Assembly (NCBI GenBank): GCA_947625705.1
Contig: CANQPG010000005.1
Location: forward strand, 2,531-66,530
Length of the DNA stretch: 64,000 bases
Direction of reading: 5' to 3'
DNA from: an uncultured Peptococcaceae bacterium
GTDB taxonomy: Bacteria; Bacillota; Dehalobacteriia; UBA4068; UBA4997
Of the stretch, positions 1 to 64,000 are shown in pieces. A program made the translations under genes and the position numbers. The notes beneath the pieces were generated by a model. The model ran no database searches, had not been told where the DNA came from, and was given only the letters and a program-made list of their open reading frames with translations. Numbering within the stretch: the stretch's first letter is position 1; each line of letters opens with the position of its first letter.

Positions 1-2318
1 TATCGCCGCCACCGGAGGAAGCAGCCGGCTGCAGCGCCAGTATAGCTGCGCTTAAGTTGGCGGCCGCCCGCTGCACCGCCGCGTTATCGGCGATATTATT
101 GTCATATACCTCCTGCGCTGCGGTAAGCGCCCGCTGCAATGTCGTCCAGCTGGCGGCGGTATAATCCGCCTCTTTGAGCGCCGCGGCCTCTTTGATCTTA
201 GCGGCCAGCGTCGTCCGCAGGTCAACATCAGAAAAATCATAAAGTGTGTTTTCCCCGTTCAGATAGCGCTGATATGCCTCGATGGCATAAATTGCCTGCA
301 AAGCGCTCGTTTTGTTGGTATATTCATCGGTATATTGGTGCAGGAAAGCGCCGTCCTCCTGCTGATAACTGAGCAGGCCGGTGATCAGGTTACGCGCCGG
401 GCTTTTCACAAAGCCGCCTTCCGGGTCGACCGGATCCTTGTCCAGCATGGTCAGCGCCAGGATAACCTGCGCCACTGACTCGGAGGAGTCATAGCGGCAG
501 TTTTCGGGCAGCTCGTTCTGCAGATATACCAGCGCCTTATCCACCGCCGCCTTGGCTGCCGCATTGGCGTCCACATAAGGCGCCAGCGCCTGAACCGCCA
601 TCGCCGTCATATCAACGCTGGAGGTCACGTTGTCATTCAAACCAAAGCCGCCGGTTTCCGGGTTCTGATATTTGGTAATCAGCTCGTTCACAAGATTGCT
701 GCGCGTCCACGGCGCGTCTACCGGCACGGCATAATCACGGCTGTCCAGCGCGATCAGCGCCCACATCGGCTCGTTGCCGCCGCTGGTGATGGACTCGCTG
801 CGGCAAAGCATATCAATAAGGTCAATTCCCGCAAAATCAGAGGCGTCCTCGCCCAGCACGCCCAGGGTGAGGATCACTCTGGCCAGCGTGGTCGGTTTCA
901 GGTTGCTCGCCTTGGGGTTCTGATAAGTTGTTTTAACCGAGGGCAGATACTCCGTCATATTGACCGTCACACCGGAGCGCGTCAGCGTGAACACACTCCA
1001 TTCCAGGCCGAATTTATATGCCTTATTGCCATCGGCAGCCTTAACACTCGCCAGCGCTTTCGTTTTGGCTTCTGCGGCCAGGGCGGGGCTGTCCACCGCC
1101 GCGCCCTCGCCCACCGTTACCGTAAACGTAATGGGCTTGGCACTGCCGGTCGTATCCACCGGCGTGCCGGTTACGGTGACCGTGCCGGGCGCAATGCCGG
1201 TCAGCTGATACTGATCGTTGGCCACACAGCTTTCCAGTTCAGTCTTCGGGCTGATCGTGGCCGTCCCGCGGTTTATCTCCACCACGCCGTCGCCGCTATA
1301 TGTCCAGGTCATGCCCGGCTCCGTCACATGATAACCCTCGGCGGATTTGGAACCGGTAAATTGCAGCGGCAGGTCGATCGTCTGATTTTCCGCCACGGTG
1401 AACGTCTGCTGATCCTCCGGCAGCGCAACGCTTGTCACCGGGTTCAGATATTGCAGCGTGATCTCGCTTTGGGCGGCCACCGGCGTGGTCAACCCGGCGT
1501 CATTTGTCGTAACGCTCAGCGTCACCGTGCCCGCCTTTTTGGGCGACACCCCGGAGGAGGTGAATTTCGCCGTCGTTTCATCAGCGGACGCATAGGTCAA
1601 TTTCTTGGGATAGCTGGCGTTAGCGGGCTCCACACTTAGCGTCAACACATCGCCATTCAGCTTGATATTCTGAAAACTGCCGGTGGACGCACTGCGCTCG
1701 TGGATAAAATATTCGCCCGGCGTCAGAATAGTAAGCTCGCTTACCGGCACATAAGTGGACGTCACCGTCACGGTGGCCGTTTGCTCAAAGCCGGTGGCCG
1801 TAATGGTAATCTGGCCGGGTGCGCTGGCGCTGAACGTTCCCTTGGTGTTGTTGTGACTGTTTGAGCCCTTATAAGTCAGCATCAGATCGCTGACCGGCAC
1901 GTCCGTCCAAGTACCGTCGACCAGCCTTTGCGGCTGCAAAGTCAGCGTGACACCGCCCGCCACGGTATATGCCGCGTACGGCGTAACCTCCGTCAGATAC
2001 TCGCCGGTCACCCCCCAGGCGCAGCGTAGGCTCCGCCGGTTCCGCCGGTTCCGTCGGTTCCGCAGGTTCTGCTTCGTCTGCCGGCATTTCCGGTGCTGCG
2101 GCAGGTTCCGCTTCAGCTGCCGCCGTTTCCGTTGCTGCGGCAGGTTCCGCTTCAGTTTCTGCAGCTGCCGGTGCGGGTTCGGCACTTGCCCCGGTATCTG
2201 CCGCCAACTGTGCCGGCGCGGCTATCTCTGCCGCCTCCTCGCTGCCCAAAGCAATCACCGGCAAAAATGAAAGCACCAGCACCAATGCCAGCGCCATTGC
2301 TCCAAAAAGTTTCTTCAT
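1..2318 (-). CDS. Large secreted surface protein, 3' end outside the window. It has a signal peptide, an Ala/Glu/Pro-rich (AEPAEPTEP) linker, Ig-like (Big_2-type) beta domains and a prenyltransferase/squalene-cyclase-like alpha-toroid repeat region. There is an apparent frameshift at a C6 run near 2010-2016.
   Basis: ORF 1869..2318 gives MKKLFGAMALALVLVLSFLPVIALG followed by AEPAEP repeats. Translating the adjacent minus-strand frame below 2010 continues without stops to position 1, giving Ig-like and GGFG/WALIAL-type motifs. The frame change is at 'cacccccc'. Confidence 0.55.
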
Positions 2319-2416
2319 CTTATAACCAACCCCCTCTGCTTACATAAATATAGCATTGCCAAAGCGCCGTTGTCAATAAACTTTGCCGCTTTTAAGCCCG
2401 CGCCCGCGCGCCCGAT

Positions 2417-2433
2417 TTTACAAGCATTTAACA
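2417..2433 (+). promoter_or_regulatory. Candidate Pho box (PhoP/PhoB binding site): direct repeats TTTACA-N5-TTAACA upstream of pstS.
   Basis: Seen directly: tttacaAGCATttaaca about 95 nt upstream of the pstS start. This matches the TT(A/T/C)ACA direct repeats at 11-bp periodicity known from Bacillus PhoP sites. The TATGAT -10-like hexamer lies at 2466-2471. Confidence 0.4.
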
Positions 2434-2527
2434 TTGGCGCGATAACGGATTTGATTTATATGCGGTATGATAAAGCCGTAACCGCAAGGAATATTAAAAA
2501 ATTTAATTGGCAAAGGAGAACATTAAA

Positions 2528-3334
2528 ATGAAGAAATTTTTGACACTTATGCTGACGGCGGCTTTGGCGTTATCATTGCTGGGCGGCTGCTCCGAGACAA
2601 AGGGCGGCACGGTGGCCACCGACGGCTCCACCTCGATGGAAGAAGTTATCGGCGTTCTGGGCGAGGCGTTTATGGCGCAGAACGATGGCGTCACCTTTAC
2701 TTACAACCCGACGGGTTCCGGCTCCGGTATCACGGCGGTGCAGGAGGGGCGCTGTGATATCGGCCTTTCCAGCCGCAGTCTGAAAGATGAGGAAAAGGCC
2801 GCGGGGCTTTCCGAGACCGTGCTGGCCTATGACGGTATCGCGATCATCGTCAACCCCGCCAACCCCGTGGCTGACCTGACGCTTGATCAGATCGCCGCGA
2901 TCTTCACCGGCGAAATTACGAATTGGCGCGAGGTCGGCGGAGATGACGCGGCGATCGTGCTGATCGGGCGCGAGGCCGGCAGCGGCACCCGCGACGGTTT
3001 TGAGTCCATCACCGGCACCAAGGACGCCTGCGCCTACCGCCAGGAGCTGACCTCCACCGGCGACGTGATCACCACCGTATCCTCTAACGCCGACGCCATC
3101 GGCTATGCTTCGCTGGCCGCCGTTAAGGATAGCGTAAAGGCGCTGGCCGTGGGCGGCGTGACCCCCGACGAAGCCAGCGTTAAAGACGGCAGCTATGTGG
3201 TGCAGCGCCCGTTCGTCCTCGTCACCAAGAGCGATACCGCTCTTTCCGAGACGGCGCAGCAGTTCTATGACTTCGCCACCTCTGCCGACGCAGCGGAGCT
3301 GATCGCCGGCGCGGGCGTGGTGGCGGCGCAGTAA
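2528..3334 (+). CDS. pstS: Phosphate ABC transporter substrate-binding lipoprotein PstS
   Basis: Lipoprotein signal MKKFLTLMLTAALALSLLGGCS. PstS family motifs are present (DGSTS...SGSG...GIAIIVN). It is the first gene of the pst operon. RBS AAAGGAGAA lies upstream. Confidence 0.9.
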   Translation: MKKFLTLMLTAALALSLLGGCSETKGGTVATDGSTSMEEVIGVLGEAFMAQNDGVTFTYNPTGSGSGITAVQEGRCDIGLSSRSLKDEEKAAGLSETVLAYDGIAIIVNPANPVADLTLDQIAAIFTGEITNWREVGGDDAAIVLIGREAGSGTRDGFESITGTKDACAYRQELTSTGDVITTVSSNADAIGYASLAAVKDSVKALAVGGVTPDEASVKDGSYVVQRPFVLVTKSDTALSETAQQFYDFATSADAAELIAGAGVVAAQ

Positions 3335-3336
3335 GC

Positions 3337-4206
3337 ATGAAAAACCGGAAGCAACTGGCCGAAAACGCCGTTCACGGCGTTTTCCTGCTGCTCGGCCTGA
3401 TCACGGTGGGCTGCGTGCTGCTCATCACGGTATACCTGATCATTTCGGGTATTCCGGCCATTCGCCAAATCGGCCTCTTTAACTTCCTGTTCGGGCGTGA
3501 GTGGGCGTCCACCGCCGCCGAGCCGGCGTTTGGGATACTCCCGTTTATCCTGACGAGTATTTACGGCACGGTCGGGGCGATCATTTTAGGCGTGCCCGTC
3601 GGCTTTATGACGGCGGTGTATCTGGCCAAAGTTGCCCCGCCGCGCGTCAAAGCCGCTGCCGCGCACGCCGTCAGCCTGCTGGCGGGTATCCCCTCGGTGG
3701 TCTGCGGCCTGATCGGTATGCGGGTGCTGGTGCCGGGGATCCGCGCCCTGTTTAATGTCCCGGACGGCGCCAGTCTTTTGGCCGCGATCATTGTGCTGGC
3801 CGTGATGATCCTCCCCTCGATCATCAACGTGTCGATCACCGCGCTGGAAGCCGTGCCCAAGGAATATGAGGAAGCGTCGCTGGCCTTGGGGGCGACGCCG
3901 GTGGAAACCTATTTCCGCGTCTCCGTCCCCGCCGCCAAAAGCGGCATTGCCGCCGCCGTCGTGCTCGGCGTCGGGCGCGCTGTCGGCGAGGCGATGGCCG
4001 TGATGATGGTGGCGGGCAACGCGGCCAATATGCCCTCGCTGTTTGAAAGCGTCCGCTTTTTAACCACCGCCGTAGCCAGCGAGATGTCATATTCCGGCGG
4101 CTTGCAGCGCCAGGCGCTGTTTTCCATCGCGCTGGTGCTGTTCCTGTTCATAATGCTGATCAACGCGGTGTTGAATTTCTTTTTGAAGCGCAGTAAGGAG
4201 AAGTGA
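3337..4206 (+). CDS. pstC: Phosphate ABC transporter permease PstC
   Basis: 289 aa polytopic membrane protein with the EAA-like motif (EEASLALGAT). Its position matches the pst operon. Confidence 0.9.
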   Translation: MKNRKQLAENAVHGVFLLLGLITVGCVLLITVYLIISGIPAIRQIGLFNFLFGREWASTAAEPAFGILPFILTSIYGTVGAIILGVPVGFMTAVYLAKVAPPRVKAAAAHAVSLLAGIPSVVCGLIGMRVLVPGIRALFNVPDGASLLAAIIVLAVMILPSIINVSITALEAVPKEYEEASLALGATPVETYFRVSVPAAKSGIAAAVVLGVGRAVGEAMAVMMVAGNAANMPSLFESVRFLTTAVASEMSYSGGLQRQALFSIALVLFLFIMLINAVLNFFLKRSKEK

Positions 4207-5072
4207 GCATGGCCAAAAACAGTATTTCCGCCAAACGCAAGGGATATATCGGCCTGATGCGAGCGCTGATGGTACTATCCGCCGCGCTCACCTGCGCTTT
4301 GGTGCTGTTTATGATCGCCTATGTGCTGGCCAAAGGGCTGCCGCACATCACCTGGGGTCTGCTCGCCACTGCCCCCAGTTATATGCAGGATACCGTCGGT
4401 ATTCTGCCGGATATTCTGAACACCGTCTACATCATCATCGCCACGCTGGCTGTCGTGATCCCGCTCGGCGCAGGCGCGGCGGTCTATCTGACGGAATACG
4501 CCGCCAACAAGCGGCTCGTTGCCGTCATCGAATACGCCGCCGAGACCCTATCCGGTATCCCCTCGATCATCTACGGTCTGGTGGGCATGCTGTTTTTCTG
4601 CGAGTTTCTGAATATGCAGACGTCGCTGCTGGCGGGCGCGCTGACGCTGGTCATCATGAACCTGCCCACCGTTATGCGCACGACGCAGGAAAGCCTGAAA
4701 ACCGTGCCGCAGAGCTACCGCGAGGGCGCCTTCGGCCTGGGCGCCGGCAAATGGCGGGTGATACGCACAGTGGTGCTGCCGGGCTGTATCGACGGCGTCA
4801 TCACGGGCTGCATACTCTCGGCGGGGCGGATCCTTGGCGAATCGGCGGCGCTGCTGTTTACGGCGGGCGTGGCCCACGTGGTGAACGGCTTTTTCGCGGG
4901 GCTGGCCGGCTCCGGCGCAACGCTGACGGTGGCATTGTATTTCTATGCCAAGGAGCGCGGCGACTTTGAGACGGCCTTTGCCATCGCCGCCATTTTAATG
5001 CTGCTGACGCTGCTGATCAATCTGCTGGCTTGGCTTGTCGGCGCGCTTTGCAAACGCAGGAGGAATGTTTGA
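4203..5072 (+). CDS. pstA: Phosphate ABC transporter permease PstA
   Basis: 289 aa permease with the motif [19 protein letters not shown]. It overlaps pstC and pstB. Confidence 0.9.
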
Positions 5073-5823
5073 ACCTATGATTACCGTAAACGACCTGTGC
5101 CTTTGGTATGGCAGCGCCCAGGCACTGCACCATATCAATATGGCCATACCCGAAAAGTCCATCACCGCGCTGATCGGCCCCTCCGGCTGCGGCAAATCGA
5201 CGTTTTTGAAAACGCTGAACCGCATGAACGATCTGATCCCCGGCGTGAAGATCAGCGGCGAGGTCTTATATAACGGCGAGAATATTTTTGCCCCCGGCGT
5301 GGACGTGAATATGCTGCGCAAGGAGATCGGCATGGCGTTCCAAAAGCCCAACCCTTTCCCGATGAGCATTTACGACAACATCGCCTACGGCCCCCGCACG
5401 CACGGCATAACCAGCCGTATTCAGCTGGACGATATCGTGGAGCGGTCGCTGCGCGGCGCCGCCATCTGGGACGAGGTGAAGGATCGTCTGAAGAAGAACG
5501 CCCACGGCCTTTCCGGCGGCCAGCAGCAGCGGCTTTGCATTGCCCGCGCCCTGGCGGTGGAACCGGACGTGATTTTGATGGACGAACCGACCAGCGCCCT
5601 CGACCCGATCTCCACCTCCAAAATCGAGGAACTGGCCATCTCGCTGAAAGAAAAATACACCATCATCATCGTCACCCACAACATGCAGCAGGCGGTGCGC
5701 ATTTCCGATAAAACCGCGTTCTTCCTGCTGGGCGAGATGATCGAATATGACGACACGGAAAAAATCTTCGCCATGCCGCGCGATAAAAGGACGGAAGACT
5801 ATATCACTGGGAGGTTCGGTTAA
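5065..5823 (+). CDS. pstB: Phosphate import ATP-binding protein PstB
   Basis: Walker [10 protein letters not shown], signature LSGGQQQRL and Walker B ILMDEP. The likely start is [11 protein letters not shown], which lies within ORF 5035..5823. Confidence 0.9.
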
Positions 5824-6458
5824 TGCGTTCTAAATTTGACGAACAGCTCGCGCTGCTGCATAAGGAGCTGATGACGATGGGGGCGCTCTGCGAAAGCGCC
5901 ATTGCCCTGGCCGCCGCCGCAATGGAGGGCGGCGATACGACCAAAACTCAAAAGGTTTTTGATTACTCTGCCCAAATTGCCCACAAAGAGCGGGATATCG
6001 AGGGTATGTGTATGCGGCTGCTGCTGCAGCAGCAGCCGGTGGCGAAAGATCTGCGGGTGATCTCCTCGGCGCTTAAAATGGTGACGGATATGCAGCGTAT
6101 CGGCAACAATTCCGGCGATATTGCCGAAATTGTCAATATGGGGCATATCAAAGCCGCGCATGACAAGCTGCATATTCAAGACATGGCGCAGGCCACCATC
6201 AAAATGGTGACGGAAAGCATTGACGCGTTTGTTAAAAACGACGCGGCGCTGGCCAAAGCCGTCATCGCCTATGACGACGTGGTGGACGACCATTTCGACC
6301 GTATCAAAACCGCGCTGATCGACCTGCTGCGGGCGCATGACGCCGACGGCGAATATGTGCTTGACCTGCTGATGATCGCCAAGTATCTGGAACGCATGGG
6401 CGACCACGCCGTTAACATTGCCGAATGGGTGATTTTCTCGATCACCGGCCGCAAATAA
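5823..6458 (+). CDS. phoU: Phosphate transport system regulator PhoU
   Basis: 211 aa. It has the duplicated PhoU helical repeat and the conserved motif AKYLERMGDHAVNIAEW. It lies immediately after pstB. Confidence 0.9.
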   Translation: MRSKFDEQLALLHKELMTMGALCESAIALAAAAMEGGDTTKTQKVFDYSAQIAHKERDIEGMCMRLLLQQQPVAKDLRVISSALKMVTDMQRIGNNSGDIAEIVNMGHIKAAHDKLHIQDMAQATIKMVTESIDAFVKNDAALAKAVIAYDDVVDDHFDRIKTALIDLLRAHDADGEYVLDLLMIAKYLERMGDHAVNIAEWVIFSITGRK

Positions 6459-6520
6459 GCCGCCGCAGGCGTTGAAGTCAGGCATATTATGAGTTATACT
6501 ATCGGCAGGGAGGTGTAAAG

Positions 6521-7195
6521 ATGATTTTTTGCGTGGAAGACGACAACGCTATCCGCGAGCTGATGATATATACGCTTACCTCGGCCGGTTTTGCGGCGAG
6601 TGGTTTCGGCTCTGCCGACGAGCTTTATGCCGCCCTGAAGCAGGAGCAGCCCCAGCTGATCATGCTGGATATCATGCTGCCCGGCGAGGACGGCATTGCC
6701 ATTTTGAAAAATCTGCGCGGCCGGGCGGCAACGGCCAATATCCCCGTCATCATGGCCACGGCCAAGGGCGCCGAATATGACAAGGTGATCGGCCTTGACC
6801 TGGGCGCGGACGATTATCTGACCAAGCCGTTCGGCATGATGGAAATGGTCTCGCGCGTGCGGGCGGTGCTTCGGCGCACCGCGCCCAAGGATACGGCCAA
6901 AGTATTGCAGGCGGGCGATCTTACGCTGAATACCGGCGAGCACACCGTGTTTGCAGGCGGCCGGCGGGTACAGCTGACCCTGAAAGAATATGAGCTTTTG
7001 CAGCTGTTTATGGCCAATCCGGGGCTGGTCTTCACCCGCGATCAGCTGCTCAGCAGCGTTTGGGGCGAAGGTTATGTGGGCGAAACACGCACGGTAGACG
7101 TACACATCGCCACTCTGCGCACCAAGCTCGGCGCCTGCGGCGATTACATTGAAACGGTGCGCGGGGTCGGCTACCGTCTGGAGGCCAAATCATGA
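6521..7195 (+). CDS. phoP: OmpR-family response regulator (PhoP/PhoB-type, by context)
   Basis: The receiver domain has D-box MLDIMLPGEDG. The winged-helix C-terminus has RTVDVHIATLRTKL...GVGYRL. The gene follows phoU and overlaps the downstream kinase. Confidence 0.85.
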   Translation: MIFCVEDDNAIRELMIYTLTSAGFAASGFGSADELYAALKQEQPQLIMLDIMLPGEDGIAILKNLRGRAATANIPVIMATAKGAEYDKVIGLDLGADDYLTKPFGMMEMVSRVRAVLRRTAPKDTAKVLQAGDLTLNTGEHTVFAGGRRVQLTLKEYELLQLFMANPGLVFTRDQLLSSVWGEGYVGETRTVDVHIATLRTKLGACGDYIETVRGVGYRLEAKS

Positions 7196-8847
7196 CCAAA
7201 CGTATTTTCCGCTCCATCTGCCTGGCTGCCCTCGGCGTGGCCGCCGCTGCGGTAGTGCTGTTTCTGCTGGTGCTGTACGATTATTTCGGCGGCGTGCAGC
7301 AGCAGCAGCTGCAAATGCAGACGGAGCTGGCCGCGCAGGCTGTCACCAACGAGGGCATAACCTATTTTGACGGCCTGAACAGCGAGCAATACCGCATTAC
7401 CTGGGTCGCCGCGGACGGCAAGGTCATTTACGATAACCGTTCGGACTCCGCCGCGATGGAAAACCACCTGGAACGCGAGGAGATCCGGGCGGCGCTATTG
7501 ACCGGCGAGGGCAAAAGCTCCCGCTATTCCGACACATTGATGGAGCGGGCGCTTTACGCCGCCAAACGCCTGCCCGACGGCTCGGTGATCCGCCTTTCCG
7601 TCTCGCAGCACACTTTGCTGACGCTGTTTTTGGGTATGCTGCAGCCAATTTGCTTCATTATAATTATCGCCGGCGTTTTGTCGCTGGTGCTGGCGTCGCG
7701 CCTGGCCAAAAAAATCGTTGAGCCATTGAACGCGCTGGATCTGGAGCAGCCCTTAAGCAACGAGGGCTATGACGAGCTCTCCCCCCTCCTCCACCGCATT
7801 GACAGCCAGCAGCGGCAAATCAAACGGCAAAGCGAGGAGCTGGCGCAAAAGCAAAAAGAGTTTGAAACCGTCACCGAAAACATGACGGAAGGTATCATAC
7901 TGCTGAACACCAAGGGCGAGGTCATCGGTATCAACCGCGCCGCTCTGCGCCTGTTCGGGGCGGATACCGCCGCTCTCGGGCAGCATATGCTGGCGATCAA
8001 CCGCAGCCCCCAAATCACGGAGCTGCTGGCTGCCGCGGCGGCCGGGCGCCATGCCGAAAAAATGCTGGATATCGCGGGCGGGCGCTATCAGCTCATCTTA
8101 AGCCCGGTGAACAGCGGGAACGTGCCCTCGGGCGCGGTGCTGCTGGTGATCGACGCCACCGAAAAAGAAAAAGCCGAGCAAATGCGGCGGGAGTTTACAG
8201 CGAACGTCTCGCATGAGCTGAAGACGCCGCTGCACACCATCGCAGGCTCGGCGGAGCTTTTGGCCAACAACATGGTCAAAGAAGCCGATAAAATGGCATT
8301 TTATCAACGTATTCAGGCGGAAACGCAGCGCATGATCCGCCTGGTGGAGGATATTATCCGGCTTTCGCACCTGGACGAGGGCGCGGACGACATCAAACGC
8401 GAGCCGGTCGATTTGCTGGCGCTGGCGGCGGAAACGGTTAAGACGTTGCAGCCCGCCGCCGCAAAAGCGCAGGTCAGCCTGACACTTGCGGGCGAAGCCG
8501 CCGTTATCGAGGGTATCCCGCCGCTGCTGCAAAGTATCGTCTATAACCTCTGCGACAACGCCATCAAATATAACCGCGCGGGCGGCAGCGTCGCCGTATC
8601 GGTCACCCGGGCAAATGGTACGGTGCGGCTAAGCGTCGCCGATACCGGGATCGGAATTCCCGCCGAATATCAGGAGCGTATTTTTGAGCGTTTTTACCGG
8701 GTGGATCAAAGCCGCTCCAAGGAGCTGGGCGGCACCGGGCTGGGTCTCGCCATCGTCAAGCACGCGGCCAGACTGCACGGCGCCGAAATCGAGCTTAAAA
8801 GCGCCGCAAACGCCGGCGCCACCGTTACGGTTATTTTCCCGGTCTGA
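7192..8847 (+). CDS. phoR: Sensor histidine kinase (PhoR-type, by context)
   Basis: Two TM segments, PAS-like region, H-box FTANVSHELKTPL, N/G boxes NAIKYN...DTGIGIP...GGTGLGLAIVK. Confidence 0.85.
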   Translation: MTKRIFRSICLAALGVAAAAVVLFLLVLYDYFGGVQQQQLQMQTELAAQAVTNEGITYFDGLNSEQYRITWVAADGKVIYDNRSDSAAMENHLEREEIRAALLTGEGKSSRYSDTLMERALYAAKRLPDGSVIRLSVSQHTLLTLFLGMLQPICFIIIIAGVLSLVLASRLAKKIVEPLNALDLEQPLSNEGYDELSPLLHRIDSQQRQIKRQSEELAQKQKEFETVTENMTEGIILLNTKGEVIGINRAALRLFGADTAALGQHMLAINRSPQITELLAAAAAGRHAEKMLDIAGGRYQLILSPVNSGNVPSGAVLLVIDATEKEKAEQMRREFTANVSHELKTPLHTIAGSAELLANNMVKEADKMAFYQRIQAETQRMIRLVEDIIRLSHLDEGADDIKREPVDLLALAAETVKTLQPAAAKAQVSLTLAGEAAVIEGIPPLLQSIVYNLCDNAIKYNRAGGSVAVSVTRANGTVRLSVADTGIGIPAEYQERIFERFYRVDQSRSKELGGTGLGLAIVKHAARLHGAEIELKSAANAGATVTVIFPV

Positions 8848-8886
8848 AGCCGCCTTTGCCCCTGCGCGGCGCAGCTTATGCCCGTC

Positions 8887-9339
8887 TTAAATCTCGTCCA
8901 ACATCATCGGCGGATTTTCGGCCGCCTTGACTTTGCCGAAAGCCTTTGCAATAACGCCCGCTTCGTTGATAAGATAGGTGGTGCGGACAACGCCCATAGT
9001 GACCTTGCCGTAGTTCTTTTTCTCCTGCCAGACGTCATAGGCCTTGATCGCGGTCAATTCCGGGTCAGAGAGCAGCGTGAAAGGCAGCTCATACTTTGCG
9101 GCAAAATTTTGATGCGATTTAACGGAATCCTTGCTGACGCCGATTACCACCGCGCCTTTCTGCACAAACTGCGGATACAACTCGCCGAAACCGCAGGCCT
9201 GCTTGGTGCAGCCGGGCGTGTTATCCTTGGGGTAAAAGTAAAGAATGACCTTTCGCCCCAGATACTCCGCCAAAGTGTGCATATCCCCATTTTGATCCGG
9301 CAGGCTGAACGCCGGTGCTTTCGTGCCAACTTCAAGCAT
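8887..9339 (-). CDS. bcp: Thioredoxin-dependent peroxiredoxin Bcp
   Basis: 150 aa with FYPKDNTPGCTKQACGF, which is the peroxiredoxin/AhpC-TSA active-site motif. Confidence 0.85.
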   Translation of the reverse strand: MLEVGTKAPAFSLPDQNGDMHTLAEYLGRKVILYFYPKDNTPGCTKQACGFGELYPQFVQKGAVVIGVSKDSVKSHQNFAAKYELPFTLLSDPELTAIKAYDVWQEKKNYGKVTMGVVRTTYLINEAGVIAKAFGKVKAAENPPMMLDEI

Positions 9340-9440
9340 AATAATTCCCTCCGTTCAAAATATTGATCATGCTTTATTGTACAATTTTTTCCTGCTGATT
9401 ACAATAGCCGCCTTGCGCGCCGGGCGGCGGCATGGCAGAC

Positions 9441-9478
9441 AAAAAGCCCCGTTTCCCAAAAGCTTGGGAAACGGGGCT
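9441..9478 (-). terminator. Rho-independent terminator ending the giant-adhesin operon
   Basis: On the minus strand: GAGCCCCGTTTCCCAAGCTTTTGGGAAACGGGGCTTTTTGT, immediately after the stop at 9486. Confidence 0.65.
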
Positions 9479-9485
9479 CATTTAC

Positions 9486-12400
9486 TTAGGTCACGATAAA
9501 GTTGAAATGGCACTGTGCCAGCGGAGCCGTGCCCTGCCGCAGCTCAAAATAGACGCGGTAAGTGCCGGGCGTCATTCCGGCCGGCAATATCAGCTCACCG
9601 GAAAGGCCGTCAGCCGACATGGTATACGTCCAGCCGCTCGTCACAAAATCGGTGTAGCTGGCGTCTTCCGGTTTGGTGCCGGTCTTCCGCTTAACCGCGG
9701 TCAGCACGATACTTTCCCCGTCCGCCGGCGGTTGATCCGGTGTGATCCTGAACTCCAGGCTGCCGCCGGCAGCGCTGTCCACCAGCTGGCTGGCGCCGGC
9801 CGCCGGTTTGGCCACCATGCCCCTGCCATAGGAGGCGGCTTCGCCCCCACCGGATGCGGTCAATGCCAAATCGGGCGCGGCGGCGGAAGCAGCTTTAATA
9901 CTGCCGCTTTGGCAGATAGGCAGCGGGAAAAGCTCTGCCTTAACCGTTGTGCTTTCGTCCGGCGCGGCAAAGTCCCATTTTACCGCGGCGGTCTTGCCCT
10001 GCGTCAGCTGTGTTAAGGGCAGGAACACCGCGCCGTCGCCGACAATCAGATCAAGCTTCGTGCCGCCGGTATTGGCGGCTGCAACCTCCCCTGCCGCCGC
10101 ACCGGAAAGCCCGGTGAGCCGGATCAGCGAGCCGTCCATATAGTCCCAATCACCGGTGGGCGCCGTCACGGTAAGGGTGGTATCCGACCACGACATCGCC
10201 CCGTCCTCGGGCAGATCTGCCAACTTAAACGGCACTTCGCAGGTGGCGCAGCTGCCGGTGGGAAATTCCAGCGAGAAATAATATTCCCCGGGGTCAAGAC
10301 CGCTGTCTCGGAAATCCAGCAGGAAAAGCAGCGATTTGTCCACCACCGGCTGATTTTGCAGCGGCGGCTGCCATGGCCCCCGCCCGCGCACGTTGATCAG
10401 GTCGGTGGCTCTGATGGTTCCGTTCATGCCGCCGCTCTTAACATACCACCTGGGGTTGGCCGGATACGTGAGGTCGGCCATCAATATCCGGATCGGCGTG
10501 GTCACGACCTCGCCGGTGGAAGCGTTTTTCACCGAGATTTGGGGGAAACGTTCCGCGGCGTCGCCCTCGGTCAAAATGGGGGTATAGTTCAAAACCGTCT
10601 CCACGGTGATCGCGCCATTGGGCGCGACGGTGGGAGTAGTCAAATCAGGGGAATAAAACGTGCCATACTGCCGCCCAGCCTTAGCCCGCCCCGTCGATGT
10701 GCCCTCGCCCTGACCCTGGATCTCCACCTCAATGGTAAAGCGGCCGCGGCTGTCAGATGTCTCAGGCTCGCTCTTTTCATGCGCCAGCAGCGTGATGCAG
10801 ATCGTGCCGCCGGCCATTGTGCGGTTCGAGTACGAGAGATCAAAAGTGAAATACGGCAGGCCTTCAACCTTGGTTACCGGATAATGCGGCTGGGTATGCT
10901 GATAAATGATTTCGCCCACGTTGGGGTCAACAGTGCCGTCCGCATTGGTTTTATTCACAATATTGATATAGTGCATCTTGTCATGCCAAAGGTCGTCGTT
11001 TTGCAGCACATACATGGAGAGGGCTTGTGCCTGCGGGCTGCCCGCGGTGACGGGAGCAAGGTCTTTGGTGAGGATCGGCGTAAACTGCTCCAGATTGGGG
11101 TCAACGGGAACAAATACCGTGTCTTTGCGCACCGAAAGCGGCAGCGGAAACGTCAAGGTATCCTGATAATAGCCGTTGGCGTCCGGTGTGGTATCCTTAA
11201 GCTGCATCACCACGCGGGTTTTCACCGTGCGGCCGCCCAGCTGCCAATAATGATAACTTGCCGTCGCACCGGAATGAAGCGAAAGCCCCTCGGGCATCGT
11301 CTGATCCGGATCGGCCACGAACGCGCCGGTATTGATCTGCACGCCGTTTTCGTCCATGCCGTCAGGATCGCCGATATCGCTTTGCGTATTGGCGTGAATA
11401 AAGACGCCGTGATCCTCGGTATCCCCCTCGGAGCCCACCCAGCGCAGCGTGGTGACGCCCTTGACCTCGCCGTATGTCATCGTCTGGGTGCCGTTGGATA
11501 TCACCTTGGTGCCGATGATCAGCAGCTTGCCCGCCTGAATGGTGAGGACGTTGCCGTCTGCTTGCTCCGCCGGCGTGGCGCCGTCTTCCTTATAACTGCC
11601 GAAATTCGCCACCTCGTTGAGCTCGGTGTTGGCCGTCAGCTGCGATTTGACCAGTCTCACTTCCCCCCGCACCTGGGCGATGGAAAAGTCCAGATTGGTG
11701 CCGTCCACCTTATCGGTGGCGCCGGTCAAAGTGAGGTTACAGTTTTCAATGGTCACGGTATCGGCACGCTGCAGCGAATCGATCTCGCCGCTGAGGTTTT
11801 TCACATTGAGCGTGCGGGTGCCGCTGACCCGCGTCAGGTTACCGGAGCCGAAAATGCTGCCGCCGATGGTAACGTCGCCGGCGGTTTGCTCCACGTTAAC
11901 GGACGAATCGCCAAAGACGAGGAATTTTTCCTCATTGAATGTGGTGCCCTGGCCGTTGCAGCCGCCATAGATGGTCTTTTCCACGGTCACCGCCCCGGTA
12001 TCCGACGTAATATTCACAGCAGTGTCCCCGGTGATACGCGCCATGCTGGAGCCGCCGAACACCCTGAGGCCGATCCGGCCGCCCGAGATGTTAACGGTGC
12101 TGCTGCCAAAGACGGCGCCCAAGCCCTTGCCGCTGCCGACGCCGCTGCCGCCGCCGAACACGTCCCCGCTGATGAAACTCGTCTGCGCAACCGTGACGGT
12201 CGCGGAGCCGCCCACCGGGTTGGTTATTACCGCGGTTTCGTCAGTGTTGAACGTGCCCAAGCCCACCTTGCCGCAATAGCTGCCGCCGTAAACGCTGCCC
12301 AAAATCCTGCCGCCGGAGATCAGCACATTGGTCAAAACCGTGTTGGCGTCGGCGTTAAAGCCCCTGCCCTCCATGCCGATGGTGCCCAGCGAGCCGCCGC

Positions 12401-15400
12401 CATAGACATTGCCGTTGGCCACACTGCCGTCAATGCTTTCCTTGCCCACGGTGCCGCCGCTGATGCTAACGGTAGCAGAACGAGCCACCGCGCCGATGAT
12501 ATCGTCGGTGATATCCTCATTAATTTGCAGACCCTGGCCGCCGCCGTAGATATTCCCCGCGATGTCGCCGCCGGAGACTTCCACTTTGGTGGAGCCGCCG
12601 GCGCCGGCGTCGTCCCCCGCGTCAGTGATAACATTCTGCACCACGGCCTGGTCGCCGCCGCCGTAAACATTGCCGGTGACCAGGCCTCCCGATACAGATA
12701 CCGCTGTATCCCCGGTGACGGCGGCAGTCTCGGAATAACCGCCGCCATAAACATTACCCTGCACCGTGCCGCCCTGTACGGTAACGGCAGTATTGCCGGT
12801 AAGCTCGGCCTTATTGCCCCCGCCATAGACATTGCCGCTCACCGTGCCGCCGCGAATGTCAATAGTGGGGTTACCGGTGAGACTTGCCACATTGCCGCCG
12901 CCGTAGATATTGCCGCCCACACTGCCCTGATAAACGGTGACAAACGTGCTGCCGGTCATAGCGCTGCCGCTGTCCTCGACACCGGAAAGGCCGCCGAAGA
13001 CGCTGCCGGTCACACTGCCGCCCACCATGGTCAGTTTGGCGTCGCCATTGACCGTGCCCTCGTCCGAGGAAGCCACCAAATCGTTATTTATCGTGCCGCC
13101 GGCCATATAAACGCTGGAAAGACCGGAGGTGGAATTGCCTTTCTGATAGCCGCCGCCAAACAGGTAATTGGCCGAACCGCCCAGGAAGTGCAGATCACGG
13201 TTGCCCCCGGTCATGGAGACGCGGAAACTGCCGCCGTAAACGCGCTGATAATTGCCGCTGAAAATGGCCACCTGCGACGAGCCGTTAATAGCCGAAGTAC
13301 CGATACCGCCGCCAGTGCCGCCGAATATGTTGAGCGTGCCCGCAACCGTAATGCCATTGCCCATAATGAGCTTGTTGCAGGCGGCATAAAAAGCGTCAAA
13401 ATAATTCTCTCGCGTAAAGGAAGAATACTGCATCATATTGTCGTGCCCGGCGGACAACGCAATATCGCGGATAATCATCGGAGCTTCCAGTCTGGTAAAA
13501 ATATATTCCGAATCCAGCGAACAGGAATCCATGGAAAGCGTTCCGGTGCTGCCGGCCGCGGCAGCGGGATCAGTGCCGGTGACCGTACAAGGCAGTTCCG
13601 GTAAAGTATCGGTTCTGTTCCAATTAAAAATACTTCTCCCGCTCCAGCGCAGCTCGGCGTCGGTATCCACCACGATGATGTTCAGATACTTATCCTGCGG
13701 CGCCTGGCCGCCCGCATATACGCCAGTGAAATTGGCCATTGCCTGAGAAAGCGTATGCCCATAATCCCGCGATTGACTGTCAGCGCCGATGTCGCTCATA
13801 TACGCCGCAACACCCCAGTCCCACTGTGCCGTAAGCGTCGTGCCCGCCGGCACCAGATCGCCGGGGTCATAAGTGCTGCCGTCGTCGCCCAGCCAGCCGT
13901 CGAAGACGATAACCGTCTTGTATCTGCTGTCAGTCACACCGGGCGCGGCGATCTCCTGATTATCCGCGTCGTACAGTTTTTCCGGTGCGGCAAAGCCCAG
14001 ATCCTCCGGCCAGCGGGCATATGTCTGCTCGCCGTCCACGCAGGACATGGCAGCCGCCGTGCCGCTGCCCGTGCCGGGGGCAAACATCACCGTCGCCCCC
14101 TCCGCCAGAAGCACCAGCTCGTCGCTCCAGCAGGCGCATAAAATGGCCTCGCCGGCAGCCATATCCACCGGAAAAGCGTCGCCCGGGGCATATACCTGTT
14201 CACCCTCGGCGGTCAGCCAGCCCCGAAAAGTCCCCAACTCGGTGGCCGGGGCAAAAAATGCCGGGCAGGCCGGGGCGACCGCCTGACCGTTAAGCGCCAA
14301 AGCGCGCGCGGAAACCGCCTCGCCTGTTCCCGCGCCGGGAAGCAGATAAAGCGTAATTTCGCCGTCCGCCAATGTGTAGCCGGCCGCTTCGGCTGCGGCC
14401 AGGAATGTAAAATTCTCCGGGGCGCACAGGAACAAACCCGCCTGCCCGCCCGCGGCAGCGGGATAAAACACATCATTGCCCACCGTCTGCTGCGTGCGAA
14501 CTTCCACCCGATAATCGACCTGCGGTTCTTCGGTCTCCGCCGGCGTCGGTTCTTCGGTCTCGGCCGGTGCAGGTTCCTCGGTCTCCGCCGGCGTCGGTTC
14601 CTCAGTCTCCGCCGGTGCAGGTTCCTCGGTCTCCGCCGGTGCAGGTTCCTCGGTCTCCGCCGGTGCAGGTTTTTCGGTCTCGGCAGGCGCAGGCTCCTCG
14701 GTCTCCGCGGGCGTCGGTTCTTCGCTTTCCGCCGAGACATCATCTGCCGTTGCCGCCAAGGCAACTTTCGTACCGAATATGGCAGCAAGTATTGTGTTCC
14801 CGGTCGGGGTCTGCTCATCTTCCGCCGGCGCTGGCTGCTCGTCTTCCACCGGCGCCGGCTGCTCCTCTTCCGCCGGCGCGGGCTGCTCGTCTTCCACCGG
14901 CGCGGGCTGCTCATCTTCCGCCGGCGCGGGCTGCTCGTCTTCCGCCGGCGTTTGGTTCTCATCTTCCGCCGGCACTGGCTGTTCGTCTTCTGCCGGCGTT
15001 TGGTTCTCATCTTCCGCCGGCGTTTGGTTCTCATCTTCCACCGGCGCAGGCTGCTCATCTTCCGCCGGCACTGGCTGTTCGTCTTCTGCCGGCGCCGACT
15101 GCTCGTCTTCCGCCGGCGTTTGGTTCTCATCTTCCGCCGGCGCTGGTTCTTCCTCCTCGATCGGCTCCATCACGTCAGTCGGGTCAACGATCACAATGGG
15201 CGCAGATGTCGCAGGAGTGGTCACGACCTCCTCCAGCGATGTGAAATCATTAAATATGCAGGTAAAGTGCGGAGCTGCTGCCGCGTCCGCGCCGGAAAAG
15301 CAGCCGTCGCCCAATTCCAGCAGGCTGGCAGGCAGCGTCAATGTGCCCGTCAGGTTATAGCAGCCGTAGAACAAATAATCCCCCAGGCCGGTGACCCCCT

Positions 15401-15662
15401 CCGGTATCACCACCGCGGTGATCCGGTCGGCATATGGCGCCAGCGGTGCGGTTTCCGGGGTAAAATCATCGCTTGACCCCGTCCCCTCCAGCGTCAAAAC
15501 CCCGGTGGTGGATAAAACGGCGGTAAGCTCCGCCCCCACGGGGATACGCTCCGCCTCGTCCTCGGCGGTTACCACCGTAAACGACGTGAGGAATACACTG
15601 GTCAGCAAAGAAATGATCAGCAGAACCGACGTCAGCCGCTGCAATGACGTATATTGCCGCAT
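9486..15662 (-). CDS. Giant (2058 aa) secreted adhesin-like protein. Domains in order: signal peptide, BspA-type leucine-rich repeat, two acidic tandem-repeat arrays (PAEDEQPA x~15 and PAETEEPA x~9), a long Gly-rich predicted parallel beta-helix region (recurring NVYGGG / IYGGG motifs) and C-terminal Ig-like beta domains.
   Basis: ORF 9486..15662 with a consensus-like RBS. N-terminus MRQYTSLQRLTSVLLIISLLTSVFL. Repeats are visible in the protein and as 24-bp DNA repeats. It is the last gene of the sipW operon and is followed by a terminator. Confidence 0.85.
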   Translation of the reverse strand: MRQYTSLQRLTSVLLIISLLTSVFLTSFTVVTAEDEAERIPVGAELTAVLSTTGVLTLEGTGSSDDFTPETAPLAPYADRITAVVIPEGVTGLGDYLFYGCYNLTGTLTLPASLLELGDGCFSGADAAAAPHFTCIFNDFTSLEEVVTTPATSAPIVIVDPTDVMEPIEEEEPAPAEDENQTPAEDEQSAPAEDEQPVPAEDEQPAPVEDENQTPAEDENQTPAEDEQPVPAEDENQTPAEDEQPAPAEDEQPAPVEDEQPAPAEEEQPAPVEDEQPAPAEDEQTPTGNTILAAIFGTKVALAATADDVSAESEEPTPAETEEPAPAETEKPAPAETEEPAPAETEEPAPAETEEPTPAETEEPAPAETEEPTPAETEEPQVDYRVEVRTQQTVGNDVFYPAAAGGQAGLFLCAPENFTFLAAAEAAGYTLADGEITLYLLPGAGTGEAVSARALALNGQAVAPACPAFFAPATELGTFRGWLTAEGEQVYAPGDAFPVDMAAGEAILCACWSDELVLLAEGATVMFAPGTGSGTAAAMSCVDGEQTYARWPEDLGFAAPEKLYDADNQEIAAPGVTDSRYKTVIVFDGWLGDDGSTYDPGDLVPAGTTLTAQWDWGVAAYMSDIGADSQSRDYGHTLSQAMANFTGVYAGGQAPQDKYLNIIVVDTDAELRWSGRSIFNWNRTDTLPELPCTVTGTDPAAAAGSTGTLSMDSCSLDSEYIFTRLEAPMIIRDIALSAGHDNMMQYSSFTRENYFDAFYAACNKLIMGNGITVAGTLNIFGGTGGGIGTSAINGSSQVAIFSGNYQRVYGGSFRVSMTGGNRDLHFLGGSANYLFGGGYQKGNSTSGLSSVYMAGGTINNDLVASSDEGTVNGDAKLTMVGGSVTGSVFGGLSGVEDSGSAMTGSTFVTVYQGSVGGNIYGGGNVASLTGNPTIDIRGGTVSGNVYGGGNKAELTGNTAVTVQGGTVQGNVYGGGYSETAAVTGDTAVSVSGGLVTGNVYGGGDQAVVQNVITDAGDDAGAGGSTKVEVSGGDIAGNIYGGGQGLQINEDITDDIIGAVARSATVSISGGTVGKESIDGSVANGNVYGGGSLGTIGMEGRGFNADANTVLTNVLISGGRILGSVYGGSYCGKVGLGTFNTDETAVITNPVGGSATVTVAQTSFISGDVFGGGSGVGSGKGLGAVFGSSTVNISGGRIGLRVFGGSSMARITGDTAVNITSDTGAVTVEKTIYGGCNGQGTTFNEEKFLVFGDSSVNVEQTAGDVTIGGSIFGSGNLTRVSGTRTLNVKNLSGEIDSLQRADTVTIENCNLTLTGATDKVDGTNLDFSIAQVRGEVRLVKSQLTANTELNEVANFGSYKEDGATPAEQADGNVLTIQAGKLLIIGTKVISNGTQTMTYGEVKGVTTLRWVGSEGDTEDHGVFIHANTQSDIGDPDGMDENGVQINTGAFVADPDQTMPEGLSLHSGATASYHYWQLGGRTVKTRVVMQLKDTTPDANGYYQDTLTFPLPLSVRKDTVFVPVDPNLEQFTPILTKDLAPVTAGSPQAQALSMYVLQNDDLWHDKMHYINIVNKTNADGTVDPNVGEIIYQHTQPHYPVTKVEGLPYFTFDLSYSNRTMAGGTICITLLAHEKSEPETSDSRGRFTIEVEIQGQGEGTSTGRAKAGRQYGTFYSPDLTTPTVAPNGAITVETVLNYTPILTEGDAAERFPQISVKNASTGEVVTTPIRILMADLTYPANPRWYVKSGGMNGTIRATDLINVRGRGPWQPPLQNQPVVDKSLLFLLDFRDSGLDPGEYYFSLEFPTGSCATCEVPFKLADLPEDGAMSWSDTTLTVTAPTGDWDYMDGSLIRLTGLSGAAAGEVAAANTGGTKLDLIVGDGAVFLPLTQLTQGKTAAVKWDFAAPDESTTVKAELFPLPICQSGSIKAASAAAPDLALTASGGGEAASYGRGMVAKPAAGASQLVDSAAGGSLEFRITPDQPPADGESIVLTAVKRKTGTKPEDASYTDFVTSGWTYTMSADGLSGELILPAGMTPGTYRVYFELRQGTAPLAQCHFNFIVT
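14524..14735. repeat. Tandem array of ~9 x 24-bp coding repeats (PAETEEPA units) inside the giant adhesin gene
   Basis: Seen directly: the unit ggttc(t/c)tcggtctc(c/g)gccgg(c/t)g(t/c)(c/a)g is iterated. Confidence 0.8.
14805..15165. repeat. Tandem array of ~15 x 24-bp coding repeats (PAEDEQPA/PAEDENQT units) inside the giant adhesin gene
   Basis: Seen directly: the unit ctggctgctcgtcttccaccggcg is iterated with minor variants. Confidence 0.8.
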
Positions 15663-15696
15663 CGTGTATCCCTCCTTTCGCCGGGGTCAATCAAAA

Positions 15697-16596
15697 TCAG
15701 TTGGTCGCCGCGGGCGCTTCGGCAACGGTATATGTAAAATCGCTCTCGCTGTAAACGTCCTCGGTATTCCTTTTCAGCAGAACCAGCGAGACCGTGCCCT
15801 GCGCGGGGATCAGCAGCGTACCCGTACCGGTGGCGTCAGTCGCCTGGGTCTCCCAGGTCGGATCCGGCACCAGCCGCATATCCTTATCCCGGGAATCCTC
15901 GGCCAGCAGATAAAACTCGCTGACCTTCAGCTTCAGACCCTCCACCAAGCAATCCTTTTGGCCGGTATTGTAAAACGTCACAGCCACCGCGCCATAGCTG
16001 CCTTTGCGGTCGGTCACTTTCATCACCACGGCGCTGTCCGCTGCCGCCAACGCCACCTGGGCGGTCAGCGTTTTGGCGTAAGGCGCGGTGGAGACCACGC
16101 TCACGGTCACCTCGTCAGTCCCGTCGGCGCCGAACGCTGCCACCGGGATCAGGCAGGTTATCGTCCTGTCGTTGACCGCCTTGCCGGCGATGGTTCCGCC
16201 GCTCCCGGTGCTGCCGCCGTCGTTCCAGGTAACGTCCACCGTATCGCCCGCCTGATTGACCGCGGCGCAGGTGTACATGATATCATTTTGGGTGGGAAAA
16301 TCCGCCACCGCATAATTCTTCAGCGTAAATGTGAAAGGCACCGTTTTGCCGCTTTCGTCGGGCGAGATACGGTGCAGCGTGCCGTCCAGCTCGCTGCTGG
16401 TAAAATAGAAATCCCCCGCCGTCACCAGCGAGTTATTCGACCAGTCCTGCAAATAACGGGCAGCGGTCACGCCCAGCATGGCCGCTGCGGCAAGGACTGC
16501 CGCCAGCAGCAGCAGACGCACCGCCGGCGGGCGGTGGAGAAAAGACGGGCGTCCGGCCGCCGTTTCGGCAGATTTTCGGGCTTGCTGCTGCGCCAT
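15697..16596 (-). CDS. Secreted TasA/BsaA-like protein 3, a putative SipW-cognate substrate. It has a long basic N-region, a hydrophobic core, and then the motif TAA|RY.
   Basis: N-terminus MAQQQARKSAETAAGRPSFLHRPPAVRLLLLAAVLAAAAMLGVTAARYLQDWSNNSLVTAG, which resembles SipW-cognate signal peptides (TIGR04088-like ...A.Y..D...NN...AG). The mature part is beta-rich and Thr/Gly-rich. RBS GGGGGAGGAAAA lies upstream. It is in an operon with sipW. Confidence 0.6.
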   Translation of the reverse strand: MAQQQARKSAETAAGRPSFLHRPPAVRLLLLAAVLAAAAMLGVTAARYLQDWSNNSLVTAGDFYFTSSELDGTLHRISPDESGKTVPFTFTLKNYAVADFPTQNDIMYTCAAVNQAGDTVDVTWNDGGSTGSGGTIAGKAVNDRTITCLIPVAAFGADGTDEVTVSVVSTAPYAKTLTAQVALAAADSAVVMKVTDRKGSYGAVAVTFYNTGQKDCLVEGLKLKVSEFYLLAEDSRDKDMRLVPDPTWETQATDATGTGTLLIPAQGTVSLVLLKRNTEDVYSESDFTYTVAEAPAATN

Positions 16597-16644
16597 TTTT
16601 CCTCCCCCTCTCCGCTGATATAACAGGTTGATATCCGCCGCTGC

Positions 16645-17229
16645 TCAGGCGTCGGTGCTGAGCCGCTGCCGCGCCAGCACGGTAACGGTCACCAGATCGA
16701 TCTCGTCGGCATAGCCCGCGTCGCTGGCCGCCTGCGGCCAGTTGACCGTCAGCGTATAAGTGTGCTCCTGCCTGGCCAATTTGCCGTCGGCGGCGTCCTG
16801 CACCAGCGGGAAAGCGCCGCCGGTGAGCGTTTGGCTTTTGGCGCCGCCCGTCAATATCGTTCCCGTATCGGTGACGGTGCCGGCAGTGCCCGCGTCCCGG
16901 GCTGCGGCAAGCTCAAACTCCAGCGGCAGATTGCCGGTGGTCTCCACCGTAATGTCATAATCCAACGCCACCTCGCTGACGGCGTCATCTTTATAGTTCA
17001 CAACTTTGAATTGCAATGTTTGGGGGTCGCTGCCGGGGAACATGCCCTCAATGACCATGCGGATAGGTTCGCCGCCGCCCGCCGCCATTGCGGCCACCGT
17101 GGCCGTGCCGCTGCCGCCCGTCGTGGCGGCATACCGCGCCAGGGTCACCGAAACTATCAGGGTGGTGACCAGCCCCAGATAGATCAGATAGAGCCAGAGC
17201 CGACTATACTTTTTTCCCGGTATCCTCAT
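16645..17229 (-). CDS. Secreted TasA/BsaA-like protein 2, a putative SipW-cognate substrate. It carries the motif TLA|RYAATTGGSGTATVAAMA.
   Basis: N-terminus MRIPGKKYSRLWLYLIYLGLVTTLIVSVTLARYAATTGGSGTATV. The start overlaps the 3' end of sipW1 (translational coupling). It shares the motif with protein 1 (TLAKYASEASGTATATVAKWA). Confidence 0.6.
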   Translation of the reverse strand: MRIPGKKYSRLWLYLIYLGLVTTLIVSVTLARYAATTGGSGTATVAAMAAGGGEPIRMVIEGMFPGSDPQTLQFKVVNYKDDAVSEVALDYDITVETTGNLPLEFELAAARDAGTAGTVTDTGTILTGGAKSQTLTGGAFPLVQDAADGKLARQEHTYTLTVNWPQAASDAGYADEIDLVTVTVLARQRLSTDA

Positions 17230-17719
17230 GCTGCTCCGCCCCCCGTTTCTCCGGCAGAAAAATCAATATCGCGCCCCCGGCCGCCAAAAGCAATATGCCA
17301 AGGGGCTTTTGCAGCAACATCAACAGCTCGCCCGCCCCGGGCAGGCACAGCACCACCCGCCCCAGCACGTCCGCCGGGGGCACCGCCGCATCGTCGGGGG
17401 TGTTGTTGGCGTCGCCGCGGGTACGGTAAGCCGCCGCCGTTTTCTCGATAATTCGGTGGGTCACCACCGCGCCCTCCTGCCGAAAGGTGATGATATCCCC
17501 CACCGCATAATCCGCCTCGCGGTGGGCGATGACCATTGAACCGGCGGGGAGCGTTGGCTCCATGCTGCCGGTGGTGACGATCATCGGATAAAATCCCAGC
17601 ACGTGCGCCGGTTCCTGGTGCAGCACAAAGCGGGAAACCAGCAGCCCCATATCAACGGCCAGCACCAACGCCAGCAGGCAGACAAGTATGCCCCGGATAA
17701 ATCTCAGCAGCGTCCTCAT
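17204..17719 (-). CDS. sipW: Signal peptidase I, SipW/Sec11 (ER/archaeal) type, copy 1
   Basis: Motifs TGSMEPT, VTHRII and RGDANNTPD match the B. subtilis SipW boxes (SGSMEP / THRIV / GDNN). It has an N-terminal TM segment and a C-terminal TM segment. Confidence 0.85.
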   Translation of the reverse strand: MRTLLRFIRGILVCLLALVLAVDMGLLVSRFVLHQEPAHVLGFYPMIVTTGSMEPTLPAGSMVIAHREADYAVGDIITFRQEGAVVTHRIIEKTAAAYRTRGDANNTPDDAAVPPADVLGRVVLCLPGAGELLMLLQKPLGILLLAAGGAILIFLPEKRGAEQHEDTGKKV

Positions 17720-19026
17720 ACTGCGTCCTCCACCCGTATGTTCAGATGCAGGGTATAGATCCGGCCGTCGCGGCTGCCGAGAGCGGTGTCCACAACGTCG
17801 TTGCCGTCAAAAGGCCAGCGCCATTCAATGCGATAGCGCCGCTCACCGCTCGCCGCCAGCTGCACTGCACTGCTGACCGTTTCGCTGTCCAGAGCGGCAG
17901 TCTGCCAGTCCGTAAGCCCCCTGGGGGTCAGTTCATCAGTGGCCAGGCGGTATTCCAGGGGAATATGAAAATCCCCCTCCTTGATACCCAGGGTAAATTT
18001 GATGGCTCGGCTGCGGCCGTTTTTCACCCGAAAAAGATAATACCCCTCCGAGCCCGGCGCGATCAGCCTCTCGCCGTAGCCGTCCAACGGGCGGAACAGG
18101 TCGATCTCGGCCTGCTGCGTCCAGGTCTGCCAGCTCGCGCGGTCATCGCTGCGGCTGACCTCGACGGTTCCGGGGTCAGTATCGGGCGGCGTGGGCGGTT
18201 TGGGGTCAGGGTCGGTTCCCGAACCACCGCCGCCACCTCCGCCATCATCAGCACCGCCATCATCAGGCGCGGGCGCCGGCTTATCGGTGGGCTTATCGTC
18301 CGGTTTATCACCCGGTTTGTCCATCGGCTTGTCCGTGGGTTGTTCCGTCGGCTGCTCGCCGGGCTTGTCCGTCGTCTGCTCGCCGGGCTTAGCCCCCGGC
18401 GGTTCCGCCGGCGTTGTGCCGGGGCTGGCCGCCGCCTCATCTGCCTCACGGGTGCCTCTAAGCTCCACGTCAAGCCCGCCGTCGCCGTCCAATGTCAGTT
18501 CCACGTCCACCTCAACGGTCACGACCTTAATGTGCAGCACGCACACCATTGCTTCATAGTCAATGTAAGCGTCGCTCGCCGCGTCGCGAACCACGCGAAT
18601 GGTGCGGCCGGCCAGCACATTGCCCGCCGGATCCAGCACCGATAGCTCATGCTCCCCCGGCTCCACCTCATCAAAACGAAAATGCCCCGTCTCACTCAGG
18701 CGGGCGTAACGGGGCTCGCTATGGAGTTCCACCGAACCCTGCGAAAAAGGCGTGCCGTTGGTATAATGCACCACGCCCACAATGCTGATCCGCTCCGTCA
18801 GCTCCCCGGTTTGCGTGTTATCCGCAGGCGGCTCGGGCTGATCTGCGGGCGTAAGAACGATGGTGTCGATCAGCGCACCGGAGCGCCCGGGATCGGTGGT
18901 TCTGCCCAGCAAAAAGCCCACAATGCAGGACGTGGCCAGCATCAGAAACAGCAACAGCAGCAGCAAAGGCAGAATGATCCTGCGCTTTTGCCGTGCCGCC
19001 GTTTTTGCCTGAGCAGCTGTGTTCAA
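17716..19026 (-). CDS. Membrane-anchored accessory protein. Domains in order: N-terminal TM segment, transthyretin/carboxypeptidase-regulatory-like beta-sandwich domain, Pro/Asp/Lys-rich linker (DKPGEQPTEQPTDKP...), and a C-terminal globular domain. It is possibly a TapA-like fibre anchor or assembly factor.
   Basis: ORF 17716..19065. The probable real start is TTG at 19026, preceded by AAGGAGGAA plus a 7-nt spacer. The N-terminus is then MNTAAQAKTAARQKRRIILPLLLLLLFLMLA. A GSVEL...GHFRFDEVEPGEHELSV beta-sandwich motif is present. It lies between the two sipW modules. Confidence 0.55.
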   Translation of the reverse strand: MNTAAQAKTAARQKRRIILPLLLLLLFLMLATSCIVGFLLGRTTDPGRSGALIDTIVLTPADQPEPPADNTQTGELTERISIVGVVHYTNGTPFSQGSVELHSEPRYARLSETGHFRFDEVEPGEHELSVLDPAGNVLAGRTIRVVRDAASDAYIDYEAMVCVLHIKVVTVEVDVELTLDGDGGLDVELRGTREADEAAASPGTTPAEPPGAKPGEQTTDKPGEQPTEQPTDKPMDKPGDKPDDKPTDKPAPAPDDGGADDGGGGGGGSGTDPDPKPPTPPDTDPGTVEVSRSDDRASWQTWTQQAEIDLFRPLDGYGERLIAPGSEGYYLFRVKNGRSRAIKFTLGIKEGDFHIPLEYRLATDELTPRGLTDWQTAALDSETVSSAVQLAASGERRYRIEWRWPFDGNDVVDTALGSRDGRIYTLHLNIRVEDAV

Positions 19027-19144
19027 AATCGGTTCCTCCTTAGGGAAAAACACAAATAAGATCAACGCAAAAAGTTTCGGCTCTCGGCGGAAAACGTCCC
19101 CAAAACGTGCTCCGCCGAAGGCCGAAGCCTCCGGCGAAGTAAGT

Positions 19145-19771
19145 TTAGGAAACTTTCTGTTCAGCCTTGATGGTAACAGGAATGTTGTAAGTCAGCGTGC
19201 CGGCAGCGGAATCAGTGCCAACCTTGGTGTCAAGTTTGTCCCCTGTAAGAGTGTTATCATAATCGGTCGCGTCCCACTTCCAGTAAACAGTCTGAGTAGA
19301 CTTCTTGGAAGCGGCATTAGTCAGCACATCGCCGGTCAGGGTGGCTTTGCCGCCGGTCACGGTCAGGGGAGTATTGCAAGTGGAATCGGAATAGAACTTG
19401 ACCGGTGCCTTAGCAATAGCAGGATCGCTCATGTCCATTTCGATAGTGTAAGTAAACGCAACCTCGGTGCCGGTGCCGTCCACCGCCAGCTGGAACGAGC
19501 CGGTGGTGCCGGGAGCGATCTTATCGGCCGCCACCAGGTTGGCATTTTCCTTAGCCGTGTCTTTCAAATTCAACGCGATCTGGGTCGTATCGTCGTACTC
19601 TGTGGAACCCCCGTCAGTGAACTTGATCGCCCACTTGGCCACCGTCGCCGTAGCAGTACCGCTGGCCTCGCTGGCATACTTGGCCAGCGTGCCCGCCGTC
19701 AAACTCATGGTGACCAGACACAACACCAGCGTCAGGACGGTAAGCCGGCCGACAATTCCTTTCTTTTTCAT
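19145..19771 (-). CDS. Secreted TasA/BsaA-like protein 1, a putative SipW-cognate substrate and likely the major subunit. It carries the motif TLA|KYASEASGTATATVAKWA.
   Basis: N-terminus MKKKGIVGRLTVLTLVLCLVTMSLTAGTLAKYASE. RBS AGGAGGAAACGAACATG. It lies immediately downstream of sipW2. The mature part is beta-rich and Thr/Gly/Asp-rich. Confidence 0.6.
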   Translation of the reverse strand: MKKKGIVGRLTVLTLVLCLVTMSLTAGTLAKYASEASGTATATVAKWAIKFTDGGSTEYDDTTQIALNLKDTAKENANLVAADKIAPGTTGSFQLAVDGTGTEVAFTYTIEMDMSDPAIAKAPVKFYSDSTCNTPLTVTGGKATLTGDVLTNAASKKSTQTVYWKWDATDYDNTLTGDKLDTKVGTDSAAGTLTYNIPVTIKAEQKVS

Positions 19772-19800
19772 GTTCGTTTCCTCCTATGTTATAAATTGTA

Positions 19801-20460
19801 TTATTTTGACCGCGTTTCCGCGGCTTGGAGCCCATCTTCGGTGTTCTCGCCCCGCTCCAATTCTTTCAGGCGGGCTTCCAGCTCCTGCGTCCGCGCTTTT
19901 TCGCGCCGGGCGTCCATGCTGCGGCGCAGCACGTCCCACCCCACCAGGATCAGCAGCGGGCAGATGATAAACACGATCATGCCGGTGGTGGTCTGCATAA
20001 ACATGGCAAGCGACCCCAGCTTCGCAATATGTATGCCGGTGTAGACGCCCTCTACCTGTTCGGGACTTACTGCCAACTGGTCGGCAGTGTTATTGGCGTC
20101 GCCCCGGGTGACATAGCGCACCTCGCCGTCCACCTGCGTCACCTCGGCGATACGGTGGGTAACCGCAATGCTTTCACCGGTAAGGTAGCAAATCACATCG
20201 CCTTGAGAAAGCCCCGCCGGGTCGTCGGTATGGCGAATGAAAATCATATCGCCGGCGGCAAATGTCGGCTCCATCGAGTCGGAAAGACATATCACCGGGC
20301 TGTAACCCGCCACGCTGGGAATATGGTCAGCGTCGGTATAGGTTTTGGTGATCAGAACCAGATTGATCAGAATGATCGGAATAAAAATCAGGCAGAGAAT
20401 ACCGCCAAGCACATTGATCAGAACCCCGCCGGAGCTCTTTTTTTCTTGCCGAGACGTCAT
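19801..20460 (-). CDS. sipW: Signal peptidase I, SipW/Sec11 (ER/archaeal) type, copy 2. It is the first gene of the operon.
   Basis: Motifs SDSMEPT, VTHRIA and RGDANNTAD. The ORF track starts at TTG 20544. The ATG at 20460 is preceded by AAGGAGG plus a 5-nt spacer, which gives MTSRQEKKSSGGVLINVLGGILCLIF. Confidence 0.85.
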   Translation of the reverse strand: MTSRQEKKSSGGVLINVLGGILCLIFIPIILINLVLITKTYTDADHIPSVAGYSPVICLSDSMEPTFAAGDMIFIRHTDDPAGLSQGDVICYLTGESIAVTHRIAEVTQVDGEVRYVTRGDANNTADQLAVSPEQVEGVYTGIHIAKLGSLAMFMQTTTGMIVFIICPLLILVGWDVLRRSMDARREKARTQELEARLKELERGENTEDGLQAAETRSK

Positions 20461-20580
20461 TGCGGCCTCCTTCCAACGGGGACACATACCCGCTGTAAAT
20501 GTTATCCTGCCCGGCTGCCTTTGGCTTGGGCGCCGCCGGGTCAATTATGCGGGCAAAATGCAGCTATACCCCATAATATT

Positions 20581-20609
20581 ATTATAAATGTACAATTCGG
20601 CTGTGTCAA
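20581..20609 (-). promoter_or_regulatory. Consensus sigma-A-type promoter for the sipW-fibre-adhesin operon: TTGACA-17 nt-TATAAT
   Basis: Seen directly on the minus strand: cTTGACAcagccgaattgtacattTATAATaata. It lies about 115 nt upstream of the sipW2 ATG. Confidence 0.55.
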
Positions 20610-20891
20610 GTTGGGAATTTTCGGAAGCAAAAAACGCCGGTTTACAATCCCCTTTCCATAGGTTAAACAGCAAAGCCCGGCTGGTAAAGCCATTATAACA
20701 CAGCATAATCGGGAATTGACGCCATTGCGCAGAATTCAGGCTTTTTTGCGTAAAATTGCCCGGCGGGCTGGCTGAATATGCCAAAAAAGTTTCGTTCCTC
20801 GAAAAACATTCGAAAAACGAAGCTTTTATCATACAGCAAAGTTTGACACTTTGGCCGCAGCTGTCTGTATTTTTTTCAAGCAGAGCTTTTA

Positions 20892-22085
20892 TTATATTAT
20901 GCCAAGAACAATCTTTAGGCGCAGAATACGCAAAACCGATGCGTTGATTTGCTCTTCGTCGATATCGCCGCTTTCTAGCGCACTCAGTACGGCGGGGATT
21001 TGTTCTGCAAAATCGGTGCAGCACAGCAAATCGTTGCCTGCCTGCACCGCCAAAACGGCGATTTCCGTATCATTGGCAAATTCCCGCACACCATCCATGG
21101 CAAGGTCGTCGCTAATGATAACCCCCGAAAATCCCAACTCGTTTCTCAAAATACTATGAACCTTAGGGGAAAGAGAGGCCGGTTGGCTGCTATCCATAGA
21201 ACTAACGACGTTATGAGATACCAGCACCATACCGGCGTCGCTGTCAATACCGGCCATAAAGGGAAGAAAATCAGCCGTCTGAAAAGTATCGTAAGAACGG
21301 TCGTCATAAGCAATCCCCGTGTGAGTATCCACATTGTTTCCATAGCCCGGAAAGTGTTTAAGCACGCTGCCTATACCCTCCGAATTCATTACTTCAACCA
21401 CCGTTCTGACGTATTCGGACGTTTGCTGCGCGTCCTGCCCAAAGCTGCGGCGATAAATAAAATCGCTGGGGTTTTGCGATATATCACAAACCGGGGCAAA
21501 ATTCAAATTGACGCCCAAGGCGTTCAGCAGCTCGCATTTTGCCTGCGTGTCGCTGCGGATCAAATCAAACCCGCCCTCGGCATAAAGATCCTGCGGCGAC
21601 CAGAAAGGAACGGCCCGCAGCTTGGGGTTCAGGCTGATCCTATTAACCGCGCCGCCCTCTTCGTCCACACCGATAAACATAGGTATGGCAGCCGCGTCCT
21701 GGTAGCTTTGAATTGTCTGAGCAACTTCCGCTTTGGTTTTATCGGCAAAATCCCGGCCAAAAAGAATATACCCGCCCAGATGATATTCCGCCGCTTGCCG
21801 GGCGGCGTCTGCTTTCGGGCAGCGGGCAATAAACATTTGCCCCACTTTTTCTTCCGGCGTCATTCCGTCCAGAATGGTCTGGCACCGCTCCGCCACCGGA
21901 TCGGCCGGCGGCAAGTCCACCGCTGGCTCCGGTTCGCGCCCCACCGTAACGTCAGCCACCGGGAGACTGAAAAAAGTGTCAATTACATATAACACAAGCA
22001 AAAAGGTTACAGAGAAAACAAACAGCTTTTTAATTCCCGTTCGCAGCCGTTTTTTTCGTACTTTACCCACATATATAGCCTCCAA
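20892..22085 (-). CDS. Membrane-anchored glycoside hydrolase family 3 beta-N-acetylhexosaminidase (NagZ-like)
   Basis: N-terminal TM segment. Motifs KVGQMFI, GGYILFGRDF and KHFPGYG...THTG fit the GH3 N-terminal catalytic domain. Confidence 0.8.
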   Translation of the reverse strand: MEAIYVGKVRKKRLRTGIKKLFVFSVTFLLVLYVIDTFFSLPVADVTVGREPEPAVDLPPADPVAERCQTILDGMTPEEKVGQMFIARCPKADAARQAAEYHLGGYILFGRDFADKTKAEVAQTIQSYQDAAAIPMFIGVDEEGGAVNRISLNPKLRAVPFWSPQDLYAEGGFDLIRSDTQAKCELLNALGVNLNFAPVCDISQNPSDFIYRRSFGQDAQQTSEYVRTVVEVMNSEGIGSVLKHFPGYGNNVDTHTGIAYDDRSYDTFQTADFLPFMAGIDSDAGMVLVSHNVVSSMDSSQPASLSPKVHSILRNELGFSGVIISDDLAMDGVREFANDTEIAVLAVQAGNDLLCCTDFAEQIPAVLSALESGDIDEEQINASVLRILRLKIVLGII

Positions 22086-22144
22086 AAGTATTATTTAGTT
22101 AGCTCCGGACGTAAAGCCGCCGCAGACGCCGCTTCCTTTAACGA

Positions 22145-22627
22145 TCATTTATATCCCGGCTCCGCTGCTTTTATCTCCATATAATCCGCCATATCGGTAA
22201 AGCCCATTTTCTGATATAGACGCCGCCCGCTGGCCGAGGTTTCCAAAAATACCTTGGTAAAGCCTTTCTGCTTGGCCGCTTGGATAAGCCAGCTGACGGT
22301 TTCCTGCCCGACGCCGTTGCCGCGATATTCCGGTACGGTATAAATATTCATCAGATAAGCACAGCCGCCGTTGGGGTTATCCGGTGAGGGCATTTCCCGG
22401 TAAAGGCACACCCCGCCGCAGCCGACGATTGTATCGCCGCTGTAAGCGAAGCAGGCAATATGCCCCTCGGCCGGCAGTGCCGTCTGATAATAAAGGCGGT
22501 TTTCCCGCGCCAGCCGTTCGTCCTGTTCGTCCGCGGCCAGCGCAAACACCTCCTGCAAAACTCTCAGCCGCCACTTAACCAACAAATCAATATCGGCAAT
22601 ACCGGCTTTTCTGATCTTAATATCCAT
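22145..22627 (-). CDS. GNAT family N-acetyltransferase
   Basis: 160 aa. The acetyl-CoA binding motif is RGNGVGQETVSWLIQAAKQKG. Confidence 0.8.
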   Translation of the reverse strand: MDIKIRKAGIADIDLLVKWRLRVLQEVFALAADEQDERLARENRLYYQTALPAEGHIACFAYSGDTIVGCGGVCLYREMPSPDNPNGGCAYLMNIYTVPEYRGNGVGQETVSWLIQAAKQKGFTKVFLETSASGRRLYQKMGFTDMADYMEIKAAEPGYK

Positions 22628-24105
22628 TATAAGCTCCCCGCTTTCATCACCACCGGCAGTTTGGTCATATCCGGTTTACCGTTGGTATTCAGCGGAATCT
22701 GTGGCATTTTAACAATAAATTCCGGAATCATAAACGGCGTCAGATTTTCCGCCAGCTCCTTGCGCACGGCCGATACCTTTATGTTTTGATCGGCCGGTAC
22801 CACATAAGCCGTCATGTAGGCCAGGCCGTCCTCATCAACAAAGGCGCGGACGACTGCCTGCTGTACGTCCCGGCACTGATAAAGCCGGGATTCCACTTCG
22901 GCTACCTCGACGCGCTTGCCGTAGATCATAATTTGCGTATCCTTGCGGCCCAGAAACGCGATATTGCCGTCCGGCAGCACATAGCCCATGTCGCCGCTGC
23001 GATACATCGCTGCACCGTCAGCCAAATGCTCAAACGCTTGGTTTGCTTCCTCGTGCCCGCCGATATAGCCCATTGACACGCCATTGCCGTAAATGCAGAT
23101 CTCACCGGTTTGGCCGGGCGGCAGCTCTTTGCCGTCCGGATCCAAAATGCGGATATCCGCTCCCTTTACCGGCCGGCCGATCGGATAGGTGCCGTCGGCC
23201 AGAACCGTCCCGCCGTTACAGCGGTAATAAGACGCGCACACCGTGGTTTCCGACGGGCCATAGGTATTATACACTGCCGCCTGCTCCAGCAAATGCTCCA
23301 CATAAACGCCGCGCAGCACATCGCCGCCGCTAATCAGCAGCCGGACCGACGCGGGAATTTGCGGCAGATGGTTCAGCTCCGCCAGAAGATACGGAAAGCC
23401 GCTGATAATGCTCACACGGTGCCGCTCCGCAAACCGCATCAGGGCATGAATATCCGCCTTATCCTCCGCCGACGGAATAGCCAGCGCCGCGCCGTTCAGC
23501 AGGCTCGCAAACACCTCTTCCACAAAAATGTCAAACGAGCATACCGAGTATTGCAGCATAATGTCCCCCGGCGCCGGGTGAAATTCGTCGGCAAAAGCCC
23601 GCACATAATGGCAGACATTGCGGTTGGTCACGCAGACGCCCTTGGGGCGCCCGGTCGTGCCGGAGGTATAAAGCACATAGGCGGGCAGCTTCGGGTCATG
23701 CACGGCCTTTCTGGTCGGTACGGGCGTTTCCCTGCCGCAGATCTCGCAGTCGGTCAGGCGCAGCGGCAGCCCTTGCAGCTTATCCACGCTCGCCTTTTCG
23801 GTCAGGATAAAATCCACCGCCGCCTCCCGCATCATATCGCGCAGCCGTCCGGCCGGAAAATCCGGTTCGGCCGGTATGTATCTGGCGCCGCATTTCAGCA
23901 CGGCCAATATCGCCGCGATCATTTCCGCCGAATGGTTCATCACAATGCCGATACTGGTGACCTTTTCGGGAAAACTGCCCGCGATCATATCCACTAAATT
24001 AGATAGTTCGCCGAATGTCAGCGTCCGGTGGTTCTCGATGATCGCCGGCTCGTCGCGGTGATTGGCGACGACATTCGCAAAATAAGCATAAATTGTGTCT
24101 GTCAT
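22627..24105 (-). CDS. Standalone adenylation (AMP-binding) enzyme: DltA-like / amino-acid adenylation domain without a carrier-protein domain
   Basis: AMP-binding core YTSGTTGRPKGV, YGPSE, GDMGY...GR.D.Q..I.G.R.E. The real start is probably ATG at 24105 (MTDTIYAYF), preceded by GGAGAAACC. Confidence 0.8.
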   Translation of the reverse strand: MTDTIYAYFANVVANHRDEPAIIENHRTLTFGELSNLVDMIAGSFPEKVTSIGIVMNHSAEMIAAILAVLKCGARYIPAEPDFPAGRLRDMMREAAVDFILTEKASVDKLQGLPLRLTDCEICGRETPVPTRKAVHDPKLPAYVLYTSGTTGRPKGVCVTNRNVCHYVRAFADEFHPAPGDIMLQYSVCSFDIFVEEVFASLLNGAALAIPSAEDKADIHALMRFAERHRVSIISGFPYLLAELNHLPQIPASVRLLISGGDVLRGVYVEHLLEQAAVYNTYGPSETTVCASYYRCNGGTVLADGTYPIGRPVKGADIRILDPDGKELPPGQTGEICIYGNGVSMGYIGGHEEANQAFEHLADGAAMYRSGDMGYVLPDGNIAFLGRKDTQIMIYGKRVEVAEVESRLYQCRDVQQAVVRAFVDEDGLAYMTAYVVPADQNIKVSAVRKELAENLTPFMIPEFIVKMPQIPLNTNGKPDMTKLPVVMKAGSL

Positions 24106-24124
24106 AATGGTTTCTCCGTATCTT

Positions 24125-24808
24125 TTATCCGGCCAGAAGCCACGCAATGCCCGCCGCCGTTCGCTCGACCGCGTCTTTATAATGATTGCCCGGATTGAAT
24201 TGCAGCACCGTATCAATACCCTGCCCGGCATAAAAAGCATGGATCGCCTCGGTATGCTCCTGCACGGTTTTCAGATAAGGGTTGCGCGTTCTGCACTCCC
24301 GGTCACCAAGCGACATATACAGCCGCTCCGGCCGGCGTTTCATCTCATGCGAGAACACATATTCCTTAAAGCCCGGGAACCACAGCGAACCGGACATACT
24401 GGCGACCCGGCCAAAACGGTCGGTTTGGTAAGGGGCATACAGCGCAAACAACCCGGCCAGAGAATAGCCGGCCAGCCCCCGCCACAGGGGCACGCCTTGT
24501 ACCGATCGCTCCGCCTGCGGCATGATTTCGTTCAGCAAAAGCTTTAAGTATGCGTCTGCACCTCCCGTACACGGCGTATCGTTCTTCGAGATAGGCGGAA
24601 TGGCCCACGGCGCCATATCGTGATCCCATTCGAGTTTACCCACAACAACCAGCGTAAAATCCGGGCAGCCGCTATCCCGCAGCTTTTGATACACGCCGCC
24701 GTCGTCCGCCGCAAATGTATTCAAATACACCACGGGGCGGTTGGCCGCCGCGCTGGGATAAACCGTGACTATTCTGTTATCAATAACAAACTGATTTTCG
24801 CCGTTCAC
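24125..24808 (-). CDS. Alpha/beta hydrolase (esterase family, enterochelin-esterase/ferulic-esterase-like)
   Basis: 227 aa with an esterase-family fold and the nucleophile-elbow-like motif GYSLAG. Confidence 0.7.
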   Translation of the reverse strand: MNGENQFVIDNRIVTVYPSAAANRPVVYLNTFAADDGGVYQKLRDSGCPDFTLVVVGKLEWDHDMAPWAIPPISKNDTPCTGGADAYLKLLLNEIMPQAERSVQGVPLWRGLAGYSLAGLFALYAPYQTDRFGRVASMSGSLWFPGFKEYVFSHEMKRRPERLYMSLGDRECRTRNPYLKTVQEHTEAIHAFYAGQGIDTVLQFNPGNHYKDAVERTAAGIAWLLAG

Positions 24809-24916
24809 TTGCTGACACTCCTTATTGACATTTGCCGGTAATAAAATTATACTATATCAGGATAATAAATCAAGTAGTATATTTTATATTACATAGTTTT
24901 AAGAAGGTTACCAAGT

Positions 24917-25291
24917 ATGAAAGATCGCGAATATATGAGTTATGAACAGTATCTTATCAACGTCAAGAAAGGGATCGTGACCGATCAGGGCAACTGCCCG
25001 GTCACGCCGCTGCTGCAAAAACTGCAGGGCAAATGGAAAGCGCAGGTATTGTATGAGCTTTGTATTCATGACCCCGCCCGCTTCGGCGAAATCAGAAAGG
25101 ATCTGCCGGGGATCGCCAATGCCACGCTGTCAAATGTGCTGAAAGAGCTGGAGGAGGACGGCTTTATCAACCGGGTGCAGTTTAACGAGATCCCGCCCCA
25201 TGTGGAATATTCGTTTACGGCAAAGGGCCGCGATTTGATGCCGGTTTTTTATCAGATCATGGTGTGGGGCTTCAAGCACGAAAACGATTAA
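24917..25291 (+). CDS. HxlR-family winged-helix transcriptional regulator
   Basis: 124 aa. The sequence CPVTPLLQKLQGKWKAQVLYEL...RFGEI is the HxlR-type HTH signature. Confidence 0.8.
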   Translation: MKDREYMSYEQYLINVKKGIVTDQGNCPVTPLLQKLQGKWKAQVLYELCIHDPARFGEIRKDLPGIANATLSNVLKELEEDGFINRVQFNEIPPHVEYSFTAKGRDLMPVFYQIMVWGFKHEND

Positions 25292-25380
25292 AGTGTTGCC
25301 GTTTTGTTGCCGATTTGTTGCAGTTAGTTCGGTTTTTTGCGGTTATTTATGGTATTTTCGCACCTAAAAAGCACAAAAAA

Positions 25381-25425
25381 AGACCTGCCAAGCGCTTAAA
25401 TCAATGCGTTTAGCAGGTCTTTTGT
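25381..25425. terminator. Bidirectional rho-independent terminator. It serves the HxlR gene on the plus strand and the tRNA cluster on the minus strand.
   Basis: aaaaaaAGACCTGCcaagcgcttaaatcaatgcgtttaGCAGGTCTtttgtt. Confidence 0.6.
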
Positions 25426-25427
25426 TA

Positions 25428-25503
25428 TGGAGCGGGCAAAGAGATTCGAACTCTCGACTTCCACCTTGGCAAGGTGGCACTCTACCACTGAGTTATACCC
25501 GCA
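25428..25503 (-). tRNA. tRNA-Gly (anticodon GCC)
   Basis: The reverse complement GCGGGTATAACTCAGTGGTAGAGTGCCACCTTGCCAAGGTGGAAGTCGAGAGTTCGAATCTCTTTGCCCGCTCCA folds as a cloverleaf. Confidence 0.9.
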
Positions 25504-25580
25504 TGGTGCCTTGGGGCGGAATCGAACCACCGACACGAGGATTTTCAGTCCTCTGCTCTGCCAACTGAGCTACCAAGGCA
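25504..25580 (-). tRNA. tRNA-Phe (anticodon GAA)
   Basis: The reverse complement is GCCTTGGTAGCTCAGTTGGCAGAGCAGAGGACTGAAAATCCTCGTGTCGGTGGTTCGATTCCGCCCCAAGGCACCA. Confidence 0.9.
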
Positions 25581-25584
25581 AGTA

Positions 25585-25661
25585 TGGCGACGCAGATGGG
25601 GCTCGAACCCACGACCTCCAGCGTGACAGGCTGGCATTCTAACCAACTGAACTACTGCGCC
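25585..25661 (-). tRNA. tRNA-Asp (anticodon GTC)
   Basis: The reverse complement is GGCGCAGTAGTTCAGTTGGTTAGAATGCCAGCCTGTCACGCTGGAGGTCGTGGGTTCGAGCCCCATCTGCGTCGCCA. Confidence 0.9.
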
Positions 25662-25668
25662 ATGATAG

Positions 25669-25744
<76 letters not shown>

Positions 25745-25875
25745 ACAATCGACACCAACATCGTTTATTTTACCACAGAAAAAAGCGCTTGTCAACACTT
25801 TTTTAAGGCCAACAACGACCGGTTGTTGTCGAGAAGCGCCTTGGCGTTTCAGGGCAATCAAGTGATTGCTTGATT

Positions 25876-25905
25876 ATTGTACCCCAATACCGGGGGATTT
25901 GTCAA
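25876..25905 (-). promoter_or_regulatory. Candidate sigma-A promoter for the tRNA cluster: TTGACA-18 nt-TACAAT
   Basis: Minus strand: gcTTGACAaatcccccggtattggggTACAATaatc, about 130 nt upstream of tRNA-Val. Confidence 0.45.
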
Positions 25906-25942
25906 GCATTTTTTTGCAAATTTGCAAACTTTTTCCAACCTA

Positions 25943-26575
25943 TTAAATAAGCCGCGGGCAGAGGTCCCCCACCGGGCAGTCTGTGCATTTGGGGCGCCTG
26001 GCGTCACACACCCGGCGCCCGTGCCAAATAAACCAATGGTGCGCCTTTGCCCAATCCTCCTCCGGGATCAGGGCGCACAGATCCGCCTCCACCGTGTCCG
26101 GCGTTTTGCCGGCGGATAACCCCAGCCGGTGCGCCACACGATAGATGTGCGTATCCACCGCCAGCGCCGGCAGATTAAAGCCCACGCTCAGCACCACGTT
26201 GGCCGTCTTGCGCCCCACGCCGGGCAGCGCCACCAGCTCCTCCCGCGTATGCGGCACTTCGCCGCCGTATTGCGCCAGCAAAATCTGCGTGGCGGCCAGG
26301 ATATTCTTCGCCTTGTTCTTATACAGGCCACAGGTCTGGATCTTTTCCTCCAGCTCCGCCAGCGTCAGGGTAGCCATCTGCTGCGGCGTGCCGTAATCCG
26401 GGAACAGATCAGCGGTGATCTTGTTTACCTGATTGTCGTTGGTTTGGGCGGAGAGCATCACCGCCACCAGCAGCTGATACGTCGAGCCGAAGTGCAGCGC
26501 CGACCCGGTATCGGCGTACACCTCGGCCAGACGCGCCAGAATTTCCTGATAATGCTTGGGTCTTTCCTCGCTCAT
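25943..26575 (-). CDS. nth: Endonuclease III (Nth)
   Basis: HhH-GPD motif LVALPGVGRKTANVVL. The 4Fe-4S cluster C-X6-C-X2-C-X5-C is CDARRPKCTDCPVGDLC. The start is at MSEERPKHY. Confidence 0.85.
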   Translation of the reverse strand: MSEERPKHYQEILARLAEVYADTGSALHFGSTYQLLVAVMLSAQTNDNQVNKITADLFPDYGTPQQMATLTLAELEEKIQTCGLYKNKAKNILAATQILLAQYGGEVPHTREELVALPGVGRKTANVVLSVGFNLPALAVDTHIYRVAHRLGLSAGKTPDTVEADLCALIPEEDWAKAHHWFIWHGRRVCDARRPKCTDCPVGDLCPRLI

Positions 26576-27249
26576 GCCTCGCACTCCCCGCCGGGCGCAA
26601 GCACCGTGCATTTGGCGGGCGTATTCTGCTCCACCGCGGCCTTAAAAGCCGCCGCGTCCTGCTTTAACAGCGGGAACGTGTTGTAATGAATGGGCAGATA
26701 ATTCTTGGCGTTCAGCCATCTGGCGGCCGAAAGCGCGTCCGCCGGCCCCATGGTGTAATAATCGCCGATCGGGATAAACGCCCAATCGAGGTCATGCGGC
26801 GCGATGACCTCGCGCATATCGCCGAACAGCCCCGTATCCCCCGCGTGATACAGGCATTTGCCGTCCAGCCAGAAAATGAAGCCCACCGCCAGCCCGCAGG
26901 GCGTGCCGTCCGGCAGCTGCGAGCTGTGCCACGCCGGCACCAGCTTCACCGTGAGACCGTCCTCGAATGTAAACGAGCCGCCGATATTCATGCCCATCGC
27001 GTCCACACCCTGCGCCGAGAGCCAGTTCGCCAGCTCCACCATCGCCACCACCTTGGCGCCGGTGCGTTTGGCGATGGCCACCGTGTCGCCCAGATGATCG
27101 CCGTGGCCGTGCGTCAGCAGGATATAATCCGCCTGCACGTCCGCCGCCTTGGCCGCCGCTGCCGGGTTACCCGTCAGATAAGGGTCGAACAGCACCGTCT
27201 TGCTGCCGATGACCTGCACGCAGGCATGACCCAAAAATTTAATGCGCAT
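26572..27249 (-). CDS. MBL-fold metal-dependent hydrolase (UPF0173 family)
   Basis: The sequence MRIKFLGHACVQV...HGHGDH is the metallo-beta-lactamase HxHxDH motif. Confidence 0.75.
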   Translation of the reverse strand: MRIKFLGHACVQVIGSKTVLFDPYLTGNPAAAAKAADVQADYILLTHGHGDHLGDTVAIAKRTGAKVVAMVELANWLSAQGVDAMGMNIGGSFTFEDGLTVKLVPAWHSSQLPDGTPCGLAVGFIFWLDGKCLYHAGDTGLFGDMREVIAPHDLDWAFIPIGDYYTMGPADALSAARWLNAKNYLPIHYNTFPLLKQDAAAFKAAVEQNTPAKCTVLAPGGECEA

Positions 27250-27323
27250 AGCAAAAACCTCCCCGCGAAAATTCGTTTCTGCTTAAATTCTAGCATATTT
27301 CGCGGGGATACGCAAGCGCGCGG

Positions 27324-27596
27324 CTAAATTCGGCTGCTTTGCAGCCAGACCATCAGCCCCAGCACCTGCAAAAACAGCACGGCCAGCAGGTATGCGCCCG
27401 GCTTCCACATCACGTAACCGAACAGCAGCAGCGTGGAGAGAGCGAACAGCTGCCACAGCGAGCGCCCGCACCGAAAGCACAGCCGCGCCCACAGCCCCGG
27501 CTTTTTCAGACCGCCGCAGGGGCCGCAATCCGGCTTTTTACAGGAAAAGTTGGAGGAAAATTTTTTCAGCATGGCCAGCACCGCCCGGCAAAGCAA
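27324..27596 (-). CDS. Small hypothetical membrane protein with a CxxC..C Zn-ribbon-like N-terminus
   Basis: The ORF is only 90 aa and has a C-terminal TM helix. No family assignment could be made. Low confidence. Confidence 0.3.
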   Translation of the reverse strand: MLCRAVLAMLKKFSSNFSCKKPDCGPCGGLKKPGLWARLCFRCGRSLWQLFALSTLLLFGYVMWKPGAYLLAVLFLQVLGLMVWLQSSRI

Positions 27597-27643
27597 TTCT
27601 CTTTTAAGCCTATGCCCGACGCACCGCGTTGTGCCTGACCAAA

Positions 27644-30600
27644 TCAGAATATCCTGACCGCGCGCCCCGCCGACGTGAAGTAAATATACCCCGCCTGCAC
27701 CGGCTGCCCAAGCGCCGTGGCCAGCGCCTGGCGATAAAGCGCCAGCTGCAGGCCGTATTTCTCCCGCACGGCGGCGTCATTTTGCCTGCCGCTGCCGGAT
27801 TTATAGTCCACCAGCACCCAGCCCGCCGGCTCGGCAAACGCCAGGTCGATCACGCCCTGCAAGAACAAGCCCTCCTCCGGGTAAGCGCCGGCGCGTATTC
27901 CCGCCAGCTCAAGCAGTTTTTGATACGTTTTGCCGTCCAGCGCCGAAAGCTCGGCCAGCGTCAGGTTTGCGGTGAAGCGCTGTTCCCGCAGCACCGTCTG
28001 ATTTTGCCGCGCCGCCGCCAGCAGCCGCCCGCCCAGCTCGCCCGCAAAAAACTGCGCCAGCTGCGCCGGGCGCACCGCCTGCGCCACATCAGGCGCAAAA
28101 TCCGGCGCGTATTCCCGCCAAAGCCGCTCTAAATGCGCCGCCGCGTCTTCGTCCCCGGCCAGCGACACCAGATCGGCCTTTTCCAGCAGCTTGTGCGTCA
28201 GCACGCCGACTGCCGCATACCACTCGGGCGCATGCGCCGTCTCGTCTGCCGCTTCATAGGCCAGCTTCTGCGCCGCGTCGTCCAGCGGATTGCTTGGCGC
28301 TTCCTCGTCCGGCGGCAAAGGCTCCAGCCGGGCAAAAGCGGTGGCGCTCCACTTCACCGGGAGGTGCGCCAGCTCCGCCGCCGGGTACTCGCGTGCCAGC
28401 AGCGCGTCGATTGCCGCCGCGTCCGCCGTCTCCCCCGCCGCCAGCCAGTCGGCATAGCTGAACGCCGCCTGTTCCGTCGCCGCTTCCGGGCGGGCGATGT
28501 GGTCGATGATCTCGATCCGCCAGTCGCCGTCTGCCCCCGGAATTGCCGCCGCGGCCTGGCTTGTCACCGGCCAGCCAACCAATTCCCTAAGCTTCCCGCC
28601 GTCCTTATGCGTCAGCAGCGCCGCCGCCAGCCAGGGCAGATACGCCGGGCGCTCGGCCAGAAACCCGGCGGAAACACCGTCTTCCGAAAGCGCCGCCAGC
28701 TGGCGGGAAAGCGCCCCGAGCGACGGCGCCGTCCCCACCAGCACCAGCTTCTGCTCCGCCCGCGTCATCGCCACATACAAAATGCGCAGCGCCTCGGCCA
28801 GGTTTTCCCAGCGGGCTTTCCGCATGATCATATTGAAGCCGAAAGTGGGATATTTGCGCCTTTTCTCCAGCTCCACCCGGCGCATGCCCAGCCCCAGCGC
28901 GCGGTGCAGCAGGATATCCTGCTTGAAGTCGTCCTCGTTGAATTTGCCGGCCAGCCCCGCCACGAACACCACGGGGAATTCCAGCCCCTTGCTTTTGTGG
29001 ATACTCATCAGGCGCACCGCGTCCGCCTGCTCCGCCGTCTGCGGCTGACGTTTGCCCGCCGCCAGATAGCGCAGAAAGCGCGAGAGGCCAAGGCCGCCGT
29101 TCTCGTCGTATTCCGCCGCCAGCCGCAGCAGCTCGGCGAGGTTCTGCCGCCGCAGCTCGCCCCCGGGGAGGCTCCCCAGCAGCTCCGGCAGCGCCGTTTC
29201 ATTATAAAGGTAGTCCAGCAGGTCGAACGCGCCCAGCTCGCGGCTCTGCTGCCGCCACGTGTCCAGCTTCAGCGCCAATTCCAGCAGGCGCGGCTCATGC
29301 GAGCGGCACAGCCCGTCGTAGAGGCTTTCTCCCGCCGGGATATCCGCCAGACGCCGAATATCCGCCAAATCGGCCAGCTTCAGCCCCACCAGCGGCGAAT
29401 GGAGCAGCGCCGCCAGCGGAATATCCTGCCGCGGATTGTCCAGCACGGTGAGCAGCGTCAGCACCACCTGCACCTCCGGCAGGCGCAGAAATTCTTCCTG
29501 ACCGTCCGTACGGCAGGGGATACCCCGCGTCGCGAACACACGCGAGAGAACCGGCGCCCAGCTTTTCACCGCCCTAAGCAGCACCACCATATCGCCCCAG
29601 GCACGCCCCGCCGCGTGTTCGGCCAGCAGCCGCTCCGCCAGCAGGTTCGCCTCCAGCTCGGCGTTCTGCATTTCCGCCAGCGGGTTTTCGTCATCTGCCG
29701 GCGTCGCCTCGCCCCGCACGGCCTCGCGGTCAATGATCAAAAGCTCGCAGGGGGCGGGGGTCAGCTCCGGCCGGCCGCAGTAAAGCTGCGCCGCCGCGTC
29801 GTAATTTATCTCCAGATGGCCGCCGGTCATCAGCTGCGAGAAGACGAAATTAACCCCGACCAAAACGCCGCTCTGGCTGCGGAAATTCCGGTTCAAATCA
29901 ACGCGCCGGCCGCCCTCGCCCCGGCCATAGGCCGCAAATTTGGCCATAAACAGCCCCGGCTCGGCCAGACGGAAGCGGTAAATGCTCTGCTTGATATCGC
30001 CCACCATAAAGCGGTTTTGGCCGTTGGCAAGCAGCGAAAGCAGTTTCTCCTGCACCTCGTTGATGTCCTGATATTCGTCCACCAGAATTTCATAGAAGCG
30101 CCGCCGCAAGTCCGCCGCCACGCCCAATTCTTCCTTTTGCAGCAGCGAGAGAGCGTAATGCTCCAAATCGGCAAATTCCAGCAGCTTTGCCCGCCGCTTG
30201 GCCTGCTGCCACGCCTGATAATACTGCCCGGCCAAATTTACCAGCGCCAGCGCCAGCGGTTTAAGCTCCGCCAGCTCCGCGGCAAGCCCGCCGGAGAGCA
30301 GCACGCGCCCCTCGCGCAGCAGCCCGGCGACGCCCTCCCTGGCACGCTTGCGAAGCGCCAGCACCCTGTCCTTGGCCGCGATATCCACGCCCTCTTTGGC
30401 GCGCACCGGAGGGGCGCTTTTGAACTCCAGCCGGTCAAGCGCGGCCAGCACCTCCGGTAAAGCTTCCTTATTATCAGCGCGTTCCGCCAGCGCCGCCAAA
30501 GCGTCCGCCTCCGCCGCCAGCAGTGTGACGTGTTTATCCAGCCCTGCCGCCTCGGCCAGCCGCCGCGCCGAATTGAGCCGCGCCGCGTTCTCCGCCAGCC

Positions 30601-31246
30601 CCTCGGCCAGGCACTCGGCAAAATAGCTGACCCACGCGTCCGCTTCGCCCGCGGCATAAACCGCGCCCAGAGAGTCCAGCCACGCCGCCACGTCCGGCAT
30701 ACTCTGGCCGAACTCGATCAGCCGCAGCACCAGCTCCCGCAGGTTTTCGTCGCCGATACCCCGGCAGTAATGGCGCAGCAGCTCCTTAAGACCGGAATTG
30801 GCGTCGGCATAGGCCGCTTCAAACACATCGTCCAGCGTTTTTTCGCGCAAAATGGCCAGCTCGCCGTCATTGCCGATACGGCTTTTGGCGTCCAGCCCCA
30901 GCATATAACCGTTTTCATGCAGCAGCTCGCGGCAGAACGCGTGTATCGTCATAATGTGCGCCCGAGGCAGCAGCACCAGCTGCCGGTTCAGGTAGACATT
31001 ATTCGGCTGCCCGGCCAGACGTTTGGCCAGCGCCTGCGCCAGGCGCGCCCGCATTTCCGCCGCCGCCGCGTTGGTATACGTCAGGATCAGCAGGTCGTCC
31101 ACGTCCACCGGCTCGGTTTCGTCGGTGATGATACCCAGCACCCGCTCGATCAGCACGGCGGTTTTGCCGCTGCCCGCGCCCGCCGCCACCAGCAGGTTGC
31201 CGCCGCCTTTCTGCATGGCCGCCAGCTGTTCGTCAGTCCACGCCAT
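27644..31246 (-). CDS. addA: ATP-dependent helicase/nuclease subunit A (AddA)
   Basis: UvrD-type helicase motifs (AGAGSGKT and others) and a C-terminal PD-(D/E)xK nuclease. The start MAWTDEQLAAMQ is chosen so the overlap with addB is small. Confidence 0.9.
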   Translation of the reverse strand: MAWTDEQLAAMQKGGGNLLVAAGAGSGKTAVLIERVLGIITDETEPVDVDDLLILTYTNAAAAEMRARLAQALAKRLAGQPNNVYLNRQLVLLPRAHIMTIHAFCRELLHENGYMLGLDAKSRIGNDGELAILREKTLDDVFEAAYADANSGLKELLRHYCRGIGDENLRELVLRLIEFGQSMPDVAAWLDSLGAVYAAGEADAWVSYFAECLAEGLAENAARLNSARRLAEAAGLDKHVTLLAAEADALAALAERADNKEALPEVLAALDRLEFKSAPPVRAKEGVDIAAKDRVLALRKRAREGVAGLLREGRVLLSGGLAAELAELKPLALALVNLAGQYYQAWQQAKRRAKLLEFADLEHYALSLLQKEELGVAADLRRRFYEILVDEYQDINEVQEKLLSLLANGQNRFMVGDIKQSIYRFRLAEPGLFMAKFAAYGRGEGGRRVDLNRNFRSQSGVLVGVNFVFSQLMTGGHLEINYDAAAQLYCGRPELTPAPCELLIIDREAVRGEATPADDENPLAEMQNAELEANLLAERLLAEHAAGRAWGDMVVLLRAVKSWAPVLSRVFATRGIPCRTDGQEEFLRLPEVQVVLTLLTVLDNPRQDIPLAALLHSPLVGLKLADLADIRRLADIPAGESLYDGLCRSHEPRLLELALKLDTWRQQSRELGAFDLLDYLYNETALPELLGSLPGGELRRQNLAELLRLAAEYDENGGLGLSRFLRYLAAGKRQPQTAEQADAVRLMSIHKSKGLEFPVVFVAGLAGKFNEDDFKQDILLHRALGLGMRRVELEKRRKYPTFGFNMIMRKARWENLAEALRILYVAMTRAEQKLVLVGTAPSLGALSRQLAALSEDGVSAGFLAERPAYLPWLAAALLTHKDGGKLRELVGWPVTSQAAAAIPGADGDWRIEIIDHIARPEAATEQAAFSYADWLAAGETADAAAIDALLAREYPAAELAHLPVKWSATAFARLEPLPPDEEAPSNPLDDAAQKLAYEAADETAHAPEWYAAVGVLTHKLLEKADLVSLAGDEDAAAHLERLWREYAPDFAPDVAQAVRPAQLAQFFAGELGGRLLAAARQNQTVLREQRFTANLTLAELSALDGKTYQKLLELAGIRAGAYPEEGLFLQGVIDLAFAEPAGWVLVDYKSGSGRQNDAAVREKYGLQLALYRQALATALGQPVQAGYIYFTSAGRAVRIF

Positions 31247-34200
31247 GCGGCACCTCCTCTCCGGCTTCCGCCAGCAGTTGCCGCGCCTTGGCCGGGTATT
31301 TGGCGGCAAAGCGGCTGATGACCGCCGATTTTTCCAGCTTCTCCACCGGGCACATACGGGGCGACACCGCCAGATCGACCGCGCAGAGCGCGTAATAATC
31401 GCAGTATTCGCAGATCGGCCGCCCCGCCGGCGCCACCGGCAGCTGGCTCACCTCACCCCGGTTGATGGCGGAGAGCTTTTCCGCCGCCTCCTCCTTAAGG
31501 CACGCCTGCACAAATTTATACTCCGCCGGGGTCAGCCCCAGCGTCCCCTTGCCGTAAGTCATGTCCTTATTCAGCCGCACCGCCATCGTTTTGGCGTTAT
31601 GCCCCGGCTCCAGATCGCGCTCGGCCAGCGTCAATGCCTCCGCGTCAAGGATAGCCAGCCCCTGCAAACGCACCGCCGCGCCCGCCTCGTCATTGGATCT
31701 GACGCTTTTCACGATCTCCTGCACCGGCACATAGAACATACCCGCCGGGCGGGCATTCTGCCCCCGTGCCCCGGCGTTCTGCAAAAGCGCCGCCAGATAC
31801 AGCGGCAGCTGCCAGTTCAGGCCGTAATAAATATCCGCCGCCGTCAGCGTTTTGTTCTGCATTTTATAGTCGATGACGCGAAGATAATCCGCGCCCGCGC
31901 CCGCCGCGATATCCACCCGGTCGATCTGGCCGCGCAGCTTCACCCGCGCACCGTCGGCCAGCTCGATCACCAGCGGCGCCAGCGCGTTTTTGCCCCGCCC
32001 GCCGAAAGTCAGCTCCAGCGCCAGCGGGCGGAAAGCCCCCGCCGCCAGATTGGCCGCGATATCCAACAGCGTGCGGCAGACCACCCGGCGGATCTTCTCC
32101 GCCGCGTAGCTGTTTTTGCCGCTGTCGCGGAAGATATCAGCCAGGCCGCCCGCCGCAAAATCCTGCATGGCCGCGTCCACCAGCGGCAGCACGCTCGCCT
32201 CGTCAAGCGCCGCCCAGTCGCAGCCCGCCGCCGCAAGCCGGCTCAACACCTCGGCCAAAACGTAATGATACAGGCTCCCCACGTCCGCCGTCTGCAATGT
32301 GAACTCCGCGCGGGGCTGCAAATTCAGCCCATAGCCCGCAAAATAGCGGCAGGGGCAGGAATTGAAGCGCTCCAGCCGCGAAACGCTGGTATAGCCGCGC
32401 TCCGGGTACAGCGCCGCCACCTGCTGGGGCGAAAGCGCCGTTTGGTCGGCCTGATAAGAAAGGCCGCGGTCAAGCGCCGCCATTGCCGCCGTGAGTTTTC
32501 CCGCCTGCGTAAGCTGGCGGCAGGCGCCGCGCCAGAACGCGTCCGCCGCCGGGTTTGGCTCGTCGCCCGCCTTAAGCCCCGCCAAATGCCGCGACAAAGC
32601 GCCCAAAAGCGCCCGGTCGCCGCCCAGCGCATAAGGGGCGGCGGCAGATACAGCAGGCTGAACGGCAAGCCCCGGAAACAGCCGCTTAAAATCCGCCGCC
32701 ACCGGCGAGGGATTGGCCGCCGCGCCGTCCGCGCCATGCTCATGATAGAGCAGATACAACGCCTCGGAAGAGCGGGTGAACGCCGTGTAAAGCAGATATT
32801 CCTCCAAAAACTGGCGGTCGCGCCCGCCGCCGGGGAGTTCCAGCCCCAGCGCCGAAAGCCGCGTTTTGTCCAGGCTGCCCAGCAGGCTCGTCTCCGCCGC
32901 CGCCGCGGGCAGCATGCCCTCGTTCAGCCCAAGGACGATGGCCGCTTTCACCTCCGGCAGGCGGCTGCGGCTGATCTCCGCCACATTCACCTGATTGGCC
33001 GCCGGGGGGATCGAGCTTAGGGTCAGCCGCGCCACGCCCTCCTGCCAAAGCTCGCCGAAACGCCGCGCGTCCGTCGGCATGTCGCCGAGAAAATCCATCA
33101 GCTCGGCGAGCAGCAGCCGCACCTTGGCCGCTATCTGGCGGTGCGCCTCGGCCAGGGTCAGCTCGCCCGCCGCCTGCGCCCGCGCATACCACGCGGCCAG
33201 CGCCGCCTCGGCGTCCAGCTCGTCCAGAAATTCCAGCAGCGCCCCCGCGTATGCCGCCACGTCAGCCGCGTCCTTAAGCTTATCCTGCAAATGCAGCAGC
33301 GGAGCGATCGCCCGCCCGGCCGCCGCGTTGATCTCCGGTAATTCCTCCGGCTTGCCGCGCCGAAAACTGCCCGCCTGCCGCCACATCGTGCCTTTGATAC
33401 CCACGCGCAGCGCGTAATTCTCCAGCCTGTCCGCCTCCGCCGCCGTCAGCGGCGCCAAGCCCGATTTCAGATACGTCAACACCGCCGGCGTCGCCCAGTT
33501 ATCCGCCGCCACTTTCAAAGCCTCGGCAATCAGCCGCACCAGCGGGTGGCGCGAAACGTCCTGCCCCATATCCAGAAAATACGGCACGTCAAAATCGCGG
33601 AACACCGCCGTCAAATAGCGGCGATACGGCGCAATATCCCGCGTGATCACCGCAATATCGCGGAATTTATAGCCCCGCTCACGGCACAGCATGACGATCA
33701 GACGCGCCGCACATTCCGCTTCCTCGCGCGGGTCAGCCGCCGCCAGCAGCTGCACCTGCCGCGGCACATCATTATGCACCGGGGCAAAGCTCCCCGCCGC
33801 AAAGCTCACTTCTATCGCCGAAAGCTCGCTTCCCTCGGCCTGCCGGTGATTGGCCGTCAGGCGGGTGACCTCCACTTCGGCGTTAAGCTCCTGCGCCAGC
33901 CGCATAAACTGGCTCCGCAGCTGCCGCTGGCCGGTGAACACCCGCGCCGCCCCCAGATCGGGCAGGGAGAGTGCCACGTTTACCGCCTCGGCCTTACGCA
34001 TAATTTCCCGCAAGACGGCCATTTGCGACGGGTTTAAGTCCATGAAGCCGTCCAGCCAGATTTCCGCGCCGCCGAGACGCTCCGACCGCTCGACCATCGC
34101 CGCCAGCTCCCGCATCATCACGCCCTGGTCGCGGAAGCCGCCCTCGATCCGCTGCAAATACGCCTGATAGATCAGCGCCAGCTCCGATAGCTTCGCCGCC

Positions 34201-34658
34201 AGCAGATCATCGGCAGGAAGCGATTTTACCGCCCCAAACAGCGCCTCCGGGGCAATGCCGTACTGCTCAAATTCCACCAGCGTCCGCGCCAGCTGATCGA
34301 CAAAGCTGGCGTTTTTGGCAGCCGGTTTCAGCAAATTCAGCTCCGACATTTTCTGCTGCACCACGCTGGCCAGCAGCATGGCGCGTCCCTGCTCGTCCAG
34401 CCAGGGCAGCTCCGGCAGGCGTTCGTCCGCCGCGAGCCACCGATACAGCACGGAAAAGCCCATCACCTGCGCGCGGAGGCTTGCCCCCACGCCGGGGTAT
34501 TGCACCAGCCGCCGCTCGGCCTGGAACGTCGCCTGCTCCGGTGTAAGCAAAATTAGCGGGGCGCCCAGCGGGTTTTCCCGCAGACGCTCCGCTATTTCAC
34601 TCAGGCACAGGCGGCTTTTGCCGCTGCCGGCGCCGCCCTCAATTAATCTCAGTTTCAT
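31233..34658 (-). CDS. addB: ATP-dependent helicase/deoxyribonuclease subunit B (AddB)
   Basis: Walker A GAGSGKS is at the N-terminus. The C-terminal nuclease domain has an Fe-S cluster (CEYCDYYALC). Confidence 0.9.
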   Translation of the reverse strand: MKLRLIEGGAGSGKSRLCLSEIAERLRENPLGAPLILLTPEQATFQAERRLVQYPGVGASLRAQVMGFSVLYRWLAADERLPELPWLDEQGRAMLLASVVQQKMSELNLLKPAAKNASFVDQLARTLVEFEQYGIAPEALFGAVKSLPADDLLAAKLSELALIYQAYLQRIEGGFRDQGVMMRELAAMVERSERLGGAEIWLDGFMDLNPSQMAVLREIMRKAEAVNVALSLPDLGAARVFTGQRQLRSQFMRLAQELNAEVEVTRLTANHRQAEGSELSAIEVSFAAGSFAPVHNDVPRQVQLLAAADPREEAECAARLIVMLCRERGYKFRDIAVITRDIAPYRRYLTAVFRDFDVPYFLDMGQDVSRHPLVRLIAEALKVAADNWATPAVLTYLKSGLAPLTAAEADRLENYALRVGIKGTMWRQAGSFRRGKPEELPEINAAAGRAIAPLLHLQDKLKDAADVAAYAGALLEFLDELDAEAALAAWYARAQAAGELTLAEAHRQIAAKVRLLLAELMDFLGDMPTDARRFGELWQEGVARLTLSSIPPAANQVNVAEISRSRLPEVKAAIVLGLNEGMLPAAAAETSLLGSLDKTRLSALGLELPGGGRDRQFLEEYLLYTAFTRSSEALYLLYHEHGADGAAANPSPVAADFKRLFPGLAVQPAVSAAAPYALGGDRALLGALSRHLAGLKAGDEPNPAADAFWRGACRQLTQAGKLTAAMAALDRGLSYQADQTALSPQQVAALYPERGYTSVSRLERFNSCPCRYFAGYGLNLQPRAEFTLQTADVGSLYHYVLAEVLSRLAAAGCDWAALDEASVLPLVDAAMQDFAAGGLADIFRDSGKNSYAAEKIRRVVCRTLLDIAANLAAGAFRPLALELTFGGRGKNALAPLVIELADGARVKLRGQIDRVDIAAGAGADYLRVIDYKMQNKTLTAADIYYGLNWQLPLYLAALLQNAGARGQNARPAGMFYVPVQEIVKSVRSNDEAGAAVRLQGLAILDAEALTLAERDLEPGHNAKTMAVRLNKDMTYGKGTLGLTPAEYKFVQACLKEEAAEKLSAINRGEVSQLPVAPAGRPICEYCDYYALCAVDLAVSPRMCPVEKLEKSAVISRFAAKYPAKARQLLAEAGEEVPHGVD

Positions 34659-34676
34659 TATCGTATAACCGTAAAT

Positions 34677-36752
34677 TTACGCCAGCTTCGCCAGATCGCC
34701 AAGGTCGGCGGTCAAGGCCACCAGCTTTTGCAGCAAGCCCAGCCGGTTGCCGCGCACCTTTTCGTCTTCCGCCATCACCAGCACGGCCTCAAAAAACGCG
34801 TCGATCTGCGGGCGAATGGCCGCGATAGCTTTCAAAGCCTCCGGATAATCCGCCGCGTTCAAAGCCTGCTGCACCGCGTCCGCCGCCGCGTTTTCCGCCG
34901 CAAACAGGTCATGCTCCGCCGGCGTTTCAAACAGCGCCTCGTCCACCGCGTATGCTTCCTTAACGTTCTTCAGCAGGTTGGCCGCCCGGTTATAGCCCGC
35001 CATCAGCTGGGCAAACGCCGCGTCCTGCTTGAAGTCGGCCAAAGCGTGCGCCTTGCGGTAATTGGTCAGCGGCACGGCAAACGGCAAAGCCTGCGCCGCG
35101 TTGATAACGTCATACGTTACGCCCTCGTCAGAGAGCATATTATCCACCCGCTGACGGAAGAAAGCCGCGAGCGCCTGCAATGTCTCAGCCTCCGTTGCGG
35201 CCTTTGGCACTTCATAGAGGGAGAGCGCCAGCTGCGACAATTCGGCCAAATTCAGCGGCAGCTTATACTGCACAATGATCTGGCAGACGCCGATGGCCGC
35301 GCGCCGCAGCGCGTAAGGATCCTGCGAGCCGGTGGGTATCATGCGCTGCGAGAAGAACCCAGCCAGGCTGTCAATACGGTCGGCCAGCGCCAGCGCGATA
35401 CCGGCATTGGTCTTCGGCAGCCCGTCGCCCGCAAAGCGCGGCAGATAATGCTCGCGTATCGCCGCCGCCACCTGCGCCGTCTCGCCGTCGTTTTTGGCGT
35501 AATATTCGCCCATAATGCCCTGCAGCTCGGTAAACTCATAGACCGCGTTGGAGACCAAATCGCATTTGGCGAGCGCCGCCGCCCGCTGCGTATCCGCCTT
35601 ATCCGCCGCCGAGAAGCCGAGTTTTTCGGCGATCGCCGCCGCAATTTTGGCTATCCGCTGCACTTTGGCGTCCAGCGTGCCCAATTTCTCATGGAACACG
35701 ATATGGCTCAGGCGCGGCGCGTTGTCGGATAACTTATGCTTGCAGTCCTCGTCCCAGAAGAACGCCGCGTCGGCCAGACGCGCGGCCAGCACCTTTTCAT
35801 TGCCCGCCGCCACGGTGTCCAGATGGTCGCTGTTGCCGTTCCGCACGGTAATGAAGTTCGGCAGCAGCTTTTCACCCGCCGCGTCATACACCGGGAAGTA
35901 ACGCTGGTGCTCGCGCATCGGCGTGACGACCAGCTCCTGCGGGATCTCCAGATACTTCTTATCAAAACGGCCCAGCAAAGCCGTCGGGTATTCCAAAATA
36001 TAGACCAGCTCGGAGAGCAGCTCCTCGTCCGGCTTCACCGTGCCGCCGGCGATTTTGGCCACTGCCTGGATCTGCTGCCAAATCTTCTCGCGGCGCACCG
36101 CCTGATCGACGATGACATACTGCTTTTGCAGCGTGTCGGCGTAAAGCGCCGGCTCCTTAATTTCCACATGGTCGCTGCCCAGGAAGCGGTGCCCGCGGCT
36201 GAAGCGGTCAGCCTGCACCCCAGCCAGCTCAAACGGCAGCACGTCGCCGCCGAACAGCAGCACCAGCCAGCGGATCGGCCGGGCGAAGCGCATTTCGTTA
36301 TAGCCCCAGCGCATGGGCTTGGGGAAGTAAATTTTATGCACCGCGTCGGCCAGCATTTGCGGCAGCATATCCGCCGTTTGGCCGCCCTTGATTTTCTTCA
36401 CGGCGTAGACGTATTCCACGCCCTTAATTTCTTTCGTCAAAACGTCTTTCGGGTCAATGCCCTGCCCCCGGCAGAAGCCCTGGAGCGCCCTGGTCGGCTG
36501 GCCGTCGGCGTCGTAGGCCGCTTTCACCGCCGGGCCTTTGCTTTCGGCCTCGCGGTCGGGCTGCACCTCGTCCAGCTGGTCAATTAAAAGCGCAATACGG
36601 CGCGGCGTGCCATAGGTGCGCAAGTTTTCGTATTTCAGCCCCGCCTCGGCTAAAGCGTTCTGCATAAGCTCCTTAAGCTGGTTAAGCGCCGGTTCCATAA
36701 ACCGCGCGGGTATCTCCTCGATACCAATTTCAAACAGCAGGTCTTTCGCCAT
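34677..36752 (-). CDS. glyS: Glycine--tRNA ligase beta subunit
   Basis: 691 aa. The N-terminus [18 protein letters not shown] is characteristic. Confidence 0.9.
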   Translation of the reverse strand: MAKDLLFEIGIEEIPARFMEPALNQLKELMQNALAEAGLKYENLRTYGTPRRIALLIDQLDEVQPDREAESKGPAVKAAYDADGQPTRALQGFCRGQGIDPKDVLTKEIKGVEYVYAVKKIKGGQTADMLPQMLADAVHKIYFPKPMRWGYNEMRFARPIRWLVLLFGGDVLPFELAGVQADRFSRGHRFLGSDHVEIKEPALYADTLQKQYVIVDQAVRREKIWQQIQAVAKIAGGTVKPDEELLSELVYILEYPTALLGRFDKKYLEIPQELVVTPMREHQRYFPVYDAAGEKLLPNFITVRNGNSDHLDTVAAGNEKVLAARLADAAFFWDEDCKHKLSDNAPRLSHIVFHEKLGTLDAKVQRIAKIAAAIAEKLGFSAADKADTQRAAALAKCDLVSNAVYEFTELQGIMGEYYAKNDGETAQVAAAIREHYLPRFAGDGLPKTNAGIALALADRIDSLAGFFSQRMIPTGSQDPYALRRAAIGVCQIIVQYKLPLNLAELSQLALSLYEVPKAATEAETLQALAAFFRQRVDNMLSDEGVTYDVINAAQALPFAVPLTNYRKAHALADFKQDAAFAQLMAGYNRAANLLKNVKEAYAVDEALFETPAEHDLFAAENAAADAVQQALNAADYPEALKAIAAIRPQIDAFFEAVLVMAEDEKVRGNRLGLLQKLVALTADLGDLAKLA

Positions 36753-37678
36753 TATTCCGCCGCCTCCTTCTGCCCGGCCTGGTCAAGCCCCAGCTCGGCA
36801 CGAATTTTCGCATCTTTCAGCATGGGATAGCCCAAACGCTCGCGCTGCGCCACATAAGCCTCGGCGCACATACGCGCCAGCGCCCGCACGCGCCCGATAA
36901 AGCTCTGGCGCTCGGTCACGCTGATGGCGCCCCGCGCGTCCAGCAGGTTGAACGTGTGCGAGCATTTCAGCGCGTAATCGTAAGCCGGCTGCACCAGCCC
37001 GGCCTCGATGACCTTGTGGGTCTCCGCCTCATACATATCGAACAGGCGGAACAGCATATCCGCGTCCGATACCTTGAAGTTATAGGTGGAATAATCGACC
37101 TCGTTCTGGTGGTAAACGTCGCCGTAGCTGATGTCGTCCACCCAGTTGATGTCGTAAACGCTGTCCACGTTCTGGATAAACATGGCCAGCCGCTCAATGC
37201 CGTAGGTTATCTCGGCGCAGACGGGCTTGCAGTCGATACCGCCGCACTGCTGGAAGTAGGTGAACTGGGTGACCTCCATGCCGTCCAGCCAAACCTCCCA
37301 GCCCAGCCCCCACGCGCCCAGCGTCGGGCTTTCCCAGTTATCCTCCACAAAGCGGATATCATGCTCCAGCGGGTCGATCCCGAGCGCCCGGAGGCTATCC
37401 AGATAAAGCTCCTGCACGTTATCCGGTGAGGGCTTCAATATCACCTGAAACTGGAAGTAATGCTGCAAACGGTTGGGATTTTCGCCGTAGCGCCCGTCGG
37501 TAGGTCTGCGGGAGGGCTCCACATAGGCCACATGCCAGGGCTCCGGCCCCAGAGCGCGCAGAAAAGTGGCGGGGTTCATTGTGCCCGCGCCCTTTTCAAT
37601 GTCATAGGGCTGCAAAATAATGCACCCCTGCTCGCCCCAGTATTTTTGCAGGTTTAAAATCAACTGCTGAAAATTCAT
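36752..37678 (-). CDS. glyQ: Glycine--tRNA ligase alpha subunit
   Basis: The sequence [19 protein letters not shown]... is strongly conserved in GlyQ. It overlaps the glyS start. Confidence 0.9.
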
Positions 37679-37764
37679 GCTGTTATTCACTCCTTTTTGG
37701 GGGTATAAACTCCTAAAGTATAATTGTAACAATTTACGGCAGGCTTGTCAATATTGCCCGCCGT

Positions 37765-38531
37765 TTACACCTTATAATATACGCTTAAATTTTCTTTCGC
37801 CCTGGCCGCCGGCGCCCCCAGATAATAGGCCAGATAATAGGCCAGCGCCGCGTCGATCTCCTGCCGCATGGCGGGCGCGGCCTTAACGTTGAACACCCGC
37901 CGCAAGTCCCAGTTCAAAAGCCCGCTTAAAAGGCGGCAGGCTCCGGCGGAAAGCTGCGGCGGCGGAAAATCCTCCGCATAAGCGCCCGCCAGCCGCCCCC
38001 GGCAGCCCGCGCAGATAACGCCGCCCCGTTCCGGGCTGACGTAAAAGCTTTCGCCCTGCGTGCTTCGGCCGCAGGCGGCGCAGGCGTCAAAATTCAAACG
38101 GTAGCCCAGCGCGGCCAGCAGGCGCAGTTCAAAGCAGGAAAGCAGCAAAAACGGCTCGTCCAGCGAGCCAAGCAGCGTCAGCGCCGCCGCCGCCAACACA
38201 AAAACGCCCTCCTGCGGCTTGTTCTCCGGCAGCACGGCGTCCAGCATTTCACCGATATACGAGGCGCAGGCAATTTTGGTCAAGTCCTCGCGCAGCTCCG
38301 GGCGCGCTTCCACCGCCTCGCCCTGCGTCACCAGCTCGCCGAAAACGTCAGCCGGGAATAAGAAAACAGCTGCGTGCTGGCTTTCAGCTTGCTGTTCGCG
38401 CGGCGCACCCCTTTCGCCAGGCAGGAAAACTTGCCGTAGCGGCGGCTGAACACAATTAACAAGCGGTCAGTTTCTTTATAGTCGCGCCCGCGCAGTATCA
38501 GGCACTCGTCCGTTTTGGCTCGCGTATCCAT
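37765..38531 (-). CDS. recO: DNA repair protein RecO. It is split across two frames by a 1-nt indel near 38340-38347 (cccgg/ctg).
   Basis: The N-terminal OB domain is ORF 38328..38531. The C-terminal domain with the Cys4 zinc motif (CAACGR...CAGCRG) is ORF 37765..38331. Restoring one G gives the continuous sequence ...SYSRADVFGELVTQGEAVE. Confidence 0.8.
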
Positions 38532-38534
38532 AAT

Positions 38535-39476
38535 TTAGCCCCGCAGCTTCTTCATATCGTAGCCCAGGCTTTTCAGCAGCAGCGGGTCGTCGCGCCAATC
38601 CTTTTTCACCTTGACGCGCAGCTCCAGATACACCTGCTCGTCGAAAAGCCCCTCGATCTCCGCCCGCGCCGCCCGGCCGATCTCCCGCAGCATGGCGCCG
38701 CCCTTGCCGATGATAATGCCTTTCTGGCTGTCGCGCTCCACGTAGATGAACGCCTCCAGATAAAGCATACCGTTTTCACGCCGCTGATATTGGTTCAGCG
38801 TCACCGCCACGGCGTGGGGTATCTCCTCCCGCGTTTGCAGAAATATCTTCTCGCGGATAATTTCGGCCATGATCTGCCGCTCCGGCTGGTCGGTCACCTG
38901 CTCGGCGTCATAATAGCGCGGCCCCGCCGGCAGCGCCGCATAGATAGCCTCCAACAGCTCGTCCACGCCGTCGCCGTCTTTAGCGGAAATGGCGAAAATT
39001 TTTGCCCCCGGCAGCTTTTCGGCGTAAACCGCCCGCGCCGCCGCCAAAGCCTGCCCGTCCAGCAGATCGAGCTTGTTCAGCAGCAGAAAAACCGGCGTTT
39101 TCTGCGCCAAAAGCTGCTTGCAGATATACGCCTCGCCGCCGCCGAACGGCACCGAAGCGTCCACCAGATAGCAGATGATATCCACGTCGCCGAACGTCAG
39201 CGTTGCCGCCTGGTTCATATATTCGCCCAGCTTATGCCCGGCCTTGTGGATACCGGGCGTGTCAAAAAACACCGCCTGCATACGCTCGTCGGTGTAAATG
39301 CCCTGAATTTTAGTGCGGGTGGTCTGCGGCTTATCCGAAACGATCGCCACTTTCTGCCCCAGCACCCGGTTTAAGAGAGTGCTTTTGCCGGCGTTCGGCC
39401 GCCCCACCAGCGCCACAAAGCCGGATTTATAGCCCGCCGGCTCCGCCTTATGCCCGAAATATGCGTCCAGATCCAT
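38535..39476 (-). CDS. era: GTPase Era
   Basis: G1 GRPNAGKST, G3 DTPG, G4 NKLD and a C-terminal KH domain. Confidence 0.9.
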   Translation of the reverse strand: MDLDAYFGHKAEPAGYKSGFVALVGRPNAGKSTLLNRVLGQKVAIVSDKPQTTRTKIQGIYTDERMQAVFFDTPGIHKAGHKLGEYMNQAATLTFGDVDIICYLVDASVPFGGGEAYICKQLLAQKTPVFLLLNKLDLLDGQALAAARAVYAEKLPGAKIFAISAKDGDGVDELLEAIYAALPAGPRYYDAEQVTDQPERQIMAEIIREKIFLQTREEIPHAVAVTLNQYQRRENGMLYLEAFIYVERDSQKGIIIGKGGAMLREIGRAARAEIEGLFDEQVYLELRVKVKKDWRDDPLLLKSLGYDMKKLRG

Positions 39477-39488
39477 AATTATCCCTGC

Positions 39489-39971
39489 CTATCGCGTAAT
39501 GCCCAGCGCCGAAAGCACCTCGCGCTGACGGGCAAACTGCTGCTCCTCCGCCTGCGCGGATAGCTCGTGGTCATAACCCAGCAGGTGCAGCAGGCCATGC
39601 ACGAACAGGAAGCAGAATTCCCGCTTTTGGCTGTGGCCAAACTCCCGCGCCTGCGCCGCCATCTGCGGCATTGATATCACGATATCGCCCAGCGTCGCCC
39701 CCGCCGGTATCGGCTCGTCACACAAAAACTGCGGGAATGAAAGCACGTCGGTCGGTCTATCCACGCCGCGGAATTCCCGGTTCAGCTGATGTATGCCGGG
39801 GGCATCGGTCAGCGTCAGCGAAACCTCCAGCCCCGCGGGAATACTCCCCGCCGGGCGTATGCCACGCCCCAGATTTTCGGTCAAAAGCGTCTCCGCGCCC
39901 ACGGCCAGCAGCGCCGCCGCCCAGCTTTTCGGCAGCAGCGTTTTGGTCTCATTGCTCAAAATCAGCTTCAT
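39489..39971 (-). CDS. ybeY: rRNA maturation endoribonuclease YbeY
   Basis: 160 aa with the HGLLHLLGYDH zinc-binding motif. Confidence 0.9.
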   Translation of the reverse strand: MKLILSNETKTLLPKSWAAALLAVGAETLLTENLGRGIRPAGSIPAGLEVSLTLTDAPGIHQLNREFRGVDRPTDVLSFPQFLCDEPIPAGATLGDIVISMPQMAAQAREFGHSQKREFCFLFVHGLLHLLGYDHELSAQAEEQQFARQREVLSALGITR

Positions 39972-42265
39972 GCGTCTTCACTTTCCGCCGCCGGTTTTGC
40001 GTCGGCAGTTTTTTCGGCGGCTTTCTCGGCAGTTTTATCGGCAGCCTTTTCCGAATTCTTTTCGGCGGCTTTTTCGGCTTCTTTTTCCGCCTTTTTCGTC
40101 TTGGCGGCCAGCTCCTTGGCGAGCTGCTCCGGATAAGGCAGACGGTAATGCTTCGCCCCGGCCAGAATGGTGGCAAACGCCGACGCGATCACGTCCAGAT
40201 CGCGGAAAGTCAGCGCGCACTGGTTCAGCTGGCCGTCGTTCAATTTCCCCTTGATGATATCGCGCACCATGCCCTCGATCTGCCCCGGCGTGGGCGCGGT
40301 CATCGACTGCACCGCCGCCTGGCAGCTGTCCGCCAGCATCACCAGCGCGGCCTCGCGCGTCTGGGGGATCGGCCCGGGATAGCGGTAATCCTCCTCGCGC
40401 ACTGGCGCGGTCTCGATATCCTGCGCCTTGGCGGCCTCCTGCGCCTTGTTGTAAAAGCCTTTCACCAGACTGGTGCCGTGGTGCTGCTCGATAATGTCGA
40501 TAATTTCTTTCGGCAGCTTATAGCTTCGCGCGATATCCGCGCCCTCCTTGGTGTGGGACGTGATAATGAACGTGCTTAAGCTGGGCTGCAATTTGTCGTG
40601 CGGGTTTTCGCCCGGCTTCTGGTTCTCCACAAAGAAGTTGGGGCGCTTCATCTTGCCGATATCGTGGAAATATGACGCGACGCGCACCAAAAGGCCGTCC
40701 GCGCCGATCCTGTCCGCCGCCGCCTCGGCCAAATTGCCCACCAGAATACTGTGGTTATAGGTGCCGGGTGCTTCCACCATCAGCTTTTTCAGCAGCGGGT
40801 GGTTGATATTGGAAAGCTCCATCAGGCGAATATCGGTGGTGATGGCAAACGCGCTCTCCAAAAGCGGCAGCGTCCCTACCATTAAAATGACGGAGACCAC
40901 GCCGTTAATTAACGACATCAGAAGCGCGATATACAGCGCCGCCCGGTCATAATTCCACATGAAGCACCATGAAACGCTGACCAGCATATACGCAATGGTT
41001 ATATTCGCCACGGCCAGCGCGTAATAGCTGCGCGAGTTCATACGCCCCACCTGCAAAACGCCCACCAGGCCGCCCACCAGCGCCGCGCAGACATATAGCA
41101 TATGCGCGCCGCACATAATGCCGATGAAAACGCTGATGATCAGCGTGGCAAAGATGGCCGTCCGCTTGTTCACCAGCGCCGCCAGCAGCATGGCAAACGC
41201 CGGCACGGGTATGGCCAGCCCCAGCATCCAGTCCGTCGCCAGGGTGGAGTCGAATTTAATCAAGGTGATGACCCGCGCGATCAGCAGCATAACGATGAAC
41301 AGCAGTGCGATCAGGTTGATGTTGCCGACGCCGAGGTTGTTGTCGCCGCTCATCTTGGTGCAGTACATTTGCAGCAGCGCATAGCAGATGATGACCAGCA
41401 GCAGCAGGCCGATATACGCCTGCAAGCCGCTGCCCGGCTGCTGCAAGCCCACGGCCTCCAGCGTTTCCACATCGGCGGCAGTGACCACCGCGCCGCGCGT
41501 AATCAGCAGTTGGCCGGGATAGACCGTGATGGAGATGGGCTGCACGCTGCTGATCGCCTGCGAGATGGCGTCCATTGTCGCCACCTGATCAAACACATGC
41601 GTGGGCTTAAACTCCAGCAGCAGCATGGCCTGGCGCATGAAATTGGCCGCCCGGCCGCTCTGCGCGATGGCGTCGATGTTGGCGCGGCACTGCTCCTCCA
41701 CCTCCGGCAGAGCCGCTTCGTCAAACTCGCCCAGACCGTAGGCCGCGCTGACCGCGTTTTTCAGGCTGTTACGCAGCAGATTTTCGCCCGCGTCGTCCAG
41801 CCCCAGAAAATATTCCAATATCGCCTGGCTCGGCGGCTCGGCCGTCTCACCCTCCGCCGCCGGGGGCGTCAAAAGCTCGTTCAAATCCAGCAGCTTCGCC
41901 TCGTCCGCCGCGTCGGATACCCGCACGGCGTGCAGGGAATCAAACAGCGTATCCACCTGCACCTGCATATCCACGGCAACTTTTTCATCATATTTATAGA
42001 TCTGCTCCACCTCGCCCGCCGCCAGCTGCTGCGCCTGCTCGGTGTAGATCTGGCTGGTAAACGTGGTGGCGGTGCCGAAATAATAGACGTTGCTCGGCGC
42101 GATATCGCCCTCGGCGAGCGAAACTCTGTCCGCGAGAAAGCTGCTGGCCAATATCGCAAAGGTCAGCACGATCATCACCGCAAACCACAACCAGCCCAGC
42201 CGCGTAAAGCCCTGCCGGCGGTCGGCTTCGGCCAAATTGATCTTATTATTGCTCAAAACCGTCAC
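39968..42265 (-). CDS. 7TM-receptor with intracellular HD hydrolase (PgpH/YqfF-like HDIG protein). It has a C-terminal Lys/Glu/Ala-rich repetitive tail.
   Basis: Extracellular domain, a 7TM block, and an HD domain (HSILVGNLAEAAA...YFHDIGK). The tail is AEKEAEKAAEKNSEKAADKTAEKAAEK. Confidence 0.85.
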   Translation of the reverse strand: MTVLSNNKINLAEADRRQGFTRLGWLWFAVMIVLTFAILASSFLADRVSLAEGDIAPSNVYYFGTATTFTSQIYTEQAQQLAAGEVEQIYKYDEKVAVDMQVQVDTLFDSLHAVRVSDAADEAKLLDLNELLTPPAAEGETAEPPSQAILEYFLGLDDAGENLLRNSLKNAVSAAYGLGEFDEAALPEVEEQCRANIDAIAQSGRAANFMRQAMLLLEFKPTHVFDQVATMDAISQAISSVQPISITVYPGQLLITRGAVVTAADVETLEAVGLQQPGSGLQAYIGLLLLVIICYALLQMYCTKMSGDNNLGVGNINLIALLFIVMLLIARVITLIKFDSTLATDWMLGLAIPVPAFAMLLAALVNKRTAIFATLIISVFIGIMCGAHMLYVCAALVGGLVGVLQVGRMNSRSYYALAVANITIAYMLVSVSWCFMWNYDRAALYIALLMSLINGVVSVILMVGTLPLLESAFAITTDIRLMELSNINHPLLKKLMVEAPGTYNHSILVGNLAEAAADRIGADGLLVRVASYFHDIGKMKRPNFFVENQKPGENPHDKLQPSLSTFIITSHTKEGADIARSYKLPKEIIDIIEQHHGTSLVKGFYNKAQEAAKAQDIETAPVREEDYRYPGPIPQTREAALVMLADSCQAAVQSMTAPTPGQIEGMVRDIIKGKLNDGQLNQCALTFRDLDVIASAFATILAGAKHYRLPYPEQLAKELAAKTKKAEKEAEKAAEKNSEKAADKTAEKAAEKTADAKPAAESEDA

Positions 42266-43320
42266 ATCTCTTTCTTGGCGCGCTCAGCCTCCTGCCGCGC
42301 ATACGCCTCGATTATCTTCTGCACCAGCGGGTGGCGCACCACGTCCAGATCGGTCAGATAGCAGAACGCGATCCCCTTGATACCGGAAAGCACCCGCTGC
42401 GCGTCCTTAAGCCCGGAGTGCGCGCCGCTCGGCAGGTCGATCTGGGTAATATCGCCCGTCACCACGGCCTTGCTGTTCTGCCCCATGCGGGTGAGAAACA
42501 TCTTCATCTGGGGCGGCGTGGTGTTCTGCGCCTCGTCCAGAATAATGAACGACGCGTCCAGCGTGCGCCCGCGCATATACGCCAGCGGCACCACCTCGAT
42601 CAGCCCGCGCTCCATATATTTGGCCGCCGTCTCCGCGCCCAATGCGTCGTCCAGCGCGTCATAGATCGGCCGCAGATACGGATTGACCTTTTCCTGAAGA
42701 TCGCCCGGCAGAAAGCCGAGCTTTTCGCCCGCTTCCACCGCCGGGCGCACCAGCACCAGCTTCTTCACCCGGCGCTTTTTCAGCGCGTCCGCCGCCTTGA
42801 TCACCGCCAGATAGGTTTTGCCGGTGCCCGCCGGGCCGATACCGAAAGTGATGTCATGATGATCGATCGCGTCCAGATAAGCATGCTGGCCGTATGACTT
42901 GGCGCGGATCTCCCGCCCTTTGGGGGTCACATATACAGTGCGGGAAAGCTCCGCCACGCCGCCGGGGGCGCCGCCCGCCAGCCGCTGGTCATAAAGCGCC
43001 ATCTGATAGTTCAGCGCCACTTGGTCAAGCTCGCCGCCAGCCGCCGCCAGCGCCAGCAGCTGCTTCAGCACCGCCGCCGCGCGTTCCACCTCGCCGGGGC
43101 GGCCGAAAACCAACAGCTCTGCCCCCCGCGGCACCAGCCGAACGGAGAGCCCCTCCTCCAGCAGCTTCAGCAGCGCGTCACCCTGCCCCAAAAGCTGTTC
43201 CAGCAGCTTATGGTCGGCGGGCACGGCACAGTTTGCCTCCGCCGCCGGCTCGCGCAGGGGCTGGGCGCTTAAATTCTGCGTATTTGCCAAACCGTTTTTC
43301 GTCAAATTACGTCCTCCCAT
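42262..43320 (-). CDS. phoH: PhoH-like ATPase (PhoH/YqfE). The start is possibly TTG at 43305.
   Basis: Walker A GPAGTGKT and PhoH family motifs. The gene sits upstream of ybeY/era as in many Firmicutes. The GGGAGGA at the nominal ATG suggests that the downstream TTG is the real start. Confidence 0.85.
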   Translation of the reverse strand: MGGRNLTKNGLANTQNLSAQPLREPAAEANCAVPADHKLLEQLLGQGDALLKLLEEGLSVRLVPRGAELLVFGRPGEVERAAAVLKQLLALAAAGGELDQVALNYQMALYDQRLAGGAPGGVAELSRTVYVTPKGREIRAKSYGQHAYLDAIDHHDITFGIGPAGTGKTYLAVIKAADALKKRRVKKLVLVRPAVEAGEKLGFLPGDLQEKVNPYLRPIYDALDDALGAETAAKYMERGLIEVVPLAYMRGRTLDASFIILDEAQNTTPPQMKMFLTRMGQNSKAVVTGDITQIDLPSGAHSGLKDAQRVLSGIKGIAFCYLTDLDVVRHPLVQKIIEAYARQEAERAKKEM

Positions 43321-43352
43321 ATCAACGCAGTATTCCAGACTATACCAATGCT

Positions 43353-43380
43353 ATTATACCACAGGTAAAGCACATTGCAA
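43353..43380 (-). promoter_or_regulatory. Candidate promoter for the phoH-pgpH-ybeY-era-recO-glyQS operon: TTGCAA-16 nt-TGgTATAAT (extended -10)
   Basis: Minus strand: TTGCAAtgtgctttacctgTGGTATAATagc, about 30 nt upstream of phoH. Confidence 0.5.
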
Positions 43381-43414
43381 ATATTTTTATTTTATATGAA
43401 GTGGCGAGATATTA

Positions 43415-43443
43415 TTGACAAATTCGCCCTGTTTGGCTATAAT
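43415..43443 (+). promoter_or_regulatory. Consensus sigma-A promoter for the ABC transporter operon: TTGACA-17 nt-TATAAT
   Basis: Seen directly: atTTGACAaattcgccctgtttggcTATAATttttt, about 70 nt upstream of the substrate-binding protein gene. Confidence 0.55.
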
Positions 43444-43516
43444 TTTTTCAGTATGCTGCCGGTATTGCCATATATACGGCGGTGAAAATCAAACTTTTCA
43501 GGAGGTTGTATAAGAA

Positions 43517-44506
43517 ATGAAGAAACTGGTTAAAATGCTGGCCGTGCTGTGCGCCCTGTGTCTGGCGCTTACCGGCTGCGGCGGCGGCGACACGCAGACC
43601 GCCAACTACAAGATCGGCGTTATGCAGCTGATGGATCACGAGGCGCTGAACCTGGCGCAGGAGGGCTTTATTGCCGCGCTGACCGAGAACGGCTATGTTG
43701 ACGGCGAGAACATCACCCTGCTGCTGGAAAACGGCCAGGGCGACACCAATAACCTCTCGACCATCGCGGACAAGTTTGTATCCGAGAACGTTGATCTGGC
43801 ATTCTGCATTGCCACTCCCTCCACGCAGGCTATGGCTGGCAAGACCACCGAGATCCCGATCGTGGCCACCGCCGTCACCAGCTTCACCGAGGCGGGTCTG
43901 GTTGCTTCCGATGAAGAGCCCGGCGGCAACATCACCGGCACGACGGATATGAACCCCATTTCCGATCAGATCGACCTGATGTTACAGCTGTTCCCCGATG
44001 TGAAAACTGTCGGCTTCCTCTACACCTCGTCCGAGGATAACTCCGTATTGCAGTGCCAGATCGCTAAGGATTATCTGGAGACCAAGGGTATCCAGACCGT
44101 TGAGCGCACCATCACCAACACCAACGATATTCAGCAGGCTACGCAGGCTATCGTCAGCGAGTGCGACGCGATCTATATCCCGACCGATAACAACTTCGCT
44201 TCCGCTATGCCCACTGTGACCGAGGTCACCATGGCTGCCGGGATCCCGACTATCTGCGGCGAGTCTAACATGGTCAAGGGCGGCGGCACCGCCACCGTGG
44301 GTATCACCTACTACGGTATCGGCTATCAGGCCGGCTTGATGGCGATCGATATTCTGGCTAACGGCGCCGACCCGGCTACCATGCCGATCAAGGGCTCCAG
44401 CGAGTTTGAATACTGCCTGAACGGCGACGCGCTGGAAGCTTTGGGCGTAACCGTACCGGAGGATCTGGCGGACTACGTTATCCACCCCTCCACTGACGCT
44501 GAATAA
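43517..44506 (+). CDS. ABC transporter substrate-binding lipoprotein (BMP/ABC_sub_bind family)
   Basis: Lipobox LALTGCGG. Fold typical of PF04392-like binding proteins. It is the first gene of a three-gene ABC operon. Confidence 0.75.
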   Translation: MKKLVKMLAVLCALCLALTGCGGGDTQTANYKIGVMQLMDHEALNLAQEGFIAALTENGYVDGENITLLLENGQGDTNNLSTIADKFVSENVDLAFCIATPSTQAMAGKTTEIPIVATAVTSFTEAGLVASDEEPGGNITGTTDMNPISDQIDLMLQLFPDVKTVGFLYTSSEDNSVLQCQIAKDYLETKGIQTVERTITNTNDIQQATQAIVSECDAIYIPTDNNFASAMPTVTEVTMAAGIPTICGESNMVKGGGTATVGITYYGIGYQAGLMAIDILANGADPATMPIKGSSEFEYCLNGDALEALGVTVPEDLADYVIHPSTDAE

Positions 44507-44591
44507 ACCGAATTTTTAACGCCAAACCGCAGCAAGGAGCAGCAGTCTGCCGCTCCTTGCTGTATATCTTTAACGCGACAAGAGGTTTCCT

Positions 44592-45506
44592 ATGCTTAAC
44601 ATCATTCTGGGCGCGATCGCGCTGGGCTCTCTCTGGGCGGTGATGACGATGGGCGTGTATATCACGTTCCGTCTGCTGGATATCGCCGACCTTTCGGTGG
44701 AGGGCACGCTGGTGACGGGCGCCGCCGTGGGCGCGGTCTGCATAACCGGGGGCATGAACCCCTGGGTGGGGACGCTGCTGGCGCTGCTGGTGGGTCTTAT
44801 CTGCGGCGCGGTCACGGGGCTGCTGCACACCAAACTGAAAATTCCCGCGCTGCTGGCCGGTATTCTGACCATGATCGCGCTGTATTCCGTCAACCTGCGC
44901 ATTATGGGGCGCGCCAACATCGCCCTGTTAAATACGCCCAGCGTGTTCACGCCGCTGGAGAAGCTGCCGTTCATGCCGTGGCTGGCCGAACAGGGCATTA
45001 TGACCAAAAACGTGGCGATCCTGATCTGCGGCGTGCTGATCTGCCTGGTGGTTTCCGCCGTGCTTTATTGGTTCTTCGGCACCGAGCTTGGCTCGGCTAT
45101 CCGCGCCACCGGCAATAACCCGCAGATGGTGCGGGCGCAGGGCGTGAACACCGACACCATGATCCTGCTGGGCTTAATGCTCTCCAACGGTCTGGTGGCC
45201 ATGTCCGGCGCGCTGATCGCCCAGAATCAGTCCTATTCCGACGTGCAGATGGGCACCGGCGCTATCGTCATCGGCCTGGCGTCGGTCATCATCGGCGAGG
45301 TTTTGTTCGGCACCAAATCGTTCAAACGCACGCTGCTTTCGCTGTCGCTGGGCGCCATCACCTACCGCGTGATCATCGCGCTGGTGCTGAAAGCCGGCAT
45401 GCCCGCCAACGATCTGAAGCTGTTTACGGCCATCACGGTGGCGATCTGCCTGGCGCTGCCGCAGATCAAGGCCTGGTGGAACAAACTGAAAGGGGGCAGG
45501 AAGTGA
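44592..45506 (+). CDS. ABC transporter permease (BPD_transp_2-like)
   Basis: 304 aa polytopic membrane protein, adjacent to the substrate-binding protein and the ATPase. Confidence 0.8.
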   Translation: MLNIILGAIALGSLWAVMTMGVYITFRLLDIADLSVEGTLVTGAAVGAVCITGGMNPWVGTLLALLVGLICGAVTGLLHTKLKIPALLAGILTMIALYSVNLRIMGRANIALLNTPSVFTPLEKLPFMPWLAEQGIMTKNVAILICGVLICLVVSAVLYWFFGTELGSAIRATGNNPQMVRAQGVNTDTMILLGLMLSNGLVAMSGALIAQNQSYSDVQMGTGAIVIGLASVIIGEVLFGTKSFKRTLLSLSLGAITYRVIIALVLKAGMPANDLKLFTAITVAICLALPQIKAWWNKLKGGRK

Positions 45507-45507
45507 T

Positions 45508-46302
45508 ATGCTGCAATTAAACGACGTTTATAAAACGTTCAACATCGGCACCATCAACGAAAAGCACGCCCTGTGCGGGCTGAACCTGCACCTGAACCCC
45601 GGCGATTTCACCACCGTCATCGGCGGCAACGGCGCGGGCAAATCCACCATGCTGAACGCCATCTCCGGTGTTTGGCCGATCGATTCCGGTTCCATTATCA
45701 TCAACGGCACCGACGTGACCGCCCTCCCCGAATATAAGCGGGCGGGCTATCTCGGCCGCGTGTTCCAGGATCCGATGCTGGGCACCGCCGCCCAGATGGA
45801 AATTCAGGAAAATCTGGCGCTGGCGCTGCGGCGCGGCAAAAAGCGGACGCTGCGCTGGGGTATCTCCAACGAGGAGCGCGAAAAATACCACGAGCTCTTA
45901 AAAACGCTTGACTTGGGCTTGGAGGATCGGCTGACCACCAAGGTGGGGCTGCTTTCCGGCGGCCAGCGCCAGGCGCTGACCCTGCTGATGGCAACGCTCA
46001 CCAAGCCTGATCTGCTGCTGCTGGACGAACACACCGCCGCGCTTGACCCCAAAACCGCCGCCAAGGTGCTGGAGATTTCCGACCGCATTATTGCGGAGGA
46101 AAAGCTGACCGCGCTGATGGTAACGCACAATATGCGCGACGCGATCGCCCACGGCAACCGCCTGATCATGCTGAAAGACGGCCGGATCATTCTGGATATC
46201 GCCGGCGAGGAAAAGAAACACCTGACCGTGGAAGACCTGCTGGCCAAGTTTGCCAGCGTGGCGGGTGAAGATTTGGACAATGATAGAATGTTGTTAGGCT
46301 AA
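45508..46302 (+). CDS. ABC transporter ATP-binding protein
   Basis: Walker A GGNGAGKST, signature LSGGQRQAL and Walker B LLLDEHTAALD. Confidence 0.85.
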   Translation: MLQLNDVYKTFNIGTINEKHALCGLNLHLNPGDFTTVIGGNGAGKSTMLNAISGVWPIDSGSIIINGTDVTALPEYKRAGYLGRVFQDPMLGTAAQMEIQENLALALRRGKKRTLRWGISNEEREKYHELLKTLDLGLEDRLTTKVGLLSGGQRQALTLLMATLTKPDLLLLDEHTAALDPKTAAKVLEISDRIIAEEKLTALMVTHNMRDAIAHGNRLIMLKDGRIILDIAGEEKKHLTVEDLLAKFASVAGEDLDNDRMLLG

Positions 46303-46405
46303 GAAGTCCAACTGCACATAAAATTTAATGCCTCTGCCTTTTGGCAGGGGCATTTTTATATGGTGAGATAAAAATAAGTGAGAAGAAAAATTTAGAATTT
46401 TTTTT

Positions 46406-46480
46406 GGCGGGGCTCCGATAATACTTTTCCACTTCATGACCTTCGCTAAATCAGTGGAAAAGTATTATCCGAGCCCGCCC
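46406..46480. repeat. Near-perfect 27-bp inverted repeat with a 21-nt loop (large hairpin) in the alr/ABC convergent intergenic region
   Basis: ggcggggctccgataatacttttccactt ...loop... aagtggaaaagtattatccgagcccgcc. Confidence 0.65.
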
Positions 46481-46519
46481 GTGTTGGGCAGTGCAAGAGG
46501 CGGGAAAGTTACCTGTCTT

Positions 46520-46582
46520 ATACCCACCCCAGCAAAAGCGTCAGAGTGCTATCCACCCACCCCAGCAAAAGCGCCAGAGTGC
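46520..46582. repeat. Tandem direct repeat: two copies of ~30 bp (cccaccccagcaaaagcg(t/c)cagagtgc)
   Basis: Seen directly. There are two mismatches between the copies. Confidence 0.6.
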
Positions 46583-46693
46583 GCCAGATACGCGAAGTGG
46601 GCTTGCGCGGCGAGGGAACTGCACTGATAGTGCGTGACCCGAGCCAAACAAGCCCACGACAAAGTAGATGGTGTGCTATGGTCGCTTTTGCCG

Positions 46694-47890
46694 CTATTTG
46701 TTGATATACTTCCTGGGCAGCCTCGGCAGCATCGCGCTCAAAATCTCGTAACTAATGGTGCCGCAGCGCGCCGCGATCTCCTCGGCGTCGATCACCTCGT
46801 CGCCCTGCCGCCCCAGCAGCACCGCCGTATCGCCCACCTTGGCGCCAAGCCCCGTCACGTCCACCATAAACTGATCCATGCAGACCCGCCCGACGATGGG
46901 CGCACGGTGGCCGCGCACCAGCACGCAGCCGTTGTTGCTCATCAAGCGCCGCCAGCCATCGGCATAACCCACCGGAATGGTGGCGATATCCGCTGGAGCG
47001 TCGGTGGTATATGTGCGGCCATAGCTGACCGCCGTCCCCGCGGGCACCCGCTTCACATGCGTCAGCTGCGCCTTAATGCTCATCACCGGGGTAAGAGCAA
47101 GGATACTCCTGTCCACCTCCGCCGAGGGATAATAGCCGTAGAGGATAATGCCCGCGCGCACCATGTCGTGCCGCGCCCGGGGCATTTCCAGCAGCGCCGC
47201 GCTGTTGGCGATGTGCCGGCAGGAAACCTGCACCCCCGCCGCCGCCAGCTTTTCGCTGAACGCGTCAAACGCGGCCAACTGGCTCTCGGCATACGTTTTG
47301 TCCGCTTCGTCCGCCGTGGCAAAGTGCGAGAACATACCCGTAAGCTTAAGATGCGGCAGGTTGGCAATTTTCACCGCCTCGGCCACCGCTTCGTCCGGCT
47401 CATTTTTGACTGAGAGACCGATCCGCCCCATGCCGGTATCCAGCACCAGCTGCACCGCCAGCAGTTCTTCGCAGAAGCCGTTATCGACAAACGGAGCCAC
47501 CAATTCGTCGATAAACTCCGCCGCTTCATACGAGAAAACCGGCACCGTAATGTGGTTTTGCAGCGCAAATATCACATTGACGTCGGCCAGCCCCAGCGGC
47601 GAAAGCAGCATGATCGGCGCTTCGATCCCCGCCGCGCGCAGCTGCATGGCTTCGCCCAGCGTCGCCACTGCCAGCCCCGCCGCGCCCTCCGCCAGCAGGC
47701 ATTCCGCCACCTTTACCGCACCGTGGCCGTAAGCGTCGGCTTTCACCACCGCCGTCACCGGGCAATCGCCCGCCACGCGGCGAATTTCGGCAAAATTGGC
47801 CTTAAGCGCCGCCATATCAACTTCGATCCAGGCCGGGCGGCCACGCATTGCCGCTTCCGCCACCTGCCACATGTTTTCCAGTTCGTCCAT
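46694..47890 (-). CDS. alr: Alanine racemase
   Basis: PLP-binding motif VKADAYGHG. C-terminal sequence VCMDQFMVD. 398 aa. Confidence 0.9.
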   Translation of the reverse strand: MDELENMWQVAEAAMRGRPAWIEVDMAALKANFAEIRRVAGDCPVTAVVKADAYGHGAVKVAECLLAEGAAGLAVATLGEAMQLRAAGIEAPIMLLSPLGLADVNVIFALQNHITVPVFSYEAAEFIDELVAPFVDNGFCEELLAVQLVLDTGMGRIGLSVKNEPDEAVAEAVKIANLPHLKLTGMFSHFATADEADKTYAESQLAAFDAFSEKLAAAGVQVSCRHIANSAALLEMPRARHDMVRAGIILYGYYPSAEVDRSILALTPVMSIKAQLTHVKRVPAGTAVSYGRTYTTDAPADIATIPVGYADGWRRLMSNNGCVLVRGHRAPIVGRVCMDQFMVDVTGLGAKVGDTAVLLGRQGDEVIDAEEIAARCGTISYEILSAMLPRLPRKYINK

Positions 47891-47893
47891 CGC

Positions 47894-49234
47894 TTATTCC
47901 CCCACTTTCGCCGCGTTTTCCGCGTTGAAATTATTATTCCTCACCACCAGCAGCCGTTTATAGGCCGCCGGGAGATATTTAATGATGTCCGTGGCGCTCA
48001 TCGCGTATTCCGTAAGCTCCGCCGCCGCCAGATCGCCCGCCAGCCCGTGCAGATACACGCCGAACGCCGCCGCCCGCCAAGGTTCCATGCCCTGCGCCAG
48101 CCACGCGCCGATGATACCCGCCAGCACGTCGCCGCTGCCGCCCGTGGCCATGCCGGGGTTGCCGCTGCTGTTGGCGTAACACCGCCCATCGGGCGCGGCG
48201 GTCAAAGTACGCGCGCCTTTCAGCACCACGACGGCGTTAAACTTCGTCGCCGCCTGCCGCACGGCGCTTAAACGATCGGCCTCCACCTCCGCCGGGGTAA
48301 GGCCCAGCAGCCGCGCCATCTCGCCGCTGTGCGGCGTCAGCACGGCCTGCGCGGGCTTAACGCCGGTTTCGGCCAGCGCATAGAGCCCGTCCGCGTCGAC
48401 CACCTTATGGCCGGGAAGAACCGCGAGCCTTGCCGCCAGCTCTACCGTTTCCGCCGCGCGGCCAAGCCCCATGCCAATGACGGGAGTTTTACCGGGGGCA
48501 AGCGCATTAAGCGCCGGGAGAGCCCCCATATCCAGATAACCGTTGCGGGCGGTAAGCTGCTGGCTTATCACCTCCGGCGCGGGCGAAGCGACATTTGACG
48601 GTGCGGCCAGCGTCACCAGCCCCGCCCCGGCTTTCAATGCCGCCAGCGCCGCCATCTGCGGCGCGCCGGGGTAATTGGCCGAGCCGCCCACTGCCAGCAC
48701 ATGGCCAAACGTGCCTTTATACGCCCCGCGCGGCCGTGGCGGCAGCCAGCCCGCCGCCAGCGCCGCCGTAACCTCAACGGGTGCGTCCGCGCCGATATTA
48801 AGCGGCGTAAAGCCCGGCGGCGAAAGCTCCGCCAGCGCCTGCCGTGCCGCGCCTGCCTGCTCGTCCCCCACTAAAAGTACCACGCAGCAGACCTGCTCCC
48901 GGTCGTGCGTCAGGCTCACCAGCACGTCCGCCACGCCGCGCGCCGCCAGTTCCGCCTGCAAAGCCTGCGGCAAACGTACTTCCGGGCGGCCTGCCACGTC
49001 CCGCCAAAGCTCCGCCTGCCAGAAAATGCCGCGGCTGTCGGCCAAAAGATGGGCGGCCGCCTTATAAAACGCCTCTTTGGCGGCAAAGGCGGCGGCCAGC
49101 GCCTCCGCCGCCCGCCCGGATTTTTCGGCAAACGCCAGCTCCGCCGCCGTAAAGCGGCTTCCCGCGCCCGGCTTCGTGACCCAGCCCGCCAAGCGCGCCT
49201 TTTCGATCAGATCAACGCCTATGCCCAGCACCAT
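47894..49234 (-). CDS. Fusion of holo-ACP synthase (AcpS, N-terminal) with ADP-dependent NAD(P)H-hydrate dehydratase (YjeF_C/Nnr-type, C-terminal)
   Basis: The N-terminal ~115 aa (MVLGIGVDLIEKARL...KEAFYKA) has the AcpS PPTase motif. The remainder (GTFGHVLAVGGS...GSGDVLAG) has the YjeF C-terminal kinase-like motifs. This fits the acpS-alr neighbourhood known in Bacillus. Confidence 0.75.
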   Translation of the reverse strand: MVLGIGVDLIEKARLAGWVTKPGAGSRFTAAELAFAEKSGRAAEALAAAFAAKEAFYKAAAHLLADSRGIFWQAELWRDVAGRPEVRLPQALQAELAARGVADVLVSLTHDREQVCCVVLLVGDEQAGAARQALAELSPPGFTPLNIGADAPVEVTAALAAGWLPPRPRGAYKGTFGHVLAVGGSANYPGAPQMAALAALKAGAGLVTLAAPSNVASPAPEVISQQLTARNGYLDMGALPALNALAPGKTPVIGMGLGRAAETVELAARLAVLPGHKVVDADGLYALAETGVKPAQAVLTPHSGEMARLLGLTPAEVEADRLSAVRQAATKFNAVVVLKGARTLTAAPDGRCYANSSGNPGMATGGSGDVLAGIIGAWLAQGMEPWRAAAFGVYLHGLAGDLAAAELTEYAMSATDIIKYLPAAYKRLLVVRNNNFNAENAAKVGE

Positions 49235-51098
49235 TGCGTTTACCTCCTTTAAACGGGGTTTTGCCACCGGAGCGGCGGCTGTTCGCCCGGCGCTTCGGCG
49301 GCTCGCCCGGCGGCGGGACGAGATACTGCCGCCCCCAGCCGATCAAGTCCTCGCGTCCCAATTTTTGCAGCGCCGCCCGCACCTGCGGAAAATTCTCCGG
49401 CCGGGCAAAATGCAGCAGCGCCCGCTGCATATCGCGCTCCTCGCGGCTCCGCGCCACGTAGACCGGCTGCATATCGTCGGGGTTCAGGCCGGTGTAATAC
49501 ATGCAGGTGCTTTTGCTGCCGGGCGAGGGCAGAAACAGCTGCACCTGCTCCGGCTGATAGCCGCCCTGCTTCATCTCCAGCGCCAGCCCCAGCGCGTCCT
49601 GCAAAGTGCAGCCGGGGTGCGCCGCAATGAAATACGGCAGCAGGTATTGGGGCTTCCCCGCCTGCTCCGTCATCTTGGCAAAGCGCGCCGCAAACCGCCG
49701 GTAAACGCCGTAATCGGGCTTGCCCATCGCCGCCAGCACCCGCGGCTGGCAATGCTCGGGCGCCACCTTCAAATGGCCGCTGACGTGGTTCGCCACCAAC
49801 TGGCGCAGGAAGTCGGGCTTTTTGTCCAGCATGATATAATCATAGCGGATACCGGAGCGGATAAACACCTTTTTCACGCCCGGCAGCGCCGCCACCCGCC
49901 TAAGCAGCGTGATATACTCGCTCATGTCCGGTTTCAGATTGGCGCAGGGCGCAGGATACAGGCAATGTTTGCCGCGGCAGGGGCCGTATTTTTTCGCCTT
50001 GGCGCAGCCCTGCCCGCGGAAGTTGGCCGTGGGACCGCCCAAATCGTGGATATACCCCTTGAAATTCGGCTTTTCGGTCAGCCTTTTCGCCTCAGCGAGG
50101 ATACTCTCGGCGCTGCGGTTCTGGATTATCGACCCCTGATGGTGGCCGATCGAGCAGAACGCGCAGCTGCCGAAGCAGCCCCGGTGCGAAAGCAACGAGA
50201 ACTCCACCTCGGCAAACGCCGGCACGCCGCCCGCCGCGTCATACGAGGGGTGCCAGCGGTTCTCAAACGGCAGCTCGTATATCTCGTCCATTTCCGGTGT
50301 GGTCAAGGGGCGCTGCGGCGGGTTCACCACCAGATACTCCGCCCCGTGCCGCTGGATCAGGATTTTGCCGTCATAGAAATTCTGCTCCAGATCGATATTA
50401 TGAAACGCTTTGGCAAACGCCTGCTTGCTGGACGCCACCTGCTTCAATCCCGGCAGCTCCAGCACGCGGCGGCTGGGCAAAGCGCCCCCCACCGGCACCC
50501 GATACGCCAGCCCCGGAATATGGCGGCAATCCCCCGGCACGCTGCCCGCCGCCAGCACCTCGGCCACGGCCTTTAACGTCAGCTCCGCCATGCCGTAGAC
50601 CAGCAGATCGGCGTCGCCCTCAAAAAGCCACGAGGGCTTGACGCTGTTGCTCCAAAAATCGTAATGGGCAAAGCGGCGCATACTGGCCTCCACCCCGCCC
50701 AGGATCAGCGGCGTCTGCTCACCGAACGCCTGCCGCGCCAGCCGGGCATACACCGCCGCCGCGTAATCGGGTCTAAGCCCGATTTTACCGCCGGGCGAAT
50801 AAGCGTCCTGATGGCGGCGCTTTTTGGCCGCCGTGTAATGGTTGATCATCGAATCCATGTTACCGGAACTGATCAGCACGCCATAACGCGGCCTGCCCAT
50901 AACTTTCAGGCTTGCGGCGTCATGCCAGTCCGGTTGGGCGATAATGCCGACGCGATAGCCCAAATGCTCCAGCCAGCGCGCCACCAGCGGCGAGCCGAAC
51001 GAATAATGATCGACCACCGCGTCGCCCGTGATGATCAAAAAATCCAGATAATGCCAGTCGCGCAGGTTCATATCCTCGCGCGTCATCGGTAAAAACAT
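49212..51098 (-). CDS. YgiQ-family radical SAM protein (UPF0313)
   Basis: The N-terminus FLPMTREDM...ITGDAVVDHYSFG matches E. coli YgiQ (FLPMSREEM...VTGDAYVDHPSFG). It has a CxxxCxxC radical SAM cluster and a basic C-terminal tail. Confidence 0.85.
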   Translation of the reverse strand: MFLPMTREDMNLRDWHYLDFLIITGDAVVDHYSFGSPLVARWLEHLGYRVGIIAQPDWHDAASLKVMGRPRYGVLISSGNMDSMINHYTAAKKRRHQDAYSPGGKIGLRPDYAAAVYARLARQAFGEQTPLILGGVEASMRRFAHYDFWSNSVKPSWLFEGDADLLVYGMAELTLKAVAEVLAAGSVPGDCRHIPGLAYRVPVGGALPSRRVLELPGLKQVASSKQAFAKAFHNIDLEQNFYDGKILIQRHGAEYLVVNPPQRPLTTPEMDEIYELPFENRWHPSYDAAGGVPAFAEVEFSLLSHRGCFGSCAFCSIGHHQGSIIQNRSAESILAEAKRLTEKPNFKGYIHDLGGPTANFRGQGCAKAKKYGPCRGKHCLYPAPCANLKPDMSEYITLLRRVAALPGVKKVFIRSGIRYDYIMLDKKPDFLRQLVANHVSGHLKVAPEHCQPRVLAAMGKPDYGVYRRFAARFAKMTEQAGKPQYLLPYFIAAHPGCTLQDALGLALEMKQGGYQPEQVQLFLPSPGSKSTCMYYTGLNPDDMQPVYVARSREERDMQRALLHFARPENFPQVRAALQKLGREDLIGWGRQYLVPPPGEPPKRRANSRRSGGKTPFKGGKRNGAGHRR

Positions 51099-51110
51099 AG
51101 ATGTGTCCTC

Positions 51111-51844
51111 TTATTTAATCTTCCGCGGCTTGTGCCCCAGATAATCGCTGCTGATCAAATTAAACTCAATGCCCCAATGCTCGCCGGTGAGGGCAAAATC
51201 GGTCTTCACGCCGTGCAGGTGGCCGAAATAGCAGCGCGAGACCTGATACTTCTGCATCAGCTCGATCATTTCATTATAATCGCGCTTATCGTTCACCGGC
51301 GGAAAATGCAGCATGACCACCCGCTCATAGCGGCCGCCCGCCGCCTGCTCCTTTTTCACCGCGTCAGAGAGTGCCATTTCCAGCCGCAGCAGCTCCCGGC
51401 GGTAAATTTTGGCGGCCTCGGCGTCAAAATCGGCGCTGCCCGGGCAATACCAGCCGCGCGTGGCGGCCACCGAAAGCCCCTCCGCCAGATACGCCTCGTT
51501 TTGCAGCAGGGTGACGTTCGGCGGCATGGCTCGCTGCGATTTGGCTTTGGTCTCCCACCAATAATCGTGGTTGCCCTTGCTTAAAAGCAAATGCCCCGGC
51601 AGAAGACCGAGGAACGCAAAATCGTGCTCCCCCTCCGGGAGCGTCATCGCCCAGCTTAAGTCGCCGGGCAGGAAAACGGTATCTTCGGGCGCAACTTCCG
51701 CCTGAAATTTTGGTGAAGCCGCGCCACGTGCCGCGTCCAATCGCCGCCGAACACGTCCATCGGCTTATAAAGCTGCGGCTCTTCGCCCGGCTGAAACGGC
51801 GCGGAGAGCGACAAATGAAAATCAGAGATGACCCAAACGGACAT
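51111..51844 (-). CDS. Metallophosphoesterase (calcineurin-like). It is split into two frames by an indel near 51700-51720.
   Basis: Motif I MSVWVISDFH is in ORF 51656..51844. Motifs GDLSW and GNHDYW are in ORF 51111..51740. The frames overlap at 51656-51740. Confidence 0.7.
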
Positions 51845-51860
51845 ATTACCCTCCGCGAAT

Positions 51861-52167
51861 TTAATCTAAAACCAGCCAGCGGCAGAGCAGAAACCACAGC
51901 GCGATGTGGCCGAAAAAGGCCGAGGAACACCGCCCAAAAGACGGGCTTCCGCGTTTTGTGATGAAAAAGCTGCATGCCGGCCAGGCCGCCCAAACCGCCG
52001 GAGAGCGCGCCCAAAATCAGCAGCGTTTTTTCCGGTACGCGCCGATAATCGTGCACCGCGCAGAATTTATCCCACCCCATGATGGCCAAAAGCAGCACGT
52101 TCAGCGCCAGATAATAGACCAGCGGCAGCCGCGCCGCCGTCTCCGCCAAGGTTTCCCCAATGCCCAT
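51861..52167 (-). CDS. DUF1294-family small membrane protein. Its 3' end is obscured by a probable T-homopolymer indel.
   Basis: The start at 52167 (MGIGETLAE...) is preceded by RBS GGAGGGAAG. Motif WDKFCAVHDYRRVPEKTLL...HHKTRKP. The as-read frame runs on into the next gene. Shifting at ggccttttt gives a hydrophobic C-terminus, ...FFGHIALWFLLCRWLVLD, that ends at the taa at 51861. Confidence 0.5.
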
Positions 52168-52307
52168 ATTAAACTTCCCTCCGCAATTTTGTGCATATTT
52201 AACAGTTAATTTTAACATACTAAGCCTGCAAAGGTAAATAGCAAATTTAATTCTTGCCCAAAGGGTGCGCTTGCCCCGGCGGGCGGGAGCAAAAGGAGGC
52301 TTTTTTC

Positions 52308-52523
52308 ATGCTGAAATTAAATGCCATCGACTACATCGCGCATATTCTGGTGATCGTCGGCGCGGTGAACTGGGGTCTGGTCGGCTTTTTCAACTATGAC
52401 CTGGTGGGCGCGCTGTTCGGCGGCGCGGCTTCGGTCATCAGCCGCTGCATTTTCGCGCTGGTGGGGCTGGCCGGGCTCTATGTCATCAGTTTCTTCTTCC
52501 GGCGCGACCGGCTGACCGCCTAA
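52308..52523 (+). CDS. DUF378-domain small membrane protein
   Basis: The sequence MLKLNAIDYIAHILVIVGAVNWGLVGFF...LVGLAGLYVI matches the DUF378 pattern (two TM helices). Confidence 0.7.
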   Translation: MLKLNAIDYIAHILVIVGAVNWGLVGFFNYDLVGALFGGAASVISRCIFALVGLAGLYVISFFFRRDRLTA

Positions 52524-52540
52524 ACACCCGGAATAAACGC

Positions 52541-52575
52541 AAAAAAGCCGTCTGCCAGGCAGGCGGCTTTTTTCA
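52541..52575. terminator. Bidirectional terminator hairpin between the convergent DUF378 and pduL genes
   Basis: aaaaaaGCCGTCTGCCaggcAGGCGGCtttttt. Confidence 0.55.
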
Positions 52576-52590
52576 TGCCGAATTTTGGGC

Positions 52591-53235
52591 TTATTCTTCC
52601 GTTGTACACTCGTTCAGCAGCACCAGCGCGCGGGATTCCGCCGTGATCTTGAACGCATTGGCGGCGTCGGTGTCGATGTGCAGATCCTTGGCGTGCATTT
52701 TGCCCACGCGCGCCGGGATATTGAACAGACAGCCGGATTTATCGCCGGTTTTAATGAAGATATCCACCCGCTGGTGGTCTTTGATACCCAGCGGCGCGGC
52801 CTCCTCGTCGGAAAGGTGCAGGTGCGTGGCGGCGCAGATCACGCCGTGGTCGATGGTGATATAGCCGTTCGGCCCCAAAAGTATGCAGCCATACGTCCCC
52901 GCCAGATCGCCCGAATCCCGCAAAAGCGCGTTGATACCGGCCAGGCGCGCCTCCGTCTCGGCCAGCTCCACCTGCGTTTCGGCGCGCAGGGGGCCAAGTA
53001 TCCGCACGTTTTCGATCATGCCCTTAGAGCCGATGACCGTCAGCGTTTCCTCGGCGGCAAACTGCCCCGGCTGGGTCAGCTTCTTTTTGGGGTGCAGCGT
53101 GTAGCCCGGGCCAAAAAGCTTATCCATATCGGCCTGGCACAAATGCACATGGTGGTTGGAAACGCCCACCGTGGCCACCGCCGGGTTGGTGTCGTCCAAC
53201 AAAATGTTCTCGTCTATCGTGAATTTACGAATCAT
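52591..53235 (-). CDS. pduL: Phosphate propanoyltransferase-like (PduL family phosphotransacylase)
   Basis: Two PduL repeats (GVSNHHVHL...; ICAATHLHL...). The start MIRKFTID is preceded by GGAGGATTGGCG. No BMC shell genes lie nearby. Confidence 0.75.
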   Translation of the reverse strand: MIRKFTIDENILLDDTNPAVATVGVSNHHVHLCQADMDKLFGPGYTLHPKKKLTQPGQFAAEETLTVIGSKGMIENVRILGPLRAETQVELAETEARLAGINALLRDSGDLAGTYGCILLGPNGYITIDHGVICAATHLHLSDEEAAPLGIKDHQRVDIFIKTGDKSGCLFNIPARVGKMHAKDLHIDTDAANAFKITAESRALVLLNECTTEE

Positions 53236-53304
53236 CGCCAATCCTCCAGCCAAATAAAATTTACTGTTATTGTAACACAAATTGCGCCCGCGCTCAAGCG
53301 GCAT

Positions 53305-53664
53305 TTATTCAATATATTTATGCAGAAAATCTTTCAGCCTGGCCACCGTCTCGCCGTCGTCCGCCGCGTTATCGATCAGGCGGCACACCAGATCGCTCAT
53401 GCTGAGGCCGTCGGGAAGATACGGCAGGGCAGGCTCCTTAAGCCTGGCCGGCGGCAGCTGCTCCGGTGCGGCAGGCTTGGCCGCCTCCCGGGGCGCGGCC
53501 ATATCCTCCTGCGCCAGCAGGCGCAGCAATTCCCGCGCCAGCCCCGCCGGGTCGCCCTCACCGGCCAGATAGCTCTTCAGCAGCTCCCAAACCTCTGCTT
53601 CACGCGCGTTTGCCCAATCATCATTCTGCTTAACCACGGTAAACCTCCTTGTCCGCCCCGACAT
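53305..53664 (-). CDS. Hypothetical protein
   Basis: 119 aa ORF translationally coupled to pduL. No recognisable motif. Confidence 0.35.
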   Translation of the reverse strand: MSGRTRRFTVVKQNDDWANAREAEVWELLKSYLAGEGDPAGLARELLRLLAQEDMAAPREAAKPAAPEQLPPARLKEPALPYLPDGLSMSDLVCRLIDNAADDGETVARLKDFLHKYIE

Positions 53665-53678
53665 TCCTGCTGTTGGAG

Positions 53679-54308
53679 TCAGCTGCGTTTGCGCCGTTTC
53701 AGCTTCACCTTGGCGCGCTGGTTGGCGGTGTTCTTGCGGATCAGCTCGCGTATCTGCTCTTTTTCGTCCTCCGAAAGCCCCTTCAAAGGCAGCACCACCA
53801 TGTGGAATTTCAGCAGCACAAAAACGATCGATTCGTCCGTTTCAAATATCCGGCTGAACTCACGCCAATGCAGGCGGCGGTCGCCGTGATTGCTGCACAC
53901 GGAGACGCCCTTAAAATTCAGCACGATGCGCTGGTCATTCACCCAAAAATCGTTGTTGTCGCGCATAAACTTCCAACGCTTTTTAACATAGATCGGCATA
54001 CCGAGGAACGACACCACCACCACCAGCACCACGCCGGCCTTGGTCGTCCACGGCACGTCCGGGTTGGTGAAGCTGCCGGTGATCAGCGTCTGCGCCAGCA
54101 GCGCCACCGCCAGCAGAATAATTAACTGCGACCAACCGCGGCGGAAGAACTCCTCGAAATGCGCCCGCTGATACTGGGCGTCGCTGATGGTCAGCTTGAT
54201 CTTGAACTCCTTATTTTCCAGCTTATGGCTTTTGATCGTGTCCTGGCGCGCCTGTTCGGCGCCGACCAATTCGCTGTTGATGTCAGCCAAATGAATAACC
54301 TCCCCCAA
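53679..54308 (-). CDS. YcxB-like membrane protein (bPH-type)
   Basis: Two central TM helices flanked by soluble regions. It resembles the YcxB family. Low to moderate confidence. Confidence 0.45.
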   Translation of the reverse strand: MGEVIHLADINSELVGAEQARQDTIKSHKLENKEFKIKLTISDAQYQRAHFEEFFRRGWSQLIILLAVALLAQTLITGSFTNPDVPWTTKAGVVLVVVVSFLGMPIYVKKRWKFMRDNNDFWVNDQRIVLNFKGVSVCSNHGDRRLHWREFSRIFETDESIVFVLLKFHMVVLPLKGLSEDEKEQIRELIRKNTANQRAKVKLKRRKRS

Positions 54309-54315
54309 AAGTTGC

Positions 54316-54993
54316 TTATAAATTCAGGCAAACCAGCAGGCTGCCGCCGGTGAGGCGAACCGTCGCCGCCTCCGCCCGCACCACGTTGCTGATACCAAGC
54401 GTCTGCCGCCTTTTTAGCCGCCCGTTCAGCGGATACTCAAATCCGGAGAGCTCCACCCTCTCACAAGCCTCGCTGAGCGAAAGCAGCGAGAGCGTTTTGC
54501 CGCCAAAGCCGTGCAGGCTAAGCTCCTGCGGCACGCCGGCGGCGTAAAGCGGGCATAAGATCGCGTCGTCATGCACCAGCAAAACTTCCGCGCCCAGCCG
54601 CGCCAGCTTCTCCGCGCAGGCGATGTTGGCCAGCGTTTGGTCAATGCGCCCGCCCAGCGCCGAGAGAACCAGCAGCCGCCGCCGGCCGCGCTCCCAGAGC
54701 GTTTGCAGCAGAAACTCGCCGTCGGTCAGGTCTTTAGCAGCGGGCAGCGTCAAAATCTCGCACCCCGCCTCACGGCACTCAGCCAGCCCCGCCGCTGAAA
54801 GCGAATCAAAATCGCCGATCAGCAGATCAGGCTTACGCCCCACCGCAAGGGCAAGCGCCGCGCCGCCGTCCGCCGCCGCCATGTATGGCGCGCGGACAAT
54901 GGCATTAAGCAGCCGGCCGCTCCTGGGCGGCTTGCCCGCCAGCAGCACCAGCGCCGTGTCGTCACTCAACAGCTTTTCGGCCTGTAAACGCAT
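54316..54993 (-). CDS. thiN: Thiamine diphosphokinase (thiamine pyrophosphokinase)
   Basis: Motifs DGGA...LLIGDFDS...TLPAAKDLTDGE fit the TPK catalytic domain. The start is at MRLQAEKL. Confidence 0.75.
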   Translation of the reverse strand: MRLQAEKLLSDDTALVLLAGKPPRSGRLLNAIVRAPYMAAADGGAALALAVGRKPDLLIGDFDSLSAAGLAECREAGCEILTLPAAKDLTDGEFLLQTLWERGRRRLLVLSALGGRIDQTLANIACAEKLARLGAEVLLVHDDAILCPLYAAGVPQELSLHGFGGKTLSLLSLSEACERVELSGFEYPLNGRLKRRQTLGISNVVRAEAATVRLTGGSLLVCLNL

Positions 54994-55205
54994 GGTTCGC
55001 CCCCGCTTCTTTAACGTACTATTTAACATTATACACTAAAACGCAGCAGATTTGTAGAGTTTTTGCACTGATTTTGCCGGATAGAGGAAAAAAATTGCCC
55101 AAACGCCGCCGTCCGCTTGTATTCGCTGCCAAATTATTGTATAATTATATGATATAATTAGATAATTAGTTGTGTTTTTATTTTGCGGACAGGAGGGCGC
55201 GAGCA

Positions 55206-56468
55206 ATGCAGCAAACCCCCAACAACCAACCACCCAAGGCGGATAAAGCGCCGCAGCACAAGGCGGGCGATAACCGCCGCCTGCCCCAGCGCGTGGAGGA
55301 TCTGTTCAATTTTCAGCAGTTAATTAAGTCGTTTTACCTGTTCATGACGGGGCTGCTGCTGATCATCGCGTTTTTCATCGTGCAGAATCTGGCCTCCGTC
55401 AAAAACGGCTGGCAGAGCTTCGTCACGCTGGCGCAGCCGTTTATCTGGGGCATATGCATCGCCTATGTGCTGACGCCGCTTTTGAAGCGGATCGAGCGGG
55501 GCTTGTGCAAAAGCAAATTTCTGGCCGGGCATTTCAACACCCGCCGCGCCCTCGGCATCATCATCACGCTGGGTATCATATCGCTGCTGCTGGGCGTCTT
55601 TTTCAGCATGGTGATACCGGAGATCGTGAACAGCGTCATTGCCCTGTTCAACACGCTGACCAACTCCACCTCATACGACTGGCTGCGCGACTATCTGGGG
55701 CAAATCCTGGCTAAGCTGTCTGAGCTGGGCATAACCGACACCACCATGGAGGATATCCCGGGGCAGATCAGTGAATATCTGGAACACCCGGGTGAATATC
55801 TGGCCGAAGCGCTGCACTACACACAGCACTTCTTCGTCGCGGCCGGCATGAGCCTGAAAAACATTCTGCTGGCTATTATCGTCTCGATCTACCTGATGAT
55901 CGGCAAGGAGACGTTCATCGCCCAAAGCAAAAAAATCGTCTACGCCTGCGCCGAAACGGAGCGTGCCGAGCATTTCCTCGATTTTTGCAGCCGCACCAAC
56001 CGCATTTTCAGCGGCTTCATCTCCGGCAAACTGCTGGATTCGCTGATCATCGGTATCCTCTGCTTCATTCTGATGAACATTCTGCGGCTGGATTACGCCA
56101 TGCTGATCAGCCTGATCATCGGCGTCACCAACGTTATCCCGTTCTTCGGCCCGTTTATCGGCGCGATACCGAGCATACTGCTGCTGCTGATCATCTCGCC
56201 CAAGCAGGCGCTGATCTTTGCCGTTATGGTGCTGGCGCTTCAGCAGTTTGACGGCAATATCCTCGGCCCGAAGATCCTCGGCGGCGCCACCGGCCTCACC
56301 TCGTTCTGGGTCATCTTCGCCGTCATCATCATGGGCGGAACACTGGGGCTGGTGGGCATGTTCATCGGCGTGCCCATCTTCGCCACCATTTATATGGTAA
56401 CCAAAAACGTGGTGGAAAAGCGCCTGAAGAAGAAAAATCTGCCGGTGGATACCCAAAGCTACAAATAG
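55206..56468 (+). CDS. AI-2E family transporter (PerM/YueF-like permease)
   Basis: About 420 aa with 8 TM segments and the conserved FGPFIGAIP motif region. Confidence 0.85.
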   Translation: MQQTPNNQPPKADKAPQHKAGDNRRLPQRVEDLFNFQQLIKSFYLFMTGLLLIIAFFIVQNLASVKNGWQSFVTLAQPFIWGICIAYVLTPLLKRIERGLCKSKFLAGHFNTRRALGIIITLGIISLLLGVFFSMVIPEIVNSVIALFNTLTNSTSYDWLRDYLGQILAKLSELGITDTTMEDIPGQISEYLEHPGEYLAEALHYTQHFFVAAGMSLKNILLAIIVSIYLMIGKETFIAQSKKIVYACAETERAEHFLDFCSRTNRIFSGFISGKLLDSLIIGILCFILMNILRLDYAMLISLIIGVTNVIPFFGPFIGAIPSILLLLIISPKQALIFAVMVLALQQFDGNILGPKILGGATGLTSFWVIFAVIIMGGTLGLVGMFIGVPIFATIYMVTKNVVEKRLKKKNLPVDTQSYK

Positions 56469-56521
56469 GCATATCCGCCGGGGTTTTGGCATAAAATGCA
56501 CCGCAAAGCCCGAAAAAGGCG

Positions 56522-57004
56522 GTGTGCGCCATGCCCAAACCGAGCCTCCCCAAACTGCATTTTGCCCCACCCCCGCCGCTAAAGCGCTTTTTGCGGCGTC
56601 TGCGCCGTCTGCTGCTGCTGCCGGCGGCCGTTCTGGTGGGGCTTTTGCCTGTTCTGCTGTGGCTGCTTTTGGCGCTGCTCTGGTGGCAGCTGCCGTTTGA
56701 TTTTTCCGCCGACGTCCGCTGGTTCACCACGCTATGTCTGGTGGCCGCGCCGTTTATGGCCGGGTTTGCGCATTGCCGCTGGCAGCCCGCCGCCCCCGTC
56801 ACTGCCGGGGCGATCGCGGCTTTTTGGCTGTGGCTGCTGGGGCTTGTGCTGTGGCTTATCGCGTTCGGGGCGCCTGTTTGGCAAAAGGCTTTGGTTTCGC
56901 TGCTGGCCGCCCTGCTGCTGGGTGTGGCCGGTGGCATGTCCGCCCGGCGCATTGAACACGTCGTGCAGACGGAGCGGCAAAAACAGCAAAACGCCGCCGA
57001 ATAA
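56522..57004 (+). CDS. Hypothetical Leu/Trp-rich integral membrane protein
   Basis: ORF with 4 predicted TM helices. No family assignment. Confidence 0.4.
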   Translation: MCAMPKPSLPKLHFAPPPPLKRFLRRLRRLLLLPAAVLVGLLPVLLWLLLALLWWQLPFDFSADVRWFTTLCLVAAPFMAGFAHCRWQPAAPVTAGAIAAFWLWLLGLVLWLIAFGAPVWQKALVSLLAALLLGVAGGMSARRIEHVVQTERQKQQNAAE

Positions 57005-57065
57005 TTTTTTTGGAAAAGCTCTTGCAATTCCCGACCGCCTCTGGTATAATAATTTCTGCACATAT

Positions 57066-57152
57066 GCCGAAGTGGTGGAATTGGCAGACGCGCCGGACTC
57101 AAAATCCGGTGATGGCGACATCGTGTGGGTTCAAGTCCCACCTTCGGCACCA
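57066..57152 (+). tRNA. tRNA-Leu (anticodon CAA). It has a long variable arm.
   Basis: GCCGAAGTGGTGGAATTGGCAGACGCGCCGGACTCAAAATCCGGTGATGGCGACATCGTGTGGGTTCAAGTCCCACCTTCGGCACCA. Confidence 0.9.
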
Positions 57153-57190
57153 AAAAAACAAGTTGCCCCGCAGGGGCGGCTTGTTTTTTT
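57153..57190 (+). terminator. Rho-independent terminator after tRNA-Leu
   Basis: aaaaaaACAAGTTGCCCCGCAGGGGCGGCTTGTtttttttt. Confidence 0.7.
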
Positions 57191-57646
57191 TGCTGAGATG
57201 AGCGCAGAACCCACAAAACACCAAGCGGATACCTCTGACTGATGTTTGGGAAAAGGCCATTGGCAATCACGCCCAAAACTGCGGCAGCCAGGAAAGCGGT
57301 GTCCGCTTCAAGTCCCTCCAACAATTTTACTTAAGTTTAAGCTGGGGAAATTCTTGTCAAAATAAGGCTTGATCCTGCTTTTGACTGTAAATGAATAGTT
57401 AGAGTATTACTCTAAAATGCCTAAATATTTACCAAGACCGACCTTGGGTATAAGATGGCGGGAGCAAATCAAAAAGAATACTCTGCAAAAATTAACTTAC
57501 AGAGTATTCTTTTGCTTTTTGCCAATTAGTTTATATTTCTGCAAATACTTGTACGGCAAGTGCATTTCGTACTGCTATTAAAAATAATATCGGTAGCCAC
57601 ACTTTGGGAAATGGTATTTTTTTGGATAGTGGTACATCAACAGCTG

Positions 57647-57780
57647 CCTTTATTTACCGTCCTACTTATATATTCCCGCAAAAGTCGATTTGGTGACATT
57701 TTTTGGCAGTTTTTTTTTAAATTTGTCATAATGACAAAAAAGCCAGGCAGACCTTTAACAGTCTGTCTGGCTTTTTTATA
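57647..57780. repeat. Island inter-cassette element, copy 1. This is the 3' portion only: a terminator hairpin plus a promoter-like segment.
   Basis: About 85% identical to 59971-60110 and 62540-62680. It contains the hairpin AAGCCAGGCAGAC...GTCTGTCTGGCTT flanked by T/A runs. Confidence 0.8.
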
Positions 57781-57813
57781 GTTTATTTATACTCCGTTTT
57801 TAATTCTTAAAAT

Positions 57814-58719
57814 TTAATACCATGAGCCTTTACCACCCCAATAACCTGTTAGTTTCAACTCAAGCATACCACCATCATCATCAAAAGCTTGATAATAAAT
57901 GCTGCTATCAGCCAAATACCAGCAATCCTTCACCATATTATACAAATATATTTGATTACCTTCGCCATGTACAAATTGCCACTTTGCAACCAAATCGCCG
58001 GTGCGGTTATAAAAGCTGTATATTGAACCCAACAAATCAAGCGGAGTATACTTTGCAGGCGGGGCAACTTCTGCGCCTTGCCCCTCATATATCATGTATA
58101 TGCAGGTATTTATAATATCTTTGGTACGTATTGTTATGCACTGCTCCTCAGAAGATTTCTCTAACTTCATTGAATAAATAGGCTCGCCATCAATTGGTTG
58201 ACCCGGCAGAATAATTCTTACCACATCGGACTCATATTCAACCACACAATCAAGTTGTTCTGATAAGAAAGACAGCGGCAGCATGAGCTTTCTGTTTTTT
58301 AAATAGGGAACGCCACTCAATTCTTGCTCATACGTAAAATCCTTACATTCTAGCAGTTTTTGCAGAACAGATATGCCACTCTTCATATATGGCAATCTGC
58401 TCATTACCTGCATATAACGGCCTAGTGGTAGTTGAGGTAAGGATATTCTGATGGTTGCTTTTTGCTTACCACATACCAGTTCAATGCAACAATTGCTTTT
58501 GCTAATTATAAACACATCCCCATCTTGATGAAGATCTGCACCAATTTTCTTGGTAAGCGATTGTATTGGAACATAAATAAGTCCGTCATTCGTTTCAGGA
58601 GGCACGTCAAAATCCAATGCCTCACCATCAATACCAATATGCAACGCCCATGCAGGTGTTGCGGTATAAAACAAAATTATACTCAATATGACAGCAAACC
58701 ATAATTTTATTCTTCTCAT
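57814..58719 (-). CDS. Secreted protein with a copper-amine-oxidase N-terminal-like ('stalk') domain. Cassette 1, gene B.
   Basis: Signal peptide MRRIKLWFAVILSIILFYTATPAWA. The motif NDGLIYVPIQSLTKKIGADL resembles the CuAO-N domain signature (..yvPlR.la..lGa.v.w). It is AT-rich. Confidence 0.55.
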   Translation of the reverse strand: MRRIKLWFAVILSIILFYTATPAWALHIGIDGEALDFDVPPETNDGLIYVPIQSLTKKIGADLHQDGDVFIISKSNCCIELVCGKQKATIRISLPQLPLGRYMQVMSRLPYMKSGISVLQKLLECKDFTYEQELSGVPYLKNRKLMLPLSFLSEQLDCVVEYESDVVRIILPGQPIDGEPIYSMKLEKSSEEQCITIRTKDIINTCIYMIYEGQGAEVAPPAKYTPLDLLGSIYSFYNRTGDLVAKWQFVHGEGNQIYLYNMVKDCWYLADSSIYYQAFDDDGGMLELKLTGYWGGKGSWY

Positions 58720-58727
58720 TTTATTAC

Positions 58728-59864
58728 CTAAAATTTAATTGTATGTTTTTGACTAACTATACTTCCGGATGTATTACAGTTGAACGGCGGGAAATTAGCT
58801 GTACCAAAAATCTTGTTATTCTCCATCCAGCTATCTAATAGCGAAGAGTCCAAATCAATCATGTTATAATTACCAGACGTGCTGCTTTTACATAATTGTG
58901 TGTCATAATATTGAACAATTATTGTACCCAGACTGAGCTGCCCATCATAACCACCGTTATATCCCAATCCAGTTACACGCCCAGAACGCAGATTATTGAT
59001 TTCTGCATTGCTAAATGATTTTGCATAACCTAATACTATATACTGCATCTTACCATCAATATTTGTGCCATTGATATAATATTTCGCTTTTTTACTTGTA
59101 GATTCATATCTTAAGTTGTGCGTTATTGTAGTATTTCTTTTAAAACGCGTTGGCACATCACCATTGACATCTTCAAAATTTAAAGCCCCGCCATTAACTC
59201 TAATATATGGTGAATAGTCCAATTTAAGAATATTAAATTGGACCCCACCTTCCATATCAAAACCATTACCACTTAATATATTATAAATATATGGAACACT
59301 ACCATTTTCCGGTTTAAAATAATTGGTTGTCATGCCTATACTATATAGAGTTGGTAAATGAACTTTTGAAGTGATACCCATATATCCAGTTTTGGATACC
59401 TGCCTAATAAATGCTCCACTATCTTGACCAACAATTATATTTGCTCTCTCTGAGTCCGTCTGCATATTTTCTATTTCAACATTATAGTTCCCCAAATCAC
59501 AGTTGTCATAATTTAAGCTTCCAACATAGCCCTCTTCAGAAAAAACTCTCCCATCCTCTGTCAAATAATACACAAAAGCATTGTCAATAAGTTCTTTAAT
59601 AGCATTTTCTATATCTACAGCCATCGAAGTTTCCTGAACATTGATGGATTCCAAAAAAGCTTTTTGGTCAAGCAAGTTCATTTGCTTATAGTTTTGCAGT
59701 TGATACTCAACTTCTTCCTGTCTTAACTTGGCAATTTCTGTGACATAATCAATATCGTCATTTTCCTCCGCCGCCCAAGCCGGCATAGCAATCCCCAAAC
59801 AAATAATCAATGAAAGGATCATCGCTAATAAGCTTCTGCGTTTCATAAAAGAAACCTCCTCCAA
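58728..59864 (-). CDS. Secreted Asn/Tyr/Gly-rich protein of unknown function. Cassette 1, gene A.
   Basis: Signal peptide MKRRSLLAMILSLIICLGIAMPAWA|AEEN. This is almost identical to the signal peptide of 61192..62415. The mature part is divergent. RBS GGAGGAGG. Confidence 0.6.
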   Translation of the reverse strand: MEEVSFMKRRSLLAMILSLIICLGIAMPAWAAEENDDIDYVTEIAKLRQEEVEYQLQNYKQMNLLDQKAFLESINVQETSMAVDIENAIKELIDNAFVYYLTEDGRVFSEEGYVGSLNYDNCDLGNYNVEIENMQTDSERANIIVGQDSGAFIRQVSKTGYMGITSKVHLPTLYSIGMTTNYFKPENGSVPYIYNILSGNGFDMEGGVQFNILKLDYSPYIRVNGGALNFEDVNGDVPTRFKRNTTITHNLRYESTSKKAKYYINGTNIDGKMQYIVLGYAKSFSNAEINNLRSGRVTGLGYNGGYDGQLSLGTIIVQYYDTQLCKSSTSGNYNMIDLDSSLLDSWMENNKIFGTANFPPFNCNTSGSIVSQKHTIKF

Positions 59865-59867
59865 AAA

Positions 59868-60110
59868 TGTAAATAGTAACGATAAACATGGCTGATCTGC
59901 TCGCCAATCTAAGCATTTCTACCCCCTAACTCCCTCCTGCCCCTAATATGATTTCCGAGCAAAATCTTTGCCTTTATTTACCGTCCTACTTATATATTCC
60001 CGCAAAAGTCGATTTGGTGACATTTTTTGGCAATTTTTTCAAAAAAATTTATCATAATGACAAAAAAGTCAGATAGACCGTTAACGGCCTATCTGACTTT
60101 TATTATTGTT
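59868..60110. repeat. Island inter-cassette element, copy 2. It is ~240 bp and comprises a terminator, a promoter-like region and a conserved ~130-nt 5' leader of the downstream minus-strand gene.
   Basis: Aligns with 62435-62680 along its full length with few mismatches. Confidence 0.8.
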
Positions 60111-60207
60111 AACGATCAAACTGAATGTCCGACGAGACTAATCAAGCGAAAATGCAGCGCACTGTTATCTGCCTTTACAAATATTATATTATACCCCATA
60201 GTATTAG

Positions 60208-61176
60208 CTATTCTGATAAGGCTTTAAGCATAGTTTGCTCTCCGCCATCCAGTGGCAGCAGATATCTGCCATAAGTTTGCTGCATCAATTCCTCATCTTC
60301 GACAACATCATCTGATAACGCAGCTTCTGCTATCCCGTTAATCAGCACACCTTCATTCTTAACCCGCCAGTCCTTCGGCTGAGTGGTGTAACCGGTCAGC
60401 ACATACAGCGGTCCATCCTTCTTTATGGTTATGTTATATAGATAATCAGGATCGCCGAGCTGCGTTTTTTTACCATCAGTTAAATCAACGGCATATACGC
60501 GGTATTTATCGCCAAAGCCCATTTGCATTGCCAAATAATAGCATACCCCATCCTTTATCTGCCAATCTGTAATATTCCAATCAGCGGCCAAACGCCGACA
60601 TTGCCCGTCAGATTTAAGCTCCCAAAGGTAATCCGTGCCGGTTGTCCCCTCGCCCAGATGAACCGTCCGATAACAAGCCTCCTGCCCGGCGGCTTTCTTA
60701 ATGGGAGTGTATTTCATACCATCATAATATTGCCATTGCCCGGCAATATAAACAAAAGGAAAATCAACCTCAATCTGCTGCTGTTCTCTATTCCAATGAA
60801 CCTTAACCTCACATAAATTTCTTATCGCATAAAGCGGCAGATAAAGCTGATTGTTACGAATCAAAGGCTCTCTACTCTCATTCATTTCTTTGCCATCCAA
60901 ATACCATTTGCCGCCAGTCAGCTTAAAAACCGTAGTATCCAGCCCAGTGCTTACGGTAGCCTGTTTGTTGGCATTATCCCAGTCAATCGTCACGCAGCAA
61001 AGCTCAATAGTATCGCGCAGTGGTAAATACGCTGTTTCATTCTGAATAAAGGCCGTCAACTTGCCTGTTTCACCGTTAAAACTTATTGGACAAGTCGCCG
61101 TTGTTGCTGCCAGAACAGCCTGTGGCATAAAGCAAAATACTAAACAAATTAAGCCAAATGCAATTTTTTGTTTCAT
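60208..61176 (-). CDS. Secreted protein with a copper-amine-oxidase N-terminal-like domain. Cassette 2, gene B.
   Basis: Signal peptide MKQKIAFGLICLVFCFMPQAVLA. Motifs NETAYLPLRDTIELCCVTIDWD and NQLYLPLYAIRNL. Confidence 0.55.
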   Translation of the reverse strand: MKQKIAFGLICLVFCFMPQAVLAATTATCPISFNGETGKLTAFIQNETAYLPLRDTIELCCVTIDWDNANKQATVSTGLDTTVFKLTGGKWYLDGKEMNESREPLIRNNQLYLPLYAIRNLCEVKVHWNREQQQIEVDFPFVYIAGQWQYYDGMKYTPIKKAAGQEACYRTVHLGEGTTGTDYLWELKSDGQCRRLAADWNITDWQIKDGVCYYLAMQMGFGDKYRVYAVDLTDGKKTQLGDPDYLYNITIKKDGPLYVLTGYTTQPKDWRVKNEGVLINGIAEAALSDDVVEDEELMQQTYGRYLLPLDGGEQTMLKALSE

Positions 61177-61191
61177 AATAATCGCCTTTAT

Positions 61192-62415
61192 TTATTGTCT
61201 TTTAATATACATGGAAACTGTACCATTACCAATATTGTAATAATTATATTCCCCGTCACCATCATCAGAATATTCGAATTTAGAACTATTCTGTATTTGA
61301 TTATTAATAGCAATTTTATTAAAAATGCCAACATTATATGCCGGAGCAGTGCCACTGCCACCAATAGCAGTTACCCATTTATGATAATTAACACTTTCAA
61401 GATTATATACGGTGTTAGATTCCATAATACTTGTAAGTTGTGTAGGCCCACCATTGCCATTTCTATCAGCATATCTGGCCAAACCATAAGCTTTTAATAC
61501 AATCGAACCTTTGCTTCCCCAACCACTATTATCAATATCGACACTTTGATTATTGGGTACGCAAACTATTGTAATATCTTGACCAGGCATATAACCATTC
61601 ATATATGTTGCCTCTTGACGATTTGGCAGAAAAATTCCCTTTTCAGTGACTTTTTTGCCATTTGCCTTAGTGGCAGTAATCGTCATAAAACATTTCCAAA
61701 CATCTGTGTCAGGATTCTGATAAACTAATCCCAAATCTGCTTCAAGCTTACTAAACGCATCAGCAGAAAAGCCCCCAGAAAAGCCGCTATAAATATAAAG
61801 ATTCGAACTGCTCGCTGTCGCCGCAGATATAGTAGCGCTATCAGGCAATGTAATAACACACTGCGAAGGATTTACAGTGCTATTATAAATCTCCATTCTA
61901 GCATGATAGCTTACAGAGTTAGTAGCAAAAGGCATTTCTATCATGGGCATCTCGTTCAAAAGCTTTTGTGCATACATTTTTTGCATTTCCATTTTATCAT
62001 CTTCCGTCAGAAGAACAACATCCATTTCAGCCTGCATAGGAGAGTCGGCCGTCTGTTCATAAAAGAAAATTTCATCCGCGCCCACAAGGGTATAATTAAA
62101 TGTGCCTTCAGGTTTGCCGTTAGAATCAAAGTGCATATCATTTCTATACGATGTCATAGCTTTATTATATGCGTTGATAATATCGGATTGCTGCACTTCT
62201 TTATCCGCAGTAGAAGAAACAATATTTACCATCACCTGCTTATTTTCTCCGTTTAGGTTAATATTAGCATCTTCCAATACCTTGCTTGTTTCATTAGCAC
62301 CTGCTTTAATAGAGCAGCCATCGCTGTTAGTTTCCTCTGCCGCCCAAGCCGGCATAGCAATCCCCAGGCACATGACCAATGAAAGGATCATCGCTAATAA
62401 AGTTCTCTTTTTCAT
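61192..62415 (-). CDS. Secreted Asn/Ser/Gly/Tyr-rich protein, paralogue of 58728..59864. Cassette 2, gene A.
   Basis: Signal peptide MKKRTLLAMILSLVMCLGIAMPAWA|AEET. The first ~85 nt of the CDS are nearly identical to the cassette-1 gene and then diverge. Confidence 0.6.
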   Translation of the reverse strand: MKKRTLLAMILSLVMCLGIAMPAWAAEETNSDGCSIKAGANETSKVLEDANINLNGENKQVMVNIVSSTADKEVQQSDIINAYNKAMTSYRNDMHFDSNGKPEGTFNYTLVGADEIFFYEQTADSPMQAEMDVVLLTEDDKMEMQKMYAQKLLNEMPMIEMPFATNSVSYHARMEIYNSTVNPSQCVITLPDSATISAATASSSNLYIYSGFSGGFSADAFSKLEADLGLVYQNPDTDVWKCFMTITATKANGKKVTEKGIFLPNRQEATYMNGYMPGQDITIVCVPNNQSVDIDNSGWGSKGSIVLKAYGLARYADRNGNGGPTQLTSIMESNTVYNLESVNYHKWVTAIGGSGTAPAYNVGIFNKIAINNQIQNSSKFEYSDDGDGEYNYYNIGNGTVSMYIKRQ

Positions 62416-62434
62416 AAAAGAACCCTCCTTAAAA

Positions 62435-62680
62435 AATTAAATAGTAACGATAAACATGGCTGATCTGCTCGGCAATCTAAGCATTCCTACCCCCGAAGCT
62501 CCTTTCTGCCCCTAATATGATTCTGGGCAAAATCCTGCCTTTATTTACCGTCCTACCTATATATTCCAAAACAAGTGCGTTTGGTTACATTTTTTTGACA
62601 ATTTTTTCAAAAAAGTTTATCATAATGACAAAAAGGCAGATGGACCGTTAAAGGTCTATCTACCTTTTTGTCATTAAAAG
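62435..62680. repeat. Island inter-cassette element, copy 3 (~240 bp)
   Basis: Aligns with 59868-60110. Confidence 0.8.
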
Positions 62681-62716
62681 CTCACTAAGTCTTTTTTCTT
62701 TTTGGGCACCTGCAAT

Positions 62717-63622
62717 TTATGCCGCCGATGAGTATATTAAATGTTTATGCATCTGATTAAGCGTTGTGCGGTATGCTGTTTCATCAAATACATACCATTT
62801 ATCTGCGTTAACATCATACAATAAATTGCGGCTATCTTCGCCAAATTCGGGTTCTCCCTCGTACATATGAAACAACTGATAACTCAGCAAAGCCTTATCT
62901 GCCGGGATATCGTTTTGCGTCGGCATCTCCTGATAAAAATATAGAATATCAGTTAAGGCGTAGTAATCATAGACTGTAAAGGTTGATCCATAATCGGTTT
63001 TTGGCTCTGCAACCTCTCTTATCCTGCCAGAACTTAATGCTTCATATATTGGAGCAATATTGCTATAAAGATAGCGCGAACGAGACATCCCAAAGCCGTT
63101 TTCTGTTGTCATATAGAACAGGTTGTTTCCGTTAATCACTACCGGGCTACCAATAATATAATTAATAAAAACCGTCTTTTGTAGTGCGTTATAACTAATT
63201 TGCCAGCCCGGAATTGATTCTGCCAGAAAACGCAGCGGTACATAGGTTTTGCTATGCCAAAGATGGGCTGGAGCATCTAGAGCAATATTTTCTGGCTGTT
63301 TTCCAGGATAAGTTATTGTTGCCACTTTAGCGCCCAGAGATAATGTTATTACAGTGTCATTATAAGTCAACTGTATTGTCTTATCAGCATAACTTACATA
63401 GGCACCCATTTTCTCTGTAAGAGCGCGCAACGGAAGGTAGACGCGACCGTTGATTATTCTATAAGGAATTTCAGCAGTTATATCCTGACCATTTAATATC
63501 AGTTTGGTTTGAGTTGCTGTTGCTGTAATGGGCATTGACATTACCAATAAAACCAGCATAATGGTTGCAAAAAGCTTACGCACAATAGTCTCCTTATTTA
63601 TAAATCGATACATAAGAACCAC
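62717..63622 (-). CDS. Secreted protein with two copper-amine-oxidase N-terminal-like motifs. Cassette 3, gene B.
   Basis: Signal-anchor N-terminus. Motifs INGRVYLPLRALTEKMGAYVSY and SKTYVPLRFLAESIPGW. Confidence 0.55.
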   Translation of the reverse strand: MVLMYRFINKETIVRKLFATIMLVLLVMSMPITATATQTKLILNGQDITAEIPYRIINGRVYLPLRALTEKMGAYVSYADKTIQLTYNDTVITLSLGAKVATITYPGKQPENIALDAPAHLWHSKTYVPLRFLAESIPGWQISYNALQKTVFINYIIGSPVVINGNNLFYMTTENGFGMSRSRYLYSNIAPIYEALSSGRIREVAEPKTDYGSTFTVYDYYALTDILYFYQEMPTQNDIPADKALLSYQLFHMYEGEPEFGEDSRNLLYDVNADKWYVFDETAYRTTLNQMHKHLIYSSAA

Positions 63623-64000
63623 TTCGGTGAATATAAGAATTAGTACAATCTATAGTACCATACCATTGATTATTTTTCCAATTACTATATTCACTATATG
63701 AACTCCATGCTTTGGAGTTGTTTTCATAGTAGCGTTTAACAAATACATTAGCATATTTTTGATTTAACGATTTTGTACTTATATTACTACCATTAAAACT
63801 CGTCTTGCCAATAGAAGTCATCCTTTTTACGGATACACCATTAATATTTGCGTTATTAAATCCTGTATTTGCTGAATGTAAGTAATCAGGACCATACAAG
63901 TATGCTGTATAATTAGCATCAGCAGTAGATGATTTTTTTAAGAAGAAACTAACATCCTTAATAGTATCACCGGAGTAAAAGGGGAATTTTTCTGCATAAG
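63594..64000 (-). CDS. 3' part of a cassette-3 gene A (Asn/Ser/Tyr-rich protein). Its 5' end lies beyond the window.
   Basis: The minus-strand frame is open from 64000 down to the stop at 63594. The TTG/Met shown in the ORF track is internal. Confidence 0.4.
   Translation of the reverse strand, partial: YAEKFPFYSGDTIKDVSFFLKKSSTADANYTAYLYGPDYLHSANTGFNNANINGVSVKRMTSIGKTSFNGSNISTKSLNQKYANVFVKRYYENNSKAWSSYSEYSNWKNNQWYGTIDCTNSYIHRSGSYVSIYK

Follow-up and report, generated by a model that had tools for sequence, protein, structure and literature searches.

What does an AT-rich block of genes beside a tRNA gene represent when its genes form three tandem pairs that begin almost identically and then diverge? 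The locus in question occupies positions 57153–64000 of the 64,000-nucleotide stretch analysed here (the window), in a high-GC genome of the gut Clostridia type. On entering the block, the GC profile of the window falls from ∼0.58 to 0.37 (0.55–0.65 to 0.32–0.44) and, in keeping with a low-GC island, GC3 is 0.30–0.43 in the island genes compared with 0.76–0.79 in two neighbouring genes. The island genes are compositionally foreign to the host. The gene for tRNA-Leu(CAA) (57066–57152, plus strand; ARAGORN and Rfam tRNA, 57 bits) has its 3′ end towards the island and is followed by a spacer (57153–57330) with a host-like GC content of 0.46–0.58 that contains the tRNA terminator hairpin (57165–57177; fine GC profile and terminator scan). 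The fine GC profile locates the shift at ∼57300–57340, which is ∼170 nt past the tRNA; the original prediction had placed the drop just after the tRNA terminator, and the drop was confirmed but its placement was not. Farther in, an 11 bp inverted repeat (AGAATACTCTG … CAGAGTATTCT, 57470–57515) with T runs on both strands was read from the sequence and may be a bidirectional terminator between the tRNA and an orphan module described below; it was missed by the terminator scan because its loop is 14 nt long.

The block contains three minus-strand bicistronic operons, A3–B3, A2–B2 and A1–B1, and the coordinates and hairpins agree with the three tandem two-gene cassettes, each with a terminator, that had been predicted. 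The gaps between A and B are 8, 15 and 10 nt (for A1–B1, A2–B2 and A3–B3), so that each pair is taken to be a bicistronic operon, and the terminator scan found a hairpin and a T run 3′ of every B gene. A1 (58728–59846) encodes an exported, remote YrpD-family protein of 372 residues with a signal peptide (residues 1–25), a pro-like N-terminal region and a predicted β-sandwich C-terminal domain; its start, formerly assigned to a TTG at 59864, was corrected to the ATG at 59846 (MKRRS…). A2 (61192–62415) encodes an exported YrpD-family protein of 407 residues. A3 (63594–64000) is cut by the window end and comprises the C-terminal 134 residues of a 399-residue protein, which is found at full length (P0014) in an ENA contig (L012) that is 99.9% identical to window positions 63109–64000 and runs 969 nt further; there, A3 lies downstream of a 5′ module that is 92.6% identical to the A1 copy. 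The three B genes, B1 (57814–58719, 301 residues), B2 (60208–61176, 322 residues) and B3 (62717–63583, 288 residues, GTG start), likewise encode exported proteins. Of the Asn, Tyr and Gly richness that had been claimed for the gene A products, that in Asn (9–12%) and, to a moderate degree, that in Tyr were borne out.

The feature common to the cassettes is a module of ∼345 nt upstream of A1, A2 and A3, the three copies of which are 87–93% identical. It consists, in order, of a bidirectional terminator, an A-tract with a promoter-like motif (TGTCACC, 17 nt, GAATAT), a leader of ∼145 nt, an RBS and 28 signal-peptide codons. Comparison of the B2-to-A1 and B3-to-A2 repeats gives 87% identity from 60101 to 59757, and outside the module the DNA identity is ∼50% on both sides. 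The 3′ edge lies 90 nt into the coding sequence, close to the ∼85 nt given in the original prediction. The copy preceding A1 (59757–60101, minus strand) has its terminator at 60064–60101, a −35 element (TGTCAC) at 60022–60017, a −10 element (GAATAT) at 59999–59994, the leader at 59847–59990, the RBS GGAGGAGG and signal-peptide codons at 59846–59763. In the copy preceding A2 (62326–62669, minus strand), the corresponding elements are located at 62630–62669 (terminator), 62589–62584 (−35, TGTAAC), 62566–62561 (−10, GAATAT), 62416–62557 (leader) and 62415–62332 (signal-peptide codons). An additional orphan copy (57645–57776, minus strand), located after B1 with no gene behind it, is truncated and retains the terminator hairpin (57737–57776), the −35 (TGTCAC, 57698–57693) and −10 (GAATAT, 57675–57670) elements and the initial ∼20 nt of the leader; over 142 nt it shares 88% identity with the A1 copy.

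The signal peptides of A1 and A2, already noticed as near-identical, share 24 of their 28 residues, and the pairwise values for all three A proteins are 24–25 of 28, with bodies below 30% identity. Three differences among the 28 signal-peptide codons are synonymous, and thus the DNA of the signal peptide has diverged about as much as the UTR. No fewer than 12 different bodies have a near-identical signal peptide. A long closing helix is predicted for the leader (MFE z-scores, −3.96 and −2.17), most pairs of which are kept in a 68%-identical copy from a related locus (L001), the structure being based on five sequences of which four are nearly identical. A covariance model of the leader found no further copies, and a search of Rfam 15 gave no family, only tRNA and chance miRNA-level matches at E values up to 1.

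The A proteins were assigned by profile comparison. A2 matches the YrpD family profile PF15493 with 72.7 bits (cut-off 26.4), and neither A1 nor A3 has a direct Pfam match. The A1-family profile aligns with the A2/YrpD-family profile with an hhalign probability of 98.9% (E = 2.6e-17), A1 matches a YrpD protein (P0010; E = 1e-5) and A3 shares 28% identity with A1 across 98% of the length. Judged from these sequence comparisons, A1, A2 and A3 are very diverged homologues of the YrpD family; the mature parts of A1 and A2, originally described as unrelated, are thus remote homologues. Structure prediction, which had been suggested for the gene A products, was carried out for A2. In this model, the only one of an A protein used for fold comparison (mean pLDDT 60, ∼75 for the domain, N-terminal 167 residues unreliable), the C-terminal domain has as its best Foldseek match the protease CPAVM1 (PDB entry 8xai; E = 1.7e-9, target-normalised TM score 0.72), followed by neprosin in its zymogen and mature forms (E of about 1e-6). 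The A proteins are therefore predicted, on the strength of the A2 model, to consist of a pro-like region of ∼140 residues and a β-sandwich with the glutamic-peptidase fold of eqolisins, neprosin and CPAVM1. CPAVM1 of B. subtilis is reported to be a secreted protease (Li et al., 2024, cited in PMC13291215), and YrpD and YncM are secreted proteins of uncharacterised function (bioRxiv 10.64898/2026.06.23.734000).

The A proteins share Sec export and the same β-sandwich domain with the YrpD/YncM family of Bacillus subtilis (PF15493; CPAVM1, 8xai), but they add the ∼140-residue pro-like N-terminal region, their genes form a tandem array in which each is followed by a dedicated partner gene, and A1 and A3 have diverged beyond the reach of the Pfam model. 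To our knowledge, no stalk-domain partner has been described for yrpD of B. subtilis. With the glutamic peptidases, the eqolisins (MEROPS G1) and neprosin (G3), they have in common the overall fold and a zymogen-like layout of prodomain and catalytic sandwich, whereas sequence identity is ∼10% and the second catalytic Glu is not kept in A1 and A3. In a sequence alignment, Tyr209, Gly229 and the acidic residue at A2 position 227 are kept in all A-like proteins (the acidic residue in ten of ten aligned). Position 227 presumably corresponds to the first catalytic residue of scytalidoglutamic peptidase, an equivalence judged from the sequence and not from structural superposition. The candidate second acid, Glu332 of A2, is absent from A1, A3 and P0010 in the same kind of alignment, and some A proteins may therefore be non-catalytic.

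B1, B2 and B3 all score above the gathering threshold of the Pfam family Cu_amine_oxidN1 (PF07833; E = 2e-11 for B1 and 6e-16 for B2). Each consists of this N-terminal stalk domain and a C-terminal domain of type 1, 2 or 3, respectively, that is specific to the type of A protein preceding it; type 2 has a weak DUF5050-like match. The stalk domain is common in cell-wall hydrolases according to one surfaceome paper (PMC4137172). Compared with other stalk-domain proteins of Firmicutes, the domain is joined here to one of three distinct, uncharacterised C-terminal domains, and each of these goes with a specific YrpD-like partner. In a related locus (L004), a B3-type C-terminal domain occurs without the stalk domain, after a YrpD gene. 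Structure comparison of the C-terminal domain gave no informative match, and any role assigned to it is consequently a guess.

The same A–B combinations recur in other genomes at 30–65% identity. The A2–B2 pair is present in L001 and L002 (B2 orthologues 46 and 65% identical, respectively), an A1 orthologue followed by a B1-type gene is found in L004–L007 (B1 orthologue 30% identical in L004), a B1-type orthologue also occurs in L001 (31%), the A3–B3 pair is seen in L012 and remnants of A3-type genes lie upstream of B3 orthologues in L001 and L009. The recurrence of specific pairs at this level indicates that the bodies are conserved and not hypervariable. The original prediction had likened the array to surface-antigen or polymorphic effector families; such a reading would make it either a switching array of the Mycoplasma vlp/vsa kind or an array of polymorphic toxins (A) with immunity proteins (B), in which orphan modules supply new ends by recombination. 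Tandem divergent bodies behind a conserved 5′ UTR and signal peptide, the existence of orphan or remnant modules and of a chimeric gene, a strict cognate A–B pairing that resembles toxin–immunity logic and a PedC-like bacteriocin accessory gene in the L004 locus are all features that this reading would accommodate. We nevertheless consider it very unlikely, as a promoter motif, an RBS and a signal peptide make every cassette a complete expression unit in itself; neither an invertase nor inverted recombination sites nor a homopolymer in the spacer was found; the bodies are orthologous types across genomes; and PADLOC and toxin-domain searches gave no matches. The shared N-terminus, moreover, is only a cleavable 28-residue Sec signal peptide without a lipobox. 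Polymorphic toxin systems typically combine a large, conserved N-terminal region for trafficking with a variable toxin domain; this layout is absent, the A bodies being homologous over their whole length. A cognate gene does lie directly downstream, where an immunity gene would be expected, and it encodes an exported stalk-domain protein of 288–322 residues, unlike typical immunity proteins. The array is an uncharacterised and fairly ordinary accessory gene array, and most probably neither an antigen-switching nor a toxin system.

A parallel for the module is provided by the vlp/vsp/vsa genes of Mycoplasma and the 'upstream homology box' of the Borrelia erp/mlp genes, where, as here, a highly conserved block of promoter, 5′ UTR and signal peptide precedes the divergent bodies of clustered paralogues, and where recombination spreads the block, as it probably does here. 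Those genes encode phase-variable or antigen-variable lipoproteins, whereas the present cassettes are two-gene units with conserved bodies, no lipobox and no switching apparatus.

Comparison with orthologues separates the history of the module from that of the bodies. Orthologous bodies in L001 and L004 are 53–54% identical to A2 and A1, yet their signal peptides match those of the window at only 13–14 of 28 positions, against the 24–25 of 28 among the window paralogues, so that the module follows the genome and not the body. The pattern suggests that the 5′ modules have evolved in concert. L001 has its own, different homogenised module on three unrelated bodies. In a related metagenome contig (L013), a gene has a chimeric start; together with the orphan and remnant modules, it shows what reads as actual shuffling. 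Recombination is thus the likely cause of a conserved 5′ module on divergent bodies, and of the original proposal of cassette diversification by recombination it is this part, in the form of a mosaic module, that stands; the antigen- or effector-like part does not, since the bodies, predicted to be variable, proved to be conserved orthologous types with conserved A–B pairing.

The module copies of L013 are 87–88% identical to the window copies, which is as close as the window copies are to one another; there is thus no clear sign that homogenisation was recent, and part of the similarity could be due to purifying selection. This closeness would also fit an alternative in which no recombination took place, an old duplicated module has been kept nearly identical by strong purifying selection on the promoter, leader RNA and signal-peptide region, and AT-richness is selected in resident genes and is no sign of transfer. 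The predicted structure of the leader is compatible with such a history, as are the looser versions of the signal peptide that are common among many unrelated exported proteins and the low GC content kept by the cassettes of three high-GC genomes, despite orthologue identities of 46–65%. It is, however, improbable in view of the orthologue signal peptides and the separate L001 module, the sharp edges of homology on both sides, the three synonymous differences in 28 codons that put the signal-peptide DNA on a par with the UTR, and the chimeric junction and truncated or remnant modules.

The chromosomal contexts of the cassettes differ among L001, L002, L004, L008 and L009, and the block thus combines the deviant composition and the variable position of an island. 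The original prediction had pointed out that tRNA genes are classic integration sites and that the island may continue past 64000; in the corresponding reading, a tyrosine integrase would have inserted the island into the 3′ end of tRNA-Leu, with the integrase and the far attachment repeat lying beyond 64000. The strong GC and GC3 break close to the tRNA 3′ end would fit, as would the different contexts in each genome examined, a uniform GC content of ∼33% in the L004 contig with the A1 and B1 orthologues, suggestive of a low-GC source, and the position of the L001 counterpart, which likewise lies against a tRNA-Leu 3′ end (anticodon CAG). This insertion is unlikely all the same: the tRNA 3′ end (24 nt, up to three mismatches) has no second copy in the window or L001, the GC junction is offset from the tRNA, the L001 island, visible in its entirety between gltX and tRNA-Leu, has neither an integrase nor a recombinase gene, loci L002, L004, L008 and L009 have no tRNA, and no similarity to phages or plasmids was found. 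Positions 57153–64000 and the further 969 nt contributed by L012 likewise have no integrase or recombinase; at most ∼3.3 kb of the source contig (67,352 bp) lie outside the window, of which up to ∼2.4 kb lie beyond the reach of L012 as well. Integrase-mediated insertion at the tRNA is therefore unsupported, although a tRNA-linked origin may be reflected in the adjacency to a tRNA-Leu 3′ end that recurs once, in L001.

The promoter-like motif is present at every cassette and across genomes, with a variable −10 region. Two related loci place a sigma-factor gene next to it, of the sigma-70 family and of ECF type in one: in L004, the motif lies between a sigma-70-family gene and an anti-sigma-like gene with DUF4367, a further copy precedes the A1 orthologue, and in L008 it directly follows an ECF sigma/DUF4367 pair. 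A tblastn search of the 64 kb window found no sigma or DUF4367 genes. We infer that an ECF-type sigma factor, restrained by a DUF4367 anti-sigma factor, uses the motif as its promoter, and the cassettes would then fire together in response to an envelope or extracellular signal. As in ECF sigma/anti-sigma regulons, the cassettes of the related loci are preceded by genes for an ECF sigma factor and for a membrane protein whose DUF4367 domain is extracytoplasmic, and the motif stands immediately before both the anti-sigma-like gene and the cassettes. In contrast to ECF promoters, the motif (TGTCAC, 17 nt, GAATAT or TATTCT) mostly lacks the usual AAC…CGT signature.

The account that we favour, with somewhat better than even confidence, is that the locus comprises three or more bicistronic export operons with a homogenised shared module in an AT-rich accessory block, in which sigma-controlled YrpD-type A proteins are paired with tethering or restraining B proteins. 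Gene conversion or recombination between cassettes would spread and homogenise the module, and an ECF-type sigma/DUF4367 anti-sigma pair would switch on all cassettes at once. A is predicted to act outside the cell as a protease or a protease-like binder, and its partner B to tether, mature or restrain its own A protein at the cell wall. A bolder and doubtful extension is that the cassettes form an undescribed regulon in some Clostridia, in which ECF sigma/DUF4367 would control secreted YrpD-type proteases, each with its own cell-wall partner (inhibitor, anchor or maturation factor), and which would grow by recombinational pasting of a portable module (promoter, a new class of structured leader RNA, and signal peptide) onto new genes.

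Should the favoured account hold, it would provide the first genomic context for the YrpD family, including a dedicated partner and a candidate regulator, and would place the very common and unexplained stalk-domain proteins of Firmicutes in a context too; among the YrpD proteins, which are secreted, CPAVM1 is the sole member with reported protease activity. The locus is also a natural example of a promoter–leader–signal-peptide block kept uniform over otherwise ancient paralogues, which is useful in considering how bacteria enlarge a co-regulated secretome, and the module might serve as a tag for expression and secretion in gut Clostridia that are poorly tractable. It has no bearing on a long-standing open question and does not contradict known biology. 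Several of the cassette-bearing Clostridia are seen only in gut-derived metagenome assemblies.

The AT-rich island downstream of tRNA-Leu(CAA) (57066–57152, plus strand; identified with ARAGORN and Rfam) is an array of uncharacterised cognate pairs that share one common expression and export module; in each pair, a secreted YrpD-type protein is matched with a partner that bears a stalk domain. All long ORFs of the island lie on the minus strand and fall into three pairs, which bears out the three tandem two-gene cassettes of the original prediction. Cassette 1 consists of A1 (58728–59846) and B1 (57814–58719), cassette 2 of A2 (61192–62415) and B2 (60208–61176), and cassette 3 of A3 (63594 to beyond 64000) and B3 (62717–63583), with A-to-B gaps of 8, 15 and 10 nt, respectively. 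These short gaps, together with the strong hairpin and T run found 3′ of all three B genes, indicate that each pair forms a bicistronic operon.

A repeat finder and a three-way alignment showed that A1 and A2 are both preceded by one shared element spanning the hairpin of the preceding B gene, an intergenic stretch of ∼235 nt and the first 28 codons of the A gene. In a windowed global alignment, 22–29 of 30 positions are identical from 60084 to 59757 and 11–19 of 30 beyond that span, which places the edge of identity 90 nt inside the coding sequence, within the gene as predicted. A contig from ENA (L012; 1861 bp), 99.9% identical to window positions 63109–64000, reaches 969 nt beyond the window end and carries the same module in front of A3 (92.6% identical to the A1 copy), and the 399-residue ENA protein that it encodes (P0014) corresponds to the A3 fragment of the window with one residue differing. 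Exact-protein look-ups for A2, B3, P0001, P0013 and P0023 returned no records, and the 969 nt from L012 are the sole extension. A truncated, geneless copy of the module (57645–57776, minus strand) follows B1 and comprises the hairpin and ∼95 nt, containing the terminator, the promoter motif and the first ∼20 nt of the leader; the island thus contains three complete module–A–B units and one orphan module. An 11-bp inverted repeat with T runs on both strands (57470–57515) is located ∼130 nt beyond the orphan module, and the two elements could mark a deleted cassette or be the source of a short transcript.

The mature parts of A1 and A2, originally described as unrelated, are in fact distant homologues. 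A2 passes the Pfam YrpD model, whereas a Pfam search with A1 gave no match and BLASTP of A1 against A2 detects only the signal peptide in common. However, profiles built from the relatives of A1 and of A2 match with an hhalign probability of 98.9%, A1 directly matches a YrpD-annotated protein (E 1e-5) and A1 shares 28% identity with full-length A3 over 98% of the length, so the three A proteins are old paralogues. YrpD and YncM are secreted, AbrB-repressed proteins of unknown function (bioRxiv 10.64898/2026.06.23.734000); NCBIfam and PADLOC searches gave zero matches. The predicted model of A2 is poor for residues 1–167 and acceptable for the C-terminal sandwich. Its top match among solved structures is the B. 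subtilis protease CPAVM1 (8xai; E 1.7e-9, TM 0.72), described as a secreted protease where it is cited in PMC13291215, followed by neprosin, a glutamic peptidase, in its zymogen and mature forms. Ten aligned A-like proteins share an invariant Tyr, an invariant Gly and an invariant acidic position; a second candidate catalytic acid is not kept throughout, so some A proteins may be non-catalytic.

Specific A types keep specific B types across long divergence. A2 orthologues (53–54% identity) are followed by B2 orthologues (46–65%) in two assemblies, L001 and L002 (Candidatus Avidehalobacter gallistercoris), and L004–L007 carry the A1 orthologue (54%) with a B1-type gene (30%) behind it. Upstream of the B3 orthologues (51–70%) are remnants of A3-type genes, which are reduced to the last 19 codons of A3 in L009 and to a leader and signal peptide reading into a stop in L001. 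In L004, a YrpD gene is followed by a B3-like C-terminal domain that lacks the stalk domain. A search of genome contigs with a profile of the YrpD alignment gave the already known Avidehalobacter contig as its sole match. Since A and B types persist together, the bodies are conserved types rather than the variable ones proposed originally, an outcome that the original prediction had itself named as contrary to its reading, and an antigen-like or effector-like variable system is not supported. The persistent pairing provides the strongest indication that each A may act together with its own B.

In contrast to the bodies, the module follows the genome. The signal peptides of A1, A2 and A3 match one another at 24–25 of 28 positions, whereas agreement with the signal peptides on their orthologues in L001 and L004 drops to 13–14 of 28. 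L001 has a distinct homogenised module of its own, with two copies 86% identical, that heads three unrelated bodies; this second L001 module (12408–12559, 13784–13935 and 16069–16220) combines the promoter motif with a short leader and a signal peptide beginning MMKRSIVILSL. A stalk-domain gene in the related contig L013 (1432–1602) has a patchwork start in which an A3-type tail and the first 12 B3 codons (89% identical to window 63623–63549) are followed by the signal-peptide module (85%) and a P0013-type stalk-domain body. At least 12 different mature proteins in public data begin with a near-identical signal peptide; looser matches are merely exported proteins with a similar Sec signal peptide (of the ALVMCLGLAVPAWAAE type), and a signal-peptide alignment search of metagenome contigs yielded two weak, uninformative loci. 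We read this pattern of genome-specific modules, a patchwork start and many bodies as the probable result of spread and homogenisation through recombination or gene conversion, in support of the recombining 5′ module first proposed. The L013 copies are as near to the window copies as the latter are to one another, so selection on the sequence may also contribute to module identity. Overall, the original observation is confirmed and extended and its interpretation was partly right. L001 also contains two decayed modules (9480–9515 and 17640–17930): in one, a change of the start codon to GGG shifts the predicted gene start to an internal ATG, and the other is the leader and signal peptide upstream of the B3 orthologue. 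A lipobox reading of the signal-peptide Cys was rejected, as the preceding residues (LIIC, LVMC) are unlike a lipobox and a standard cleavage site (AWA-AE) follows.

The leader RNA and possible ECF/DUF4367 control are the aspects of greatest promise. The module hairpin is followed by an A-tract, TGTCACC (TGTAACC in one copy), a 17-nt spacer and GAATAT, and the same arrangement precedes cassettes at other loci, where the second element reads TATTCT, CATATA or CGTTCT. The motif occurs twice in L004, once in the interval separating a sigma-70-family gene from a DUF4367 membrane-protein gene and once upstream of the A1 orthologue, and in L008 it directly follows an ECF sigma/DUF4367 pair. This placement suggests a candidate promoter read by the DUF4367-linked sigma factor; the 64-kb window contains no such gene pair. 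By-eye fits to the consensus sequences of sporulation sigma factors (K, E, F/G, H) and SigI were inconsistent across copies, and this reading was rejected. Within the sigma-factor gene of L004 (6846–7568), beside the DUF4367 gene, region 2 is duplicated in tandem, giving two Sigma70_r2 stretches of near-identical sequence. A family of small exported proteins (111–144 residues, no Pfam family) is encoded after the DUF4367 gene and ahead of the first A-type gene (L004 8537–8971 and L008 9506–9934) and, in L001 (9513–9848), directly behind a module, and may be a further regulon member; those of L008 and L001 are 42% identical and the L004 member is grouped by position and size only. The orphan module and the copies in front of A1 and A2 all carry an opposite-strand sigma-70-like hexamer pair (57703–57732, 60027–60055 and 62595–62623, plus strand; TTGGCA or TTGACA, 17–18 nt, TATCAT or CATAAT) directed into the terminator hairpin; the pair may have arisen by chance in such AT-rich sequence or may serve as an antisense start.

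The ∼145-nt leader is predicted to form a long closing helix (5′ strand GUAGGACGGUAAAUA, 3′ strand UGUUUAUCGUUACUA), with folding z-scores of −3.96 and −2.17, and a 68%-identical leader copy in L001 keeps most of its pairs. An Rfam search of the intergenic element found no family, and a covariance model of the leader recovered its five training copies and nothing further; covariation among five sequences is too thin for proof and we make no claim of a new RNA family.

GC content in 500-nt windows is 0.54–0.67 upstream and 0.32–0.47 from 57250 to the window end, and third-codon-position GC is 0.30–0.43 in the five complete island genes versus 0.76 and 0.79 in the two neighbouring upstream genes. 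The reported GC drop is thus real, but not its position immediately after the tRNA: a finer profile locates the shift at about 57300–57340, and ∼170 nt of host-like GC (57153–57330) separates tRNA-Leu from the AT-rich block, so the compositional junction is not at the tRNA 3′ end. Several results besides the offset junction speak against integration at the tRNA as in a classical island: a second copy of the tRNA 3′ end is absent from the window and L001, no integrase was found in the complete L001 island (gltX to tRNA-Leu CAG), four other cassette loci have no tRNA, and phage and plasmid DNA searches gave no similarity. Such integration is therefore unsupported. The large gap in third-position GC, the chromosomal context of the cassettes, which is different in every genome, and the uniform GC of ∼33% in L004 (where the A1/B1 orthologues lie together with the sigma/anti-sigma pair) count for a foreign origin, and horizontal acquisition of the island, by whatever route, is likely. 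Elsewhere in the window, a four-tRNA cluster (Gly-GCC, Phe-GAA, Asp-GTC and Val-TAC; 25428–25744, minus strand) coincides with a slightly lower regional GC.
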